Shown here: positions 1 to 64,000 of the stretch, in pieces
Numbering within the stretch: position 1 is the stretch's first letter
Layout of the letters: each line of letters opens with the position of its first letter
Assembly (NCBI GenBank): GCA_963708075.1
Contig: OY970194.1
Span: 6,272,001 to 6,336,000, forward strand
Reading direction: 5' to 3'
DNA from: Sedimentisphaerales bacterium
GTDB lineage: Bacteria; Planctomycetota; Phycisphaerae; Sedimentisphaerales; Anaerobacaceae
Length of the DNA stretch: 64,000 nucleotides
Made by a program: the position numbers and the translations under genes
Notes under the pieces: generated by a model
What the model saw: only the letters and a program-made list of their open reading frames with translations
Databases searched by the model: none
Told to the model about the DNA's origin: nothing

Positions 1-1
1 G

Positions 2-292
2 CGCGAGATGATCGCGAACATGGCCCATGGCGGCAAGATCGCACTGCTGGGCATTCTGCCGCGTACGGAGATTGACTGGGATTTCGTCGTCTTCAACGGC
101 CTGACGATCAAGGGCATCTACGGGAGAGAGATGTATGAGACCTGGTATAAAATGACGATGCTGATCCAGGGCGGCCTGGACATCACGCCGCTGATCACGC
201 ACCGCTATCATTATCTGGAATTCCAGAAGGGCTTCGATGCGATGCGCTCCGGCAACTCCGGCAAGGTGGTGCTGACTTGGCATGACTCGTAG
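2..292 (+). CDS. tdh: L-threonine 3-dehydrogenase, 3' part (5' end lies outside the window)
   Basis: [15 protein letters not shown]...[10 protein letters not shown]...SGKVVL is the typical Tdh C-terminus; lies directly upstream of kbl. Confidence 0.92.
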
Positions 293-310
293 CATGCGCT
301 ACCTGCATAT

Positions 311-336
311 GTCACCCCCGCGAAGGCGGGAGTCCA
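311..336. repeat. GTCA-CCCGCG..GCGGGA.TCCA palindromic intergenic repeat
   Basis: gtcacccccgcgaaggcgggagtcca; inverted relative at 7615-7640 (tggattcccgcctccgcgggaatgac). Confidence 0.7.
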
Positions 337-390
337 CGATGCGGGGAGGGCATGGATTCTCGCCTCCTCTGGAACATCGCGGCGTCAGCA

Positions 391-417
391 TGTAGGGTGG
401 GTTCTCAACCCACGCGT
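391..417. repeat. GTAG-family REP-like palindrome
   Basis: tgtagggtgggttctcaacccacgcgt; identical copy at 9748-9774 and inverted copy at 39491-39517. Confidence 0.85.
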
Positions 418-466
418 CCAGAACTACGGGATTGTACGATCCTCGTAATACTGAAAGGATGCAGGC

Positions 467-1669
467 ATGTACGGGAGCGTGAAGACTTATCTGCAGGGGC
501 AGTTGACGGAGATTCGAAACGCCGGCCTGGAAAAGCCGGAGCGGGTCATCACGAGTCCTCAGGGCAACTGGATCACCACCTCCGCGGGCAAGCGCGTGCT
601 GAACCTGTGCGCCAACAACTACCTTGGCCTGGGGAACCATCCGGAAGTGGTCCGTGCCGCTCGCGAGAGCTACGAGAAATGGGGCTTCGGCCTGGCCTCC
701 GTCCGCTTCATCTGCGGCACGCAGCAGATTCACAAGGACCTGGAGGCGGCCGTCACGAAGTTCCTCGGCACGGAAGACACGATCATCTACGGCTCGTGCT
801 TCGACGCCAACGGCGGCCTCTTCGAGACCCTCATGGGCGAGCAGGACGCCATCATCAGCGACCAGCTAAACCACGCCAGCATCATCGATGGCGTGCGCCT
901 GTGCAAGGCTCAGCGACTGCGCTTCAACAACAGCGACATGAAGGACCTCGAAGAGCAGCTCAAGTCCGCCCGGTCCTCGCGATTTCGCCTGATCGCCACC
1001 GACGGCGTCTTCTCCATGGACGGCTACATCGCCAGGCTCGACGAAATCTGCGCCCTCGCGGACCGCTACGACGCGATGGTCATGATCGACGACTGCCACG
1101 CCCACGGCGTCATCGGCGCCACCGGCCGTGGCACCCCCGAATACCGAGGCGTGATGGGCCGCGTGGATATCATCACAGGCACATTCGGCAAGGCCCTCGG
1201 CGGCGCCAGCGGCGGTTTCACCTCCGGCCGCAAAGAGATCATCGACATGCTCCGCCAGCGAAGCCGCCCCTACCTGTTCTCCAACACCCTCGCCCCCGCT
1301 ATCGCCGCCGGCTCGCTCAAAGCCATGGACCTGCTCAGCCGCTCCACGGAGCTGCTGGACCGCCTGCGGGACAACACGCAATACTTCCGTCAGCGAATCA
1401 CGGAGACCGGCCTGACCGTCCTGCCCGGCGAGCACCCCATCACCCCCGTCATGCTAGGCGATGCCGCCCTGGCTCAGGAGATGTCAAGACGATTGCTCGA
1501 AAAAGGCGTTTACGTGATCGGCTTCTCTTTCCCGGTCGTCCCCAAAGGCCTGGCCCGAATCCGAACCCAGGTCTCCGCCGCCCACACGCACCAGGATCTG
1601 GATTTCGCCGTAGAGAAGTTCGCCGAAGTGAGCCGGGAATTGGGCCTGCCGCGCGCCGCAAAGCCATAG
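467..1669 (+). CDS. kbl: Glycine C-acetyltransferase (2-amino-3-ketobutyrate CoA ligase)
   Basis: [40 protein letters not shown] (PLP lysine), RSRPYLFSN. Confidence 0.97.
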
Positions 1670-1791
1670 ACGCTCGACCCTTGCACGGGACTAGTCAATT
1701 GGATTCAGCCGAACGACCCTGAAGAGCGGCGTTGCCCTGGAAGGATGCCTCCCGTACGCGAACACCTGCCCCATGGCCTTTCAATTCTTGT

Positions 1792-2964
1792 CTACTGCAT
1801 GACCGGTTGGGACAATGGATACTTGCGCACTTCAGAGCCATTCCTCAGGGTGATCTCCCGGTTCGTGATGCGCTCGACTTTCCAGCCGTGCACGGTTCGG
1901 CCCTGTGTCAATTCTCCCAGATCACTATAGACCACGATCTTCCCATCGACGACGACAACGGCCTCCACCTCAATGGTTCCGGGCAGGGGGGACGCCGACG
2001 GTGCCGGTGTGGACGCCGGCGACGGGACATCGGCCCGACGCACAGCGGGTGCAAAAGGATCCGAAAGCACAGGTGACGGGACTGGGGCGATGGGTGCAGG
2101 TTCTGGGGAATAATCTACATCTCTATCGTCATACATGTCTGTCTCGTCATATTGGCTGAATCCAACGGCCGATTTCACGGGCCAATAGAACTTGACGGCG
2201 ATCAATCCCGCGAAGATCGCGATCACCACGGCCAAGGCAATCCACGTCACCTTCATGCCCCGGCGTGTATCCCGGATACGTGACGTCTCACCCGCTGCCA
2301 CAGCCGTACATATTGGCTCAGTAGCGCTCGTCTTTTGATCTATCGGTGCGCAAGAAGGAATGCCCACATTGAGGACTGCAAGGCCGGTCTGGGCCACGGG
2401 AGCACTCAGAGGCTGGGCTATGGGAGCGCTCAGAGGCTGGGCTATGGGAGCACTCAGAGGCTGGGCCATGGGAGCACTCAGAGGCTGGACCATGCGGGCC
2501 CGCGCGGCTGCCACACGGACAACGACTGTGCCGGACCACCTGTCGTGCCATCCACCGGGATTCTTCCCTAAGAACGACAGTGGCTCGAATGGGACAAAGC
2601 GCAAGAGGGTTCTCATGCCGATGGCGTCGAATGTCGGTTTTGTGCCATATACCGTGACGACTTTTGTCCCTGTGATGAGTTTCGCGAGAGTCCTCTGCCA
2701 GAGCGCTTCACACAAGAAGAAGTAGAAGAAGACGTTGAAACAGCTTATGAAGAATCTTCCTGCCGGGCTCAGAACAGTCTCCCCGAGCACAGTCAGCACG
2801 GTATCAGCCATGCCCAGCATTGCGGCGAAGAACCCGACGAAAAGACCGACCACAAGCGAGACTGCAAACGCCAGTATGTTGATGAACAGTATGTCGAGAA
2901 TGTAGTTTGCCAGCCGCAAACCTTTGGAGGCCACGTCACAGGACTGAACGAACTGATTTCCCAT
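1792..2964 (-). CDS. RDD-family membrane protein fused to a Pro-rich linker, a TM helix and a small C-terminal beta domain
   Basis: RLANYILD ... TLAKLITGTKVV ... GWHDRWSGTVVV are RDD motifs. Confidence 0.8.
   Translation of the reverse strand: MGNQFVQSCDVASKGLRLANYILDILFINILAFAVSLVVGLFVGFFAAMLGMADTVLTVLGETVLSPAGRFFISCFNVFFYFFLCEALWQRTLAKLITGTKVVTVYGTKPTFDAIGMRTLLRFVPFEPLSFLGKNPGGWHDRWSGTVVVRVAAARARMVQPLSAPMAQPLSAPIAQPLSAPIAQPLSAPVAQTGLAVLNVGIPSCAPIDQKTSATEPICTAVAAGETSRIRDTRRGMKVTWIALAVVIAIFAGLIAVKFYWPVKSAVGFSQYDETDMYDDRDVDYSPEPAPIAPVPSPVLSDPFAPAVRRADVPSPASTPAPSASPLPGTIEVEAVVVVDGKIVVYSDLGELTQGRTVHGWKVERITNREITLRNGSEVRKYPLSQPVMQ
2391..2486. repeat. 24-bp in-frame tandem repeat x4 (encodes (M/I)AQPLSAP)
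   Basis: gggc(c/t)a(c/t)gggagc(a/g)ctcagaggct repeated four times. Confidence 0.95.
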
Positions 2965-3643
2965 AGGGCATCAACTCCTCATTCCGCATCTCAGGTTGCC
3001 TGTCACTCACTCCGACAGGTGTAATTTATCCGGTCGTCTATATCGGCGGCTTGCGATTATGAGTTAACGCGAATTCGCCTGCCCCCGCCGGCGGGTGAGC
3101 CTGTTGACACTGAGACGCTTCGCAGCATCATTAAGCGTCCGAGAACTTGTGCGGGTTTGCCCCAGCCTCCGGGCGACACGCTGTGCAAGCCGGAGGTTAT
3201 AACCGTCATAATCGTTAGTCTCATCCCGCCCCCGTGCGAGCCCGTCACCCCCGTGATGTTGCGAGACAGCGCGCCGTAAAGACATAGTCAACCGGGAATC
3301 AGTATGCGAACAAGAAGCAGAGGCCGTCCCTATTCCCCGGAGAATCAACATGGGCTATTATATGGGTGAAGTACGCGGTGAGAGAGACCATTATCCATGG
3401 TCTCCCTGGTGCTCCGGCTACGCTGAGTTTGGGTGGATACCGGGTGGCGGCGGCAAGTGGAGTCTTCGGAGCTTGCCGATGGCGCACAGCCGTAAACATG
3501 AGCTATCGGCTTACCGGCGCTTGCCGCTGCGAGGACGAGTAGTTCCATCGTCTTGTCACCGCTTGGGTGGTCTTGCCACTATCTATGTGGACAGGTACCG
3601 TTAGGGCTATCAAGGATCAGAAACCAGAACGTAGAGGAGTCTC

Positions 3644-4927
3644 ATGAGAACATCGTTGAATCGATCCTGTCGTTGGCTGACGTTGGCTATCGCCGGCTGC
3701 TGTCTGTTCACTGCAAGCGTCGGGGCTTCGGACTGGCCGCAATGGCGCGGACCGAACCGGGACGGCAAGTCCGCGGATACGGGCCTGCTCAAGGAATGGC
3801 CGAAAGATGGCCCGTCGCTTGCCTGGAAGATCAGCGGACTCGGCGGCGGCTACAGCGCTCCATCCATTGCCGCCGGGCGGATCTTCGGCATGGGTAATCG
3901 CGGCGACGACGAAGTCGTTTGGGCTTTGTCCGAGACGGACGGCAAGGAGCTTTGGGCGACGCGTCTTGGGCCGGCTTTCAAGCAGCAGGCGCCGCAGGGA
4001 AAAGAGGGTCCGGCTTGCACGCCGACGGTCGATGGTGAACGGCTCTATGTCGAGGGCCTGGGCGGTGATGTGGCTTGCCTGCAGGCCAAAGACGGCAAGA
4101 TCGTTTGGCAACTCAGCCTGACACGCGATTTCGGCGGGCGCGTGCCAAGGTGGAGTTACCGCGAATCGCCGCTCGTCGATGGCGATAAGGTCATCTACAC
4201 GCCCGGCGGCCAAGAGGCGACCCTGGTGGCCCTCGACAAGTTGACCGGCAAGACGATCTGGAAGAGTCAGGTGCCCGACAGTCCCAAAGCGTCCTATGCC
4301 TCGGCCATTGCCATCGACTTCGACGGGCAGCGCCAGTACGTGCAGCTCACCGAGCGGGCACTCGTCGGAGTCGCCGCGTCCGACGGCAAGTTCCTCTGGC
4401 GGTATGACCGGCCTGCCAATCGCATGGGGATCAACTGTTCCACGCCGCTCTACCAGGATGGTCTCGTGTTCGCCGCCTCGGCCTATGGTACGGGCGGTGG
4501 GTTGGTGAAGCTGAGCAAGGATCCGAACGGCGTCAAGGCCGAGGAAGTCTGGTTCTCCAAGAAGATGCAAAACCACCACGGCGGCATGATCCTCCTCGAC
4601 GGCTCCCTGTATGGCGCCAACGGCGGCAATGAAGGTGGTTCCCTTGTCTGTCTCGACTTCAAAACCGGCGATGTCCTGTGGGACGGGCGCGACAGCGGGG
4701 CGCCGAAAGGCTCGCTGGCCCTGGCCGATGGCCGGCTCTACTATCGCGCCGAGAGCGGCGCCATGCTCCTGATTGAGCCGAGCCCGAAGCAATACATCGA
4801 GCGTGGCCGCTTCGACCAGCCCGACCGCAGCAAGCAGCCCGCCTGGCCACACCCGGTCATCGCCAACGGCAAACTCTACCTCCGCGACCAGGACGTCCTG
4901 CTCTGCTACGACATCAAGGCGAAGTAA
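3644..4927 (+). CDS. PQQ-like (BamB-type) beta-propeller repeat protein with signal peptide
   Basis: Signal peptide then [13 protein letters not shown]; repeated GK.xW blades; [17 protein letters not shown] end; GAGGAG RBS. Confidence 0.9.
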
Positions 4928-5006
4928 CGAACCCCGTTTGCCGGCCCGTGCGACCCCCGCCGGGCGAAAAACACTGGCGTGCAGCAACGGCAACGACGGC
5001 GAGAAC

Positions 5007-5210
5007 GCCCTGGCCCAGGAAATGTCTATGCGATTGCTCGAAAAAGGAGTCTACGTGATCGGCTTTTCCTTCCCGGTCGTCCCCAAAGGTTTGACCCGCA
5101 TTCGCGCCCAAGTCTCCGCCGCCCACACCCACCAGGACCTGGACTTTGCGGTGGAAAAGTTTGCTGAAGTGAGCCGGGAATTAGGCCTGCCCCGCGTCGC
5201 AGTCTCATAG
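5007..5210 (+). pseudogene. kbl: Second copy of the kbl 3' end (~67 codons)
   Basis: [28 protein letters not shown]...[11 protein letters not shown] matches 1466-1669, mostly with synonymous changes; similarity extends past the stop. Confidence 0.93.
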
Positions 5211-5253
5211 ACGCCCGACTCTCACAGGGGAATACGCAAGAAATGAACCCGGT

Positions 5254-5673
5254 CTATTTCTCGTTGTCGGTTGTTGACGGTGCGATTCGCGCGATCAGAC
5301 CCTCGATGTAGTTCACGAAGGCCCTCGTCTGATCCAGCCACGGGCGGACTTCGTCTGTTTGAAACACGACGAAATCCGCGTAGTCCCCTTCCTGGCGGGT
5401 GCTGAACAGCCGGTCAAAATGCCTGCCAAGCTCCGTGGGAATCAGCCCGGTCTTGACGAAGTCGCGATGCAACAGAGAGCGTAAGTGTCCGTGTTTGCTC
5501 GTGGAGATCCCTCGCGTCACCAGCAATGCCGAGACGGCGTAGAAGCAGGCGTAGTACAGCCGACTCACATAGGCATTCAAGTGTCCCGCCTCCAGAAGCA
5601 GACTCGCCTCCTCGATCGCCTCACGGGCCCGGTCCATCCGATAACCGGCTAAGGCTTTGATCGGATCATTCAC
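5254..5673 (-). CDS. HEPN domain protein (MNT-HEPN pair 1)
   Basis: SRLYYACFYA, SKHG, RQEGDY motifs; overlaps the upstream MNT gene by 4 nt. Confidence 0.88.
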   Translation of the reverse strand: MNDPIKALAGYRMDRAREAIEEASLLLEAGHLNAYVSRLYYACFYAVSALLVTRGISTSKHGHLRSLLHRDFVKTGLIPTELGRHFDRLFSTRQEGDYADFVVFQTDEVRPWLDQTRAFVNYIEGLIARIAPSTTDNEK

Positions 5674-6014
5674 ACACGCACCCCATCACGCTCGACGTTC
5701 TTGTGGAAAGGCATCTCCCTGTAGGGTAGAGACTCCCACCGGCGCCGGTCATACGTGACCAGCGTCAGCATGGCCCCCGTCTCAAGCTCCAACGGATAGA
5801 CGTTCGAGAGAATCTGATCCTTCAGGGCGATGCTCGCCGGCTGATCCACGAGCACGAGGATATCGTAATCCGAGTCTTCCCGAGCGTCCCCCCGGGCACG
5901 CGAGCCATACAGAATGACGTCGGCATCGGGCACGACCTTTCTGATGGTCTGCCTGCACTTGTCCAGCAGGACCTTGTCGTCCTCACGCCCTTGCCACGCA
6001 TCGATAGAGATCAT
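5670..6014 (-). CDS. Minimal nucleotidyltransferase (MNT)
   Basis: [21 protein letters not shown], the Pol-beta-like GS...DxD motif. Confidence 0.9.
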
Positions 6015-6104
6015 GGTTGTGGTTCCTTATCCAGCGTGCCGGCCATGGGCACCCACGCCGTGCCGATGCTCTGCATTGTACGCGTGAAATCGAACTCGGT
6101 CAAC

Positions 6105-6230
6105 TCCTTCCCGATTGCCCCCAAGGGCCAGGCCCGAATCCGAACCCAAGTCTCCGCCGCCCACACCCACCAGGACCTCGACTTCGCCGTAGAAAAGTTC
6201 GCCGAAGTGAGCAAAGAATTGGGCCTCCCC
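6105..6230 (+). pseudogene. kbl: Third, shorter copy of the kbl 3' end (~42 codons)
   Basis: [42 protein letters not shown]. Confidence 0.9.
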
Positions 6231-6341
6231 GTCCCTATTATTCCCCTCTTCAAAGGAGTGGCGTGATGGGAAGTGAGATAGTAGGAAATCGGGCAACAAT
6301 GCGCTTGTCAAAACAGGCAGATCACTGTTTCATGGTAGACT

Positions 6342-7238
6342 ATGAAGAAGGAGAGCGTAAAGTCAGTAGGCGGCCCAATAGTGTTCTTTGCTGGGGGAGG
6401 GCTTAGTATGATAGCGAGTCCTTCCCTTGGCTTCGTACTCTTGGGTATTGCTGGGGTACTTGGGTGGCGTCTTCTTCTTAAACAAGACTGGGCTTGGATG
6501 CAACGTGTTCGGCGAAGCCCACGTGCCCGAATCGCTGTGTACATAGTGTACATAGGAGTAGTCGTTCTCTCTATGGGCTTGGCTGCATATACCTATCCAC
6601 GCCACAGCAAACCAACACTGCAGCCAGGCACAACTAATGTTCAAGGTAGCCCTGGGAGCCGTGTTGTTAGTATCGGCGAGGCCAACCATGTGACAATCGA
6701 TCAGTCTGTAAACGTCGTTCGAGAAGTACAGCCTTCTGGGATATTAGTACCTGCGAATGAGCCCGATCCTCGCCCAGTTGAAGGGTACATCCCCAATGAG
6801 GCGCTAAAAATATTCTTGGGTCCCAATGTTGTGTGGCACCCAAAGATGGGCATTTATACCGTACTTCGAATAGGCAACGAAGACATAATCAAGCTCAAGT
6901 GCACGCCTGACGGGCTCTATGTGTCTGCCTATATTAGGCGAGAAGACGCCAGAACCGTAGCTGTGATTGTGGATAACCGCTTTGCAATCAATACCAACAA
7001 CTATTATGATCTACAAATACCCGACCGCCATGAATTCCGCGTGTTTGACAAATTCGGAAATCTTGCACTCAGAGTCAGATATGTTAATGAACAGACCGTA
7101 GAATTCGAGGGAAGGTTTTATGCGCCGAATTATCCTCCACTCATCGCAACCAAAGATGAAGTACGTTTTGGCGACCTCATTCTGAGACGCACCTCAATCG
7201 AGGCCCGAGAGAGTGACCCGACCTTCTTGTTTGAGTAA
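6342..7238 (+). CDS. Hypothetical membrane protein (N-terminal TM helices, soluble beta-rich C-terminus); visibly lower GC than the backbone
   Basis: 298-aa ORF with two to three hydrophobic segments in the first 85 aa; A/T-rich third codon positions. Confidence 0.7.
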   Translation: MKKESVKSVGGPIVFFAGGGLSMIASPSLGFVLLGIAGVLGWRLLLKQDWAWMQRVRRSPRARIAVYIVYIGVVVLSMGLAAYTYPRHSKPTLQPGTTNVQGSPGSRVVSIGEANHVTIDQSVNVVREVQPSGILVPANEPDPRPVEGYIPNEALKIFLGPNVVWHPKMGIYTVLRIGNEDIIKLKCTPDGLYVSAYIRREDARTVAVIVDNRFAINTNNYYDLQIPDRHEFRVFDKFGNLALRVRYVNEQTVEFEGRFYAPNYPPLIATKDEVRFGDLILRRTSIEARESDPTFLFE

Positions 7239-8075
7239 AGAGGATAGGGGGTCGCACCTACACATTTCACATTTTCTACCAACACTTCCAGTCTTCGGGC
7301 CGACGGTTCTTTTGCATCTGACAGGGGCACTTCGATCCGAATCCACGGGCTCATTGTAGAGCCACGGCGACAAAAATACAAAGAGGAAACCCGGAAACTG
7401 CGAATTACACCAGGCACCCAGCGCGGCCTTCGGCTGCGATCAGGATCATTTCACGCGGAGACGCGGAGGCGCAGAGAAGAACCGAGCCGAAACATAGTTT
7501 TCAAACTCTGCGTCTCCGCGCGAGCACAACAAGATTCAAATAGAGTCCGCATGGGCTAAAGCCCATCCTACCAATTCCTCTGTGTCCCTGGCGGTCTCTG
7601 CGGCTAAAAGAACCTGGATTCCCGCCTCCGCGGGAATGACATTTTTGGAATCCGTGTCAGAAGAATCGGTGGGCCTGTCTGAGCCTTGTAGCACAGTCGC
7701 CCTCGGCTGTGTCTTACGGTTTCCCCAGCCGAGGGCGGCTGGGCTACATTTCGGCTGGCAGGGGGGCCGTGTCTTCATTATTGATTCCGCTGAAGAACCC
7801 CCAAAGACCGCTGCGACACCCGCATTTTCTGGGCCAAGAACGAGGGTAGAAAGGTCACAAGCAGGGCTTTTTCAGCGGAATCCATTATTCACTATTCATT
7901 TCCGGCACTGCCTAATGAGAGTTGTGGGGGGGGGCGGGGGGAATCGGTGTGCGGTGCACACCCTACATCTTACAGGATAAGCAACACTGATAATTCCAAC
8001 TGGTTTTGAGATAGTTCCTTAGCCCTTGCGGGACAAGAGGTTATAGGCAACGGTGAGTCGGTGGGAGTTTTGTAG

Positions 8076-8103
8076 TTGACAAACACACACCATTGGTTAC
8101 AAT
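8076..8103 (+). promoter_or_regulatory. Putative sigma70 promoter upstream of the SEAQ-ANR gene
   Basis: TTGACA-16 nt-TACAAT. Confidence 0.6.
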
Positions 8104-8344
8104 GTGGCGAACGTCGCGACGGGCGACGTGCGGCGGCCGGCGTGCGGTCGGCGGCCGATGATAAGCAGATGAGCGTGTCCACGTGTGCGTGGACGATTCG
8201 ACGGGCACGACGCGCTTACGCAAGAGTAAGCGTGGCGCCCGGCCATTGCCGAGGACTCCGCATGGGCTAAAGCCCATCCTGTGAATCTGAACAGCGAATC
8301 GTAAATCGTAAAGGGTAAATCGTAAATCTTGGAGGGATCACCCC

Positions 8345-9679
8345 ATGGCTAGTGAAGCACAAGTCACCGCCAACCGTCGTAATGCAGCGAAGTCCACCGG
8401 GCCCAGGACGAAGCAGGGCAAGGCCGTCGTCGCGGACAATGCGATCAAGCACGGCCTGCTCGCCCGGCAGGATGTCGTCCTGGGCGAAGACTTGCAGGAG
8501 TTCGAGCTCCGCCGCCGGCAATGGCTCGCGGAGCTGCAGCCGGTCGGGTATGCGGAAATCACGCTGGCTGAGCGCATCGCGGGCCTCGCCTGGCGGCTCA
8601 AGCGAGCCGAACGCCTGCAGAACGAGGCCTTCGACTCCCTGCTGGCCAGGGAACTCGCCGAGTCGATGGCGGACTTCGACGACGAGCTGTCGCCTGAGGA
8701 CGAGCGGGAGCTGATGAGCGATCCGAGTGCCGATCCCCGCCTGGCGGTCGGCCGGATGGTCGCCGGGGATTTCCACTGTCACAGGGCCCTGGAGCGGCTG
8801 ATGATGTTCGAGCGGCGGATCGAGAACAGCCTGTACAGGACCATGAAAGAGCTGCGACAGGTCCAGCGAGAGCGGAAGGCGGACGGTGAGCACAGTCCAG
8901 TCCTTGGACCCCCTGTGTCCCGGGTGGCGCCGCCGAACTCGTTGGCTTCGTCCCATTTCCTTGAGATGGGTCCGATGCAAGCCACCCAGAACTCAGGAAC
9001 TTGGGACGAACCCAACTCGTTTGACGGTGCTCATTCGAATGGTTCCGACCATCCGCAAGACCACGGGCAAACGGGTTTGCCCGTGCCACCCGGTGCAGGC
9101 AATTCTGTGAAACAAAGCCAATCCGGGGCGTCGCAGGCGGACCATTGCTTCGCGGAGACGCAAGATGTTGCATCTCTACAGCCTGACGATGCCGCCGGTT
9201 CTACCGCGAGTGATTGTGCGAAACAAAGCCAAATTCTGCCGGAAGCGCCGTGCGAAACAAAGCCAATGGAGTCGGAGGTTTCAAGTTTGAAGTGTGAAGT
9301 GTCAAGTGACGGCCCTGCCCTTCAGACTTCACACGGCACACATGACACTACCCGCCAGGTGCCTGACGATGCCGCCGGTTCTGCCGCGAGTGATTGTGCG
9401 AAACAAAGCCAAATTCTGCCGGAAGTGCCGTGCGAAACAAAGCCAATGGATTCCGGAGTTTCAAGTATGAAGTTTGAAGTGTCAAGCGGCGGCCCTGCAC
9501 TTCAGACTTCACACTGCACACTTGACACTACCCGAGAAACGCCTTGCGGCGTCACTACAAACGAGGACGGCGATGCGAAACAAAGCCAACGCCGCAAGCG
9601 TGTCGCCGGCGCCGGGGCCATGCCGCGGCCTCGGCCGCGAGTCGCATACCACTGCCACGACATAGCCCGCTCGTATTGA
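8345..9679 (+). CDS. Uncharacterised protein starting MASEAQVTANRRNAAKSTGPRT; ordered helical region to ~aa 180, then the frame runs through repeat DNA
   Basis: GGAGG RBS; GC3-rich coding to ~8880; the C-terminal part is translated REP and AAACAAAGCCAA repeats. Confidence 0.75.
   Translation: MASEAQVTANRRNAAKSTGPRTKQGKAVVADNAIKHGLLARQDVVLGEDLQEFELRRRQWLAELQPVGYAEITLAERIAGLAWRLKRAERLQNEAFDSLLARELAESMADFDDELSPEDERELMSDPSADPRLAVGRMVAGDFHCHRALERLMMFERRIENSLYRTMKELRQVQRERKADGEHSPVLGPPVSRVAPPNSLASSHFLEMGPMQATQNSGTWDEPNSFDGAHSNGSDHPQDHGQTGLPVPPGAGNSVKQSQSGASQADHCFAETQDVASLQPDDAAGSTASDCAKQSQILPEAPCETKPMESEVSSLKCEVSSDGPALQTSHGTHDTTRQVPDDAAGSAASDCAKQSQILPEVPCETKPMDSGVSSMKFEVSSGGPALQTSHCTLDTTRETPCGVTTNEDGDAKQSQRRKRVAGAGAMPRPRPRVAYHCHDIARSY
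8922..9091. repeat. Composite GGGTGGC-type palindromic (REPIN/MITE-like) element inside the ORF
   Basis: gggtggcgccgccgaactcgttgg...ttgggacgaacccaactcgtttgacggtgct...cacgggcaaacgggtttgcccgtgccaccc; relatives at 23522-23613, 33029-33060 and 53093-53347. Confidence 0.85.
9107..9590 (+). repeat. Array of six G(C/T)GAAACAAAGCCAA repeats, including a 180-bp tandem duplication
   Basis: Copies at ~9107, 9218, 9252, 9398, 9432, 9575; 9181-9354 duplicated at 9361-9534. Confidence 0.9.
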
Positions 9680-9747
9680 TCGCCGGCAAAGACCGGCAAC
9701 GCGGCTCGGCGTGCAGACTGCCCCTCTGAAAAAGCGCGGCGTTGATG

Positions 9748-9823
9748 TGTAGGGTGGGTTCTCAACCCACGCGTCAAGGAATGCTCCGCTCGAAGAACCG
9801 CGTGGGTCAAGGACCCACCCTAC
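9748..9823. repeat. Inverted GTAG-REP doublet
   Basis: tgtagggtgggttctcaacccacgcg ... cgcgtgggtcaaggacccaccctac. Confidence 0.8.
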
Positions 9824-10039
9824 GAGGGGCCCAAGGCCATTTTCATCTTCTTGTGGTGTGCGGAAAGACGCATGAATGGTTTCGCTTGGCCACGATCGCA
9901 AAACGTCGTGTTTGTGCAGCAGGCATTCTCTGCGGAAAGGGTGGACGCAGGTTTCCTCTGGTGGGAACGTGGGCGGGCGGGTATAAAGGTGGCCTTGTGG
10001 GCAGTGTGGCTATGGTGTCTGTGGGTAAGGAGAATCGCT

Positions 10040-10840
10040 ATGGCGAATCGGCGTTTGGCAGAGAATCGGAGCACGCGACGGGACTTCCTGAGAATGACGG
10101 CGGGGGCGGGGACATTGGGGGCGGCGGCTGCCCTGGCCGGGGCCGGGTGTTCGAGTATTACGGGGAGTTCCTTTCATTCGGCCTCCCGCGGCTTCATCGG
10201 CACGGGCGCCGTCATCCTGTTCCAGGGCGATTCTATCACCGACGTCGGCAGGGACAGGTTACGAGAGAAGATCCCCAATGATGCGAAGGCCCTGGGCACG
10301 GGCTATGCCTATCTCGCGGCGTCGCAATTGCTGGCCGACCGTCCCGTGGCCGGCCTGCGAATCTACAACCGCGGGATCAGCGGGCACAAGGTGTTCCAAC
10401 TGGCCGAGCGGTGGGACGCCGACTGCATCGCCCTCAAGCCCGACGTGGTGAGCATCCTCATCGGCGTCAACGATATCTGGCACCGGCTCAACGGCCAGTA
10501 CAACGGCACCGTCGAGGTCTATGAGGAGGACTATCGCCACCTCCTGGAGCGGACGCGGCAGACGCTGCCACAGGTGAAACTGGTGGTTTGTGAGCCGTTT
10601 GTGCTTCGTTGCGGGGCTGTCAACAGCAAATGGTTCCCCGATTTCGATGGGTATCGGGCCGCCGCCAGGAAGGTCGCGAAGAAATCTGACGCCGTGTTCG
10701 TTCCGTTCCAGTCGGTGTTCGATGAGGCGGCGCAAAAGGCTCCCCCTGCCTATTGGGCGGTGGATGGGGTCCATCCCACCATGGCCGGCGCGTACCTCAT
10801 GACCCGGACCTGGCTCAAGGCGGTTCTCGCGTGCCTGAAA
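10040..10840 (+). CDS. Tat-exported SGNH/GDSL hydrolase; end approximate because the frame reads through into the next gene
   Basis: AAGGAG RBS, TRRDFLR Tat motif, FQGDSIT, NRGISG, IGVNDIW, DGVHP. Confidence 0.85.
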
Positions 10841-10924
10841 ATGGCGAAAAAGGTGGAACACGCGGCGGCTTTCTGGTATCCTGTAGGCAGGTACGAACGC
10901 CGAGATCTGGAAAGGGGTGAAACT

Positions 10925-11710
10925 ATGGGTAGAAGACGTGGGTTTACACTCATCGAGTTGCTCGTGGTCATTTCGATCATTTCCATCCTGATGGCCGTGC
11001 TCATGCCGGCGCTGAACCGGGTGAAGGACCAGGGGAGGTTGACGACCTGCCGCTCGAATCTCCGCAACTACGCCTTGATCGGGCGAATGTACTCGGATGA
11101 CAACGACTTCGAATTCCCGTATTCCTTTGGCTGGCTCTACGCTAAGGACAAGGGCAACGGGTGTGTGTGGCATGACAGGAGCAAGAATCTCGATCAGCAT
11201 CCGGAACTGGCCGGCGTGATGTGGTCGTATCTGAAAGGTCAGAAAATCAACCTTTGTCCGACATTCAGTACGGTCGCCCGACAGATGAGCTGCTACATGT
11301 GCAAGGGCGCCACGATTGGGATCGACCCGCAATATGGGTATACAATGAACAGCTATCTCAATGGCGATGCGTGGGGCGCGGTGCCGGACCAATATGAGCC
11401 CACGATCAAGGATCTCAAGCTCGAATCGCAGGTGAGGGAGCCGGCGCTGACGTTCTATTTTGGGGAGGAGAACACTTGGGCGATTCCGGGGATCAGTGGC
11501 GCCGGCATCAACGACAACAACCTTCGCTCGACCCCCAACGGGACGACGGACTGCTTCGCGACATTCCACAAGCCGCCCAGCGGCGACCTGAACAATGGCG
11601 TCAGCTTTGCGGCGTTTGTCGACGGGCATGTGGATTTCGTGACTCCGTATCCGAAGGGCAACACGTTCGTATTGAGCTGGCCCGGCAAAAAACCCGGCCC
11701 GACGTTCTGA
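10925..11710 (+). CDS. Prepilin-type N-terminal cleavage/methylation domain protein (H-X-DG C-terminus)
   Basis: GFTLIELLVVISIISILMAVLMPAL; H...FVDGHV; own purine-rich RBS. Confidence 0.88.
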   Translation: MGRRRGFTLIELLVVISIISILMAVLMPALNRVKDQGRLTTCRSNLRNYALIGRMYSDDNDFEFPYSFGWLYAKDKGNGCVWHDRSKNLDQHPELAGVMWSYLKGQKINLCPTFSTVARQMSCYMCKGATIGIDPQYGYTMNSYLNGDAWGAVPDQYEPTIKDLKLESQVREPALTFYFGEENTWAIPGISGAGINDNNLRSTPNGTTDCFATFHKPPSGDLNNGVSFAAFVDGHVDFVTPYPKGNTFVLSWPGKKPGPTF

Positions 11711-11785
11711 GCCACTGACAAGGCGCTCGTGAGAATTCCACGGCATGAATGGTCCGGCGGAGGGGCCGCGGCTTGAGTCCTTGTG

Positions 11786-12826
11786 TCACTTCACCTCGGC
11801 GGATTTGCCGAGCACGTCCTGCACGTAGAGCATCTTGACCCAGACCATGATGACTGCCATCAGCGGTGTGGCGACCAGCGCGCCCAGCACGCCGAACAGC
11901 AGCCCGAGGGCGACAACCGCCAGAATCACCAGGGCCGGCGGCACTTCCACGGCCCTTTTTTGGATCAGAGGGATCAGCACGTGATTCTCGACCTGCTGCA
12001 CGATGACGTAGACGATGACCGCGTACAAAGCGGTCCTCCAATCCTGCGTCAAGGCGATGAGCACGCCGGGAATCGCTCCCATGATGGGGCCGATGAACGG
12101 GATGAACTCCAGTATGCCCGCGATCACGCCGAGCAGCAGGACCATCGGCACGCCCGCCAGCCACAGTCCCAGCGCCACCATGACGCCGACGGAGAGCATC
12201 GACACCCCCTGTCCCAGCAGCCAACGCTGCAGCGTCAGCGCGGTCGCGTCCAGCACTTCGGTAACGCGCTGGGACTTGCCCTTGGGCACCAGCGAAACGA
12301 TTCCCCGCCTGTAGGTGTCCGGATTGATGGCGAAGTAGATGGCGGTGAAGATGACGATGATGAAGTCGGCGACGACGGTGAAGGCGGCGGAGGCGATCCC
12401 CGTAAAGCGGGTGACCAGATGGAACCCCTGGCCTGCCGCCGATTCCGGAGGGGCCAGATGGCTGAGGATGTACTGTCCCCAGGGATACTGCTGCAGTCGT
12501 TCCTCGATTTGCTTCACGGAGTCCGGCAGGCTCTTGAGGAGCTGTGCCATCTGTGCGTTGATCGGGGGACCGGCGAACCAGACGAACAGACTGAGGGCGG
12601 CGATCAGTACGACGGCTACAGGAATCAGGGCCCATTCCGTGGGAATCCGCAGGTACCGGCCGAGCAGGCTGGCCATGCCGCGAAAAGCCGCGGCCAGAAG
12701 AACACCCACGAACGCCAGCAGAAGCGCCCCGGCGATCCGCCAGACCAGCAAAGCCAGCGCTACGACGGCGACCACTACCAACGCGTGGTACGTGAACATG
12801 CTGAATCCGCGATACTCTCTCTCCAT
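11786..12826 (-). CDS. AI-2E family transporter (start approximate)
   Basis: Multi-TM; FIPFIGP, QQVENHVLIPLIQ, GVLGALVATPL motifs. Confidence 0.88.
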   Translation of the reverse strand: MEREYRGFSMFTYHALVVVAVVALALLVWRIAGALLLAFVGVLLAAAFRGMASLLGRYLRIPTEWALIPVAVVLIAALSLFVWFAGPPINAQMAQLLKSLPDSVKQIEERLQQYPWGQYILSHLAPPESAAGQGFHLVTRFTGIASAAFTVVADFIIVIFTAIYFAINPDTYRRGIVSLVPKGKSQRVTEVLDATALTLQRWLLGQGVSMLSVGVMVALGLWLAGVPMVLLLGVIAGILEFIPFIGPIMGAIPGVLIALTQDWRTALYAVIVYVIVQQVENHVLIPLIQKRAVEVPPALVILAVVALGLLFGVLGALVATPLMAVIMVWVKMLYVQDVLGKSAEVK

Positions 12827-13121
12827 ATTTGTTGGTACCATGAGTCGTCCCTCGCGAATTGATGACGTCCCTTCAATGTACCCTCGCGATGATGCCCTTC
12901 TGCCACCAGAGAACCCTGTCCATAGCTCAATTCCTTTGCCGCGCCCCTGGGGCCTCCTCACCGATCCGCCGATACACCAGAAACCCGAATTCCCCCAGAT
13001 CCTCAATCGGGTTTTCCCCCAATGGCCCGCTCTCCGATTCCCTACAACTATGGACAATGGCTCGCCGCAGGATGGACAGACGGAATGCACGCTATGACAC
13101 GAACATGGATTTCCTCCGCAA

Positions 13122-13194
<73 letters not shown>

Positions 13195-13467
13195 GAAACA
13201 TCCAACCGTCGCCGGTCGTTGGCTTCCGGCGACGATCGTCACCATACTAACACATCGGTCCGGGGGCTGGCAAGCAATTTTTCTGACATTTGGCGGCATT
13301 CTCCGCACTGCCGCATGTGCGGTCAAAGGGCTGAGGCACAGGAGTGCGAGGGGAGGAAAAGGATTGATACCTCTGCTGGAGGGGGTATCATTTGTGCGAT
13401 GTTGGCTCCGGATGCACGTAGAGTGGCTTCGGCCTGATCCCGGCGGCGTGTTGCTGGTGGGCCGGCG

Positions 13468-14295
13468 ATGATAATCCTGTTGAAGCGAGTGCAGGCAACC
13501 GTGTCTGGCGACGAATTCATATTACTGCTCTTCTCCGCCCTCGTGGCGGCCTATACCTGGTACCGGTGGTACACGGCCGCCTTTGTCAGGACGCTGGTTG
13601 CCCGTAATGCCAGCCGACTCATCTTTATTACCGGACCTATCGTCTGTCTTGTACTGCTGTACCTTGTTCTAAGGTGGTGGGCGGCCGATGATGTCCGCAA
13701 CAGCGAGACCTACCTGACGCTCTACATGCTGGCGGGCGCCGCCTGGGCGGGCCTCGGGGCGCACCTTCTCCGCTTCCTGGGCGTCAGCCCGCGAGACGAC
13801 GTGATCGAGCGTCAAAACCTGGCGGCCGCCTTTGCGACGGCCGGCGCGCTGGCGGGGATTACCTTCTGCTTCGCCGGGGGGAATATCGGGAATGGGCCCG
13901 GATGGTGGGTGGTGATCTTCAGTGCGGCTCTATCCACGGGCGCCTTCTTCCTGCTCTGGGGGGGGGTCGAGTGGCTCACAGGAATCAGCGAGTCGGTCAC
14001 GATAGAGCGGACCAGCGGCGCAGGTCTGCGGCTTGGCGGTTTCCTCGCCGGGGTGGGCATGATTCTGGGCAGGGCCGTAGCGGGTGACTGGGTTTCAGCC
14101 GACGCCACCATCCGGGATTTCGCGGTGGTCGCATGGCCTGTCCTGCCTTTCGCGGCAGCAGCGATCATCGTCGAGCGGCTCTGGCCCTTTGACATCAACG
14201 CCCGTACGGAGGACTCGGCGGCGGGATTGTTCATCGCGGCGGTCTATGTGGCCGTCTCCTTCCTCTACGTCTTCATCTCGCAGGGGCTGCCTTGA
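13468..14295 (+). CDS. Polytopic membrane protein, DUF350-like (alternative GTG start at 13501)
   Basis: About 8 hydrophobic segments; DDVIERQNLAAA and VTIERTSGAG repeats resemble the DUF350 E..N.A motif. Confidence 0.65.
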   Translation: MIILLKRVQATVSGDEFILLLFSALVAAYTWYRWYTAAFVRTLVARNASRLIFITGPIVCLVLLYLVLRWWAADDVRNSETYLTLYMLAGAAWAGLGAHLLRFLGVSPRDDVIERQNLAAAFATAGALAGITFCFAGGNIGNGPGWWVVIFSAALSTGAFFLLWGGVEWLTGISESVTIERTSGAGLRLGGFLAGVGMILGRAVAGDWVSADATIRDFAVVAWPVLPFAAAAIIVERLWPFDINARTEDSAAGLFIAAVYVAVSFLYVFISQGLP

Positions 14296-15569
14296 ACCCG
14301 CCCTGGACCATCCCGGAGCCGATCCCGCAAGCTCAGTTTCGCGATATCCGCCTGAGCATGATCTTCGATCACCACAAGTGGGACAGCCAATTTGAGGATA
14401 TCGAGAGCCTGGGTCGTCGCTGTCTGATCCTCGAGTGGGAAGCCTGGGAGGACTTGCGGGATCAATCGGAGCGGCTGTGGACGGAGGCTCTTGCCGCTGA
14501 AGAAGAGATCATGGGCCGGCCCGACCTGTGCAAAGAGCTTGGGCTGGGCCGCCAACTGTGCAAGGCGTGTACGCGGACTGCCGGACGAGTCCCCTCGAAA
14601 GGCATGGCTCGGATCATGCGATTCGATTTTCATTTCACGCCGGAGGGCTGGCGGATCTCGGAAGCCAACGCGGACGTGCCGGGCGGGTTCATTGAATCGA
14701 GCGCGTTTGCGGAGCTTGCCTGCGGGTGTTATGACGGGACGACCTGTGCGCCGGATGCCGCCGGGCAATACGCTATAGCGGTTGCATCATCGCTTGGCGC
14801 AGGCTCACGCGTCGCCTTCGTACACGCGACGGCATACACCGACGACCGGCAGGTGATGCTGTTCCTCGCGGAGAGATTCGCGGCTGAAGGGCTTGTGCCG
14901 ATACTGGTCAGCCCCACGGATTTGCTCTGGGTCAATGGCCGTGCCCAACTGGCCGGTGATGGTGGAGGGTTCGACGGGATCGTGCGTTTCTATCCGGCGG
15001 AGTGGCTGCCCAACATTCCGCGAAGGCATACGTGGGAGCGGTTCTTCCACGGCGGCGCCACACCGCAGAGCAATCCGGGATACTCCCTCATCGTCCAAAG
15101 CAAGAGATTCCCGCTGATCTGGGATCGGCTGAAGACGAACCTGTCGACCTGGAGGCGTCTGCTGCCCGAGACACGGGACCCGCGAGAGGCCGGCTGGCGC
15201 AACAGCGAAGAATGGGTGCTGAAGCCGGCCCTGGGGAGGGTTGGCGAATGGATCGGGATTCGTGGAGTCACGGCGGAAAAGGAATGGCGGCAGATCGCCG
15301 GGAACGCCGCAAGACACCCGCGATACTGGGCCGCGCAGAAACGCTTTGCGGCGGTTGCGGCCGACTGCGAAGGTGAAAACCTCTTTCCCTGCCTGGGCGT
15401 ATATGTTATCGATGGGAAGGCATGTGGAGTCTATGGGCGAGCGTCGTCCGTGCCATTGATCGACAGCCGGGCGCAGGATATTCCAATTCTCATTAGGCGA
15501 GGCAGGATGGATTCCGCAACCGATGCACACGCCGCCTCCACAGTGGCTTTCGGAGAACAACGAAGATGA
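14292..15569 (+). CDS. Glutathionylspermidine-synthase-like ATP-grasp ligase
   Basis: MRFDF, ISEANADVPGGFIE, RFYPAEWL, QSKR, WVLKPALGRVGE. Confidence 0.82.
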   Translation: MNPPWTIPEPIPQAQFRDIRLSMIFDHHKWDSQFEDIESLGRRCLILEWEAWEDLRDQSERLWTEALAAEEEIMGRPDLCKELGLGRQLCKACTRTAGRVPSKGMARIMRFDFHFTPEGWRISEANADVPGGFIESSAFAELACGCYDGTTCAPDAAGQYAIAVASSLGAGSRVAFVHATAYTDDRQVMLFLAERFAAEGLVPILVSPTDLLWVNGRAQLAGDGGGFDGIVRFYPAEWLPNIPRRHTWERFFHGGATPQSNPGYSLIVQSKRFPLIWDRLKTNLSTWRRLLPETRDPREAGWRNSEEWVLKPALGRVGEWIGIRGVTAEKEWRQIAGNAARHPRYWAAQKRFAAVAADCEGENLFPCLGVYVIDGKACGVYGRASSVPLIDSRAQDIPILIRRGRMDSATDAHAASTVAFGEQRR

Positions 15570-16354
15570 CGGGACGAGAGATCTATGAGGTCTGGGCGCC
15601 TGCCTCTGACGAGTGGTCGCCGTGGGTTAAGCCGGTGCTGTTCACCGAGATCGACGAGGTGATCACGGCGAGCATTTCCAACTGGCTGCCGGAAGAGTCC
15701 GGACTGCGGTGCAGCGTCGGAGCCCGGCGCGATACGGCGATCATCGTGGACCTGCCGGGGCCGCAATCCTTGCCGGCGGGGTTCGCTCTTGCCAAAGATG
15801 GGTACCGGCCGGTTCCGCTGTACAATACGACATCGGGAAGACGGCAACGCGTGCTGCCGGAGAAGTGCGTGCTGAGCGATGTCACTACCCTGGTGCGAAT
15901 GCTCGCCAGGCCGCTCCCGGATTATGTGCGAAACACGATCGTCGGGGACAATCCGCCGGCCTTCCTGCTCGACTCGCGCCGGCTCAGGGGCGAGCGCGGA
16001 CCGGCTCCCGGGATGTACGACAACCGGTGGATAGTCTTCCCACAGGATTTCCCGTCCGCCGCGTTTCTCAAATCCAGAGGAATCACGCAGGCCATCGTCA
16101 TCCAGGAGACTCTTCTGCCGGCGGAGGACCTCGCTCACGTCCTGCTTCGCTGGAAGGAGGGAGGCATCACGATCTATCTGCAGGATACAGGCGAAACCGC
16201 GTCGGTTCGCCTTGCCGATCTGCGTCGCCCGCCGCGGTTTCGCCGGGCGATCTATTGTGCCCTTGCCCTGATGGGCTTGCGAAGGAACAGTGCGGGGGGA
16301 TTTGGCTCCATCATTCCGGTTCCAGGACAGGGTGGTGGCGGTGGTTTCGGGTAA
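15566..16354 (+). CDS. Hypothetical protein with a Gly-rich GGFG...GGGGGFG tail
   Basis: ATGA overlap with the upstream gene; globular composition; WSPWVKPVLF and YDNRWIVFPQDFPS segments. Confidence 0.75.
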   Translation: MTGREIYEVWAPASDEWSPWVKPVLFTEIDEVITASISNWLPEESGLRCSVGARRDTAIIVDLPGPQSLPAGFALAKDGYRPVPLYNTTSGRRQRVLPEKCVLSDVTTLVRMLARPLPDYVRNTIVGDNPPAFLLDSRRLRGERGPAPGMYDNRWIVFPQDFPSAAFLKSRGITQAIVIQETLLPAEDLAHVLLRWKEGGITIYLQDTGETASVRLADLRRPPRFRRAIYCALALMGLRRNSAGGFGSIIPVPGQGGGGGFG

Positions 16355-16359
16355 ACACG

Positions 16360-18666
16360 TTGGTGACGCGAAGAAGAATACTGATGAAGGGTCGAGTGCA
16401 GGGGGTCGGATTCCGGCCCACGGTGCACCGGCTGGCCATGCTGCTGGAGCTCAGCGGCTTTGTCTTGAACGACACGCTGGGTGTGACGATCGAACTGCAG
16501 GGACAGGAGCAGCGGATCGAGGAGTTCCTGAAGCGTCTGACGACATCGGACCGGCCGCCGCTGGCGGAGATCAAGTCGTGGGACGTTCTGGACATACCTG
16601 TGTCCGAGGGCGAGAAGGGGTTCGCAATCCACAAGAGCCGGGCCCAGGGCGCGGTGCTCTCGGAGGTCTCGGCTGATGTTGCGACCTGTGCGGATTGCCT
16701 GAGGGAGCTGTGGGACAAGAACGATTTTCGCTATCGCTATCCATTCATCAACTGCACCAACTGCGGGCCCAGATATTCTATCATCAAGACCATCCCCTAT
16801 GACCGGCCGAACACCACGATGTCGGTCTTCGAGATGTGTACGGCGTGTGCGGCTCAATATCACGACGTAGCCGACAGGCGATTTCACGCTCAGCCTGTGG
16901 CGTGTCCGCGATGCGGGCCGAGGGTCTGGCTCGCGGACCGTAGCGGCAAACCATTGCTGACGGGCAATGACGAGGCCATCGCAGAAGCGGCGCGATTGTT
17001 GCGGGCGGGCAAGGTCGTCGCGATCAAGGGGGTCGGTGGATTTCATCTGGCCTGCGATGCTCTGAACAATGACGCAGTGCTCCGATTGCGTCAGCGCAAG
17101 CGGCGAGACTACAAGCCCTTTGCAATGATGGCGGCTTCCGTGGATGCTGTGCGCAAGTACGCAGTCGTGGATCGCGCCGCTGAAGAAGTTCTCAGGACTC
17201 CGCAGAGTCCTATCGTGCTATTACCCAGGAGACCGGACGCCGCCATCGCGCCGGCGGTGGCGGAAGGCACGAGCACGCTCGGTTTCATGTTGTGCTACGC
17301 GCCTTTGCATTACCTGCTGTTCGCCGAAGGTCTGGATGCACTGGTGATGACGAGCGGAAACCTCTCCGATGAGCCGCTGATCTGCCGGAACGAGCTTGCC
17401 CTGGAGCGCCTCGGCGACGTGGCGGACGCATTCCTGATGCATGACCGCGAAATCTATCGACAGGTCGATGACTCGATTGTGCATTTCGTTGCCGGCGAGC
17501 CGGTCCTGTTGCGGCGGTCCAGAGGCTACGTGCCGACGCCAATCTATATGGCGGAAAGATCGCCGCAGGAGGTGTTGGCAGCCGGCGCGGATCTGAAGAA
17601 CACGTTCTGCCTCGTGAAGCAAAACCAGCTCATTCTCAGCGAGCACATCGGCGATCTCGAGGACGCCGAGGTCTATCATCATTACGTCCGCTCCATCGAG
17701 CACCTGAAGGGGCTGTTTGAGGTCCAGCCGCAGGTCGTCGCATGCGATCTCCATCCCGGCTATCTGTCCACGCAATACGCGAAATCGCTGCACGTCGCGA
17801 GGGTCATCGAGGTCCAGCATCATTGGGCGCACATCGCCTCGGTGCTGGCCGAGCACGGATTGGTCGGGCCGGTGATCGGTCTGGAGTGCGACGGCACGGG
17901 CTACGGCACGGATGGAGCCATCTGGGGATGCGAATGCATGATTGCCTCGCTGGCGAGCTTCGAGCGATTCGGCCATCTGGCGTACTACCCTCTGGCGGGC
18001 GGCGACAAGGCGAGTAAAGAGGCAGTCCGGCCGCTCCTGAGCCTGCTGCGACAGGCGTATGGCGAGGATTTCGCCCTTGCCGAATTTGCATGGTTGCTCG
18101 AACGCATCGAGCCGGATGAAAAGAAACTCAGGCTCATCGCGGAGCAGATCGACAAGGGCATCAACACCGTGAACACCTCCAGCCTCGGCAGGGTTTTCGA
18201 TGCTGTTGCCGCAATGATCGGCCTGGGAGAACGGAACCATTTTGATGCACAATTGCCGATGGCGCTGGAGTCCATAGCGCAGCGGGATGCCGACGATCGC
18301 TACGAGTACGATCTGCACCGTCCCGGTGGTGAACCAGTGCAACTGAGCCTTCGTAAGGCTCTGAGAGGATTGGTTGGCGACCTGAAGCGGGCAGAGACTC
18401 CGGCGATTATCTCCGCGAAGTTCCACAACACGCTCGTCGAGGCTTTGCTGGCCATGGCGAAGGCGGCCCGGGAGAGCACGCGACTGGAGACGGCAGCCCT
18501 GAGCGGCGGCGTCTTCTGCAACCGCTATCTGGTGAATCGCCTGGCAATGCGATTGAAACAGGAGGGGTTTACGGTATTATTGAATCGCGTTGTCCCGTCC
18601 AACGACGGGGGTATCGCGCTCGGCCAGGCGGCCATTGCAGCTCATATTCTCAACATGGATTCATAA
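16360..18666 (+). CDS. hypF: Carbamoyltransferase HypF
   Basis: GRVQGVGFRP acylphosphatase domain; CADC/CTNCGPRY zinc fingers; QHHWAH; NDGGIALGQ. Confidence 0.96.
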   Translation: MVTRRRILMKGRVQGVGFRPTVHRLAMLLELSGFVLNDTLGVTIELQGQEQRIEEFLKRLTTSDRPPLAEIKSWDVLDIPVSEGEKGFAIHKSRAQGAVLSEVSADVATCADCLRELWDKNDFRYRYPFINCTNCGPRYSIIKTIPYDRPNTTMSVFEMCTACAAQYHDVADRRFHAQPVACPRCGPRVWLADRSGKPLLTGNDEAIAEAARLLRAGKVVAIKGVGGFHLACDALNNDAVLRLRQRKRRDYKPFAMMAASVDAVRKYAVVDRAAEEVLRTPQSPIVLLPRRPDAAIAPAVAEGTSTLGFMLCYAPLHYLLFAEGLDALVMTSGNLSDEPLICRNELALERLGDVADAFLMHDREIYRQVDDSIVHFVAGEPVLLRRSRGYVPTPIYMAERSPQEVLAAGADLKNTFCLVKQNQLILSEHIGDLEDAEVYHHYVRSIEHLKGLFEVQPQVVACDLHPGYLSTQYAKSLHVARVIEVQHHWAHIASVLAEHGLVGPVIGLECDGTGYGTDGAIWGCECMIASLASFERFGHLAYYPLAGGDKASKEAVRPLLSLLRQAYGEDFALAEFAWLLERIEPDEKKLRLIAEQIDKGINTVNTSSLGRVFDAVAAMIGLGERNHFDAQLPMALESIAQRDADDRYEYDLHRPGGEPVQLSLRKALRGLVGDLKRAETPAIISAKFHNTLVEALLAMAKAARESTRLETAALSGGVFCNRYLVNRLAMRLKQEGFTVLLNRVVPSNDGGIALGQAAIAAHILNMDS

Positions 18667-18681
18667 GAGGATATACACACG

Positions 18682-18924
18682 ATGTGTTTGGCAGTACCGG
18701 CACGGATCATTGAACTGGTGGATGACAGGGCGGTTGTCGATGCGATGGGCAATCGCTGGAAGGCCAAGACCACGCTTTTGCCCGACGCGAAGCTTGGGGA
18801 TGTCGTGCTGGTGCACGCCGGCTTCGCCATCGCGCTGGTCGATGAGGAGGAGGCCAAGAGGACCTGGGAGCTTTTCGCCGAGATCGAGAACTTCGAAAAG
18901 ACATCGAACAAGGTGTCGGGATAG
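18682..18924 (+). CDS. hypC: Hydrogenase assembly chaperone HypC
   Basis: MCLAVP start; VLVHAGFAI. Confidence 0.96.
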   Translation: MCLAVPARIIELVDDRAVVDAMGNRWKAKTTLLPDAKLGDVVLVHAGFAIALVDEEEAKRTWELFAEIENFEKTSNKVSG

Positions 18925-18929
18925 CCTGC

Positions 18930-20000
18930 ATGCTGGACAGGATCGCCAAAGCGCAACATACCATCGACGAGGCCTGCAAAAGGCTGGATCGGCAGATCAC
19001 GATCATGGAGGTCTGCGGGACGCACACAGTGTCCATCTTCCGCAGCGGGATTCGATCCACGCTGCCCGAGCGGTTGAAGCTGCTGTCGGGTCCGGGCTGC
19101 CCCGTCTGCGTCACGGACCAGGGCTACATCGACACGGTGCTGCAGTTGGCGGACCGGGACGACTGCATCATCGCCACCTACGGCGACATGATCCGCGTGC
19201 CGGGCAGCGATGGCTCGCTCGAAGCGCGGGCCTCCAACGGCAACGTGAAGGTCGTCCTGAGCAGCGAGGATGCACTTCAACTGGCGAGAGAAAACCCCGG
19301 CAAGATCGTCGTATTCATCGCAGTCGGATTTGAGACGACCACGCCGGCCAGCGCTGTCGCCGTCAAGGAGGCGGCGGCGGAAGGCATCGCGAACTTCTGC
19401 ATTCTCAGCGGGCACAAGCTGGTGCTTCCCGCGATGCGGGTGCTGCTGGACGGCATGAACGATCGCATCGATGCCTTCCTGTGCCCGGGACATGTCAGCA
19501 CGATCATCGGCTGGGGCGCATTCGCGGAGATCGTGAACGAATATCATCGGCCCTGCGTGGTCGCGGGCTTTGAGCCGGTGCAGATCATCGAGGGCATAGC
19601 GGAGATTTGCCGTCAGCTCGCGGCGGGCAAGCCCGAGCTGGCGTCTGTCTACAAGGCCGTCGTCAAGGAGAAGGGCAACGCCGCGGCTCAGCAGATCGTC
19701 GAGGAATGCTTTGAGCCGGTGGATGGCTACTGGCGCGGGGTCGGCAAGATTGGCAAGAGCACGCTCGCACTGAGAGAGAAGTACGGCCAGTTCGATGCGT
19801 TCCGGCGATTCGGCCTGGAGGATAAGCCGGGCAAGGAGAACCCTGGATGCCGGTGCGGCGAGGTCCTGTGTGGGTTGATCGAGCCGATGGAATGTCCGCT
19901 GTTCGGCACGCGGTGCACCATCGACAAGCCCGTCGGCCCGTGCATGGTCAGCTCGGAGGGGACCTGTGCGGCGTGGTTCAAGTACGGGCGGAGGAAATAG
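18930..20000 (+). CDS. hypD: Hydrogenase formation protein HypD
   Basis: MEVCGTHT, GPGCPVC, GFETT, PGHVS, GPCMVSSEGTCAA. Confidence 0.97.
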   Translation: MLDRIAKAQHTIDEACKRLDRQITIMEVCGTHTVSIFRSGIRSTLPERLKLLSGPGCPVCVTDQGYIDTVLQLADRDDCIIATYGDMIRVPGSDGSLEARASNGNVKVVLSSEDALQLARENPGKIVVFIAVGFETTTPASAVAVKEAAAEGIANFCILSGHKLVLPAMRVLLDGMNDRIDAFLCPGHVSTIIGWGAFAEIVNEYHRPCVVAGFEPVQIIEGIAEICRQLAAGKPELASVYKAVVKEKGNAAAQQIVEECFEPVDGYWRGVGKIGKSTLALREKYGQFDAFRRFGLEDKPGKENPGCRCGEVLCGLIEPMECPLFGTRCTIDKPVGPCMVSSEGTCAAWFKYGRRK

Positions 20001-20007
20001 CTCAGCG

Positions 20008-21024
20008 ATGGCGAATCCGGAAAGAATCCTGCTCGCTCACGGCGGGGGAGGCCGGCTCAGCAGCCAGCTCATCCGCGAGCATATTGTGCCGAAATTCAGG
20101 AACGACGCGCTCTCCGAGCTTGCCGATTCGGCCCACTTGAGACTGCCTTCCAGCGACATCTGCTTCACGACGGACAGCTATGTGGTCAAGCCCCTGTTCT
20201 TCCGGGGCGGGGACATCGGCAAGCTCGCCGTCTGCGGGACGGTGAACGATCTGGCGGTGTCCGGGGCAAGGCCGGTGGCTCTGTCTCTGGCGCTGATCCT
20301 TGAGGAAGGCTTCGAGTTCGAGCTTCTGGACAGAATCCTGCACAGCGTCAGCGAAGCGGCCCAACACAACCACGTCACAATCGTAACGGGCGACACGAAG
20401 ACCGTCGAACACGGCTCGGCGGACGGCATCTTCATCAACACCGCGGGTATCGGCGTCCGGCTGCCAAATGTGAATCCCGGGCTCGACAAGGTCGAGGTCG
20501 GCGACAGAATCCTCCTCAGCGGCACGATTGGCGACCACGGCATGACAATCGTCTCTCAGCGCGAAGGGATTGCCTTCGAATCACCGCTGGAGAGCGATTG
20601 CGCGGGACTGGCCGAGCTGACGTGTGCGCTGTTCGAAAATGTGCCGGGCATCCGATTCATGCGGGACCCGACGCGAGGCGGACTGGCGGCGACGCTGAAC
20701 GAGGTTGTCGAGGGCAGCCGGCGGAGCGTGGAGATTGACGAGAGGGCGATTCGTGTCCGGCCTGCGGTTCAAGCGGCTGCGGACATGCTCGGATTTGACG
20801 TGCTGAATGCCGCGAACGAAGGAAAATTCGTCGCGGTTGTGTCCCCGGATACAGCGGATCAGTGCCTGCAAATCTGCCGGGAGCATCCGCTGGGTCGCGA
20901 GGCGAGTATCATCGGCGAGATCGTGCAGACGCGCGACGTCCCTCTTGTGGAGATGAAGACCAAGATAGGCGGCCGGCGCATCGTGCAAATGCCCTACGGG
21001 CGGGAATTGCCGAGGATCTGCTGA
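20008..21024 (+). CDS. hypE: Hydrogenase maturation protein HypE
   Basis: LAHGGGG, TTDSYVV, DPTRGG, terminal LPRIC. Confidence 0.97.
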   Translation: MANPERILLAHGGGGRLSSQLIREHIVPKFRNDALSELADSAHLRLPSSDICFTTDSYVVKPLFFRGGDIGKLAVCGTVNDLAVSGARPVALSLALILEEGFEFELLDRILHSVSEAAQHNHVTIVTGDTKTVEHGSADGIFINTAGIGVRLPNVNPGLDKVEVGDRILLSGTIGDHGMTIVSQREGIAFESPLESDCAGLAELTCALFENVPGIRFMRDPTRGGLAATLNEVVEGSRRSVEIDERAIRVRPAVQAAADMLGFDVLNAANEGKFVAVVSPDTADQCLQICREHPLGREASIIGEIVQTRDVPLVEMKTKIGGRRIVQMPYGRELPRIC

Positions 21025-21413
21025 TGCACGAGGCCGCCATGGCGCAAAACCTGGTGGAGGTGATCTCGCAGGAGGCCCGCAAGTACGGCGCCAAGCCGAT
21101 CCGCGCCAAAATGAGCTGCGGCATGCTGAACGCCGTCAACGACGATGTGCTCGCGTTTGCCTTTGAAGCGGTTGCCCGGGGCACGCCCTGCGAAGGAATG
21201 CAACTGCAGATCGAGCATAAGCCCCTGCAGGCGAAGTGCAGGACCTGCGGCAGAGTCTTCGCCGTGGACTTATCCAACGTAAAATGTCCAAGCTGTGGCA
21301 AGGACAATTTCGGGTTGCTTCCGGATGCCCCTTTGCTTCTGGAACAGATCGAGTTTGAAGGAGTAGACGATGACCAAGGTGAACGTCGGCAGGAAGATAC
21401 TGAGCGCCAATGA
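21024..21413 (+). CDS. hypA: Nickel metallochaperone HypA
   Basis: MHE start; CRTC and CPSC pairs. Confidence 0.92.
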   Translation: MHEAAMAQNLVEVISQEARKYGAKPIRAKMSCGMLNAVNDDVLAFAFEAVARGTPCEGMQLQIEHKPLQAKCRTCGRVFAVDLSNVKCPSCGKDNFGLLPDAPLLLEQIEFEGVDDDQGERRQEDTERQ

Positions 21414-22029
21414 GACATATGCGCGGAAGAACAGCGAGCTGCTGACTCAACACGGCAATCGCTGCTTCAACATGATCTCCTCTCCGGGCTCCGGCAAGAC
21501 GACGCTCCTGGTGCGCACGATCAGCGATCTCGCAGGCACCGTCAAGATCGGCGTGATCGAAGGTGACATACAGACGGATATCGATGCCCAGCGGATCCGG
21601 GCCACGAATGCACCGGCCATTCAGATCATTACGGAAGGCGCATGCCACTTGTCCGCCACACAGGTGCATCAGGCTTTGCAGAAGCTGCCTCTCAATACTC
21701 TGAATCTACTTTTCATCGAGAACGTTGGCAATCTGGTGTGCCCATCATCGTTCGAGTTGGGTGAAGATGGGAAGATTGTGGTGCTCTCCGTCGCGGAGGG
21801 CGACGACAAGCCTGTCAAGTATCCGGCGATCTTTGCGAAGTCGAAAGTCCTGCTCGTGAACAAAATCGATCTGCTCGCCGGCGCGATGGTCGATTTCAAT
21901 ATTGAACGTGTCAAAGCAGATGCGCGGCGATTGAACAAGGACATCGAGATATTCCCGGTTTCTGCCAGGACCGGCGAGGGGATGCAGGCCTGGTACGACT
22001 GGCTCAAAGGACAGATCGCCAAGTCGTGA
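21370..22029 (+). CDS. hypB: Nickel incorporation GTPase HypB
   Basis: SSPGSGKTT, GACHL, ENVGNLVCP, NKID. Confidence 0.96.
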   Translation: MTKVNVGRKILSANETYARKNSELLTQHGNRCFNMISSPGSGKTTLLVRTISDLAGTVKIGVIEGDIQTDIDAQRIRATNAPAIQIITEGACHLSATQVHQALQKLPLNTLNLLFIENVGNLVCPSSFELGEDGKIVVLSVAEGDDKPVKYPAIFAKSKVLLVNKIDLLAGAMVDFNIERVKADARRLNKDIEIFPVSARTGEGMQAWYDWLKGQIAKS

Positions 22030-22044
22030 TCGTCGACTCAGCTC

Positions 22045-22674
22045 TCAGGCGTCTATCCGCCGGTAGAGGCCGTGTTGGCGGATATACTCGATTACATCGG
22101 GATAGAGCATTCCGCGAAGGTCTTCACCGGCAGCTAAGCGTCTCCGCACCTCCGTGCTGCTGATATCGATCAGCGGTGTTTGCACGATGTTGCGCTTGAG
22201 CTTTGCCACTCGCTCCAGTCCCCACAGGGAGATAAATCGCTCGAAATCCGGCGGCGCGTAGCCGGCTCGCTGCATCGTTGTCAGGTTGCACTCGTCAATC
22301 AGCTCGCGAACCTTGTACCAGTGGACGAGGTCTCCAACGCTGTCGGCGCCGAGCAGCCAGTGAATCGATGTCTCCGGACCGTACTGACGCTTGAACTGTC
22401 GCACGGTATCGAGCGTGTAGCTGGGGGCCGGCCGCTTCAACTCACAATCGCTCACCGCGAAATTGTCGCGTCCTGCAATCGCCAGCGTGATCATCGCGAG
22501 CCGATCTTCATCGCCGGCGTGAGGAGAGAATCCCTTGAGCGGAGAACATTTCGCGGGGATGAAGATCAGTTTCTCCGCGCCGATTTGTGCGGCCGCCGCC
22601 TCGGCCACTGTCGTGTGACCGAGATGAATCGGATCGAACGTGCCGCCGAACAACGCTACTCTCTTTTCTGTCAT
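22045..22674 (-). CDS. nadD: Nicotinate-nucleotide adenylyltransferase
   Basis: FGGTFDPIHLGH, SYTLDT, LLGAD, ISSTEVR. Confidence 0.95.
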   Translation of the reverse strand: MTEKRVALFGGTFDPIHLGHTTVAEAAAAQIGAEKLIFIPAKCSPLKGFSPHAGDEDRLAMITLAIAGRDNFAVSDCELKRPAPSYTLDTVRQFKRQYGPETSIHWLLGADSVGDLVHWYKVRELIDECNLTTMQRAGYAPPDFERFISLWGLERVAKLKRNIVQTPLIDISSTEVRRRLAAGEDLRGMLYPDVIEYIRQHGLYRRIDA

Positions 22675-23098
22675 CAACAAGTAACAGCAAATCTGTGTTT
22701 TCTTTTCTCACGACGCACTGTATCCACGGCAACGTGTCATGCTCGTCACCACGGTAAGGAAACACGCCGCGCGCGAAAAGTCAAGCTGCTTTTATCTATC
22801 GTCGTGCGCGAGCGCACCGCGAGGGCGCGCATTGCGCAGAGTGGCAACGTCATAGCGCAAAACGATTCACCTTTGGCTATTTCATCTCCTGTATTTCGTA
22901 AATGCAGTGACGCGCGCGAAGGCGCACAAAAAACTTTTTATGAAGTAATTTGAAATATCTTGACGATAAAGAATAGAAGAATTGTCATTACCATTTCTCA
23001 TAATGATATTGACAAAGGGTTGGCTGGCAATTGTAGTAGGATAAAATGTAGCACATTCGGAACGCAACATTAGTGGTCAGCGTAAAAGGAGAAAAGTA

Positions 23099-23194
23099 AT
23101 GGCCAAGAAAGCAAAGAAGAAAGCAGCAAAGAAGACCACGAAGAAGAAGACAGCCAAGAAGGCAAAGAAGAAGACAGCGAAGAAGAAGAAATAA
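23099..23194 (+). CDS. 31-aa Lys/Ala/Thr-rich small basic protein (histone-H1-tail-like); absent from the ORF track
   Basis: AAGGAG RBS, then MAKKAKKKAAKKTTKKKTAKKAKKKTAKKKK*; AT-rich upstream region containing TTGACA. Confidence 0.75.
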   Translation: MAKKAKKKAAKKTTKKKTAKKAKKKTAKKKK

Positions 23195-23340
23195 CACGAG
23201 TACATCATCAGGAGTCTGCTGACTCGGTGTGTCGGCCGCGAAGGGCTTTTGATACAACGAATCGCAGCGCTTGAGCCGGCAGAAGAAATCGAGCCGCGAT
23301 CAACAAGAGCCGTCAAGATTGCAGCAGGCTTTGAAGAAAT

Positions 23341-23379
23341 GGAAGACTTCCCGTGGGTAGGAAGTCTTCCGTTTTTTTT
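23341..23379 (+). terminator. Intrinsic terminator
   Basis: ggaagacttcc-loop-ggaagtcttcc followed by T8. Confidence 0.85.
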
Positions 23380-23490
23380 GTCCGGGCTCGGCGGATCGAG
23401 AGTGGGAGGAAGCATCGCATCCCATTGGCAGCTCTCACTGTGTCTGTGAAAGTAACCTGGCAGTCGGGGGGCCGCGGCAAGCGGAGCTTG

Positions 23491-23645
23491 GTACGTGTTT
23501 AGCCTGGACGCGCCCAGTCCTGGGTGGCACGGGCAAACTTGTTTGCCCGTGGGGTCTCGATTGACCAGACTCGGTCGAATGAGCACCGTCAAACGAGTTT
23601 GGCGGTGCCACCCGGCGAACGGCGGGCTTCACGCTAAACACGTAC
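23491..23645. repeat. Nested palindromic REPIN/MITE-like element
   Basis: Outer inverted repeat gtacgtgtttagc/gctaaacacgtac encloses the GGGTGGC repeat pair shared with 8922-9091. Confidence 0.8.
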
Positions 23646-23825
23646 GGAGCTTGCCGATGGTGCTGCGCATCTGAGGAGCCATCGGCACAGAGCCCATAGA
23701 CCTGCACAGACGCCATCCATCCGGCTTCTTGTAATTCGCCTCCATTGTCGTATACTGTTGCGCGTCTGTACTGTCCATGCGATGCGGCAGCCAGGTTCAA
23801 AAACAGCGTTTCGAGGAATGAGTCG

Positions 23826-25107
23826 ATGGATTTCTTTCGCTACAAAGACGGCAGGCTGTACGTCGAGGATGTTGCGGCGGAGCGTATTGCCCGCGAGGTC
23901 GGCACCCCCGCGTACATCTACAGCAAGGCCACGTTCGAACACCATCTGCGGCAGATACAGCAGGCTTACAGGGAGCTGAGTACAACCGTGTGTTTCTCCG
24001 TCAAGGCCTGCGGCAACGTGCACATCCTCAGGCTCATGGCCGCCCTGGGCAGCGGATTCGACATCGTCAGCGGCGGTGAGTTGTATCGCGTCCTCCAGGC
24101 GGGAGGGGATGTGGCCAAAGTAGTCTACGCCGGCGTGGGGAAGACCGACGACGAGATCATTCAGGGGCTCAACGCCGGCATCGGATACTTCAACATCGAG
24201 TCGGAGCAGGAATTGGAGAACCTCATCCGGCTGGTCGAGCGGAATGCGCTGAAGATGAAGCCGAAGGCCGCGCTGCGCGTCAATCCGGATATTGACTACA
24301 AGACCCACGCCTTCCTGACCACGGGGAAGAAGGAAACGAAATTCGGGGTCGATATCGAGCGAGCGCTGGCCGTGTTTGACCGCTATGGCGATAATCCCTT
24401 CGTCAGGCTCTGTGCCGTTCACGTGCATCTGGGCACTGGCGGCAAGACCATCGACCCGTATGTAAATGCCGTGCAAAAGATCATGCCTCTGATCGACGCG
24501 CTGCGCCAGAGGGGCCACACAGTGGAAGCCCTGGACCTGGGCGGCGGCTACGGCGCCGACTACGAGACGGAAACCGTGCCTTCGGCGGACGAGTACGCCG
24601 CGGGCATCGTCCCCTTATTGAAGGGCAAGGACCTCAAGCTCATTCTCGAGCCGGGCAAAAGCATCTGCGCCAATGCGGGCATTCTGCTGACCCGCGTGCT
24701 CTACACGAAGCAGGGGGGCAGCAAGAAATTCGTCATCGTCGATGCAGGCATGAACGATCTGATCCGCCCGTCGCTGTACGATGCGTTCCATTTCATCTGG
24801 CCGGCGCAGGTGGAGCCTCGGCTTGTGCCCACGGCGCGCAGCAAAGACCTGAAGCTCGAAGGATGCGAGATTGTCGATGTGGTCGGGCCGATCTGCGAAG
24901 GCGCCGATTTCTTTGCCAAGGACCGATCGATGCCGCCGGTCCAGCGGGGCGATCTCGTCTCGATCTTCACTGCGGGAGCCTACGGCTTTACGATGAGCAG
25001 CAACTACAACGCCCGGCCGCGCCCCGGAGATCCTCGTGGACGGCGGCCGCTTCACCCTCATTCGCAGACGCGAAACCTACGAAGACCTGACGGCCCTGGA
25101 GCAGTAG
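23826..25107 (+). CDS. lysA: Diaminopimelate decarboxylase (one frameshift near 25022)
   Basis: FSVKA, DIVSGGE, KFG, LDLGGG, EPG, GPICE, AGAYG, SNYN; the natural C-terminus EILVDG..IRRRETYEDL continues in another frame. Confidence 0.93.
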
Positions 25108-25125
25108 GCACGTTCGGCTCGTGCA

Positions 25126-25527
25126 TTAAAGCGACTCCAGAACCAACCTGCGGACCTTTTCGGCCAGTTGAATCGCTTGTAGAGCGTCGGTGCTGGTTAC
25201 ACTGAGGAAATCGCCCGGATAGCGAACATCGACACCATAGTTTGTCAGAACGATGACGTCGCGCAAAGACTCGGACAGCTTGCTGTCAACCGAGGCGATC
25301 AGGTCGAGTAGCTCATCTATATCATGCGTTTTTGGGAACTCCACCTGACGACGAGTCAGGAACGCCTTCAGATATTTCTCTGCGGCTTGCTGTGAATGGA
25401 AACAAACCGTGGATAGAAAAGTCTCTCCATAGGTGATGAGGGACTTAGCGGCGTTGAAGTCTTCCTCCGCCTTCAGCAGCCACTGGCGCACGAATTCGTC
25501 CCGCACTTGATCAGGCGGCCTCTTCAT
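25126..25527 (-). CDS. HEPN domain protein (MNT-HEPN pair 2)
   Basis: WLLKAEED, CFHSQQAAEKYLKA, PKTHDI, RYPG. Confidence 0.9.
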   Translation of the reverse strand: MKRPPDQVRDEFVRQWLLKAEEDFNAAKSLITYGETFLSTVCFHSQQAAEKYLKAFLTRRQVEFPKTHDIDELLDLIASVDSKLSESLRDVIVLTNYGVDVRYPGDFLSVTSTDALQAIQLAEKVRRLVLESL

Positions 25528-25882
25528 AAATCACCTTGCCGTACTTGTTGGCTGGATAGGCGATACCGCCAATGACGTCCTTGCTCTCCTCAAACCGCTC
25601 GACAGCCATGACGATAATATCGAATGGATAACCCAGCCCGCGCATAGCCTCGTGAATCCGAACACTCTCTTTGCGGGTATCGCCCGGAGCAGACTCAAGC
25701 ACCAGCAGGTCAACATCACTGTCTCTGGTCATCTGTCCGGTAGCGGCGGAACCAAAGAGAATGATTCGTTGCGGCTGGGCTACGTCCACGATGCGTTTGA
25801 CGATTTCATTGACCAGTGTCTCACTTATTCCCACACGCACCTCACTGCTGATTTCCCGATTGAAACGCTGTTCAGATGCCAT
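25511..25882 (-). CDS. Minimal nucleotidyltransferase (MNT)
   Basis: IILFGSAATGQMTRDSDVDLLV. Confidence 0.9.
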   Translation of the reverse strand: MASEQRFNREISSEVRVGISETLVNEIVKRIVDVAQPQRIILFGSAATGQMTRDSDVDLLVLESAPGDTRKESVRIHEAMRGLGYPFDIIVMAVERFEESKDVIGGIAYPANKYGKVIYEEAA

Positions 25883-25932
25883 TCTCGTAACCGATTATTA
25901 CAGCAGTTGGCTTGCCGTCGGTCAACGGTTTT

Positions 25933-27272
25933 TCAGAAGTTGCGTTCGACGAAGCCGGTATCGACCTTGCCTTTGACGAACAGGTTGTGTGAGAGGATGG
26001 CCAGGCAGGCGGGGATCGTGGTCTTGATCGGGCTGATGATGAACTCGCGGAGGGCCCGTCGCATGGTGGCGATGGCCTCCGGTCGCGTCTTCTGGTGGAC
26101 GATCAGCTTGGCGATCATGCGAATCGTAGTGTGGCGTGATGGTCCAGCCCTGGTGCACGTGGGTATCGACGCGGACGCCGGGCCGCCGGGGGCGATGTAC
26201 TGCGTGATCGTGCCGGGGCAGGGGGAGAAATTGTTCGCCGGGTCCTCCGCGTTGATGCGGCACTCGATCGCGACGCCCGATGCTTGATGTCCTTCTGACG
26301 CAGCTCCATCGGCTGGCCGCTGGCGATCCGGAGCTGCCATTTGATGAGGTCCTGCCCCGTGACCATCTCGGTGACCGGGTGCTCGACCTGGATGCGGGTG
26401 TTGACCTCGATGAAGTAGAACTTCTTGTCCTTGTCGAGGAGGAACTCGACGGTGGCGGCATTGACGTATTTGGCCTCTTTGATCAGCCGCAATGCGCACA
26501 TCCGCCAGCCCCTGGCGGTCTCGATCCTCGAGCACGGGACAGGGCGACTCCTCGATCATCTTCTGGTGACGCCTCTGGATGGAGCAGTCCCTCTCGTAGA
26601 AGTGAAGGACGTTGCCCTCGTGGTCGGCGATGACCTGGACCTCCACGTGCCGGGGCTCGACGATGAACTTTTCGAGATAGACGCTGCCGTTCTCCGAAGG
26701 CCGCCTCGGCCTCGGTGCGGGCCGCGTTGAAGGCGGCGCGAAGGCTGATGTCGTTGTGGACGACGCGCATGCCCCGCCCGCCGCCGCCGGCGACGGCCTT
26801 GATGATGATCGGGTAGCCGATCTGGTTGGCGAGTTTCATCGCCTCAGTCTCGTTGGCGGAGGCGCCATCCGAGCCCGGGACGATGGGGACCTTGGCCTTT
26901 TTCGCGAGCTTGCGGGCCTCGACCTTGTCGCCCAGCAGCCGCATGGCCTCGACCGGGGGGCCGATGAAGCCGATGCCGCAATCCCGGCAGATCTCGGCGA
27001 AGTTGATGTTCTCGGCGAGGAACCCGTAGCCGGGATGGATCGCATCGACGTTGGTGATCTCGGCGGCGCTGATGATCCGCGGGATGTTGAGATAGCTCTG
27101 GCTGCAGTCGGCCGGCCCGATGCAGATGGATTCATTGGCCAGCCGCAGATAGGGGGCGTTCTCGGTCGGCCTCCGAGTAGACCGCCACGGTCTCGATACC
27201 CAGCTCTTGGCAGGCCCGAATGATGCGAAGGGCGATTTCACCCCGGTTGGCGATGAGGATTCTCGATAGCAT
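25933..27272 (-). CDS. accC: Acetyl-CoA carboxylase biotin carboxylase (several frameshifts)
   Basis: [56 protein letters not shown] and ECRINAED spread across frames. Confidence 0.92.
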
Positions 27273-27340
27273 TCCGTGCGACTCTTCTATAAACCGGGCA
27301 TGTGTTAAGCTGGATGCACACTTCAGACTTGACATTGACT

Positions 27341-27823
27341 TCACTCAGGCCTGACCCTGAAGAGGAGCTGGCCGTACTCGACGGCCTGGCCGTTCTTCAC
27401 GAGTCCTTCCACGACCGTGCCGCTGATTTCCGCCTCGATCTCGTTCATCACCTTCATGGCTTCAATAATGCAGACGACCGTCTGCGGCTCCACGTGGGCG
27501 CCGCTCTCGACGTAGGGGTCGGAGTCCGGGCTTGGGGCCTCATAGAACGTGCCGACCATGGGGGATTTGATCTCCACCGTTGCCTCCGCCGCAGCCGTTT
27601 GGCCGGCGGGAATGGCCTGAACGCCCGGCGAGGTCCCCGGTGCCAGGGCCCCGGGAAAAGCCGTCAGGATGTGCCCCGTCGCCGCGATCGGCTGCGGGGG
27701 CTCGGCTCGTTGAAGCGAAATTCGGTCATCGCCGTGCTGAATATCGATCTTCACCAGATCATTTTCCTTCATGATCTGGATCAGTTCCTTGATCTTCTGC
27801 ACATCGGCGTCTTTTTCAGGCAT
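27341..27823 (-). CDS. accB: Biotin carboxyl carrier protein
   Basis: [25 protein letters not shown]. Confidence 0.96.
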
Positions 27824-28326
27824 TACCGCGTTCCTTCGGAAACCCGCGGGCTTCTTGTCGGGGCGAAAAACCTTTCACCCGTACATGGGAAGGTCCCTCC
27901 CCAGGCAGGGCGACCTCCCGACCGACCGCCAAGTATACCTGCCGCTACCCCCTTTGCAACACAATTCCCCGCCCCCTGGGCTCGTGTCAGCGCACGTTTT
28001 TGGGTACTGTGCCGGGTGGCAGATTATTCTCACGGACACATGCACCGTATGTCGCATAAACTCTTGCCACGCAAGGACTAAGGAGAATCGTGCGAGGACA
28101 ATGTTGGACTGTGACGGGCACTGGAGAAGGCAAACAGGGCGGATCAACGGTAGAATGCATGCCGTGGGACCGTGGAGATGCGACGGTTTGTCTATGTCGG
28201 AGACCTATCGATGGCCGGATCGTGAAACCGCGGATGTCGCTGTGCCGGCGGCGAACTGCCAATCTGTGGCTGGGCAGGCGCAGAAACGCGCCGCAGCACC
28301 TATGTGCCGCGGCGCGAATGGTTCGA

Positions 28327-30183
28327 CTATTTGCTCGTGACCTGCTGGTACACGTGCGTGGCCTCGGTGGCTTCCACCGGCAGCGTCAGCTCACCCGTGT
28401 ACATCGTCGCTTTGAACGAGACATCGCCTGCCCGTGCACCCTTGACGACCACACGCCAAGTGGCCTTGGCCTTGGGCTCGAGCGTGGATAGCGGCGAGAA
28501 GCTGATGGTCTTGCCCATGATGGACCCGGCCGTGGCGCCGGCGCAGGAGACATACTGCAGCCTCTCGTCGAGCACGCATGTGACGCGGATGTTGCGATCG
28601 GGCGCGGAACCCTCGTTCGACACGGTGACCACGTACGTGGTCGCAGTGCCCACTTCCACCGGGTCCTCGACATCGATCAGGTCCAGCCTCGCGGTGGCGA
28701 TTCCCGTGACGATGGTTCTGGTCGAATCGGACACGGTGTCAGCACAAGTGGCCGAGACTGTCGCCGTCGCGGGCAGCTCGCCCTCCTTGGTGGACACATA
28801 GGAGACGTGGACCTTCTTGGAGGTGTTGGGCTCGAGCGTGCCGAGCTCCCACATCAGCTTGGACGCGGAGAACTGTGCGCCGGCGGTCGCCTCGATGGAG
28901 GTCACGCCCGGCGGAATAATATCTTCCAGCATGGTGTCCCGCGCCGGCCCGTCGCCCTTGTTGAACACGGTGATCTCATACGAGATGGGTCGGTTCAGGT
29001 ACTGCCGCTGAGGGCCGGACTTGGCAATCGTGAGGATGGGCTGCCGCACGTTGATCATCGTTGGCTGCGATTCGGCTTTGATGCCCGTGGCGGAGGCGGC
29101 GGTGGCCTTGTTGTTATAGGCGCCGATCCTTGTCGCACGGAGCTTGACGGAGAACTGCCGCGACTCCCCGGCCATAAGGTTGCCCACGTCCAGCAGGACT
29201 CTGTCTTTGCCGTCGGCCGTCTGGATGCCGGCCGGCAGGACATCCGTAATCTGCACGCTCTGGGCCGATCCCGTCCCCGTGTTGGTGATGCGGAATTCGA
29301 GGGGGATGGGCTCACACAGCAGCGCTTCGGTGGGCACCGTCACCGCCAGCTCCAGCGTGGGCTGGACGACCTGGACCACGGCACAGTCGCGGATCGTGTG
29401 GGTGACCGTGGTGCAGTGCTCCAGCCGCTGGGTGTTCATGGCGACGCCGGTGACCTTGATGCTCCTGCTGCCCTTGGGCCCGATCGAATCGATGTCCCAC
29501 GTGAGCTTGTTGCCCTCCGTGGAGGTAGCGGTCGGCTCGGCGCCTTTGAACGTGAATTCCTCGGAGAGGGTCTCGGCGACGGTGATGTCGGTGATCATCA
29601 TATCGGTGAGGTTGGTCACCTTGATCATGTACGCGAACGGTTGGTTGAGGCGGACCTCCTGGGGCATCGTCTTGTCGATCTGGAGGATGCCATAGTCCGG
29701 CCGGGGATAAATCATCGAGAAGGCGTGTGCGCCTGTCTCATCCACGGCCACCAGGCCGGCTCCCAGACCTATGGGTCTGCCATACGGGGCGGCGGCCAAG
29801 ATCGGCTCAGGCGCCACCGGCTGAAACTCCTGGACGGAGGCAGTGACCAACTCCGTCTGGACGGCCGGCTTTGCAGCCGCTTGGGCTGTCCTGGCTGCGG
29901 GCTTTGCCTTCGGAGCGGCCTCGGCTGCAGGCTTGGCCTTCGGGGCTGTCTCGGTCCCCGCCGCCGCCTGCTGCTCTGCTATCTCTGCGGCTGGTTTGGG
30001 CTCTGGGGTCTGCGACGCGACAGGGGTCACGGGCCGGAGGTCCCTTTCCCAGAAATAGCTCCGGCTGGAGCCCGTCGTACTGCCCTTAGCGCTGGCCTTG
30101 CTCTTGACGCTGTCTGCACTTTTGCAGCCTGCCAGGAGCACGGCAAGGACAAGTAACAAAATGGTCCGCACCTTCTTCATCAC
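28327..30183 (-). CDS. DUF11-repeat lipoprotein, OmcB-like
   Basis: Lipobox LAGC; Ala/Pro-rich linker; repeated Ig-like units (I.K.GP, Y.I.V.N.G, D..P.G, D.EDPVEVG). Confidence 0.8.
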   Translation of the reverse strand: MMKKVRTILLLVLAVLLAGCKSADSVKSKASAKGSTTGSSRSYFWERDLRPVTPVASQTPEPKPAAEIAEQQAAAGTETAPKAKPAAEAAPKAKPAARTAQAAAKPAVQTELVTASVQEFQPVAPEPILAAAPYGRPIGLGAGLVAVDETGAHAFSMIYPRPDYGILQIDKTMPQEVRLNQPFAYMIKVTNLTDMMITDITVAETLSEEFTFKGAEPTATSTEGNKLTWDIDSIGPKGSRSIKVTGVAMNTQRLEHCTTVTHTIRDCAVVQVVQPTLELAVTVPTEALLCEPIPLEFRITNTGTGSAQSVQITDVLPAGIQTADGKDRVLLDVGNLMAGESRQFSVKLRATRIGAYNNKATAASATGIKAESQPTMINVRQPILTIAKSGPQRQYLNRPISYEITVFNKGDGPARDTMLEDIIPPGVTSIEATAGAQFSASKLMWELGTLEPNTSKKVHVSYVSTKEGELPATATVSATCADTVSDSTRTIVTGIATARLDLIDVEDPVEVGTATTYVVTVSNEGSAPDRNIRVTCVLDERLQYVSCAGATAGSIMGKTISFSPLSTLEPKAKATWRVVVKGARAGDVSFKATMYTGELTLPVEATEATHVYQQVTSK

Positions 30184-30708
30184 ACCGCTCCTTTCACATC
30201 ATCAAGCCCACGTCCGACTACGAATTTGTCCAGCCCGGGTCCGTAGATAGTGAATCCCCGGGCCGCAAGGAAATGAGCTTTGCGAAATGCCGATTTATAG
30301 CCTTTGTGGCTGATGGCTTAACACCCCTTCCTCTGTCACTGCAGAGAGAGCCCCTGCTGGTTCCGGCAGCAGCGGCACAATACAAACACAAGCAGCCAGT
30401 ACACTGAAAGCGCTGCTTCTCCATCTAAAATATAGGATAGAATCCCATTGGCGCAAAGCCGGTACTCCCACCAATATTTACCCAATTATACCATCTTACC
30501 CATGATGAAGTCAAGGGTTATGTTCATGTAAAGTCAGCCGGCTTGGGCTTGGAGCCGCAGTAGTCCGATATCCTTTGCCGTGTCAGTGCTTCCCGACGGC
30601 TATTCCCTCGCGATTCCTCGTGCGGCACCCCCAAAAATGCTTGCACGGGCGGGGCGACGTCGCTATGTTGCCGTGCGGTGGGGGGCGGATAGGAGTCTGT
30701 GGGGTTTT

Positions 30709-31326
30709 ATGACTCAACGCACGTGCGAAAGCGGGTTGGAAGTAACGCTGGTGGCGATTACTCCCGATCCCGAGAGGGTGATCGAGCAGGCCGGCAGAAC
30801 CTGTTATCGGAGTTACGACCGGATCGGCGCCGATTCCCACCGCGATTTTATCAAGCGTCTCATCCGCATGGGCCATGAAACGCCGCTGGAGCACGCCTAC
30901 GCCACCTTTCGCATCAGGAACTGTTCCCGCGCGATGACACATCAGCTTGTCCGGCATCGGCTGATGGCCGTCTCACAGCAGTCGCAGCGGTACGTCGATG
31001 AAGAGAACTTCCAGTACGTCGTCCCGGAGGGCATGCCCGCTGAGTTCGTCGAGGACTTCCACCGGGACATGGAAACGATTCAGCAGATGTACCGGAAATG
31101 GCGGGATCGCGGCCTGAAGAAGGAGGACGCCCGCTTCGTGCTGCCCAATGCCTGTGTCAGCGAGATCATGGTTTCGGCGGACTTCCGCGAATGGCGCCAC
31201 ATCTTCAAGCTTCGCCTGTCCGCCAAGGCCCAGTGGGAGATCCGCAAGGCCTGCCGGATGATGCTCGCGATCCTCAAGGAGCACGCCGAAGCCTGTTTCT
31301 GCGATATCCTCTTGGACGGGCAGTAG
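30709..31326 (+). CDS. thyX: FAD-dependent thymidylate synthase
   Basis: GHETPLEH, QLVRHR..SQQSQRYV, EDARFVLP, AQWEIR. Confidence 0.95.
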   Translation: MTQRTCESGLEVTLVAITPDPERVIEQAGRTCYRSYDRIGADSHRDFIKRLIRMGHETPLEHAYATFRIRNCSRAMTHQLVRHRLMAVSQQSQRYVDEENFQYVVPEGMPAEFVEDFHRDMETIQQMYRKWRDRGLKKEDARFVLPNACVSEIMVSADFREWRHIFKLRLSAKAQWEIRKACRMMLAILKEHAEACFCDILLDGQ

Positions 31327-31614
31327 TTCAACTACACGCCGCGACAGATGTGGGTGCCATGTCTACGCTTGCGCAGACATGTTCGATTCGATGGGCAAGG
31401 CATGCTTACGCGAGCGTAAGCATGGCACCCGGCGTGACGGGCAAACTTACTCCCTGGGCAACAGATGCAGATATGTCATCCTGAACGAAGCGAAGCGCGG
31501 TGAAGGATCTGGGCCGCGCACGGAAGGAATCTCTTGTCCGGCCGGATTCCTCGCCTTCGGCCTGAGGCGATAGAGAGTGCACGGGAGTTGATCCACATCC
31601 GGGTTGCTGCTGTT

Positions 31615-32892
31615 TCAGCGGATTTCGAGGCCTACGAGTGTCAAGTCGTCTACCTCGGCGGGGCTGATTTGGCGGTTCTTCGCCAGTTCGGTGAGTCTTT
31701 CGATAATCCCTGTGATCGAGGCATCTTTGATGGCCAACAGTTCATCGGTGAATCGGAAGTCCCCGCTTGTCGTGGTTTGCCCGATCAAGGATTCGGCGCC
31801 GTCGGAGTAGAGCAGGAGGCGGTCGCCGGCGTTGAGCTGGACCGTCTGCTGGATGAAGTCGGCGTTGTCGAAGATGCCCAGCAGGGCCCCGCGGGTCTGG
31901 AGTTGCTGCGGGTTCTGGCCGGGGCGAAAGAGGATGGGGTAGGGATGGCCTGCCCGGGCAAACGTCAGTTGGCGCGTCCGGATGTTGAGCAGGCCGTAGC
32001 AGCAGGTGGCGAACTGATAGCCGGAGAGCTTCTGGCCGACCATCTTGCAGTTCAGGTTCTTCATGACCTCGGCGGGGGCAAAGATTCGGTACGTGTTGCC
32101 GATGGTTTCACGCATGGCCAGCGACTGCTTGAGGAAGATCGTCAGCAGGGCGGCAGGCATGGAGTGTCCCACGGCGTCGGCCAGGTAGAACCCGATATGC
32201 TGCTCGTCAATCCTGGCGACGTCGTAAATGTCACCCGAGACCCATTCGGCCGGCATGAATGTGACCGCCCATTGGGCCTCGTTGCAGTTCGGCAGATGGG
32301 AAGGCAGAAAGTCCCGCTGGACAAGACCGGCCAGACGCAACTGCTCCGTCAGGTTGTCCATGAGGGCCCCCGTGGCATCGGGTTGCCCCGCCATCTTAGT
32401 GCTCAGGAGCCGTTCCGAGGAATTGACCAGGGCGGAGGGCTTCACGGCGATTCCGGCGTTGGGCCTCTTGCGGTAGACGAGATTGATGCAAATCTGCGCC
32501 CAGAGGTCGTCGAGCGGGATGGAATCGGGGGACTCGCCCTGCGAGGGACTGTGATCGGAAGATGCCAGAGAAATACTCTTGCTGGGCTGTCTGACGGGCT
32601 GGGTGAGCAGGATCGTGCCGATATTATCGCGCTCGAGGGATTCCATGATCCGGCCAAGTTCCGGATTCTCGGACATGTTCATGCCTTCCGCGTCAATGAC
32701 GACGGTCCCGATCAGGTCGGGTCGGATGTGGATGGTCTGATACCCTGCGAGCGGAAGCAGGCGGTAGGTCAACTTCTTCTGCCGGAACAGCCGGCGGATT
32801 TCCACGGGCAAGTCCATCTTATCGGACAGAAATACCACGTCGGTGAAGTCGCCCGACACGCCGATGCCCTTTTGTTCCCGCGTTTTATCCAT
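31615..32892 (-). CDS. SpoIIE/RsbU-type PP2C phosphatase with N-terminal regulatory region
   Basis: SGDIYD, ADAVGH, AGHPYP, LYSDG, DDLT. Confidence 0.9.
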   Translation of the reverse strand: MDKTREQKGIGVSGDFTDVVFLSDKMDLPVEIRRLFRQKKLTYRLLPLAGYQTIHIRPDLIGTVVIDAEGMNMSENPELGRIMESLERDNIGTILLTQPVRQPSKSISLASSDHSPSQGESPDSIPLDDLWAQICINLVYRKRPNAGIAVKPSALVNSSERLLSTKMAGQPDATGALMDNLTEQLRLAGLVQRDFLPSHLPNCNEAQWAVTFMPAEWVSGDIYDVARIDEQHIGFYLADAVGHSMPAALLTIFLKQSLAMRETIGNTYRIFAPAEVMKNLNCKMVGQKLSGYQFATCCYGLLNIRTRQLTFARAGHPYPILFRPGQNPQQLQTRGALLGIFDNADFIQQTVQLNAGDRLLLYSDGAESLIGQTTTSGDFRFTDELLAIKDASITGIIERLTELAKNRQISPAEVDDLTLVGLEIR

Positions 32893-33070
32893 AGAAACCG
32901 CTCTGCGTCGTGCCGTAGGGTGCAATGCGCGCCCACAAGCTATGCCGACAAACCTAATGTCGTCGCGCAGAGGGTGTCACTTTGGGGGATTCTTCCGTTT
33001 TCTGCGATGCCGGAGGCGGCGGGTGGTTGGGTGGCACGGGAAAACTTGTTTGCCCGTGGGCTTTGGATGA

Positions 33071-33793
33071 TCAGGCGAAGATGGCTGATCCGATGCGCAG
33101 GATAGTCGCCCCTTCCTCGATGGCGATCTCATAATCGGAACTCATGCCCATACTCAGCTCGGTGAACTGCTGGCCGACGATCTTCTCTCCCCGCATCTCG
33201 TAGAAGAGCTCCCGGGCCCGGGTGAAGCACGCCCGGATGATGTCCTTGTTTCGGGTTAATGGGGCCATCGTCATCAGTCCGATAAGCTGGACGTTCGGCA
33301 GGGTCTCGATCTGCTCGGCCAGGTGGATGGCCGCCCCTACAGGGACCCCGTACTTCTGGGGCTCGTTGGAGGTGTTGACCTGGAGCAGGATTTTAGGACG
33401 CAGGTTCATCTTCGCGGCCGAGTTGCTGATCTCCTCGGCCAGGCGAAGCGTGTCCACCGAGTGGATCAGGGAGACCATCGGCAGGACCTGGCGAACCTTG
33501 TTGCGCTGCAGGTGCCCGATCATGTGCCAATGGATCTCGGGAGGCTGGCCGGTTCCGGATTCCTGCTGCAGGAATTCGCTCACCTGCGCCGCGACCTTTT
33601 TCAGTTGCTGGACGCGATTTTCGCCGAAATGGGTGTAACCGAGGTGAAGCACTTCCTTGATGGCCTCGAAGTCGGCCGATTTCGTCACCACGACGAGCCG
33701 GATATCACTGGGTTCTCTGCCGGAGCGCGCACAGGCCGCTGCGATCGTCTGCTCCACACGCGCCACCCGGTCCGTAAGTTTCAACATCTGCAT
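33071..33793 (-). CDS. yggS: YggS/PLPBP pyridoxal phosphate homeostasis protein
   Basis: VVTK, FGENRVQ, WHMIGHLQRNK, GLMTM, LSMGMSSDY, RIGS. Confidence 0.95.
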   Translation of the reverse strand: MQMLKLTDRVARVEQTIAAACARSGREPSDIRLVVVTKSADFEAIKEVLHLGYTHFGENRVQQLKKVAAQVSEFLQQESGTGQPPEIHWHMIGHLQRNKVRQVLPMVSLIHSVDTLRLAEEISNSAAKMNLRPKILLQVNTSNEPQKYGVPVGAAIHLAEQIETLPNVQLIGLMTMAPLTRNKDIIRACFTRARELFYEMRGEKIVGQQFTELSMGMSSDYEIAIEEGATILRIGSAIFA

Positions 33794-34071
33794 CAGTTGC
33801 GAGCCACAGATCAAAGTATTCCATTACTTTGTACCAACATACCCACCAAGTGCGTAAGTCTATGCCAGTTTCACGCAAGTTACAAGAGCGCAGGTGCAAA
33901 AATGCCGTCGTCGTTTTCCATCAGGGCGGATATGCAGGAAGAAGCCCGTCGCGGGCCCGTTGCCATCACGGACGGCATGCACCTGGAATGGCATAACCAC
34001 CTGTCGCGACACAACTTACGTGACAGTGGACAGTGACACTGCGAAAAATCCAAAAAAACCAAGCTTTTGTC

Positions 34072-34101
34072 TTGCATTCTGGGGGACCGCCGGGGTATAA
34101 T
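34072..34101 (+). promoter_or_regulatory. Putative sigma70 promoter facing a non-coding interval
   Basis: TTGCAT-18 nt-TATAAT. Confidence 0.55.
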
Positions 34102-34107
34102 AATCGA

Positions 34108-34295
34108 GGAATGGGGTGGGAGGTTCACCCTGGTGCATGTTCAGTCTGTTTGGTGTGCTTGACATACGAATCGGAAGGGTTGTACGGTCTCTTTGAATTC
34201 ATACAAATAGCGTCTGTCTTTCTTTAGGTTAAACCTCGGCGAGGCAGCGTGGTCCACCGGTCTCCCCCCCAGCCGGTCCCACCACCTCGCCATTT
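34108..34295 (+). ncRNA. Candidate 6S-like RNA
   Basis: About 190 nt between the promoter and a convergent gene; complementary ends (ggggtggga/tcccaccacc); ccctggtg, ttgaa, ggtta and ggcagc segments resemble 6S. Confidence 0.45.
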
Positions 34296-35492
34296 TTATT
34301 TTCGCGGCTCGACGGAGCGTTTCGCCCTCAGGGACAACCCGAATCCGATGAACAGAAGCACCGACAGCAGCCCAAGGCTAGCCCCGTAGAGGAATGTCAC
34401 CCGGGGCGAGAATCGCTCCCAGAGAAATCCTGCCAGCAGACCGCCGGGCAGGGCGGCCAGACCCGTGGCCGTGTGGAATGTCCCCAGGGCGGTCGCCTTC
34501 ATACCCTCGCGGGCCAAGTCGGCCACAAGGGCTCGCTGGGTCCCATCGATCGCCGCCTTGTACCCTCCGTACAAGGCAAAGAGGATCACGAACGCCACCG
34601 GGGAACTGAAGAAGGCAAAGCCGGCCGCCGTGAGGACAAACAGAAGATATCCGAACACGATCACCTTTTCCCGGCCGATCTTGTCCGAGAGGATGCCCAG
34701 CGGTGCCGCCAGAATCGCATAGACGACATTGAACATCGCGTATAGCAGGATGGGGGCCGCCTGCGAAAACCTGCCCGGGAAAAGCGTATTGGCCTTGAGG
34801 ACGAAGAACATGTAACTGAAGTTCCCAAGCGCGAAGACGCTGGCGACCAGAATGAACAATATCAGCGGAGCGGACAGGCCGGTGATTCCCAGCTTCAGCG
34901 TGATCTTCTGCGGCTTGCCCCGGGGCTCGGAGACAAAGCGGATGGGGACCAGCGCGGCAAACCCGATGATGCCCGCGATCAGAACGATACGCCGGAAGCT
35001 CAGTTGCAGGAACCAGAACAGAACGAAGGCGACAAGTGTGCCCAGGACGGCGCCGGCCGTCTCCAGCGATCTGTGAATGCCGAACCCCTTGCCCCGCTCG
35101 GTCGTCATGGACTCGGCGATGATCGCGTCCCGCGGCGCGGTGCGCAGGCCCTTGCCCACGCGTTCAAGTCCCGAGTATAGCACGGCGCTGGGCCACGCCC
35201 TCGACGTCGCCAACAGGAGCTTGAATATACTGGATACAAAGTACCCGCCATAAACAAAAAGCTTCCGCTCCCCGGTCTTGTCGGACCAGTAGCCGCAGAA
35301 GATCTTGAGGATGTTGGAAACGGCGTCCCGCAGGCCGCCGACCAGTCCGATGGTTTCGCCGCCGCCGCCCAGCGATTGCAGGAACATCGGGAGGATTGGC
35401 ATGATCATCTCGCTGCTCAGATCGTTCAGGAAGCTGACGATGCTAAGCAGAATGACATTCGGTGATATCCTTTTGCGAGGCGTGTCTTCCAT
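34296..35492 (-). CDS. MFS transporter
   Basis: About 12 TM; GYWSDKTGERK and GILSDKIGR motif A; ERVGKGLRTAPRDA. Confidence 0.92.
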   Translation of the reverse strand: MEDTPRKRISPNVILLSIVSFLNDLSSEMIMPILPMFLQSLGGGGETIGLVGGLRDAVSNILKIFCGYWSDKTGERKLFVYGGYFVSSIFKLLLATSRAWPSAVLYSGLERVGKGLRTAPRDAIIAESMTTERGKGFGIHRSLETAGAVLGTLVAFVLFWFLQLSFRRIVLIAGIIGFAALVPIRFVSEPRGKPQKITLKLGITGLSAPLILFILVASVFALGNFSYMFFVLKANTLFPGRFSQAAPILLYAMFNVVYAILAAPLGILSDKIGREKVIVFGYLLFVLTAAGFAFFSSPVAFVILFALYGGYKAAIDGTQRALVADLAREGMKATALGTFHTATGLAALPGGLLAGFLWERFSPRVTFLYGASLGLLSVLLFIGFGLSLRAKRSVEPRK

Positions 35493-35528
35493 GCTGATCT
35501 TACCCGAGGCGGCGAACCGCTGTGATGA

Positions 35529-35939
35529 CTACTCTCCCTGCACCTGAACGATCACCCGCCGGCTTCGCGGGCCGTCGAACTCGCAAAAATAGACGGCCTG
35601 CCAGGTGCCCAGGGTGAGACGACCATCGTGAATGAGGACCTGCTCGCTGCAGCCGACGAGCGAGCTCTTGCAGTGCGCGTCGGAATTGCCCTCGGAATGC
35701 TGGAAACCACGGTTGGATCTCGGCACGATCTCGTCGAGAGCCAGAAGGACGTCGTGGACCACGTCGGGGTCGGCGTTCTCATTGATCGTAATGGCGGCGG
35801 TGGTGTGGGGACAGAACACGATGACACTGCCGTTGGTGACGCCCGACTGGCGGACCATCGCATCCACCTGGCCGGTGATATCGACCATCTCCGTCCGGCC
35901 CCGCGTGCTCACGTGGAATTCCGTCTGGACAATCTTCAT
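35529..35939 (-). CDS. yjbQ: YjbQ/UPF0047 family protein
   Basis: HTTAAITINENADPDV, HSEGNSDAH, LGTWQ, EFDGPR. Confidence 0.93.
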   Translation of the reverse strand: MKIVQTEFHVSTRGRTEMVDITGQVDAMVRQSGVTNGSVIVFCPHTTAAITINENADPDVVHDVLLALDEIVPRSNRGFQHSEGNSDAHCKSSLVGCSEQVLIHDGRLTLGTWQAVYFCEFDGPRSRRVIVQVQGE

Positions 35940-35961
35940 GACAGCTTCCTTTGTCGGCCTG

Positions 35962-37572
35962 CTATCGCCTGCACACATTCGTGATGAAGCGGCTCAACTC
36001 GCTGAGTCCCGAACCCATATCGGCCCGGTTGAACTTGACCGCAGAGTGCATGCTCATCTCGCTGGGCAAGTCGTCATAGGAGACATCCGATACGAAGTTG
36101 ATGAAGGGAGATGTGGGGGGCTTGCGTCCCTCGGCGATGGCGTTCAGGAAGGTCACCCACTCGAACATCACGCCTTCACGCCTCAGGTGCGCGGGTTGTG
36201 TGGCAATGACGATCATGCCGCGCGACTCATGGATGGCCTTGCGGATCTCATCCGCAAATGTGGTGAGCATCGGCGTCCTCTTGTCGAAGAACACATGGAA
36301 CCGGTTCTCTTCGTTGGTGAGGTGCTCGTACGCGGTGCGGGCACAGTCCTCATCGGGAGAGGCATAGCACAGAAAGAAGTCAAAGGGGCCTTTTCTCTCC
36401 TTGGCTCTGCACGCCTGCTCTTCTTTATGCTTGATGAACCTGGAGATGATGGCATGAGTGACAGGACACAGACAGTAGGCCTTGCCGTCTGTTTCCGCTC
36501 TTTGCCAGGCACTCACGTCGCCATCCGACAGCACCTGTGTTCTGAGAAGGCGACGAATATACACATCTCGAACCAGGTCCTGCAAGTGACCCTGTGAATT
36601 GTCATAACGCTTGGCATCGTAGAAGAACTTCGTCGGGAAAGCTGTGGTGCGCGTGCTCGCCGGCTCACCCGATTCATCGCTCTCGGCGTTGGCCCGTTTG
36701 ACAATGGCGTCCAGATCTTCCACAGGGAACAGTCCAATCGGGGCTCCCACCGGGATGTTATCGGAAATCTCGCCGTCGAATATAATCGCCTTATCGCTCA
36801 CGGAAACGTTCGCGACCCTGTCGATCTCGATTCCGAAATCGGTAGCGTTAATATTCACGAAGCAATCTGTAACCAGGCGGGGTTCGTTCTCCTCATAGGA
36901 GACCCAGAGCGAATCCGGGCCATCCAGCCAGTCAGGTTTGGTGCGCAATTCCTCACATGCGCCGAGGCCCAGATCCGGGTATTGTCCCTGAAACAAGCGA
37001 CGGGCCACTTTGAACCCGGGCCAATCCACGAGCTCACTCTTGTCCCACTCGAACACGTAGCGCTTCTTGTCCTCTGGGCTCACAATCAAGAGTTCTTCAC
37101 CTAGTTCTCGCCTCACCACATCCATCGGGTCCAGCAACTCGTGGACGCTGTCGGCGGCACCATTGGCGATGTTCCACCCGATAGGGTACACCTCGCGATA
37201 GAACAGGCAGTAGTACTGCTGTTTGCCAATGGTGAGAACTGGAAGCGTCCCTCCACTGATATATCGGAACGGAAAGAGTGGGTCATTGAAGGGGTCGAAC
37301 GGCGTGATGCTACTTGCCCCCCTCAAGAGGATATGATCCAACTTCCGTTGGTAGCTGCGTGCGCGCGTATGGAAATCCGGAATACGTGCGAGGATTTCGT
37401 CCTTGGCATCACGGCTCCAGATGCTGCGCGTGTTGCGGTCGAAGCGCACTTGGAGCTTGACCCCGCCGCCTTGCCGGGTGAGGTTGAATTGGGTCACGAG
37501 GACCTGCAGGAAGTAGTTTTGGGCACGCCACAAGGGCTGAACCCAGTCCGAATCCGACACGAACTCTGTCAT
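35962..37572 (-). CDS. Nudix-like N-terminal region fused to a C-terminal TIR domain
   Basis: G..E..RRELGEE Nudix-box-like segment; FDFFLCYASPD...VFFD...EIRKAIHESRGMIVIAT...VMFEW TIR pattern; GGAGG RBS. Confidence 0.72.
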   Translation of the reverse strand: MTEFVSDSDWVQPLWRAQNYFLQVLVTQFNLTRQGGGVKLQVRFDRNTRSIWSRDAKDEILARIPDFHTRARSYQRKLDHILLRGASSITPFDPFNDPLFPFRYISGGTLPVLTIGKQQYYCLFYREVYPIGWNIANGAADSVHELLDPMDVVRRELGEELLIVSPEDKKRYVFEWDKSELVDWPGFKVARRLFQGQYPDLGLGACEELRTKPDWLDGPDSLWVSYEENEPRLVTDCFVNINATDFGIEIDRVANVSVSDKAIIFDGEISDNIPVGAPIGLFPVEDLDAIVKRANAESDESGEPASTRTTAFPTKFFYDAKRYDNSQGHLQDLVRDVYIRRLLRTQVLSDGDVSAWQRAETDGKAYCLCPVTHAIISRFIKHKEEQACRAKERKGPFDFFLCYASPDEDCARTAYEHLTNEENRFHVFFDKRTPMLTTFADEIRKAIHESRGMIVIATQPAHLRREGVMFEWVTFLNAIAEGRKPPTSPFINFVSDVSYDDLPSEMSMHSAVKFNRADMGSGLSELSRFITNVCRR

Positions 37573-37663
37573 AGCAGCCTCCACAGGCCAGTGCTTTCCA
37601 AGCGGTGATTCTGTGAAGATACTACTGCCCCGGACGCGGAATTGTCAACAGGAGATCCGCTCT

Positions 37664-39454
37664 TTACATCTGGTCGACAACCTCGATCCCCAGTAGCCGG
37701 CTCAGACCGTGCTTGATCGTGTCGGCCGTCAGGTCGCACAGGAGCAATCGCGTCGGCCTCTTGTCGGGCGGTGCATCGAGGACCGGGCAATTCGTGTAGA
37801 ACGCGCTGAACTTCGTGGCTAGCTCGTACAGGTACGACGTGAGGAAGTTCGGCCGGTAGTCGGCGGACGCAGATTCCACCGCCTCGGCGTAACGCACGAG
37901 GTGCTTGGCAAGGTCCAACTCCGACGGGTCATCCAGCTTGAGGCTCTGTATGCCTGTCAACTCCTCCTGCACGGGAACGCCTCGGGTCTGGGCCTTGCGC
38001 TCGATGGACTTGATGCGGGCGTACGCGTACTGCATATAAGGCGCCGTATTGCCATCCATCGCCAGCATCTTGTCGAAGCTGAACACGTAATCGCTGGTCC
38101 GGCTATTGGAGTAATCGGCATATTTGACCGCCCCGATCCCCACAGCTTTCGCGATCTCCACTTTCTGCTCCGGCGGCAGGTCAGGGTTCTTCTCCTCCAC
38201 GACGCCTCTCGCCCGCTCCACGGCCTCATCGAGCAGGTCCTTGAGTTTGACGTTCTCGCCGGAGCGCGTCTTCAGGGGCTTGCCGTCCTCGCCGAGAACG
38301 CTGCCGAACGGGACATGCACAAGCTCGATTCTCTTGCCGTCGCGGTGGTCCCAGCCCACCATCTCCGCCACCTTGAAGAGCATCTGGAAATGCTGAATCT
38401 GCCGAGCGTCCGTGACATAGACAATCCTGTCCGCTTTCAGCTCATTGACGCGATACCGCAGCGCCGCCAAGTCCGTGGTCGCATAGAGATAAGCCCCATC
38501 GGACTTCTGAATGATGAACGGCAGCGGCTCGCCCTCCTTCGTCTTGAACCCCGGCGGAAACACGCACGTCGCCCCGTCCGATTTCACCGCCAGGCCGGCC
38601 TTCTGCAGGTCGTCGACGACCGCGGGCAGCTTGTCGTTGTAGAAGCTCTCCCCGCGGACGTCTTCGGGGTGAAGCGTCACATGTAACTGATCATAAATCT
38701 CCTGGGAGTGATCAAGCGAATACTCCCGTATTGTTTGCCAGTGCCTCGTCCACATCCAATCGCCCGACTGTAGGCCAACGACTGCCGCCCGGGCCCTTCT
38801 TGCGAATGCTTCATCTGTATCATACAGTGCCTTTGCCTCTCGGTAGAAGGCCTCGATATCAGCCAGTGGAGCTCCGCTTCTCATGGTCTCCCCCGAGCGG
38901 CTGGTCTCGGTAAGCTTGTTGTGATAGAGTACGATCAGCATTCCGAACTGGGTGCCCCAGTCGCCGATGTGGTTTTGGCGGATGACCTTGTGGCCGAGGA
39001 ATTCGAGCAGCCGGCAGATGGCGTCTCCGATGATCGTGCTGCGTAGGTGGCCGACATGCATTTGCTTGGCTATGTTCGGACTGGAGAAATCCACAACGAT
39101 GGTCTGAGGCTCGGGGGCAGGAGCGAAGCCGAGCCGGTCCTGCGTGTCACTGTGGATGCGCAGGAGTTGTTCGGCGATGTACTGCGGTTTCAGTCGCAGG
39201 TTGATGAATCCGGGTCCGGCTACCTCCGGTGGCTCACAAATGTCGCTGAGGTCAAGCTGCCCGACCACGGATTCCGCCAGCTTGCGGGGGTTGGTCTTGA
39301 GCTGCTTGGCCAGGGCCATTACGCCGTTGGCCTGGTAATCCCCGAACTTCGGATCGGTCGTCGGCCTCACAATCGCGGCACAATCCGACTGCCCGGTTGC
39401 TCTCGCCATCACGGCGGATATTCGTTCCTCAAGCACATCTGTGGTAGATTTCAT
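37664..39454 (-). CDS. argS: Arginine-tRNA ligase
   Basis: FGDYQAN, DFSSPNIAKQMHVGHLRSTIIG, GDWGTQFG, KTRSG, GNTAPYMQYAYARI. Confidence 0.97.
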   Translation of the reverse strand: MKSTTDVLEERISAVMARATGQSDCAAIVRPTTDPKFGDYQANGVMALAKQLKTNPRKLAESVVGQLDLSDICEPPEVAGPGFINLRLKPQYIAEQLLRIHSDTQDRLGFAPAPEPQTIVVDFSSPNIAKQMHVGHLRSTIIGDAICRLLEFLGHKVIRQNHIGDWGTQFGMLIVLYHNKLTETSRSGETMRSGAPLADIEAFYREAKALYDTDEAFARRARAAVVGLQSGDWMWTRHWQTIREYSLDHSQEIYDQLHVTLHPEDVRGESFYNDKLPAVVDDLQKAGLAVKSDGATCVFPPGFKTKEGEPLPFIIQKSDGAYLYATTDLAALRYRVNELKADRIVYVTDARQIQHFQMLFKVAEMVGWDHRDGKRIELVHVPFGSVLGEDGKPLKTRSGENVKLKDLLDEAVERARGVVEEKNPDLPPEQKVEIAKAVGIGAVKYADYSNSRTSDYVFSFDKMLAMDGNTAPYMQYAYARIKSIERKAQTRGVPVQEELTGIQSLKLDDPSELDLAKHLVRYAEAVESASADYRPNFLTSYLYELATKFSAFYTNCPVLDAPPDKRPTRLLLCDLTADTIKHGLSRLLGIEVVDQM

Positions 39455-39570
39455 GCCGTCAATCACTCAGGCTCAGGCGAGGTCAGCTCTACGCGTGGGT
39501 TGAGAACCCACCCTACAGGATCGTTGAGTATGTCGATCGCGGACTTCACGAAATAATCAATGATCCATCA

Positions 39571-39939
39571 TCAATAATCAATCTTCTCAGCGTCTCCCCA
39601 GAGGAGTTCGAGGTCGTAGAACTCGCGGTATTCGGGGTCGAAGAGGTGCACGACGACGTCGACAAAATCGAGCAGGATCCATCGGCCCTGTTCGTAGCCC
39701 GCCCGGCCGAACCGGTACATATCCTGTTCCCGGCCCAACTGAGAGACCTCGTCGGCGACCGTACGCCTCTGCCGGTCGCTGGTTCCCGTGGCAATCACGA
39801 AGTAATCCGTGGCCGAGGACAGGCCTCGCAGGTCGAGCACGACGATATCGGTGCAACGGCGCTCTTGGGCGATTCTCGCCGCCGCCTGCGCGAACTCTTT
39901 CGCCTTCTTATTCGGTTTTCTTCTCGCCAATCCGTACAT
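39571..39939 (-). CDS. rsfS: Ribosome silencing factor
   Basis: DIVVLDL, DYFVIATG, WILLDFVDVVVH, REFYDLELLWGDA. Confidence 0.94.
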   Translation of the reverse strand: MYGLARRKPNKKAKEFAQAAARIAQERRCTDIVVLDLRGLSSATDYFVIATGTSDRQRRTVADEVSQLGREQDMYRFGRAGYEQGRWILLDFVDVVVHLFDPEYREFYDLELLWGDAEKIDY

Positions 39940-40051
39940 CCTTACAATGGAAGAGAGATGCACGGCCATCGATAGGCCGCTCCCTTAGAGTATTCATTAA
40001 CTCGGGCCGCGTCAATCACCAGGCCAATGCTTTTACCGTACCGCGCGGGAT

Positions 40052-40085
40052 AAAACAAAAAGGGGGCACGAAGAAGCGTGCCCCC
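40052..40085 (-). terminator. Intrinsic terminator of hppA
   Basis: gggggcacg/cgtgccccc stem with a T-run on the minus strand. Confidence 0.8.
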
Positions 40086-40109
40086 GGAACTTGTGCTTTG
40101 CCGATTCGA

Positions 40110-42680
<2,571 letters not shown>

Positions 42681-42813
42681 AAATACCTCATGAAAAGACT
42701 CTGACTGACCTGTCCAACCACGAACACGAACGAAGCGTCATACTGTAAACAAAACCCCACACTTTTCAAGTGTTTTCGCGTTTTTTTCCGCGAACGGCTT
42801 GGCGACCGGGTTT

Positions 42814-44015
42814 TTACGTATGATAATCCGCGTTTATCCGGACGTACTCCGCACTGAGGTCGCAGCCATAATAAAAGTCACTGCATCGCCCAACGCCCAG
42901 GTCCACGGTGATCGTGTGCTCCCGTTGCGAGACGATCCGGGCGGCTTTCGCCTGGTCGAATTTCGTCGGGGCCCCGTTCCGAAAGACGTACAGCTCATTG
43001 AGCTTGCAGGAAAGCCTCTCGGGGTTCAGATTCACGCCGGATGAGCCTGCGGCGCAGATAATTCGGCCCCAATTCGGGTCTCCCCGTGCACGGCGCACTT
43101 GAACAGGGGGTAATCCGCAATGGCCCGCGCGGCCCGGGTCGCATCGGCCTTCGTGGCCGCCCCTTTGATGACGACCTTGAACATCTTCGTCGCCCCTTCG
43201 GCGTCCAGGGCCATCTGCCGGACCAGATCGGTGCACAGGTCCGTCAGGGCCTCGGCGAATTTCCCGTACGCCCCGGATGGTCCCGTGATTCGCGGGTTGC
43301 CCGCCAGGCCGGAGGCGAGAAGGATACCGGTGTCGTTCGTGCTCTGGTGGCCGTCCACCGTGAGCTTATTGAGCGACTCGCCGACCGCTCCTTTCAAAGC
43401 CCTGCCGAGCAGCGGTTTGCTGATCGCCGCATCGGTCGTGACGAACAACAACGTGGTTGCCATATTGGGCCCGATCATGCCGGCGCCCTTGACCGTACCG
43501 GCGATTCGCACCTTGGTTCGCGATAGTGTCACTTCCCGATGGGCTTGCTTGCATTTCGTGTCCGTGGTCATGATCGCCTGGGCGAAAGCAAAGCCGGCCT
43601 CTTGCGAGTAAGAAAGACGCGCGGCGGCCTTTGCAATTCCGTTGGTTATGTTCTCCATGGGCAACTGGTGCCCGATGACGCCGGTGGAGGCGACGAGCAC
43701 CTCGTCCGGCTCGACCCCCAGATGCGTGGCCGTCAAAGCACACATTCTCCTCGCGTTAGCCAGGCCGATCTTGCCCGTGCAGGCGTTGGCACAGCCGGAG
43801 TTGACCACCACGGCATGCGTCGTTCGGTTTCCTGTATGCTCTCTACTGACCATTACCGCCGCCGAGACGATCTTGTTCGTCGTGAACACCGCCGCCGCCG
43901 TAGCCCCCGTCGGACATACGAGCAGCCCCAAGTCCGGCTTCCCCGATATCTTGATCCCGCACGCCAACCCCGCCGCCAGAAACCCCTTCGGCCCTGTTAC
44001 CGTACCATTTGCCAT
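42814..44015 (-). CDS. argJ: Bifunctional ornithine acetyltransferase (frameshift near 43083)
   Basis: NSGCANACTG, KGAGMIGPNMAT, STNDT, DAEGATK, GDPNWGRI, CDLSAEYVRINADYHT. Confidence 0.94.
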
Positions 44016-44124
44016 ACCAACTCCGAGAAAGTACCGATCACTAGAACGTGAGAAAGGCCATCAATATAGACAAAGGCGTCAGGTCATGAAAGGAAAAAGC
44101 ATGACGTATCACTACGTGGATCTG

Positions 44125-44976
44125 TCAGAGCACAGACGTATCCCTGGATCGCGGGTCGTTGAGGGGGCCGGGGCCGTTGGTGAGGCTGCCGGCGAGGGCC
44201 ATTTCGCGAAAGCCGGCCATGGGGTCGTAGAAGTCGCGGTTGAGATCGACGGTGTTGACCATCATGCCGGGACGGTTGGCCCGGAGCTGGGCGGTGATCA
44301 CGCCATCGGGCTGGATGAAGCAGGATGGGTAGGGGGAGTAGTAGCCGCTGGAGTTGGTCATGCTCACCCACAGGTGGTTCGTCGCGGCGTGACATTGCAT
44401 CGTTTGCCGCATGATGTGGGTGTGCACGCTGGGGCCCTTCTGCCGGGCGTTGTAGAACGACTGAAAGACGCACTGCACGCCTTGCTTGTAAAGCTGGCGG
44501 TACAACTCCGGGAAACGCAGATCGAAGCAGATCAGCAGGGAGCAGACGACGCCGTTGAGGGTGAACGTGACGAATCGGTCGCCGGGCGTGTAATGGTCCA
44601 GGTCGCCGGGCGTGCCGAATCGCTTGTCGTAGCGGTCCGCGATCTTACCCTCGGGGCTGATCAGGTACAGGCTGTTGTGCGGCTTGTTGGGCGGGGTCAG
44701 CGGATGCGTGCTGCCTAGGACGACCCAGAGGCCCAGCCGGCCCGCCAAGTCCATAATCTCAAGCGTCTCCTGCCGGAGCAGATCCCAATCGTAATCGGTA
44801 AAGCCGGCCAGGTCCACGCCCGCATACCCGCTCAACGCGCACTCGGAGAAGTGCACGATGTCCGCATCCGCCTCGCGAGCCTTCTGCATGAACCGGCGGA
44901 TATGGCGGGCATTCTCCGCCACCGACTCGCTGACGGCAAACTGACACGCGGCGATCCTCAATATATTGGCTCTCAT
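44125..44976 (-). CDS. Carbon-nitrogen hydrolase (nitrilase superfamily)
   Basis: E-K-C triad: FSEC, RYDK, ICFDLRFPE. Confidence 0.9.
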   Translation of the reverse strand: MRANILRIAACQFAVSESVAENARHIRRFMQKAREADADIVHFSECALSGYAGVDLAGFTDYDWDLLRQETLEIMDLAGRLGLWVVLGSTHPLTPPNKPHNSLYLISPEGKIADRYDKRFGTPGDLDHYTPGDRFVTFTLNGVVCSLLICFDLRFPELYRQLYKQGVQCVFQSFYNARQKGPSVHTHIMRQTMQCHAATNHLWVSMTNSSGYYSPYPSCFIQPDGVITAQLRANRPGMMVNTVDLNRDFYDPMAGFREMALAGSLTNGPGPLNDPRSRDTSVL

Positions 44977-45006
44977 ATACCTTCACTACTCACGTGTGAT
45001 GGCGAC

Positions 45007-45435
45007 TTACGCAGAGTCGAGCTTTGGCAGCATGTCTACCACTTCCACACATACTGCACGCCATCGCTCATTATCCAATTGCCCCGCAAACGCCTTGTCC
45101 ATCACATCGAGTGCGAACCGTGCGGAGACCGTGGCCGGGCCGCCGCCCATCTCGATGCCGACCTCCACGGCCTCCAGGACCTCCTGCTGCGTGGCCCCCG
45201 CCTTGGCCGCCTGCTCGATGTGCCATTGCATGCACGACTCGCAATCGATCACGACGGAGATACCTACGGCAATAAGTTCTTTCTGTTTCTTCGGCAGGGC
45301 CCCGTCCTCATACGCGGCCTTCTCCATCTCCAGGAAAGCCCTATAGACCCTGGATTTCATGAACAGCAGCTTCTTGTGTGCCTGTTCCCTTTTGCGGCAG
45401 ATTTCATCGAGTCGATCCATAGTGTCCCGTGACAT
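45007..45435 (-). CDS. Carboxymuconolactone decarboxylase/AhpD family protein
   Basis: GALPKKQKELIAVGIS..CESCMQWH..A..AGAT. Confidence 0.9.
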   Translation of the reverse strand: MSRDTMDRLDEICRKREQAHKKLLFMKSRVYRAFLEMEKAAYEDGALPKKQKELIAVGISVVIDCESCMQWHIEQAAKAGATQQEVLEAVEVGIEMGGGPATVSARFALDVMDKAFAGQLDNERWRAVCVEVVDMLPKLDSA

Positions 45436-45444
45436 GTGGATTGC

Positions 45445-46455
45445 CTATTTCAGCCCCATCGTCTCCTCGACGCCGAAGAGGATGTTCATGTTCTGGATCG
45501 CCTGGCCGGAGGCGCCTTTGGTCAGGTTGTCGATCACGGAGAAGACCACGACCGTGTCTTTGACGACCGTTGGGAACAGGTGACAGTAGTTCGTTCCCGT
45601 GACATCCTTGACCGCCGGGGCGCCCTTGCAGACCTGGACGAAGTGCTCGCGTTTGTAGAAATCAGCGTACAGCGACAGGAGCTGCTCGCTCTTCACTTCG
45701 GCCTTGGGCCTGCAGTACACGGTCGCGAGCATGCCGCGGTCGAACGGACCCACGTGCGGCTGAAACAGGATTCGCACGGGCGAGCCCGCCACTTCGCCGG
45801 CGATCTGCTCCATCTCGGGCATGTGCCGATGAACGCCGATCCCGTAGGCGTAGAGGTTCTCGTTCATGTACGGGAAATGGAACTTCGGCGTGGCGTTCTT
45901 GCCGCCGCCGGAGACACCCGTCACGGAATTGACGATCATGGAGCTCGTTTCCACGAGGCTTTCCCGCAGCAGGGGGGCCAGCGCGAGCATCGAGCAAGTC
46001 GGGAAGCAGCCGGGGTTCGCCACCAGCTTGGTCTTCTTGATCTGCTTGCGGAACAGCTCGGGCAGCCCGTACACCGCCTTGGCCAGGTTCGCCGTGTCGG
46101 TGTGAGGCGTCTTGTAGAACTGCTCGTACACCTTCACGTCCTTGAGCCGGTAATCGGCGCTGAAGTCGATCACCTTGACGCCGGCTTTGAGCAACTCTGG
46201 CACGAACTGCATCGAGACCTTGTGCGGCAGGCAGCACAGAGCCACGTCCGCCGAGTCGGCAAGCTTCTTCAGGTCCAGCGGCTCAACGGGCAGCTCGCAG
46301 CGGCCCCGGAACTCCGGAAAGATCTCCTGCATCGGCCCGCATTCCTCCGGCAGGGCGGTCAGGTAGGTCACTTTGGCCTCGCCATGCCGCAGGATGATTC
46401 GAATGGACTCGGCGCCCGTATACCCGCTGGCGCCAATGATGGCAACTCGTATCAT
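45445..46455 (-). CDS. argC: N-acetyl-gamma-glutamyl-phosphate reductase
   Basis: GASGYTG, DFSADYR, YGLPEL, ANPGCFPT, IDNLTKGASGQA. Confidence 0.96.
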   Translation of the reverse strand: MIRVAIIGASGYTGAESIRIILRHGEAKVTYLTALPEECGPMQEIFPEFRGRCELPVEPLDLKKLADSADVALCCLPHKVSMQFVPELLKAGVKVIDFSADYRLKDVKVYEQFYKTPHTDTANLAKAVYGLPELFRKQIKKTKLVANPGCFPTCSMLALAPLLRESLVETSSMIVNSVTGVSGGGKNATPKFHFPYMNENLYAYGIGVHRHMPEMEQIAGEVAGSPVRILFQPHVGPFDRGMLATVYCRPKAEVKSEQLLSLYADFYKREHFVQVCKGAPAVKDVTGTNYCHLFPTVVKDTVVVFSVIDNLTKGASGQAIQNMNILFGVEETMGLK

Positions 46456-46580
46456 AGTCATCCCCTGTAGGGCGAGCGTCCCCGCTCGCCTGAAGTAGCA
46501 CGGGATCTTGCCCGTGGTCCCGAATACATGGGCTGGATGCCCATGCCACGTGTCGTGCGAGGACACACGACCCACCTAAG

Positions 46581-46612
46581 AAAACAGCCGCTAAGGTTAC
46601 CTCGGCGGCTGT
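46581..46612 (-). terminator. Intrinsic terminator after rpsI
   Basis: acagccgc/gcggctgt stem with a T-run on the minus strand. Confidence 0.7.
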
Positions 46613-46640
46613 CATAATCCAGTAAGTTGTTGGACGTTGA

Positions 46641-47132
46641 TTAACGTTTCGAGAACTGGAATCTCCGCCTGGCGCCTGCCTGCCCGGGCTTCTTCCTCTC
46701 GACCATTCTCGGGTCGCGGGTCAGGTGTCCGCTGTCGCGCAGGGTCTGGAGGTAGTTCTCGTCGTAGCTCTTCAGAGCTCTCGCCACTCCCAGCAGGGCA
46801 GCGCCGGCCTGGCCGGTGATTCCGCCGCCTTTGACGTTGACGAATACGTCGAAGGCCTTCTCGGCATTGACGGCCTTGAGCGGCGCCAGGACAGCCGAGC
46901 GGTCCTGCTCTCTCAGGAAGTACTTGTCCAACTCTCGCTTATTGATGACGAGCTTTCCGCTGCCCGGGCGAATCCGCACGCGTGCCACGGAGGTCTTGCG
47001 TCGCCCAGTGCCCCACCAGTAGCCGTACTTCTGCTTGCCCTGGTTGCCCGATCGAATGGTTTGCTTCGGCTCGGGGGCTTCCGTCTTCGGTTTCTGCTCG
47101 ACCGCTGCGTTCTGTTCCTGCATGTCTGCCAT
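46641..47132 (-). CDS. rpsI: 30S ribosomal protein S9
   Basis: GTGRRKTSVARV, GGGITGQAGA, RRRFQFSKR. Confidence 0.97.
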   Translation of the reverse strand: MADMQEQNAAVEQKPKTEAPEPKQTIRSGNQGKQKYGYWWGTGRRKTSVARVRIRPGSGKLVINKRELDKYFLREQDRSAVLAPLKAVNAEKAFDVFVNVKGGGITGQAGAALLGVARALKSYDENYLQTLRDSGHLTRDPRMVERKKPGQAGARRRFQFSKR

Positions 47133-47147
47133 ATTCGTCTATTCCGC

Positions 47148-47576
47148 TTATAACTCGATCTTTTGAGGTTGCTGCGCCTGGTGCGCGTGTGTGGGACCAG
47201 CGTATACCTTGAGCCTTCGGAACATGAACCGGCCCGACCGGGTCTTCGGCAGCATTCGGCGGACCGCCAGCTCGATGACCTCTGCCGGCCTCATCTCCTT
47301 CTGATGCTGGTAGCTCCTGTATTTGTGACCGCCCGGATAGCCGGTGTACCAGTCATATTCCTTCGTCTCTTCCTTGTTGCCGGTCATGCGCACCTTTTCG
47401 GCGTTGATCACGATCACGAAATCGCCGCAGTCCGCCTGGGGCGTGTACGTCACCTTCGTCTTGCCCATCAGGTACGGCGCGATCTTCGCCGCCAGCCGGC
47501 CCAGAACCGCCCCGTCGGCGTCGAACAACACCCACTTGCGCTCCACCTCTTGCATTTTGGCCATGTACGTCTTCAT
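47148..47576 (-). CDS. rplM: 50S ribosomal protein L13
   Basis: LGRLAA, YTP..DCGDFVIVINA, AVRRMLPK, HQAQQP. Confidence 0.97.
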   Translation of the reverse strand: MKTYMAKMQEVERKWVLFDADGAVLGRLAAKIAPYLMGKTKVTYTPQADCGDFVIVINAEKVRMTGNKEETKEYDWYTGYPGGHKYRSYQHQKEMRPAEVIELAVRRMLPKTRSGRFMFRRLKVYAGPTHAHQAQQPQKIEL

Positions 47577-47844
47577 AGGCATACTCTCTTCTCTTTTAGG
47601 CATAGAAACCCTGAATTGTAGCAACCTTCCGCCCGATGTCAACCATTTTATAACGAATTCCGATGATTTTGGTTCACCCGGTTTCGCGACCCCGTACAAC
47701 ATTTCCGACGGGCAGGATGGCTCCAGAGCCAGGTGCCCCAGCGGGGCCAAGGTTGTCCCGGCACCGCAATCGCCATTGACGCAACAGGAGAGGCTTCCTA
47801 TACTTACAGCAGTGGCGTTCAATCCTATTGAAGAGAGCAACACA

Positions 47845-48168
47845 ATGACCGGACACATCAGCCAGGTGGCCAGGAGACTCATAGATGGGCTCAGCCCGGA
47901 CATTGAAGTCGTTCGAGCATATGCCTACGGCTCACGCGTCAGAGGCGATGAGGATCTCGGATCGGACCTTGATCTGCTCGTCGAATTACGGGAAGTAACT
48001 CGAACGGCCAAACGCCAAATCCTGGATCGCGCCTGGGAATTGAGCCTGGAAGAGGGCTATGTGGTCTCTGTCGTGATCGTGAGCCAGGAAGCATTCGAGC
48101 GAGGCCCTCTGTCCGCCTCGGAATTCGCCCGGACCGTCCGCCGAGACGGTGTCGAGATCGCCGCATGA
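47845..48168 (+). CDS. Minimal nucleotidyltransferase (MNT-HEPN pair 3)
   Basis: YGSRVRGDEDLGSDLDLLV. Confidence 0.88.
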   Translation: MTGHISQVARRLIDGLSPDIEVVRAYAYGSRVRGDEDLGSDLDLLVELREVTRTAKRQILDRAWELSLEEGYVVSVVIVSQEAFERGPLSASEFARTVRRDGVEIAA

Positions 48169-48563
48169 GAGAGCAGGACATCCAAGCTTTGATCGAGTAT
48201 CGCCTGAACGAAGCCAATGAGGCTCTGAAGGACGCAGAACTCCTGCTGGATGCCAGCCGTTACAGAAGTGCTGCCAACCGAATGTACTATGCTGCCTTCT
48301 ATTCGGCCGTTGCAGTTCTCCTGACAAAGCACCTGGACTATTCAAAGCACTCCGCCGTAATCGCCTTTTTCGACAAGGAATTCATTCGGACCGGCGTTCT
48401 TCCGAAGGAGTATTCACGGACCTTGCATCAAGCCTTCAACGAAAGACAGCAGGATGACTACATGCCTTTCGTCGAAATGGACCCGGACGAACTCGCGCAA
48501 CTCTTGGAGGACGTTCGGAACATGGTCAACGGCATCTCCACATACGTCAAGGAAGATGCCTGA
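48165..48563 (+). CDS. HEPN domain protein
   Basis: NRMYYAAFY, SKHS, RQQDDY; paralogous to 5254-5673. Confidence 0.88.
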   Translation: MREQDIQALIEYRLNEANEALKDAELLLDASRYRSAANRMYYAAFYSAVAVLLTKHLDYSKHSAVIAFFDKEFIRTGVLPKEYSRTLHQAFNERQQDDYMPFVEMDPDELAQLLEDVRNMVNGISTYVKEDA

Positions 48564-48640
48564 TCGATGGGAGTGGAGCGAAGCCGCCCGCCTTGTAGAC
48601 CGGGTGTGGAATCGTCCTCCCAAATCATCAATCATCAATC

Positions 48641-51741
<3,101 letters not shown>

Positions 51742-51770
51742 TATGCGCCTCCATGCGGAAAATATAAGAC

Positions 51771-51817
51771 CCACTACATATAGTCAGGGAGAACTGGGAT
51801 ATCCCCAGATATAGTTG
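51771..51817. promoter_or_regulatory. Two tandem NrdR boxes
   Basis: ccaCtAcATaTaGtca (51771) and tccCcAgATaTaGttg (51802), 31 bp apart, just upstream of nrdJ. Confidence 0.8.
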
Positions 51818-51976
51818 CTACGTTCATAAAAACTGTATCGGCAGACTAATGACAATCCGGTCACGTGTAAAGGTGAAAAAATCAGAATTCTGCTCGTTTG
51901 CATCACAGCTTTTCTCTTAGTCCTTGCGATGCCTGAATCTATGAAGCAAAAAATTTTTTCGCGCGGTGACACACGA

Positions 51977-52621
51977 CTACAAACCCGTGGCTTCCAGCCA
52001 GCGCAGCGCGATCCACGCATGTGCCCAAAGGTAAGGATGCACCGCATCGCCGGACCACTTTTCCGGCGGGATTTCTGCGATCTGCCGATCGATTTCCTGC
52101 TGCAGAGGCACCAGCACGGCATTGTATTTGGCCGCCAATCCACGCACGATCTCAATATATGACATCAGTGCGTTGAATACCGCGTTGCTTCGGTCCCGGC
52201 AGAACATGAACGGCTCCATCAGCACGAATTGACAATCGTACCGCTTCTTCGTGCGTGAAAGTAACTCGTCATATGTTACTTCGTATTCACTCGGAGTTGA
52301 GGCCGTCCGGGCAAGCGCAGGTTCCATCGTCAACTGCCACACGTCATTGATGCCCACGAGGATACAGACGACGTTCGGCCCATGCGCGATGCAATCCTTC
52401 TCCCATCGATGTTCCAGGTCGCGGATCGTATCTCCACTGACGCCCGTATTGACGATGGACAGGTTCAGTTCCGGGCGTCTGGCCCACAGGAGGTTGCCGA
52501 CGAAGTGCACATAGCCGAGCCCGAGCGGCTTGTAGGCCTGGCGGTGCCGCTCCGCATCGGTGATGCTGTCACCGATGAAGACAATCGTATCGGCTGTCTT
52601 CAAATGCATGCCCGGTTTCAT
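51977..52621 (-). CDS. SGNH/GDSL hydrolase
   Basis: FIGDSITD, NTGVSG, VGINDVW, DAVHP. Confidence 0.9.
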   Translation of the reverse strand: MKPGMHLKTADTIVFIGDSITDAERHRQAYKPLGLGYVHFVGNLLWARRPELNLSIVNTGVSGDTIRDLEHRWEKDCIAHGPNVVCILVGINDVWQLTMEPALARTASTPSEYEVTYDELLSRTKKRYDCQFVLMEPFMFCRDRSNAVFNALMSYIEIVRGLAAKYNAVLVPLQQEIDRQIAEIPPEKWSGDAVHPYLWAHAWIALRWLEATGL

Positions 52622-53092
52622 CCTTTCTCCCGTTGGCGAACTACGCGAGCCGCTATTGTCATCCGTGTGTGCCTCTTTGCCAAGAGCCTTGTCGCACATT
52701 TTTCGGGACTCTATGCGATATGTCGGAACGATGTGAGCAAAACACCACCAGGGATTCAGGGTTTCCCCGATTAAGACTCAGCCGTCTGCCTGTTATTTCT
52801 ATTGGCGAAACGCGGATGTGCAGCGTTGTTGCCTGTGACCGCAGGCCTCGCCGAGGAGATTCGCTCGGTCATCATTGCTGAGGATTGTTACGGCCTGCAG
52901 ACCCGTACTCGCAGCAGCATGGCCGAGCGATAGCGGCAGCAATCACCCGGAGGAGGGTGATGCCTGCCGCGACTTCCCAACTCTTCAAGCTATCCCTATT
53001 CCCGATTCATCCGCCTCTTGCATACCTTTCGTCGAGCGACAGTTCCGGCTCTTCGGGCCCGGTACATGCCTGACCCGATGCCCCCTCGCCTT

Positions 53093-53347
53093 GGGTGGCG
53101 CCGCCAAACTCGTTGGGTTCGTCCCAAGTTGTTGAGTTTTGGGTGGCAGCGTCAAGCGCAGCTTGGCGATGGTCTTGCCCATTCGCCATCGCCAAGGCCT
53201 TCGGCCTTGACGCTGCCACCCGACTGCGCAGCTTGCACAGGCTCGATCTCAAGGATTTGGGACGAAGCCAACTCGTTTGACGGTGCTGCTTCAGCGGAGC
53301 CTGATCCCGCGAAACCCCACGGGCAAACGAGTTTGCCCGTGCCACCC
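53093..53347. repeat. Composite GGGTGGC palindromic element with an extra nested hairpin
   Basis: Same modules as 8922-9091 plus inner gggtggcagcgtcaag...cttgacgctgccaccc. Confidence 0.85.
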
Positions 53348-53575
53348 GGACTGTACCTTCTCACGTTAAGCATGTACCTTGGATCGAGAGAATCACCTGA
53401 CCGCGGGGGAAAGCGAGTGCGTGGCGCTGACGATATACTCCCAGGCAGCCCAACTTCCCCGCGCCGCTATCGGATGTTGCCGGAGGTCAAACTCTTTTGC
53501 GGCCGCCGGCGTACCTTTATAATAGATCAGCGATGGGGAAGGAGAAGGTCTTGGCAGTACTGAAAACAGGGGTCC

Positions 53576-54958
53576 ATGGCAGACAACGGCGATAACGGCA
53601 GGCTCGAAGCGATTCGACAGCGGGTCAAGGAACTCCCGACGGTTCCCGGCGTGTACTTCATGAAGGGCGTCGATGAAGTTGTTCTTTACATCGGCAAAGC
53701 TAAAAATCTGCGCTCTCGCGTATCGAGCTACTTTCAGCCGTCGAGCAATCTGGAGGCCTCGCGCGGGCCGCATATCGTGGAAATGGTCGCCAAGGTCCAG
53801 TCGGTCGACTACCTGGAGACGGAGTCGGAGGTCGATGCCATGCTCAAGGAGGCCCGGCTGATCAAGGACATCCGTCCGCCCTACAACATCGACCTGATGG
53901 ACGACAAGACGTTCCCGTACCTGGAGATCACGATCCGCGAGGACTTCCCGGGCGTCTATATCACCCGCAAGCCGCAACACAGTGGCACTCGCCTGTTTGG
54001 ACCTTTTGCCAGCGCCACCGACCTGCGGGGCGTGCTCGTCGAATTGCAGAAGATCTTTCGGTTTCGCACGTGCAGTCTGGATATCCGGGAGGATGATCCC
54101 AAGCGTCCGTTCTTTCGGCCGTGCCTGCTCTACCATATCCGGCAGTGCACCGCCCCGTGCGGTGCCCGGATTGACAAAGCCGAGTACCGCAAGAGCATCC
54201 GCGATATGATCCGATTCCTCCGCTCGAAGCGATCCATTGTGCTGCGCGAGCTGCAGGTACAGATGGAAGAGGCATCGAAGCACTTCGAATACGAGAAGGC
54301 GGGGATGTTCCGCGACCGTATCCGGCTGATTGAGAGCCTCGATGACCGTGGCACGCCGGATGAGCACGTCCAGCCGGAAGTCTTTGCCGCCGATCCCACT
54401 GAGGCCCTCGTCAAGCTCCGCGACATCCTGCAGACGCCGAACCAAGTCCGCATCATCGAAGGCATCGACATCGCCAACATCAGCGGGGAGGAAGCCGTTG
54501 GCTCGCTGGTCAAATTCATCGACGGCCGGCCCTTCAAGAGCGGCTACCGCCGATTCCGCATCCGAACTGTCCACGGGATCGATGATTACGCCATGATCGC
54601 CGAGGTCGTCCGGCGGCGCTACAAGTACGCCCTTCGGGGCGAGGAACTCTGGCCCGATCTTATCCTCATTGACGGCGGGCTCGGCCACCTGAGAGCTGCC
54701 GAGGCCGCATTCCAGGAGATGATCACCGAGGCCATGGCCAGTGGCGAGGAGGACGTCGAGATGCCTCACACCAAGATCGCCTCCATCGCCAAACGCGAGG
54801 AGGACATTTACCTCCAGGGCAGCTCGCAGCCGTTGAAGCTGCCGGCCCATTCCCCCGTCCGCAAACTCCTGCAGTACGTCCGTGACGAGGCCCACCGCTT
54901 CGCCCAGCACTACCACCACATCCTGCGGGACAAGAAGATGTTCAACGAGACCCGCTGA
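53576..54958 (+). CDS. uvrC: Excinuclease ABC subunit C (short form, no C-terminal HhH seen)
   Basis: PGVY..YIGKAKNLRSRV GIY-YIG, EGIDIANISG, PDLILIDGGLGH, RDEAHRFA. Confidence 0.95.
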   Translation: MADNGDNGRLEAIRQRVKELPTVPGVYFMKGVDEVVLYIGKAKNLRSRVSSYFQPSSNLEASRGPHIVEMVAKVQSVDYLETESEVDAMLKEARLIKDIRPPYNIDLMDDKTFPYLEITIREDFPGVYITRKPQHSGTRLFGPFASATDLRGVLVELQKIFRFRTCSLDIREDDPKRPFFRPCLLYHIRQCTAPCGARIDKAEYRKSIRDMIRFLRSKRSIVLRELQVQMEEASKHFEYEKAGMFRDRIRLIESLDDRGTPDEHVQPEVFAADPTEALVKLRDILQTPNQVRIIEGIDIANISGEEAVGSLVKFIDGRPFKSGYRRFRIRTVHGIDDYAMIAEVVRRRYKYALRGEELWPDLILIDGGLGHLRAAEAAFQEMITEAMASGEEDVEMPHTKIASIAKREEDIYLQGSSQPLKLPAHSPVRKLLQYVRDEAHRFAQHYHHILRDKKMFNETR

Positions 54959-55511
54959 TCGGCAGGCCCTGTGCGTGGCAAAGTGGCAATCGCAGAAGCA
55001 ACCGCGTCAGTAGAAAAGACGGTGACGGGCGGAAAAGGAGACGCGGCCATAAGTGCATGTATACAAAGGGCTTATCACCTGATGGCAGGCCGCCGTGGTC
55101 ACTAATTCCTGCGAGTTCCCTCATATTTCTTGACACGCTGGAGAGCGTTGCATAGAATTATCGTTATGGGACATGCACGTGTCTCGTGATGGAGGACGGG
55201 TACATGCGCACTGGACTTTCGCAGGAGGCATTCTGTCGTGCGCGATGAGAAGTCCCACCGTTGATCTGACAAGCAGGAAGAGGGTACTTGATTTGAATTG
55301 GGCACGTCATCTGCGATTTCTATTGGAAAGGAGGTGAAGAGACGCATCCATTGTGATCTGATGCGTGGGGGGAGCGTCGCGTCGGTGCGGCAGGGCGAGC
55401 GCCCACCGAAGAGCGGAAGGTGCGCGGCATTCAGAATTCCGGTTGGAGGGAATTGTGCCTTGGCGCGTGGTCAAGGGCACGGGACACTATCTTTTGGTGA
55501 GGAGGATCGTC

Positions 55512-58500
55512 ATGTATCGAAAACTGCTTTATGTGTTTGCCTTGGGCTTGGTCTGCACGGTGAGCGTCGCGCAGGCGGCGGACTGGGATCGTGCGGTCTA
55601 CTGGGACGCGCGCTGTCGGACGGGCTGGGCCGACAATGACTCGTCCATCGTCGTGCGGGATGGCTGCGTAGCGGCCGGGTACACGCTTCTGGACGCCGAT
55701 CAGCTCAAGACGTGGATGGACGGCCACATTGCCGATAAGGCATTGAGCGTGGTCGTGCTCGCCCGCGACAATGTCCCCAACACGGTAGTCGAGACACCAG
55801 ACGCGACTTGCACCCTCCGGAAGTATCTGGATGCCGGCGGCAAGATCGTGTTCTATGCGGATATTCCCTTCTGGGACATCGCACATACCGATGGCACGTG
55901 GGACAATCCGCAGACAGCAGCACAAAACGCCATTCTGGGAATCGGCACGGACCTCGTGTGGGACAGCGGCAATACGGTGCAGATCACGGGCGCCGGTGCC
56001 GCGTGGGGGTTGACCGCAACATGGGCCTCCCTCAGGGCAACGCCCGCCTCCAAGGTCAGTGTCGCGCTGGCTACGGATGGTGCCGGTAACGCCGCCGCGT
56101 GGGCAAAGTTCTTCGTCCCCGGCGACTGGTACCGAGGCTTCGTCCGGCTCTACGACCGGCCCGGTCGTCCTCCCGTCGAGGACATCATTCGTGCCGCAGA
56201 GTACCGGGGCCTCGAGGCCTATGGTCCCGTGCCGGCGGATGGAACCGTGGATGTGGTAACCCCCATATTCCGGTGGACGGCCAGTGGCGCCGCCAAGACG
56301 CAAAATGTGTATTTCGGCACGAACCCGGAGCCGGGCCAGGCGGAGTTCAAGATGCCTGTGCCGCCGGTAGCGTCGATATACGTGCAGCCGGTGCTTGAAC
56401 CGGGCGCCAAGTACTACTGGCGCGTGGACGCGGTCGCAGCCGATGGCACCGTGTACCCGGGCAAGGTGTGGAGCTTCACAGTGATGCCGGTGAAGGCGAC
56501 AGTGCCGAATCCGGTCGATGACGCCACCTTCATTGTGGAGAAGCCGACCCTGAGTTGGAAGGCCGGCCAGAACTCGCCCACGCACGATGTGTACTTCGGG
56601 ACGGACCCGAATCTCGTGACTGCCGGTGATGCCGGTGTCTTCAAGGGCAACCAGGCGGAGAACTCTTTTGCCGTTGCCGACGCTCTGGAGCGCAATACAG
56701 TCTACTACTGGCGTGTCGATGAGATCGACGCCATGGGCAACAAGTTCGTCGGCGATGTGTGGAGCTTCACGACCACCCTCCCGGGCCTTGGCACTGCCAA
56801 GCGTCAGGTGTGGGAGAACGTCGGCGGCACGGCAGTGGCCAATCTGCTCAGCGACCCGAACTACCCGTTCTCTCCGAGTTGGGCCGATGAGGTGACGGAG
56901 CTCAGGACGCCGCCCGATTTCGCCGACAACTACGGCGGACGCCTGTCGGCGTGGCTGCATGTCCCGGTCGCCGGCGACTACACCTTCTGGGTCGCCAGCG
57001 ATGATGACTCTCAGTTGTTCTTCGGTTCTCACCCCGGCAAGGCGAAGATGATTGCCGCCGTGTGGGGCTGGACCGCGGATCGGGCCTTCGATTGGCAGGC
57101 CACCCAGAAGTCCGCGACGATGAAGCTGGATGCCGGCGTGTACTTCATTGAGGCCCTCTGGAAAGAAGGCGGCGGCGGCGACAACTGCTCGGTGGCCTGG
57201 CAAGGTCCGGGTCTGCGCAGCAGGTCATCGGTGGCGGCTATCTTGAACCGTCCAGCGACCTGTGGGCTGTGAGTCCGAGTCCTGCCGACGGCGCCACGGG
57301 CGTCTATTTCGCGCCCGAGCTCAAGTGGGGCGCTGCCATGAGCGGCAAAGCGCTGGCTCACGACGTGTACTTCGGCGAGAGCGCATCGGCTGTGACCGGT
57401 GCTACGACCACGTCGAAGGAGTACAAGGGCCGGAAGACCGAGACGTCGTTCAAGCCGGGCGACCTCACGCTTGGCAAGACCTACTACTGGCGTGTGGACG
57501 AGGTCGGCGACCCCAATGAAGGCGTCCTGGGAGATGGCGCGGTCTGGAGCTTCAAGGTTTCGGATTACAGCCTCATCGACGATTTCGAGAGCTATGAATT
57601 CGCGAACGTGGCGCCGAAGGCGCCGATTGGCCTGTGGAAGCTCAACGGCGATCTCGTCGACAGCTCCGGCAAGGGCCATGATGGCAAGATGATTGGCACC
57701 GGCGGTTTCGAGGATGACCCCATTATGGGTAAGGTCCTGAGCCTGCCCGGCGGGGACAACCAGTATGTGGAAATCGGCGCAGTCGGTTCTCAGTGGCAAG
57801 ATGCCGACAACGATTGCCTGCTGGGCCAAGGCCGACCACACGAACATTCCGGACTGGACCCTGATCTTCGGGTTCACCGGGACCGAGGCCGGCGGCGGTG
57901 ACTGCGGCAGCCACTTCAATATCGACGTCATTGGCGGGCCCGGCGGCGTCGGCGCCCATGCCTGGTGCTGGGAAGAGACGATCTTCACGGATCAAGAGTC
58001 TCTCGAGTGGCACCACTATGCCATGACCTATGATGGAACCACCATCAAGTACTATGGCGACGGCCTTGCCAAGGACACCGATACCGGCAAGTCCAATGTA
58101 ATGGATCTGTCGATCCGCGGCGACCGCGTCTTCATTGGCAAGCGTGTAACGGCCGCCAACTCCTTCGCAGGCAACGTTGCGGATGCTCGCATCTACAACT
58201 ACGCACTCAGCCCGCTTGAGATCAAGAGCGTCGCTGGGTACGTTCCCACGAGTTTGCTGCCGGATGCCTGGAAGGGCGATGCCGTTGTGTCGGCGTCTCT
58301 CGCATCCAGCGCCGCCCACGCTGGCGGTCAGTCCCTGCAGCTTAAGTACAACACGCGTGTTGTACCCTGTGCCGGTGCGGCCAGCGTCACTCCGCCGTAC
58401 AAGGATCTGACCCGAGGCGGCGCCAACGCGATCTCGGTGTGGGTCAAGGGCGCTCCCAAGAACTACACCGACTGGCTGTTTGTCGCGGTGGCGGACACCG

Positions 58501-58703
58501 GTGGCGCCATGTTCCTGGCTACCTACAAGGACATGAGCGGTCTGTCGAACGGTGAGTGGGCGAACTGGGTAGTTCCTCTGCAGCTCTTCAGTGCCAACGG
58601 CGTGAAGACGACGTCTGCCGCGAAGGTCGGCGTCGGTGCTTTGGCTGGGCGGCCGGGACCCGGGACGTTCTACGTCGACGACGTCCGGTTGATCAAGAAG
58701 TAG
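55512..58703 (+). CDS. Large secreted multidomain protein (Fn3-like repeats, PA14, LamG-like); frameshifts near 57220 and 57790
   Basis: GGAGG RBS and signal peptide; three VYFG...YYWRVD...WSF units; ASDDDS and KEGGGGD PA14 motifs; WHHYAMTYDG...ADARIYNYALS LamG motifs. Confidence 0.85.
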
Positions 58704-59238
58704 TCTGTTAACAAGGGTAATTGAGGCGGTGTACCGCGGCGTCGAGGCAGGTGTTTCTCCTGCGCCGTGGGACCTGCTCACAGCACCCTCCGTGCAATGG
58801 CACGAACCCGAGGCCTGTGTCGATCTGACACAGGCCTCGGTCTTTTATGGGGGATGCCGGACGACTCATACCCATTCTGGCGGAGTGTTTCCTCCTGCAA
58901 GAAGGCATGTCGGCTGCTGACTTCCGCCAAATCCTGTCACTCCCGTAGATCCGCTCCTTAGCTCCCTGAAGGTCCGAATTTCTTTGGCTTGCCTCCGGTG
59001 GTATGGGCTTTGAGGCCTGTAGAGACACTGAATATGGGATTTGTGCAGGGATGTCCGAGATTGCGAGGTGTCTTCGTCCGAAGACTAAACCGGCAGGCCC
59101 CACTGGACGATATTGCCAACGGATTTCGACTGGGCGGGCGGTAGGGCGAATGATGATTCGCCTGTACTCGGGCCCGCCGCAGAAATGGGGCTGGAAGCCA
59201 AAAAACGTATCGTGACTGAGGACGGGTGGTAACCGAAT

Positions 59239-60111
59239 TTGCCCTTGGTGGCTGGGGCCGAGAGGCTCGCAGTCGGGCGGGAGGACACTATCGTTTTCGA
59301 TGCAACTCTCAAAGATTATCTCAAGGAAATCGACGAGTCATCACTGCTGACGTGGGAGCAGGAGTACGAGCTGGGCAAGCGGGTGGTGGAGGACAACGAC
59401 CCCTTGGCCCGCGAGCAGCTCGTGCGAAGCAATCTGCGGCTGGTGGTCAACATTGCCAAGAAGTACGCCGGGCGGGGCATGGGTCTGAGCGACCTGATAG
59501 AGGAAGGCAACCTCGGCCTGATCAAGGCGGTGGACTACTTCGATCCCGAGCGGGGCACGCGCTTCAGCACGTACGCGGCGTGGTGGATCAAGCAGGGCAT
59601 CAAGCGGGCCCTGCTGGAGAACGTGCAGCCGGTGCACGTGCCGACGTACATGGTCTCGCTGATCAACCAGTGGCGTCACACGGCGGCGGAAGTGGAGGGC
59701 CGGCTCGGCAGGAAGCTGAGCGTCGAGGAGATGGCCCACCTGATGCACATGCCGCTGCGCAAGGCCAACGTCATCCATCACATCGTCGAGGTGCTCAGCA
59801 ACGCCGGGGAAAGCCTCAACGGCGACGACCAGGACGAGAACCAGGTGCTCGAATCGACGCTGGAGGATGAGCACGCCGGCCAGCCGGAGGACTCCCTCGT
59901 CCAGGACGAGGAAAAGGCCAAGGCCATCATGCTGCTCGATGAGATCGAGCCGCGAGAGGCCGAGGTGCTTCGGCTGCATTACGGCTTGGATGGCGGCCGC
60001 CCCCTCACCCTCAAGGAGATCGGCAAGAAGCTGGGCCTGACCCGCGAACGCATTCGGCAGATCCGGCGCGATGCCCTGATCAGCCTCTACGAGTACATGG
60101 AAGCGGAATAG
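59239..60111 (+). CDS. RNA polymerase sigma factor, RpoD/RpoS-like (start uncertain)
   Basis: YLKEI, NLRLVVNIAKKY, DLIEEGNLGLIKAV, RFSTYAAWWIKQ, TLKEIG..LTRERIRQI. Confidence 0.93.
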   Translation: MPLVAGAERLAVGREDTIVFDATLKDYLKEIDESSLLTWEQEYELGKRVVEDNDPLAREQLVRSNLRLVVNIAKKYAGRGMGLSDLIEEGNLGLIKAVDYFDPERGTRFSTYAAWWIKQGIKRALLENVQPVHVPTYMVSLINQWRHTAAEVEGRLGRKLSVEEMAHLMHMPLRKANVIHHIVEVLSNAGESLNGDDQDENQVLESTLEDEHAGQPEDSLVQDEEKAKAIMLLDEIEPREAEVLRLHYGLDGGRPLTLKEIGKKLGLTRERIRQIRRDALISLYEYMEAE

Positions 60112-60123
60112 CCGGATTTCGGT

Positions 60124-60250
60124 ATTTACGATTTGCGATTTATGATTTATGATTTATGCGAGTGAGCGCGATGGTTTCTCCATCAGCTCATCGAATTGTG
60201 TCAGCCGCGTAAAGGCTGAATCGTAAATCATCAATTGTAAATCGTAAATC
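60124..60250. repeat. Inverted pair of heptamer (AATCGTA-type) tandem repeats
   Basis: atttacgatttgcgatttatgatttatg ... aatcgtaaatcatcaattgtaaatcgtaaatc; similar tracts at 8297-8328, 39552-39583 and 48622-48640. Confidence 0.75.
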
Positions 60251-60263
60251 CAAGGAGGGGCCG

Positions 60264-60791
60264 ATGACGACCGAACGCATCGCCCTGGCACGATTCATTC
60301 GTGACATTCCGGACTGGCCGAAGAAGGGCATCCTGTTCCGGGACATCACGCCACTGTTGGCCGATCCGCAGGCCTTCCCGGCCGCGATCGACGCCATGTG
60401 CGAGCCATTCGAGGACGCGGGCGTTGAGTATGTCGCCGCTGTCGAGGCTCGCGGATTCATCTTCGGAGCCGCCGCGGCCGCCAGGCTTCGCGCCGGCTTT
60501 GTCCCCATCCGCAAGAAGGGCAAGCTGCCCTGGCAAACGGAGAGCGCCACCTACGAGCTCGAGTACGGCGTGGACACGCTGGAGATGCACCGCGATGCGC
60601 TGCGCCCGGGAGCGAAGGTGCTCATGGTGGATGATCTCCTCGCCACCGGCGGCACGATGCGAGCGGCCTGCCACCTCGTCGAAAAAGTCGGCGGCAAAAT
60701 CGTCGGCGTCGCCTGTCTCGTGGAACTCAAAGCCCTCAACGGCCGAAAACGCCTCACCGGCTACGACGTCCACGCGGTCATCTGTTATTGA
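60264..60791 (+). CDS. apt: Adenine phosphoribosyltransferase
   Basis: IPDWPKKGILFRDITPLL, EARGF, RKKGKLP, LEYG, VDDLLATGGT. Confidence 0.97.
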   Translation: MTTERIALARFIRDIPDWPKKGILFRDITPLLADPQAFPAAIDAMCEPFEDAGVEYVAAVEARGFIFGAAAAARLRAGFVPIRKKGKLPWQTESATYELEYGVDTLEMHRDALRPGAKVLMVDDLLATGGTMRAACHLVEKVGGKIVGVACLVELKALNGRKRLTGYDVHAVICY

Positions 60792-61669
60792 CTGCCACTT
60801 TTTCTTTGCCCCGTCACGACACGGTCGTGGCCGATCATGTCTTTGTCCACCTTGATGGACGGGAATAGACCCGTCTTCTCCAGAAGCTCGCGGACGGCGG
60901 GGCCCTGGGTGTAGCCGATCTCCAGGAGCAGGGCGCCGTCGGGCTTCAGGAAGCGGCCCACCTGCTCGCTGATTCTGCGATAGATGTCCAGGCCGTCCTG
61001 CCCGCCGTACAGGGCGAGCCGAGGCTCGTAATCCTTCACGTTTTTCTCCAGTTCCTCGTATTCGGCGGCGCTGACGTAGGGCGGATTGCACGCGATCAGG
61101 TCGAACTGCGTCACGTCGAGCGGCGGGAGCAGCGGCTCAAACAGGTCGCCGTGGAGCAGCTCGATCCGGTCTTCGAGTTGATACTTTTTGATGTTCCTGG
61201 CGGCCACGCCCAGTGCGGCCTCCGAGAGATCCGTGGCGACGACGCGTGCGTCCGGCACGTTCTTCGCGACGGCGACCGCGATTGTGCCGCAGCCCGTGCA
61301 CAGGTCGCAGACGTGGCGGGGCCCCGTGCGCTGCCGGAGAAATTCGATGGCCCGCTGCACGAGCAGCTCGGTCTCCGGCCGGGGAATCAGGCAGTCGGGC
61401 GTGACCTCGAATTCAATGGAGTAGAACTCCGTCCTGCCGACGAGGTAGGCGATGGGCTCGTGCTGGCCGGCACGCTTGACCAGCTCTCGCAGCTTGGCCA
61501 AGTACTCCTCCTCGACGACGCGGTTGTATTGCGTGTAGAGCTCGATCCGTTTCAACCCGAGCACGCTGGACAGCAGAAGCTCTGCGCTGAGGCGGGGTGC
61601 GTCCACCCCTTTCTGCGTCAGGTACTCCGTCGTCCACGTCAGGAGCTTCTGAATCGTCCATTCACTCAT
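60785..61669 (-). CDS. prmC: Release factor glutamine methyltransferase
   Basis: EPIAYLVG, LIPRPETE, DLCTGCG, NPPY, LLEIG. Confidence 0.95.
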   Translation of the reverse strand: MSEWTIQKLLTWTTEYLTQKGVDAPRLSAELLLSSVLGLKRIELYTQYNRVVEEEYLAKLRELVKRAGQHEPIAYLVGRTEFYSIEFEVTPDCLIPRPETELLVQRAIEFLRQRTGPRHVCDLCTGCGTIAVAVAKNVPDARVVATDLSEAALGVAARNIKKYQLEDRIELLHGDLFEPLLPPLDVTQFDLIACNPPYVSAAEYEELEKNVKDYEPRLALYGGQDGLDIYRRISEQVGRFLKPDGALLLEIGYTQGPAVRELLEKTGLFPSIKVDKDMIGHDRVVTGQRKSGSQ

Positions 61670-62352
61670 TCGTGTTGCCTCGCCACAAGAAGATTGTCCT
61701 GCCGGACGATGCGAATGGCGAAGTCATACTTGTCGATTTCCAGCGCCATCTCGACGTCCTGCGGATAGCAGTGCGGCGGATCGGGCTCGGCCAGCCTGGC
61801 AATCTCGCCGCTCTGCAGCACGAGTGTCCGGATCGCGTGCGTATCCTGTTGGCGGCCCTGCAGCAGGTTCCGCAGGTACAGGGCGCACAGCTCATCCTCA
61901 TCCGTGCGTATCAGCCCGTTGTATCCCATGGCCACAATCGTGACCAGCGGGGGGGCCTCGTCCAGGATGGCCCGCGCCGTGGCCTTGGCCGTGACGAGCG
62001 ATCCGGCATAGATCGCCGTCGCGCCTGTCGCCGCCTCGACCCCAACAGTCCCCGCCCGCGTCGACTGGATGACGACCTTATCTTTCAACGGGGCTCGTGC
62101 CATATCATGGGGCGAATTGCCGAAATCAAAGCCCTCCGGCCGCTTGCCGTCCACCTCGCCTACGCACACCTCCCCAACGCCGTTATCCCGAAGTCGCAGT
62201 GCATCATCCGGCTCGGCAACCATGACAATCCGGCTGGCCCCACGCGCCAGCGCAACCGCCGCCGTCGTGAAAGCCCGGAAAACATCTATGATGACTACCG
62301 TTCCCCGGGCCCGTCGTGCACCTTCAATGAGACTCTCTATCCTGATCTCCAT
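61666..62352 (-). CDS. comB: 2-phosphosulfolactate phosphatase family protein
   Basis: VIIDVFRAFTT, GEVDG..GFDFGNSP, STRAGT, EDELCA. Confidence 0.88.
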   Translation of the reverse strand: MEIRIESLIEGARRARGTVVIIDVFRAFTTAAVALARGASRIVMVAEPDDALRLRDNGVGEVCVGEVDGKRPEGFDFGNSPHDMARAPLKDKVVIQSTRAGTVGVEAATGATAIYAGSLVTAKATARAILDEAPPLVTIVAMGYNGLIRTDEDELCALYLRNLLQGRQQDTHAIRTLVLQSGEIARLAEPDPPHCYPQDVEMALEIDKYDFAIRIVRQDNLLVARQHE

Positions 62353-62507
62353 AGAACTCCAAAGAATGCTACCCTGCTACCAACGCCGAGAATACACCAC
62401 CCCCGCCCCCAGGCAAGCAGAATTCCCCGCTGCCTCAGTCTCGCCCGCCCCCAAGCGACATGCCTGCCTGTGCCATAAATCACTGCCTGTAAAACAGTTA
62501 CATTCAG

Positions 62508-63256
62508 ATTGGCTTTGTTTCGCACGGTAGCCGCGGCCAGAAATTGGCTTTGTTTCGCGCAATCCGCCTGTCGTGTAGGGTGGGCTGTGCCCACCATTGT
62601 CCCAGCAGCAAATTGGCTTTGTTTCGCACACCACCCAGCCTGGAAATTGGCTTTGTTTCGCAAAGACCCTCCTTGGCCCTCCCGTAGGGTGTGCCATGCA
62701 CACCATCTGCCTGACAGGGGAGATTGGCTTTGTTTCATACCGGCCTTTGTTCGTAGTGACGCCGCAAGGCGTTTTTTCCGACGCCTGACAGAATTGGCTT
62801 TGTTTTACGCGCAGGCACGATCCGCACTTTCTCTCATAACCCTCTTTCCGACCAGCAGTTAGCATCCACCCTACCTCCTGCAGATTGGCTTTGTTTCGCA
62901 CGATAGCCCCAGCCCTGGTGGGCGGCCCCCCGACAAATTGGCTTTGTTTGGCACAATCAGGTCTTTCGTTCCCGCCCAACAAGCCTGGGCAAATTGGCTT
63001 TGTTTCGCACAGCACCTCCTCAGCCCCCTCTTGCGGTCCGCCGGGCAAAGGAATTGGCTTTGTTTTGCACAGCCGCCCGTCTGGCAATTGGCTTTGTTTC
63101 ACAGAATCAGCCACGCGGTTGTCTCCCGCCCGCTTGCCTGTCTCCTGCAATTGGCTTTGTTTCGCATAATCGGCTCGTTGGCTGTCCATGTTATTGTCAG
63201 GAGCAGAGCAACAAAGCAATCTCGACGCCGGGAATGGAATTGGCTTTGTTTTACAG
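62508..63256 (-). repeat. Interspaced array of 13 repeats (minus strand GCGAAACAAAGCCAAT; invariant core ATTGGCTTTGTTT on plus)
   Basis: Core starts at 62508, 62543, 62612, 62646, 62723, 62793, 62884, 62937, 62993, 63053, 63087, 63150, 63239; periods 34-91 bp. Confidence 0.95.
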
Positions 63257-63266
63257 AATCAGCCAT

Positions 63267-63326
63267 GCGTGGGTCCCCGGCTCTCTTCGTGTTGCCCCGA
63301 TTGGCAAAGATTTGGGCCTCGCTGAC
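63267..63326 (-). pseudogene. 20-codon remnant homologous to the N-terminus of the 8345 gene
   Basis: VSEAQIFANRGNTKRAGDPR vs ASEAQVTANRRNAAKSTGPR, 10/20 identical without gaps; AGGAG RBS just upstream. Confidence 0.7.
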
Positions 63327-63382
63327 ACGGTCTCCTATCGCCTCTTTCCTATCCAGGTTCTGTTGTATTTTGTTTAATGAAT

Positions 63383-63411
63383 ATCATACTCAGTGCGGCA
63401 ATATTAGTCAA
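63383..63411 (-). promoter_or_regulatory. Near-consensus sigma70 promoter pointing into the remnant and array
   Basis: Minus strand TTGACT-17 nt-TATGAT in an AT-rich stretch. Confidence 0.7.
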
Positions 63412-63871
63412 GTGAAAAATCCGGAAATCTTCTCAGCCGCTGATCTGCCGGGACTCGCTGACGATTGCCGGTCACTGACAACCGATCTTCATCCCCAGAT
63501 TGCGCAGATTTCACAGATTCAAAAAGGGATTGCTGTGTGAGCTTAGACGCTTGTGCCACGGTGACTTATGTTATCACTACTTTAGGCCACCGAACATGTC
63601 CCGCCTGACAAATAGCACTTCAGTGGCGTCCTGACGTGCGTTTCAACACCTTCACGCAAGAAAGACCCTTGCCTACTCGGCATTCATCCGGCATAATACA
63701 CGATTGATGGGCATCACTGATGAAGCTGCGGGGAAATGGTTCGAGGTATTAGCTGGCAACGTACCTGCAACAGCTCGGGGACCTGTCAGCTTATTCACGA
63801 TAATGAGATGTGGAACTTGGCCCCATTCTCCCGAGGCGGAAGGCCGTAGAGTTTAGCGAGACTTCTGAGCG

Positions 63872-64000
63872 ATGACAATTGACTACAGACTGGATGATCT
63901 CGGCTGGTTCGAATTTGAACAGCTCGTTCAGGCTCTCGTGAAGTCACACCTTGGTATGGGGATAGAGGCATGGGGCGGACATGGTGATTGGGGTCGCGAC
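63872..64000 (+). CDS. 5' part of a protein with a restriction-endonuclease-like (Mrr-type PD-(D/E)xK) N-terminus; truncated by the window edge
   Basis: MTIDYRLDDLGWFEFEQLVQALVKSHLGMGIEAWGGHGDWGRD: FE.L helix followed by D.G.D. Confidence 0.6.
   Translation, partial: MTIDYRLDDLGWFEFEQLVQALVKSHLGMGIEAWGGHGDWGRD

Follow-up and report, generated by a model that had tools for sequence, protein, structure and literature searches.

A protein gene followed by a short-repeat array forms a very probably mobile element family in a Sedimentisphaerales bacterium

We describe an element family in which a protein gene is followed by an array of short repeats, and which has been copied as a module to new intergenic sites and repeatedly reduced by internal deletion. 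About 40 copies are present in the source genome (7.5 Mb, 92.8% complete); most of them lack the gene but have kept a promoter and multiplied the repeats, so that deletion copies made of promoter and array can outnumber the genes. It is very probable that this protein-and-site family is mobile. Descent of the protein from phage small terminases appears somewhat better supported than not, and we tentatively read the whole as a minimal selfish module: a small-terminase-derived protein, its cos/pac-like sites, and non-autonomous copies.

Results

A gene-less array and its decayed gene remnant

The analysis started from a 64,000-nucleotide stretch of contig OY970194.1 (hereafter, the window), in which a sequence-only reading had noted a gene-bearing copy at 8.1–9.7 kb and a gene-less array near the far end. 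The latter lies on the minus strand, where 13 exact copies of AAACAAAGCCAAT occupy 62508..63251 at periods of 34–91 bp, separated by 12 irregular spacers. A search of the whole window with the 12-mer at up to two mismatches returned 20 matches against 0.77 expected. Ahead of the array, on the same strand, are a putative sigma70-type promoter (TTGACT-17-TATGAT, 63383..63411, consensus match only) and an AGGAG ribosome-binding site (63332..63336) 3 nt ahead of a GTG at 63328; promoter, ribosome-binding site, and array were all present where they had been placed before.

Between the ribosome-binding site and the first repeat, the interval 63267..63328 (minus strand) holds the decayed 5' end of a family gene, about 20 codons long. 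A DNA profile of gene 5' ends, built from 46 loci in other genomes, returned this remnant as its top non-gene match genome-wide (E 0.02), which settles the question of alignment significance that the earlier reading had raised; the next two non-gene matches also sit just ahead of arrays. With a protein PSSM the remnant scored 28.5, compared to a maximum of 19.2 among 1500 intergenic windows. The proposed 20-codon remnant is therefore significant, but it is out of frame with the start codon: the peptide begins at a GTC (63326), whereas the GTG linked to the ribosome-binding site opens an unrelated 25-aa ORF (63328-63251) that stops at the first repeat. The remnant peptide is therefore not translated as written. 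A remnant above the 99th percentile of the PSSM test was seen in only three of the 32 gene-less arrays of the genome, indicating that most such remnants are too decayed to score; the PSSM was used for these counts because a start-codon-anchored test misses the frameshifted remnant of the window.

Two repeats of the array, at 62793..62896 (minus strand), flank an IHF-like site (62835-62862) and make up a canonical 91-bp unit, the arrangement that follows the gene elsewhere. Three spacers contain GTAG-type REP hairpins on the plus strand, at 62753..62773, 62684..62704, and 62575..62595, with 25, 10, and 5 matches outside arrays, respectively. Contigs from run X1, which may be the source sample, are identical to 62570-62857, 62982-63178, and 63241-63562, and an assembly artefact is therefore unlikely.

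The leader of the window array showed no BLASTN similarity to that of the 8.3-kb copy, and a weak match (E 0.4) to a third leader type of the family, the second sigma70 type described below. Judged by its leader, the window array would be a deletion derivative of a sister subfamily, not of the 8.3-kb copy. The descent from the 8.1–9.7 kb element that had been proposed is thus unsupported; the real derivative of that subfamily is an array elsewhere in the genome, at C1:4,680,018.

The gene-bearing copy at 8.3 kb

All features of this copy are on the plus strand. An IHF-like paired site noted by eye (8019..8043), judged against the IHF consensus, lies upstream of a putative sigma70-type promoter (TTGACA-16-TACAAT, 8076..8103, consensus match). 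A conserved 180-aa domain follows (8345..8884), with an N-terminal motif also seen in small terminases and then a predicted helical hairpin. The ORF continues as a non-conserved read-through tail (8885..9679) across an array of six repeats (9110..9590; three exact, three with one mismatch), and the copy ends in a 3' tail (9591..9708) that is 77–90% common to five other gene-bearing copies and to the split-off end of a sixth. The order of promoter, gene, and six same-orientation repeats given by the sequence-only reading stands; its picture of a full gene followed by repeats needs correction, in that the repeats lie in mixed frames inside the 3' part of a 444-aa ORF, of which residues 1–180 alone are the conserved domain. 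The repeat is open in three forward frames, which accounts for many spurious ORF tails across arrays. A coding repeat was ruled out by the periods, which are mostly not multiples of three.

The copy joins the leader of one subfamily to the tail of another. Its subfamily has a long GC-rich leader (window 8130-8330; 76–78% over ~220 nt in four loci), which may be a structured 5' RNA. Dense mosaics, in which GTAG-type REPs mix with further hairpin repeats and tandem 6-7-mers, occupy 7480-7960 and 9740-9830 of the window, and a toxin-antitoxin-like pair of HEPN and nucleotidyltransferase genes (5254-6014, minus strand) lies about 2 kb upstream of the element.

About 40 copies in three leader subfamilies

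The source genome contains 248 exact 12-mers, whereas Markov models predict 0.2–9 per strand. They fall into 41 arrays of at least two copies, each confined to one strand, a count that leaves out one two-copy cluster without an exact copy. Eleven of the 12 repeat columns are conserved at 95–100%, and periods range from 32 to 375. Nine gene copies are present, one of them frameshifted, and all nine are followed by a same-strand array 65–265 nt behind the conserved domain, in line with the tight co-location and polarity of gene-bearing and gene-less copies expected earlier. The remaining 32 arrays are gene-less, one of these being the end of a split gene-bearing copy. At C1:4,778,158-4,780,600 the gene copy is frameshifted, and a transposase-like gene that is also present at several other sites interrupts its array.

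The leaders form three subfamilies (ECF-like, sigma70, and second sigma70). The ECF-like leader precedes six genes and at least 11 gene-less arrays, and an extended version of its motif has 12 matches in the genome, each ahead of an array. The first sigma70 leader belongs to three genes, that of the 8.3-kb copy among them, and to one gene-less array, at C1:4,680,018, whose leader is 78% identical to that of the subfamily over 224 nt. The second sigma70 leader precedes about ten gene-less arrays; its gene-bearing form was found only outside this genome (L049, E 5e-15). Sigma54 consensus boxes were seen in the leaders of the arrays at C1:211,949 and C1:1,388,807, and by eye many array leaders of a congener (G155, L225-L236) have a similar sigma54-like box with an IHF-like site upstream. 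Sixteen of the 41 arrays are on the leading strand (p 0.21), and 30 of 41 are co-directional with the downstream gene, compared to 59% expected (p 0.048, from rough gene calls).

Mobility and insertion sites

The first 300 nt of four gene copies at unlinked sites are 94–97% identical. In a tree built from 38 proteins, two clades are restricted to the source genome (support 100/100 and 98/92). The site of the window array could be compared across relatives. asnS directly adjoins comB in one congener (G155) and lies ~135 nt from it in another (G162); in the source genome the two are 3 kb apart, and the interval is made up of an 824-aa nSTAND3 gene and the array. Among 22 comB loci, searched at up to one mismatch, repeats occur in three (13 in the source genome, 5 in G163, and 1 in G169), a decayed unit was seen by eye in three more, and 16 are without one. 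The near-identical unlinked copies and the empty asnS-comB site argue strongly for mobility, which the sequence-only reading had considered and which the genome-restricted clades also indicate. An empty-site joint was sought among the contigs of four runs and none was found.

In the window, comB (2-phosphosulfolactate phosphatase family, 61666..62352) is followed by prmC (60785-61669), both on the minus strand. A host promoter-like site of this operon (TTGCCT-16-TATTCT, 62389..62416, minus strand, by eye) is found in most congeneric loci and lies ~90 nt behind the last window repeat. The divergent nSTAND3 NTPase gene, a cargo gene (PADLOC PDC-S73), starts in the window at 63872..64000 on the plus strand and corresponds to L213:2873-5347. 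The asnS-comB interval is a cargo hot spot, with an AAA-ATPase pair (NsnB/HEC-03B-like) in G152, G157, G161, and G171.

Of 23 congeneric genomes, 21 have close repeat pairs (1 to 178; zero with a reversed-pattern control), and gene matches within the genus range from 0 to 23 per genome. The homology between copies begins with a poly-A run and an IHF-like site ~210 nt ahead of the ATG and stops ~147 nt past the last repeat, at a REP-like motif; from leader to tail the copies in the source genome measure ~1.3–1.7 kb and have one gene. Five parsed copies showed no consistent inverted ends or target duplications, only differing 4–6 nt words; the left end of a sixth copy was mis-anchored, and the end analysis rests on the five. 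Mobility with no recognizable transposase, no inverted ends, and no target duplications leaves two options, a novel mode of movement or the borrowing of phage packaging.

The first of these options would be a new transposition route, in which an oligomer on an IHF-bent repeat pair acts as an end-binding handle and offers the element to a nuclease acting in trans, for example a Y1/REP enzyme; any terminase ancestry would then be vestigial and a phage unnecessary. The sharp ends fit this route, as do 13 Y1 transposase matches in the source genome, where no phrog_2 large terminase was found, and bursts in single species (178, 162, 128, 51, and 46 close pairs in the top congeners vs 0–15 in the others). 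However, consistent inverted ends and target duplications are missing from the five parsed copies, no catalytic fold was recognized in the protein, and the right-end motif is unspecific, since it also closes at least nine gene-free REP mosaics, several of them just ahead of host genes. We consider this route unlikely.

The repeat as a site

The link between gene and repeat extends beyond the source genome. We took 76 near-complete-match loci from metagenomes and viral sets and dropped 11 that were too short, at least 300 nt downstream being required. The 12-mer (up to one mismatch) was found behind the domain in 60 of the remaining 65 loci, compared to 1 of 53 in the upstream control, and in 28 of 29 loci of related genomes; the expectation that arrays would track the gene family elsewhere was thus borne out. 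Named sources of the homologs are Sedimentisphaerales and Phycisphaerae. Most outside loci have 1–3 repeats only, and their usual form is two direct repeats 89–91 bp apart with a conserved A/T-rich core between them. This core is within two mismatches of the IHF consensus in 25 of 31 units (mean 14.8 and maximum 23 in 200 shuffles). The canonical unit is found in 16 of the 41 arrays of the source genome, which has three HU/IHF genes. When the dereplicated periods were examined for helical phasing, 10.5 bp gave p 0.04, and the peaks at 9 and 13 were stronger. Some low-GC relatives (L058, L066, L084, L085, and L086) have tandem 9–11 bp partial copies, spaced by about one helical turn, after the second repeat.

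The link is strong but not universal. Five full-motif homologs from a sample of the phylum (L254-L258) show no repeat close to the stop when one mismatch is allowed. In family f36, all 11 truncated homologs lack both the N-terminal motif and the downstream repeat and so serve as a negative control provided by nature, although these 11 are kin to one another. They occur in the same phylum (L259-L268 and L273), one per genome, and in most of the cases shown lie upstream of acp-fabZ-fabF-like genes (named by eye). The f36 homolog is possibly a domesticated form.

Whether the target is RNA or DNA had been left undecided by the sequence-only reading. The repeat is antisense behind the gene at L117, L125, L130, L134, and L252 and in 10 of 29 loci of relatives. 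The 31 canonical units have no consensus RNA structure and no conserved hairpin, folding of the window array RNA does not stand out from that of its shuffles (z -0.51), and Rfam gave no match under E 1.8; a structured non-coding RNA, which should show conserved, covarying structure or an Rfam match, was set aside. Because the repeat occurs in either orientation in relatives, flanks an IHF-like core, and shows no RNA structure, the DNA side is favored, and the site probably acts as double-stranded DNA.

These data bear on a second alternative, that the gene-less copies produce a sponge or scaffold RNA under sigma70, ECF, or sigma54 control, offering single-stranded A-rich repeats to the protein or to a host RNA-binding protein. 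CsrB-like logic is the model for such an RNA. Each array has one polarity, and 21 of the 32 gene-less arrays keep promoter consensus boxes, albeit by patterns drawn from these same leaders. In the ECF-like leaders (n = 10, partly selected on the pattern) both boxes are 90–100% conserved and most columns of the promoter spacer 40–80%. REP-type motifs in the array spacers favor one orientation 28 to 0, as paralogous rather than independent observations (10 to 3 in a generic hairpin scan). Against a sponge RNA stand the two orientations behind the gene in other genomes, the absence of conserved structure in the units, the shuffle-like folding of the window array RNA, and the fixed 89–91 spacing around the IHF-like site, and we regard it as improbable.

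The protein and its link to small terminases

The family comprises 23,376 representatives (50% identity) at E ≤0.001, where the weaker homologs will include motif-only proteins, and 6,868 at E ≤1e-10. Pfam, NCBIfam, PHROG, and PADLOC returned no family for the protein and none consistently for a 147-row alignment. A PDB sequence search gave no match under E 1.6, the ESM Atlas only unnamed clusters, and Foldseek against pdb and viral sets no match at E 0.001. Two predicted models (pLDDT 89.6 and 84.6) are all-helical with a long hairpin. A wide fold search found generic helical hairpins (best Z 8.9, rmsd 3.4, 90 aligned; Z 8.6, rmsd 2.7, 74 aligned) and no solved TerS; this comparison barely covers residues 1–45. 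Neither family nor fold searches suggested a transposase, and no HTH was recognized.

A link to small terminases had escaped the sequence-only reading. Residues 3–40 match phage proteins, several of which match PHROG small-terminase families or precede large terminases. Profile comparison with TerS-like sets gave 98.5–98.8% (residues ~11–95) and 99.2% (residues 1–46), with sets that were chosen by motif, which makes the comparison partly circular. Small terminases are described in the cited passages as rings of 8–12 protomers built on a helical hairpin (PMC9611059, PMC11331095). The same passages present the HTH as the most conserved TerS feature (PMC9611059) and the TerS of P22, 44RR, and HK97 as lacking a defined HTH (PMC11331095). 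A four-copy prediction of our protein scored 0.71 against 0.01 for the best control (contacts agreeing at ≥68%, pLDDT ≥71), a mark that 20 of 30 known homo-pairs attain, as does 1 of 23 single chains. In the model one copy contacts two neighbors via opposite faces, which supports but does not show head-to-tail packing as an oligomer.

Distant members, picked by eye from few loci, neighbor an integrase and excisionase (L003), a primase (L130, L246), an integrase (L247), terS-terL (L131), or terL (L134), surroundings that resemble satellite islands. Cysteine-rich small-terminase-like proteins with the same N-terminal motif lie directly ahead of large terminases at L136-L184 (IMG/VR), several of them without a PHROG match. 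The 55 phage loci that carry the motif had no repeat arrays; their 253 kb contain 13 scattered matches (4.1 expected), of which 3 lie behind family members. INPHARED phages gave no tblastn match, plasmids gave five partial matches, and a single-protein scan of genome contigs gave three motif-level loci only. A canonical terS gene was rejected, no terL lying behind any of the nine copies in the source genome, where no phrog_2 large terminase was found. Taken together, we consider small-terminase ancestry moderately probable.

A third alternative is an anti-phage decoy, in which a stress-induced small-terminase mimic and its scattered decoy sites would poison phage packaging, much as satellites do with Rpp and Ppi, and hosts would retain the arrays because they protect. 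TerS-derived proteins are known to interfere in this way (PMC6739421), and both the ECF-like and sigma54 consensus leaders and the defense-type neighbors (the nSTAND3/PDC-S73 gene and the HEPN-nucleotidyltransferase pair) would fit. The protein itself has no PADLOC match, however, and gene matches that vary from 0 to 23 in one genus look selfish rather than tuned; the decoy is in our view quite improbable.

Spacers as products of shuffling

We sorted the 245 spacers into 132 families, of which the largest recur in 18, 16, 12, and 8 arrays in changing order. Matches elsewhere in the genome number at least three for 99 spacers, one or two for 19, and zero for 127; GTAG hairpins outside arrays total 650 genome-wide. 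The spacers read as products of shuffling among paralogous arrays and uptake of local repeats, not of CRISPR-like capture. One might go further and regard the arrays as neutral by-products, in which slippage and unequal recombination between paralogous loci multiply a repeat pair that also picks up REPs and 6-7-mers, only the gene and one or two sites being of consequence; the recurring and reordered spacer families, the 99 of 245 spacers with repeated genomic matches, the 1–3 repeats of most outside loci, and the mixed leader and tail of the 8.3-kb copy agree with this, but 248 exact copies with 11 of 12 columns at 95–100% while spacers diverge, together with the retained promoter boxes, leave it very little credence.

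Discussion

We propose, tentatively, that the family is a small-terminase-derived protein with cos/pac-like sites, a minimal selfish module that has given rise to non-autonomous copies, and we put its present job as packaging hijack at a little short of an even chance. The module would descend from the packaging gene and site of phage satellites. Protein from the few intact genes would form a head-to-tail oligomer of helical hairpins, like small terminases, and bind double-stranded DNA at the repeats on either side of an IHF bend, as at lambda cosB (R3-I1-R2). Lambda TerS binds R3 and R2 across I1, in a cosB of the order R3-I1-R2-R1 (PMC9026076), and SaPI TerS and Rpp enlist the large terminase of a phage (PMC6739421). 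Gene-less arrays would serve in trans as non-autonomous landing pads, more repeats giving more avidity. In the most speculative step, the bound complex would enlist the large terminase of an infecting phage, so that packaging starts at chromosomal sites and carries the element and its neighbors to new cells. Insertion at new sites would then need another enzyme, perhaps a Y1/REP transposase of the genome.

Such a terminase-derived module would account for the linkage of gene and array (9/9, 60/65, and 28/29) and for their joint loss in f36 (11/11). It is consistent with a site of double-stranded DNA type, a motif common to TerS-like phage proteins, the predicted helical hairpin and head-to-tail packing, and distant members next to integrase, primase, and terminase genes. 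Near-identical copies, clades restricted to one genome, and the asnS-comB gap agree with its selfish spread. Several observations speak against it. The profile match covers at most the first 95 residues, against motif-chosen sets, and there is no HTH; no phrog_2 large terminase was found in the source genome, and no arrays at the 55 motif-bearing phage loci; lambda and PICI cos sites precede the gene and have R2 inverted, whereas the sites here lie behind it and are mostly direct; L254-L258 have no repeat near the stop; and the promoter boxes kept in 21 of 32 gene-less arrays are needless for a DNA landing pad. Moreover, the module leaves the fixed REP orientation in spacers unexplained, and packaging alone makes no new insertion sites.

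At its boldest, the proposal would make this a phage parasite smaller than any before it, whose single-gene packaging module places dozens of cos/pac-like arrays along the host chromosome, so that any compatible phage would package host DNA from them; we consider that extension doubtful. If true, it would amount to built-in lateral transduction from many origins, present in several phyla, and gene-less arrays would be second-order parasites. The packaging reading, if true, would also add a new gene-transfer route in sediment Planctomycetota and a protein-site pair with which DNA could be loaded into phage heads.

Comparison with known systems

A literature search that covered few subscription journals found no description of the repeat or element, which agrees, within that coverage, with the earlier statement that no characterized system has this layout. 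P1 parS and others are IHF-bent protein docking sites, and P1 parS resembles the canonical unit in that an IHF site lies between two arms that carry protein boxes, over ~90 bp; unlike it, the element has no ParA/ParB pair and many chromosomal copies. CRISPR repeats are ~23–47 bp long, with spacers of near-constant length. Like CRISPR and TIGR-type guide arrays, the element has promoter-led interspaced repeats beside a gene. It differs in its 12–13 bp repeat, irregular periods of 32–375, spacers made of recurring genomic repeats, and use of both orientations in relatives; with no Cas1 (PF01867) match in the 92.8% complete genome, the earlier exclusion of CRISPR holds. An integron cassette array was also rejected, as no TIGR02249 match exceeded the cut-off and the unit has no conserved hairpin.

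REP/BIME mosaics with their RAYT transposases share with the element GTAG-type REPs, which fill its spacers and flanks, ends just before host promoters, and the presence of Y1 transposases, but the core repeat here is non-palindromic and tied to its own gene family. IS elements and MITEs form autonomous and non-autonomous pairs. As with these, deletion derivatives keep both ends, outnumber gene-bearing copies, and expand in lineage-specific bursts, and dispersed near-identical copies (94–97%) coexist with empty sites (asnS-comB in congeners). Unlike IS/MITE pairs, the element lacks a recognizable transposase, terminal inverted repeats, and target duplications, and its derivatives gain internal repeats.

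In lambda cosB/TerS, as here, short repeats flank an IHF site beside the gene of an oligomeric helical-hairpin protein (the oligomer being predicted in our case), and the N-terminal motif is common to proteins of PHROG small-terminase families. The element differs in being chromosomal and multicopy, in having its sites behind the gene, direct and 90 bp apart, and in lacking cosN, a large terminase, an HTH, and a fold match to a solved TerS. PICI/SaPI systems (TerS, Ppi, Rpp), as presented in part of PMC6739421, likewise pair a TerS-related gene with an adjacent site of its own, both on a mobile element. Distant homologs of our protein adjoin integrase, primase, or terminase genes, a likeness to PICI/SaPI found in part in those homologs only, as copies in the source genome are without integrase or primase. 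Rpp, unlike our protein, carries a winged HTH, and that part of PMC6739421 makes no mention of gene-less multi-repeat derivatives. Collectively, in how it works the element comes closest to a TerS-cos module or an IS/MITE pair, and by the tested features it belongs to neither; it is new as an element, its mechanism is a proposal, and a large uncurated protein family thereby gains a candidate cognate DNA motif and an element structure that make it directly testable.
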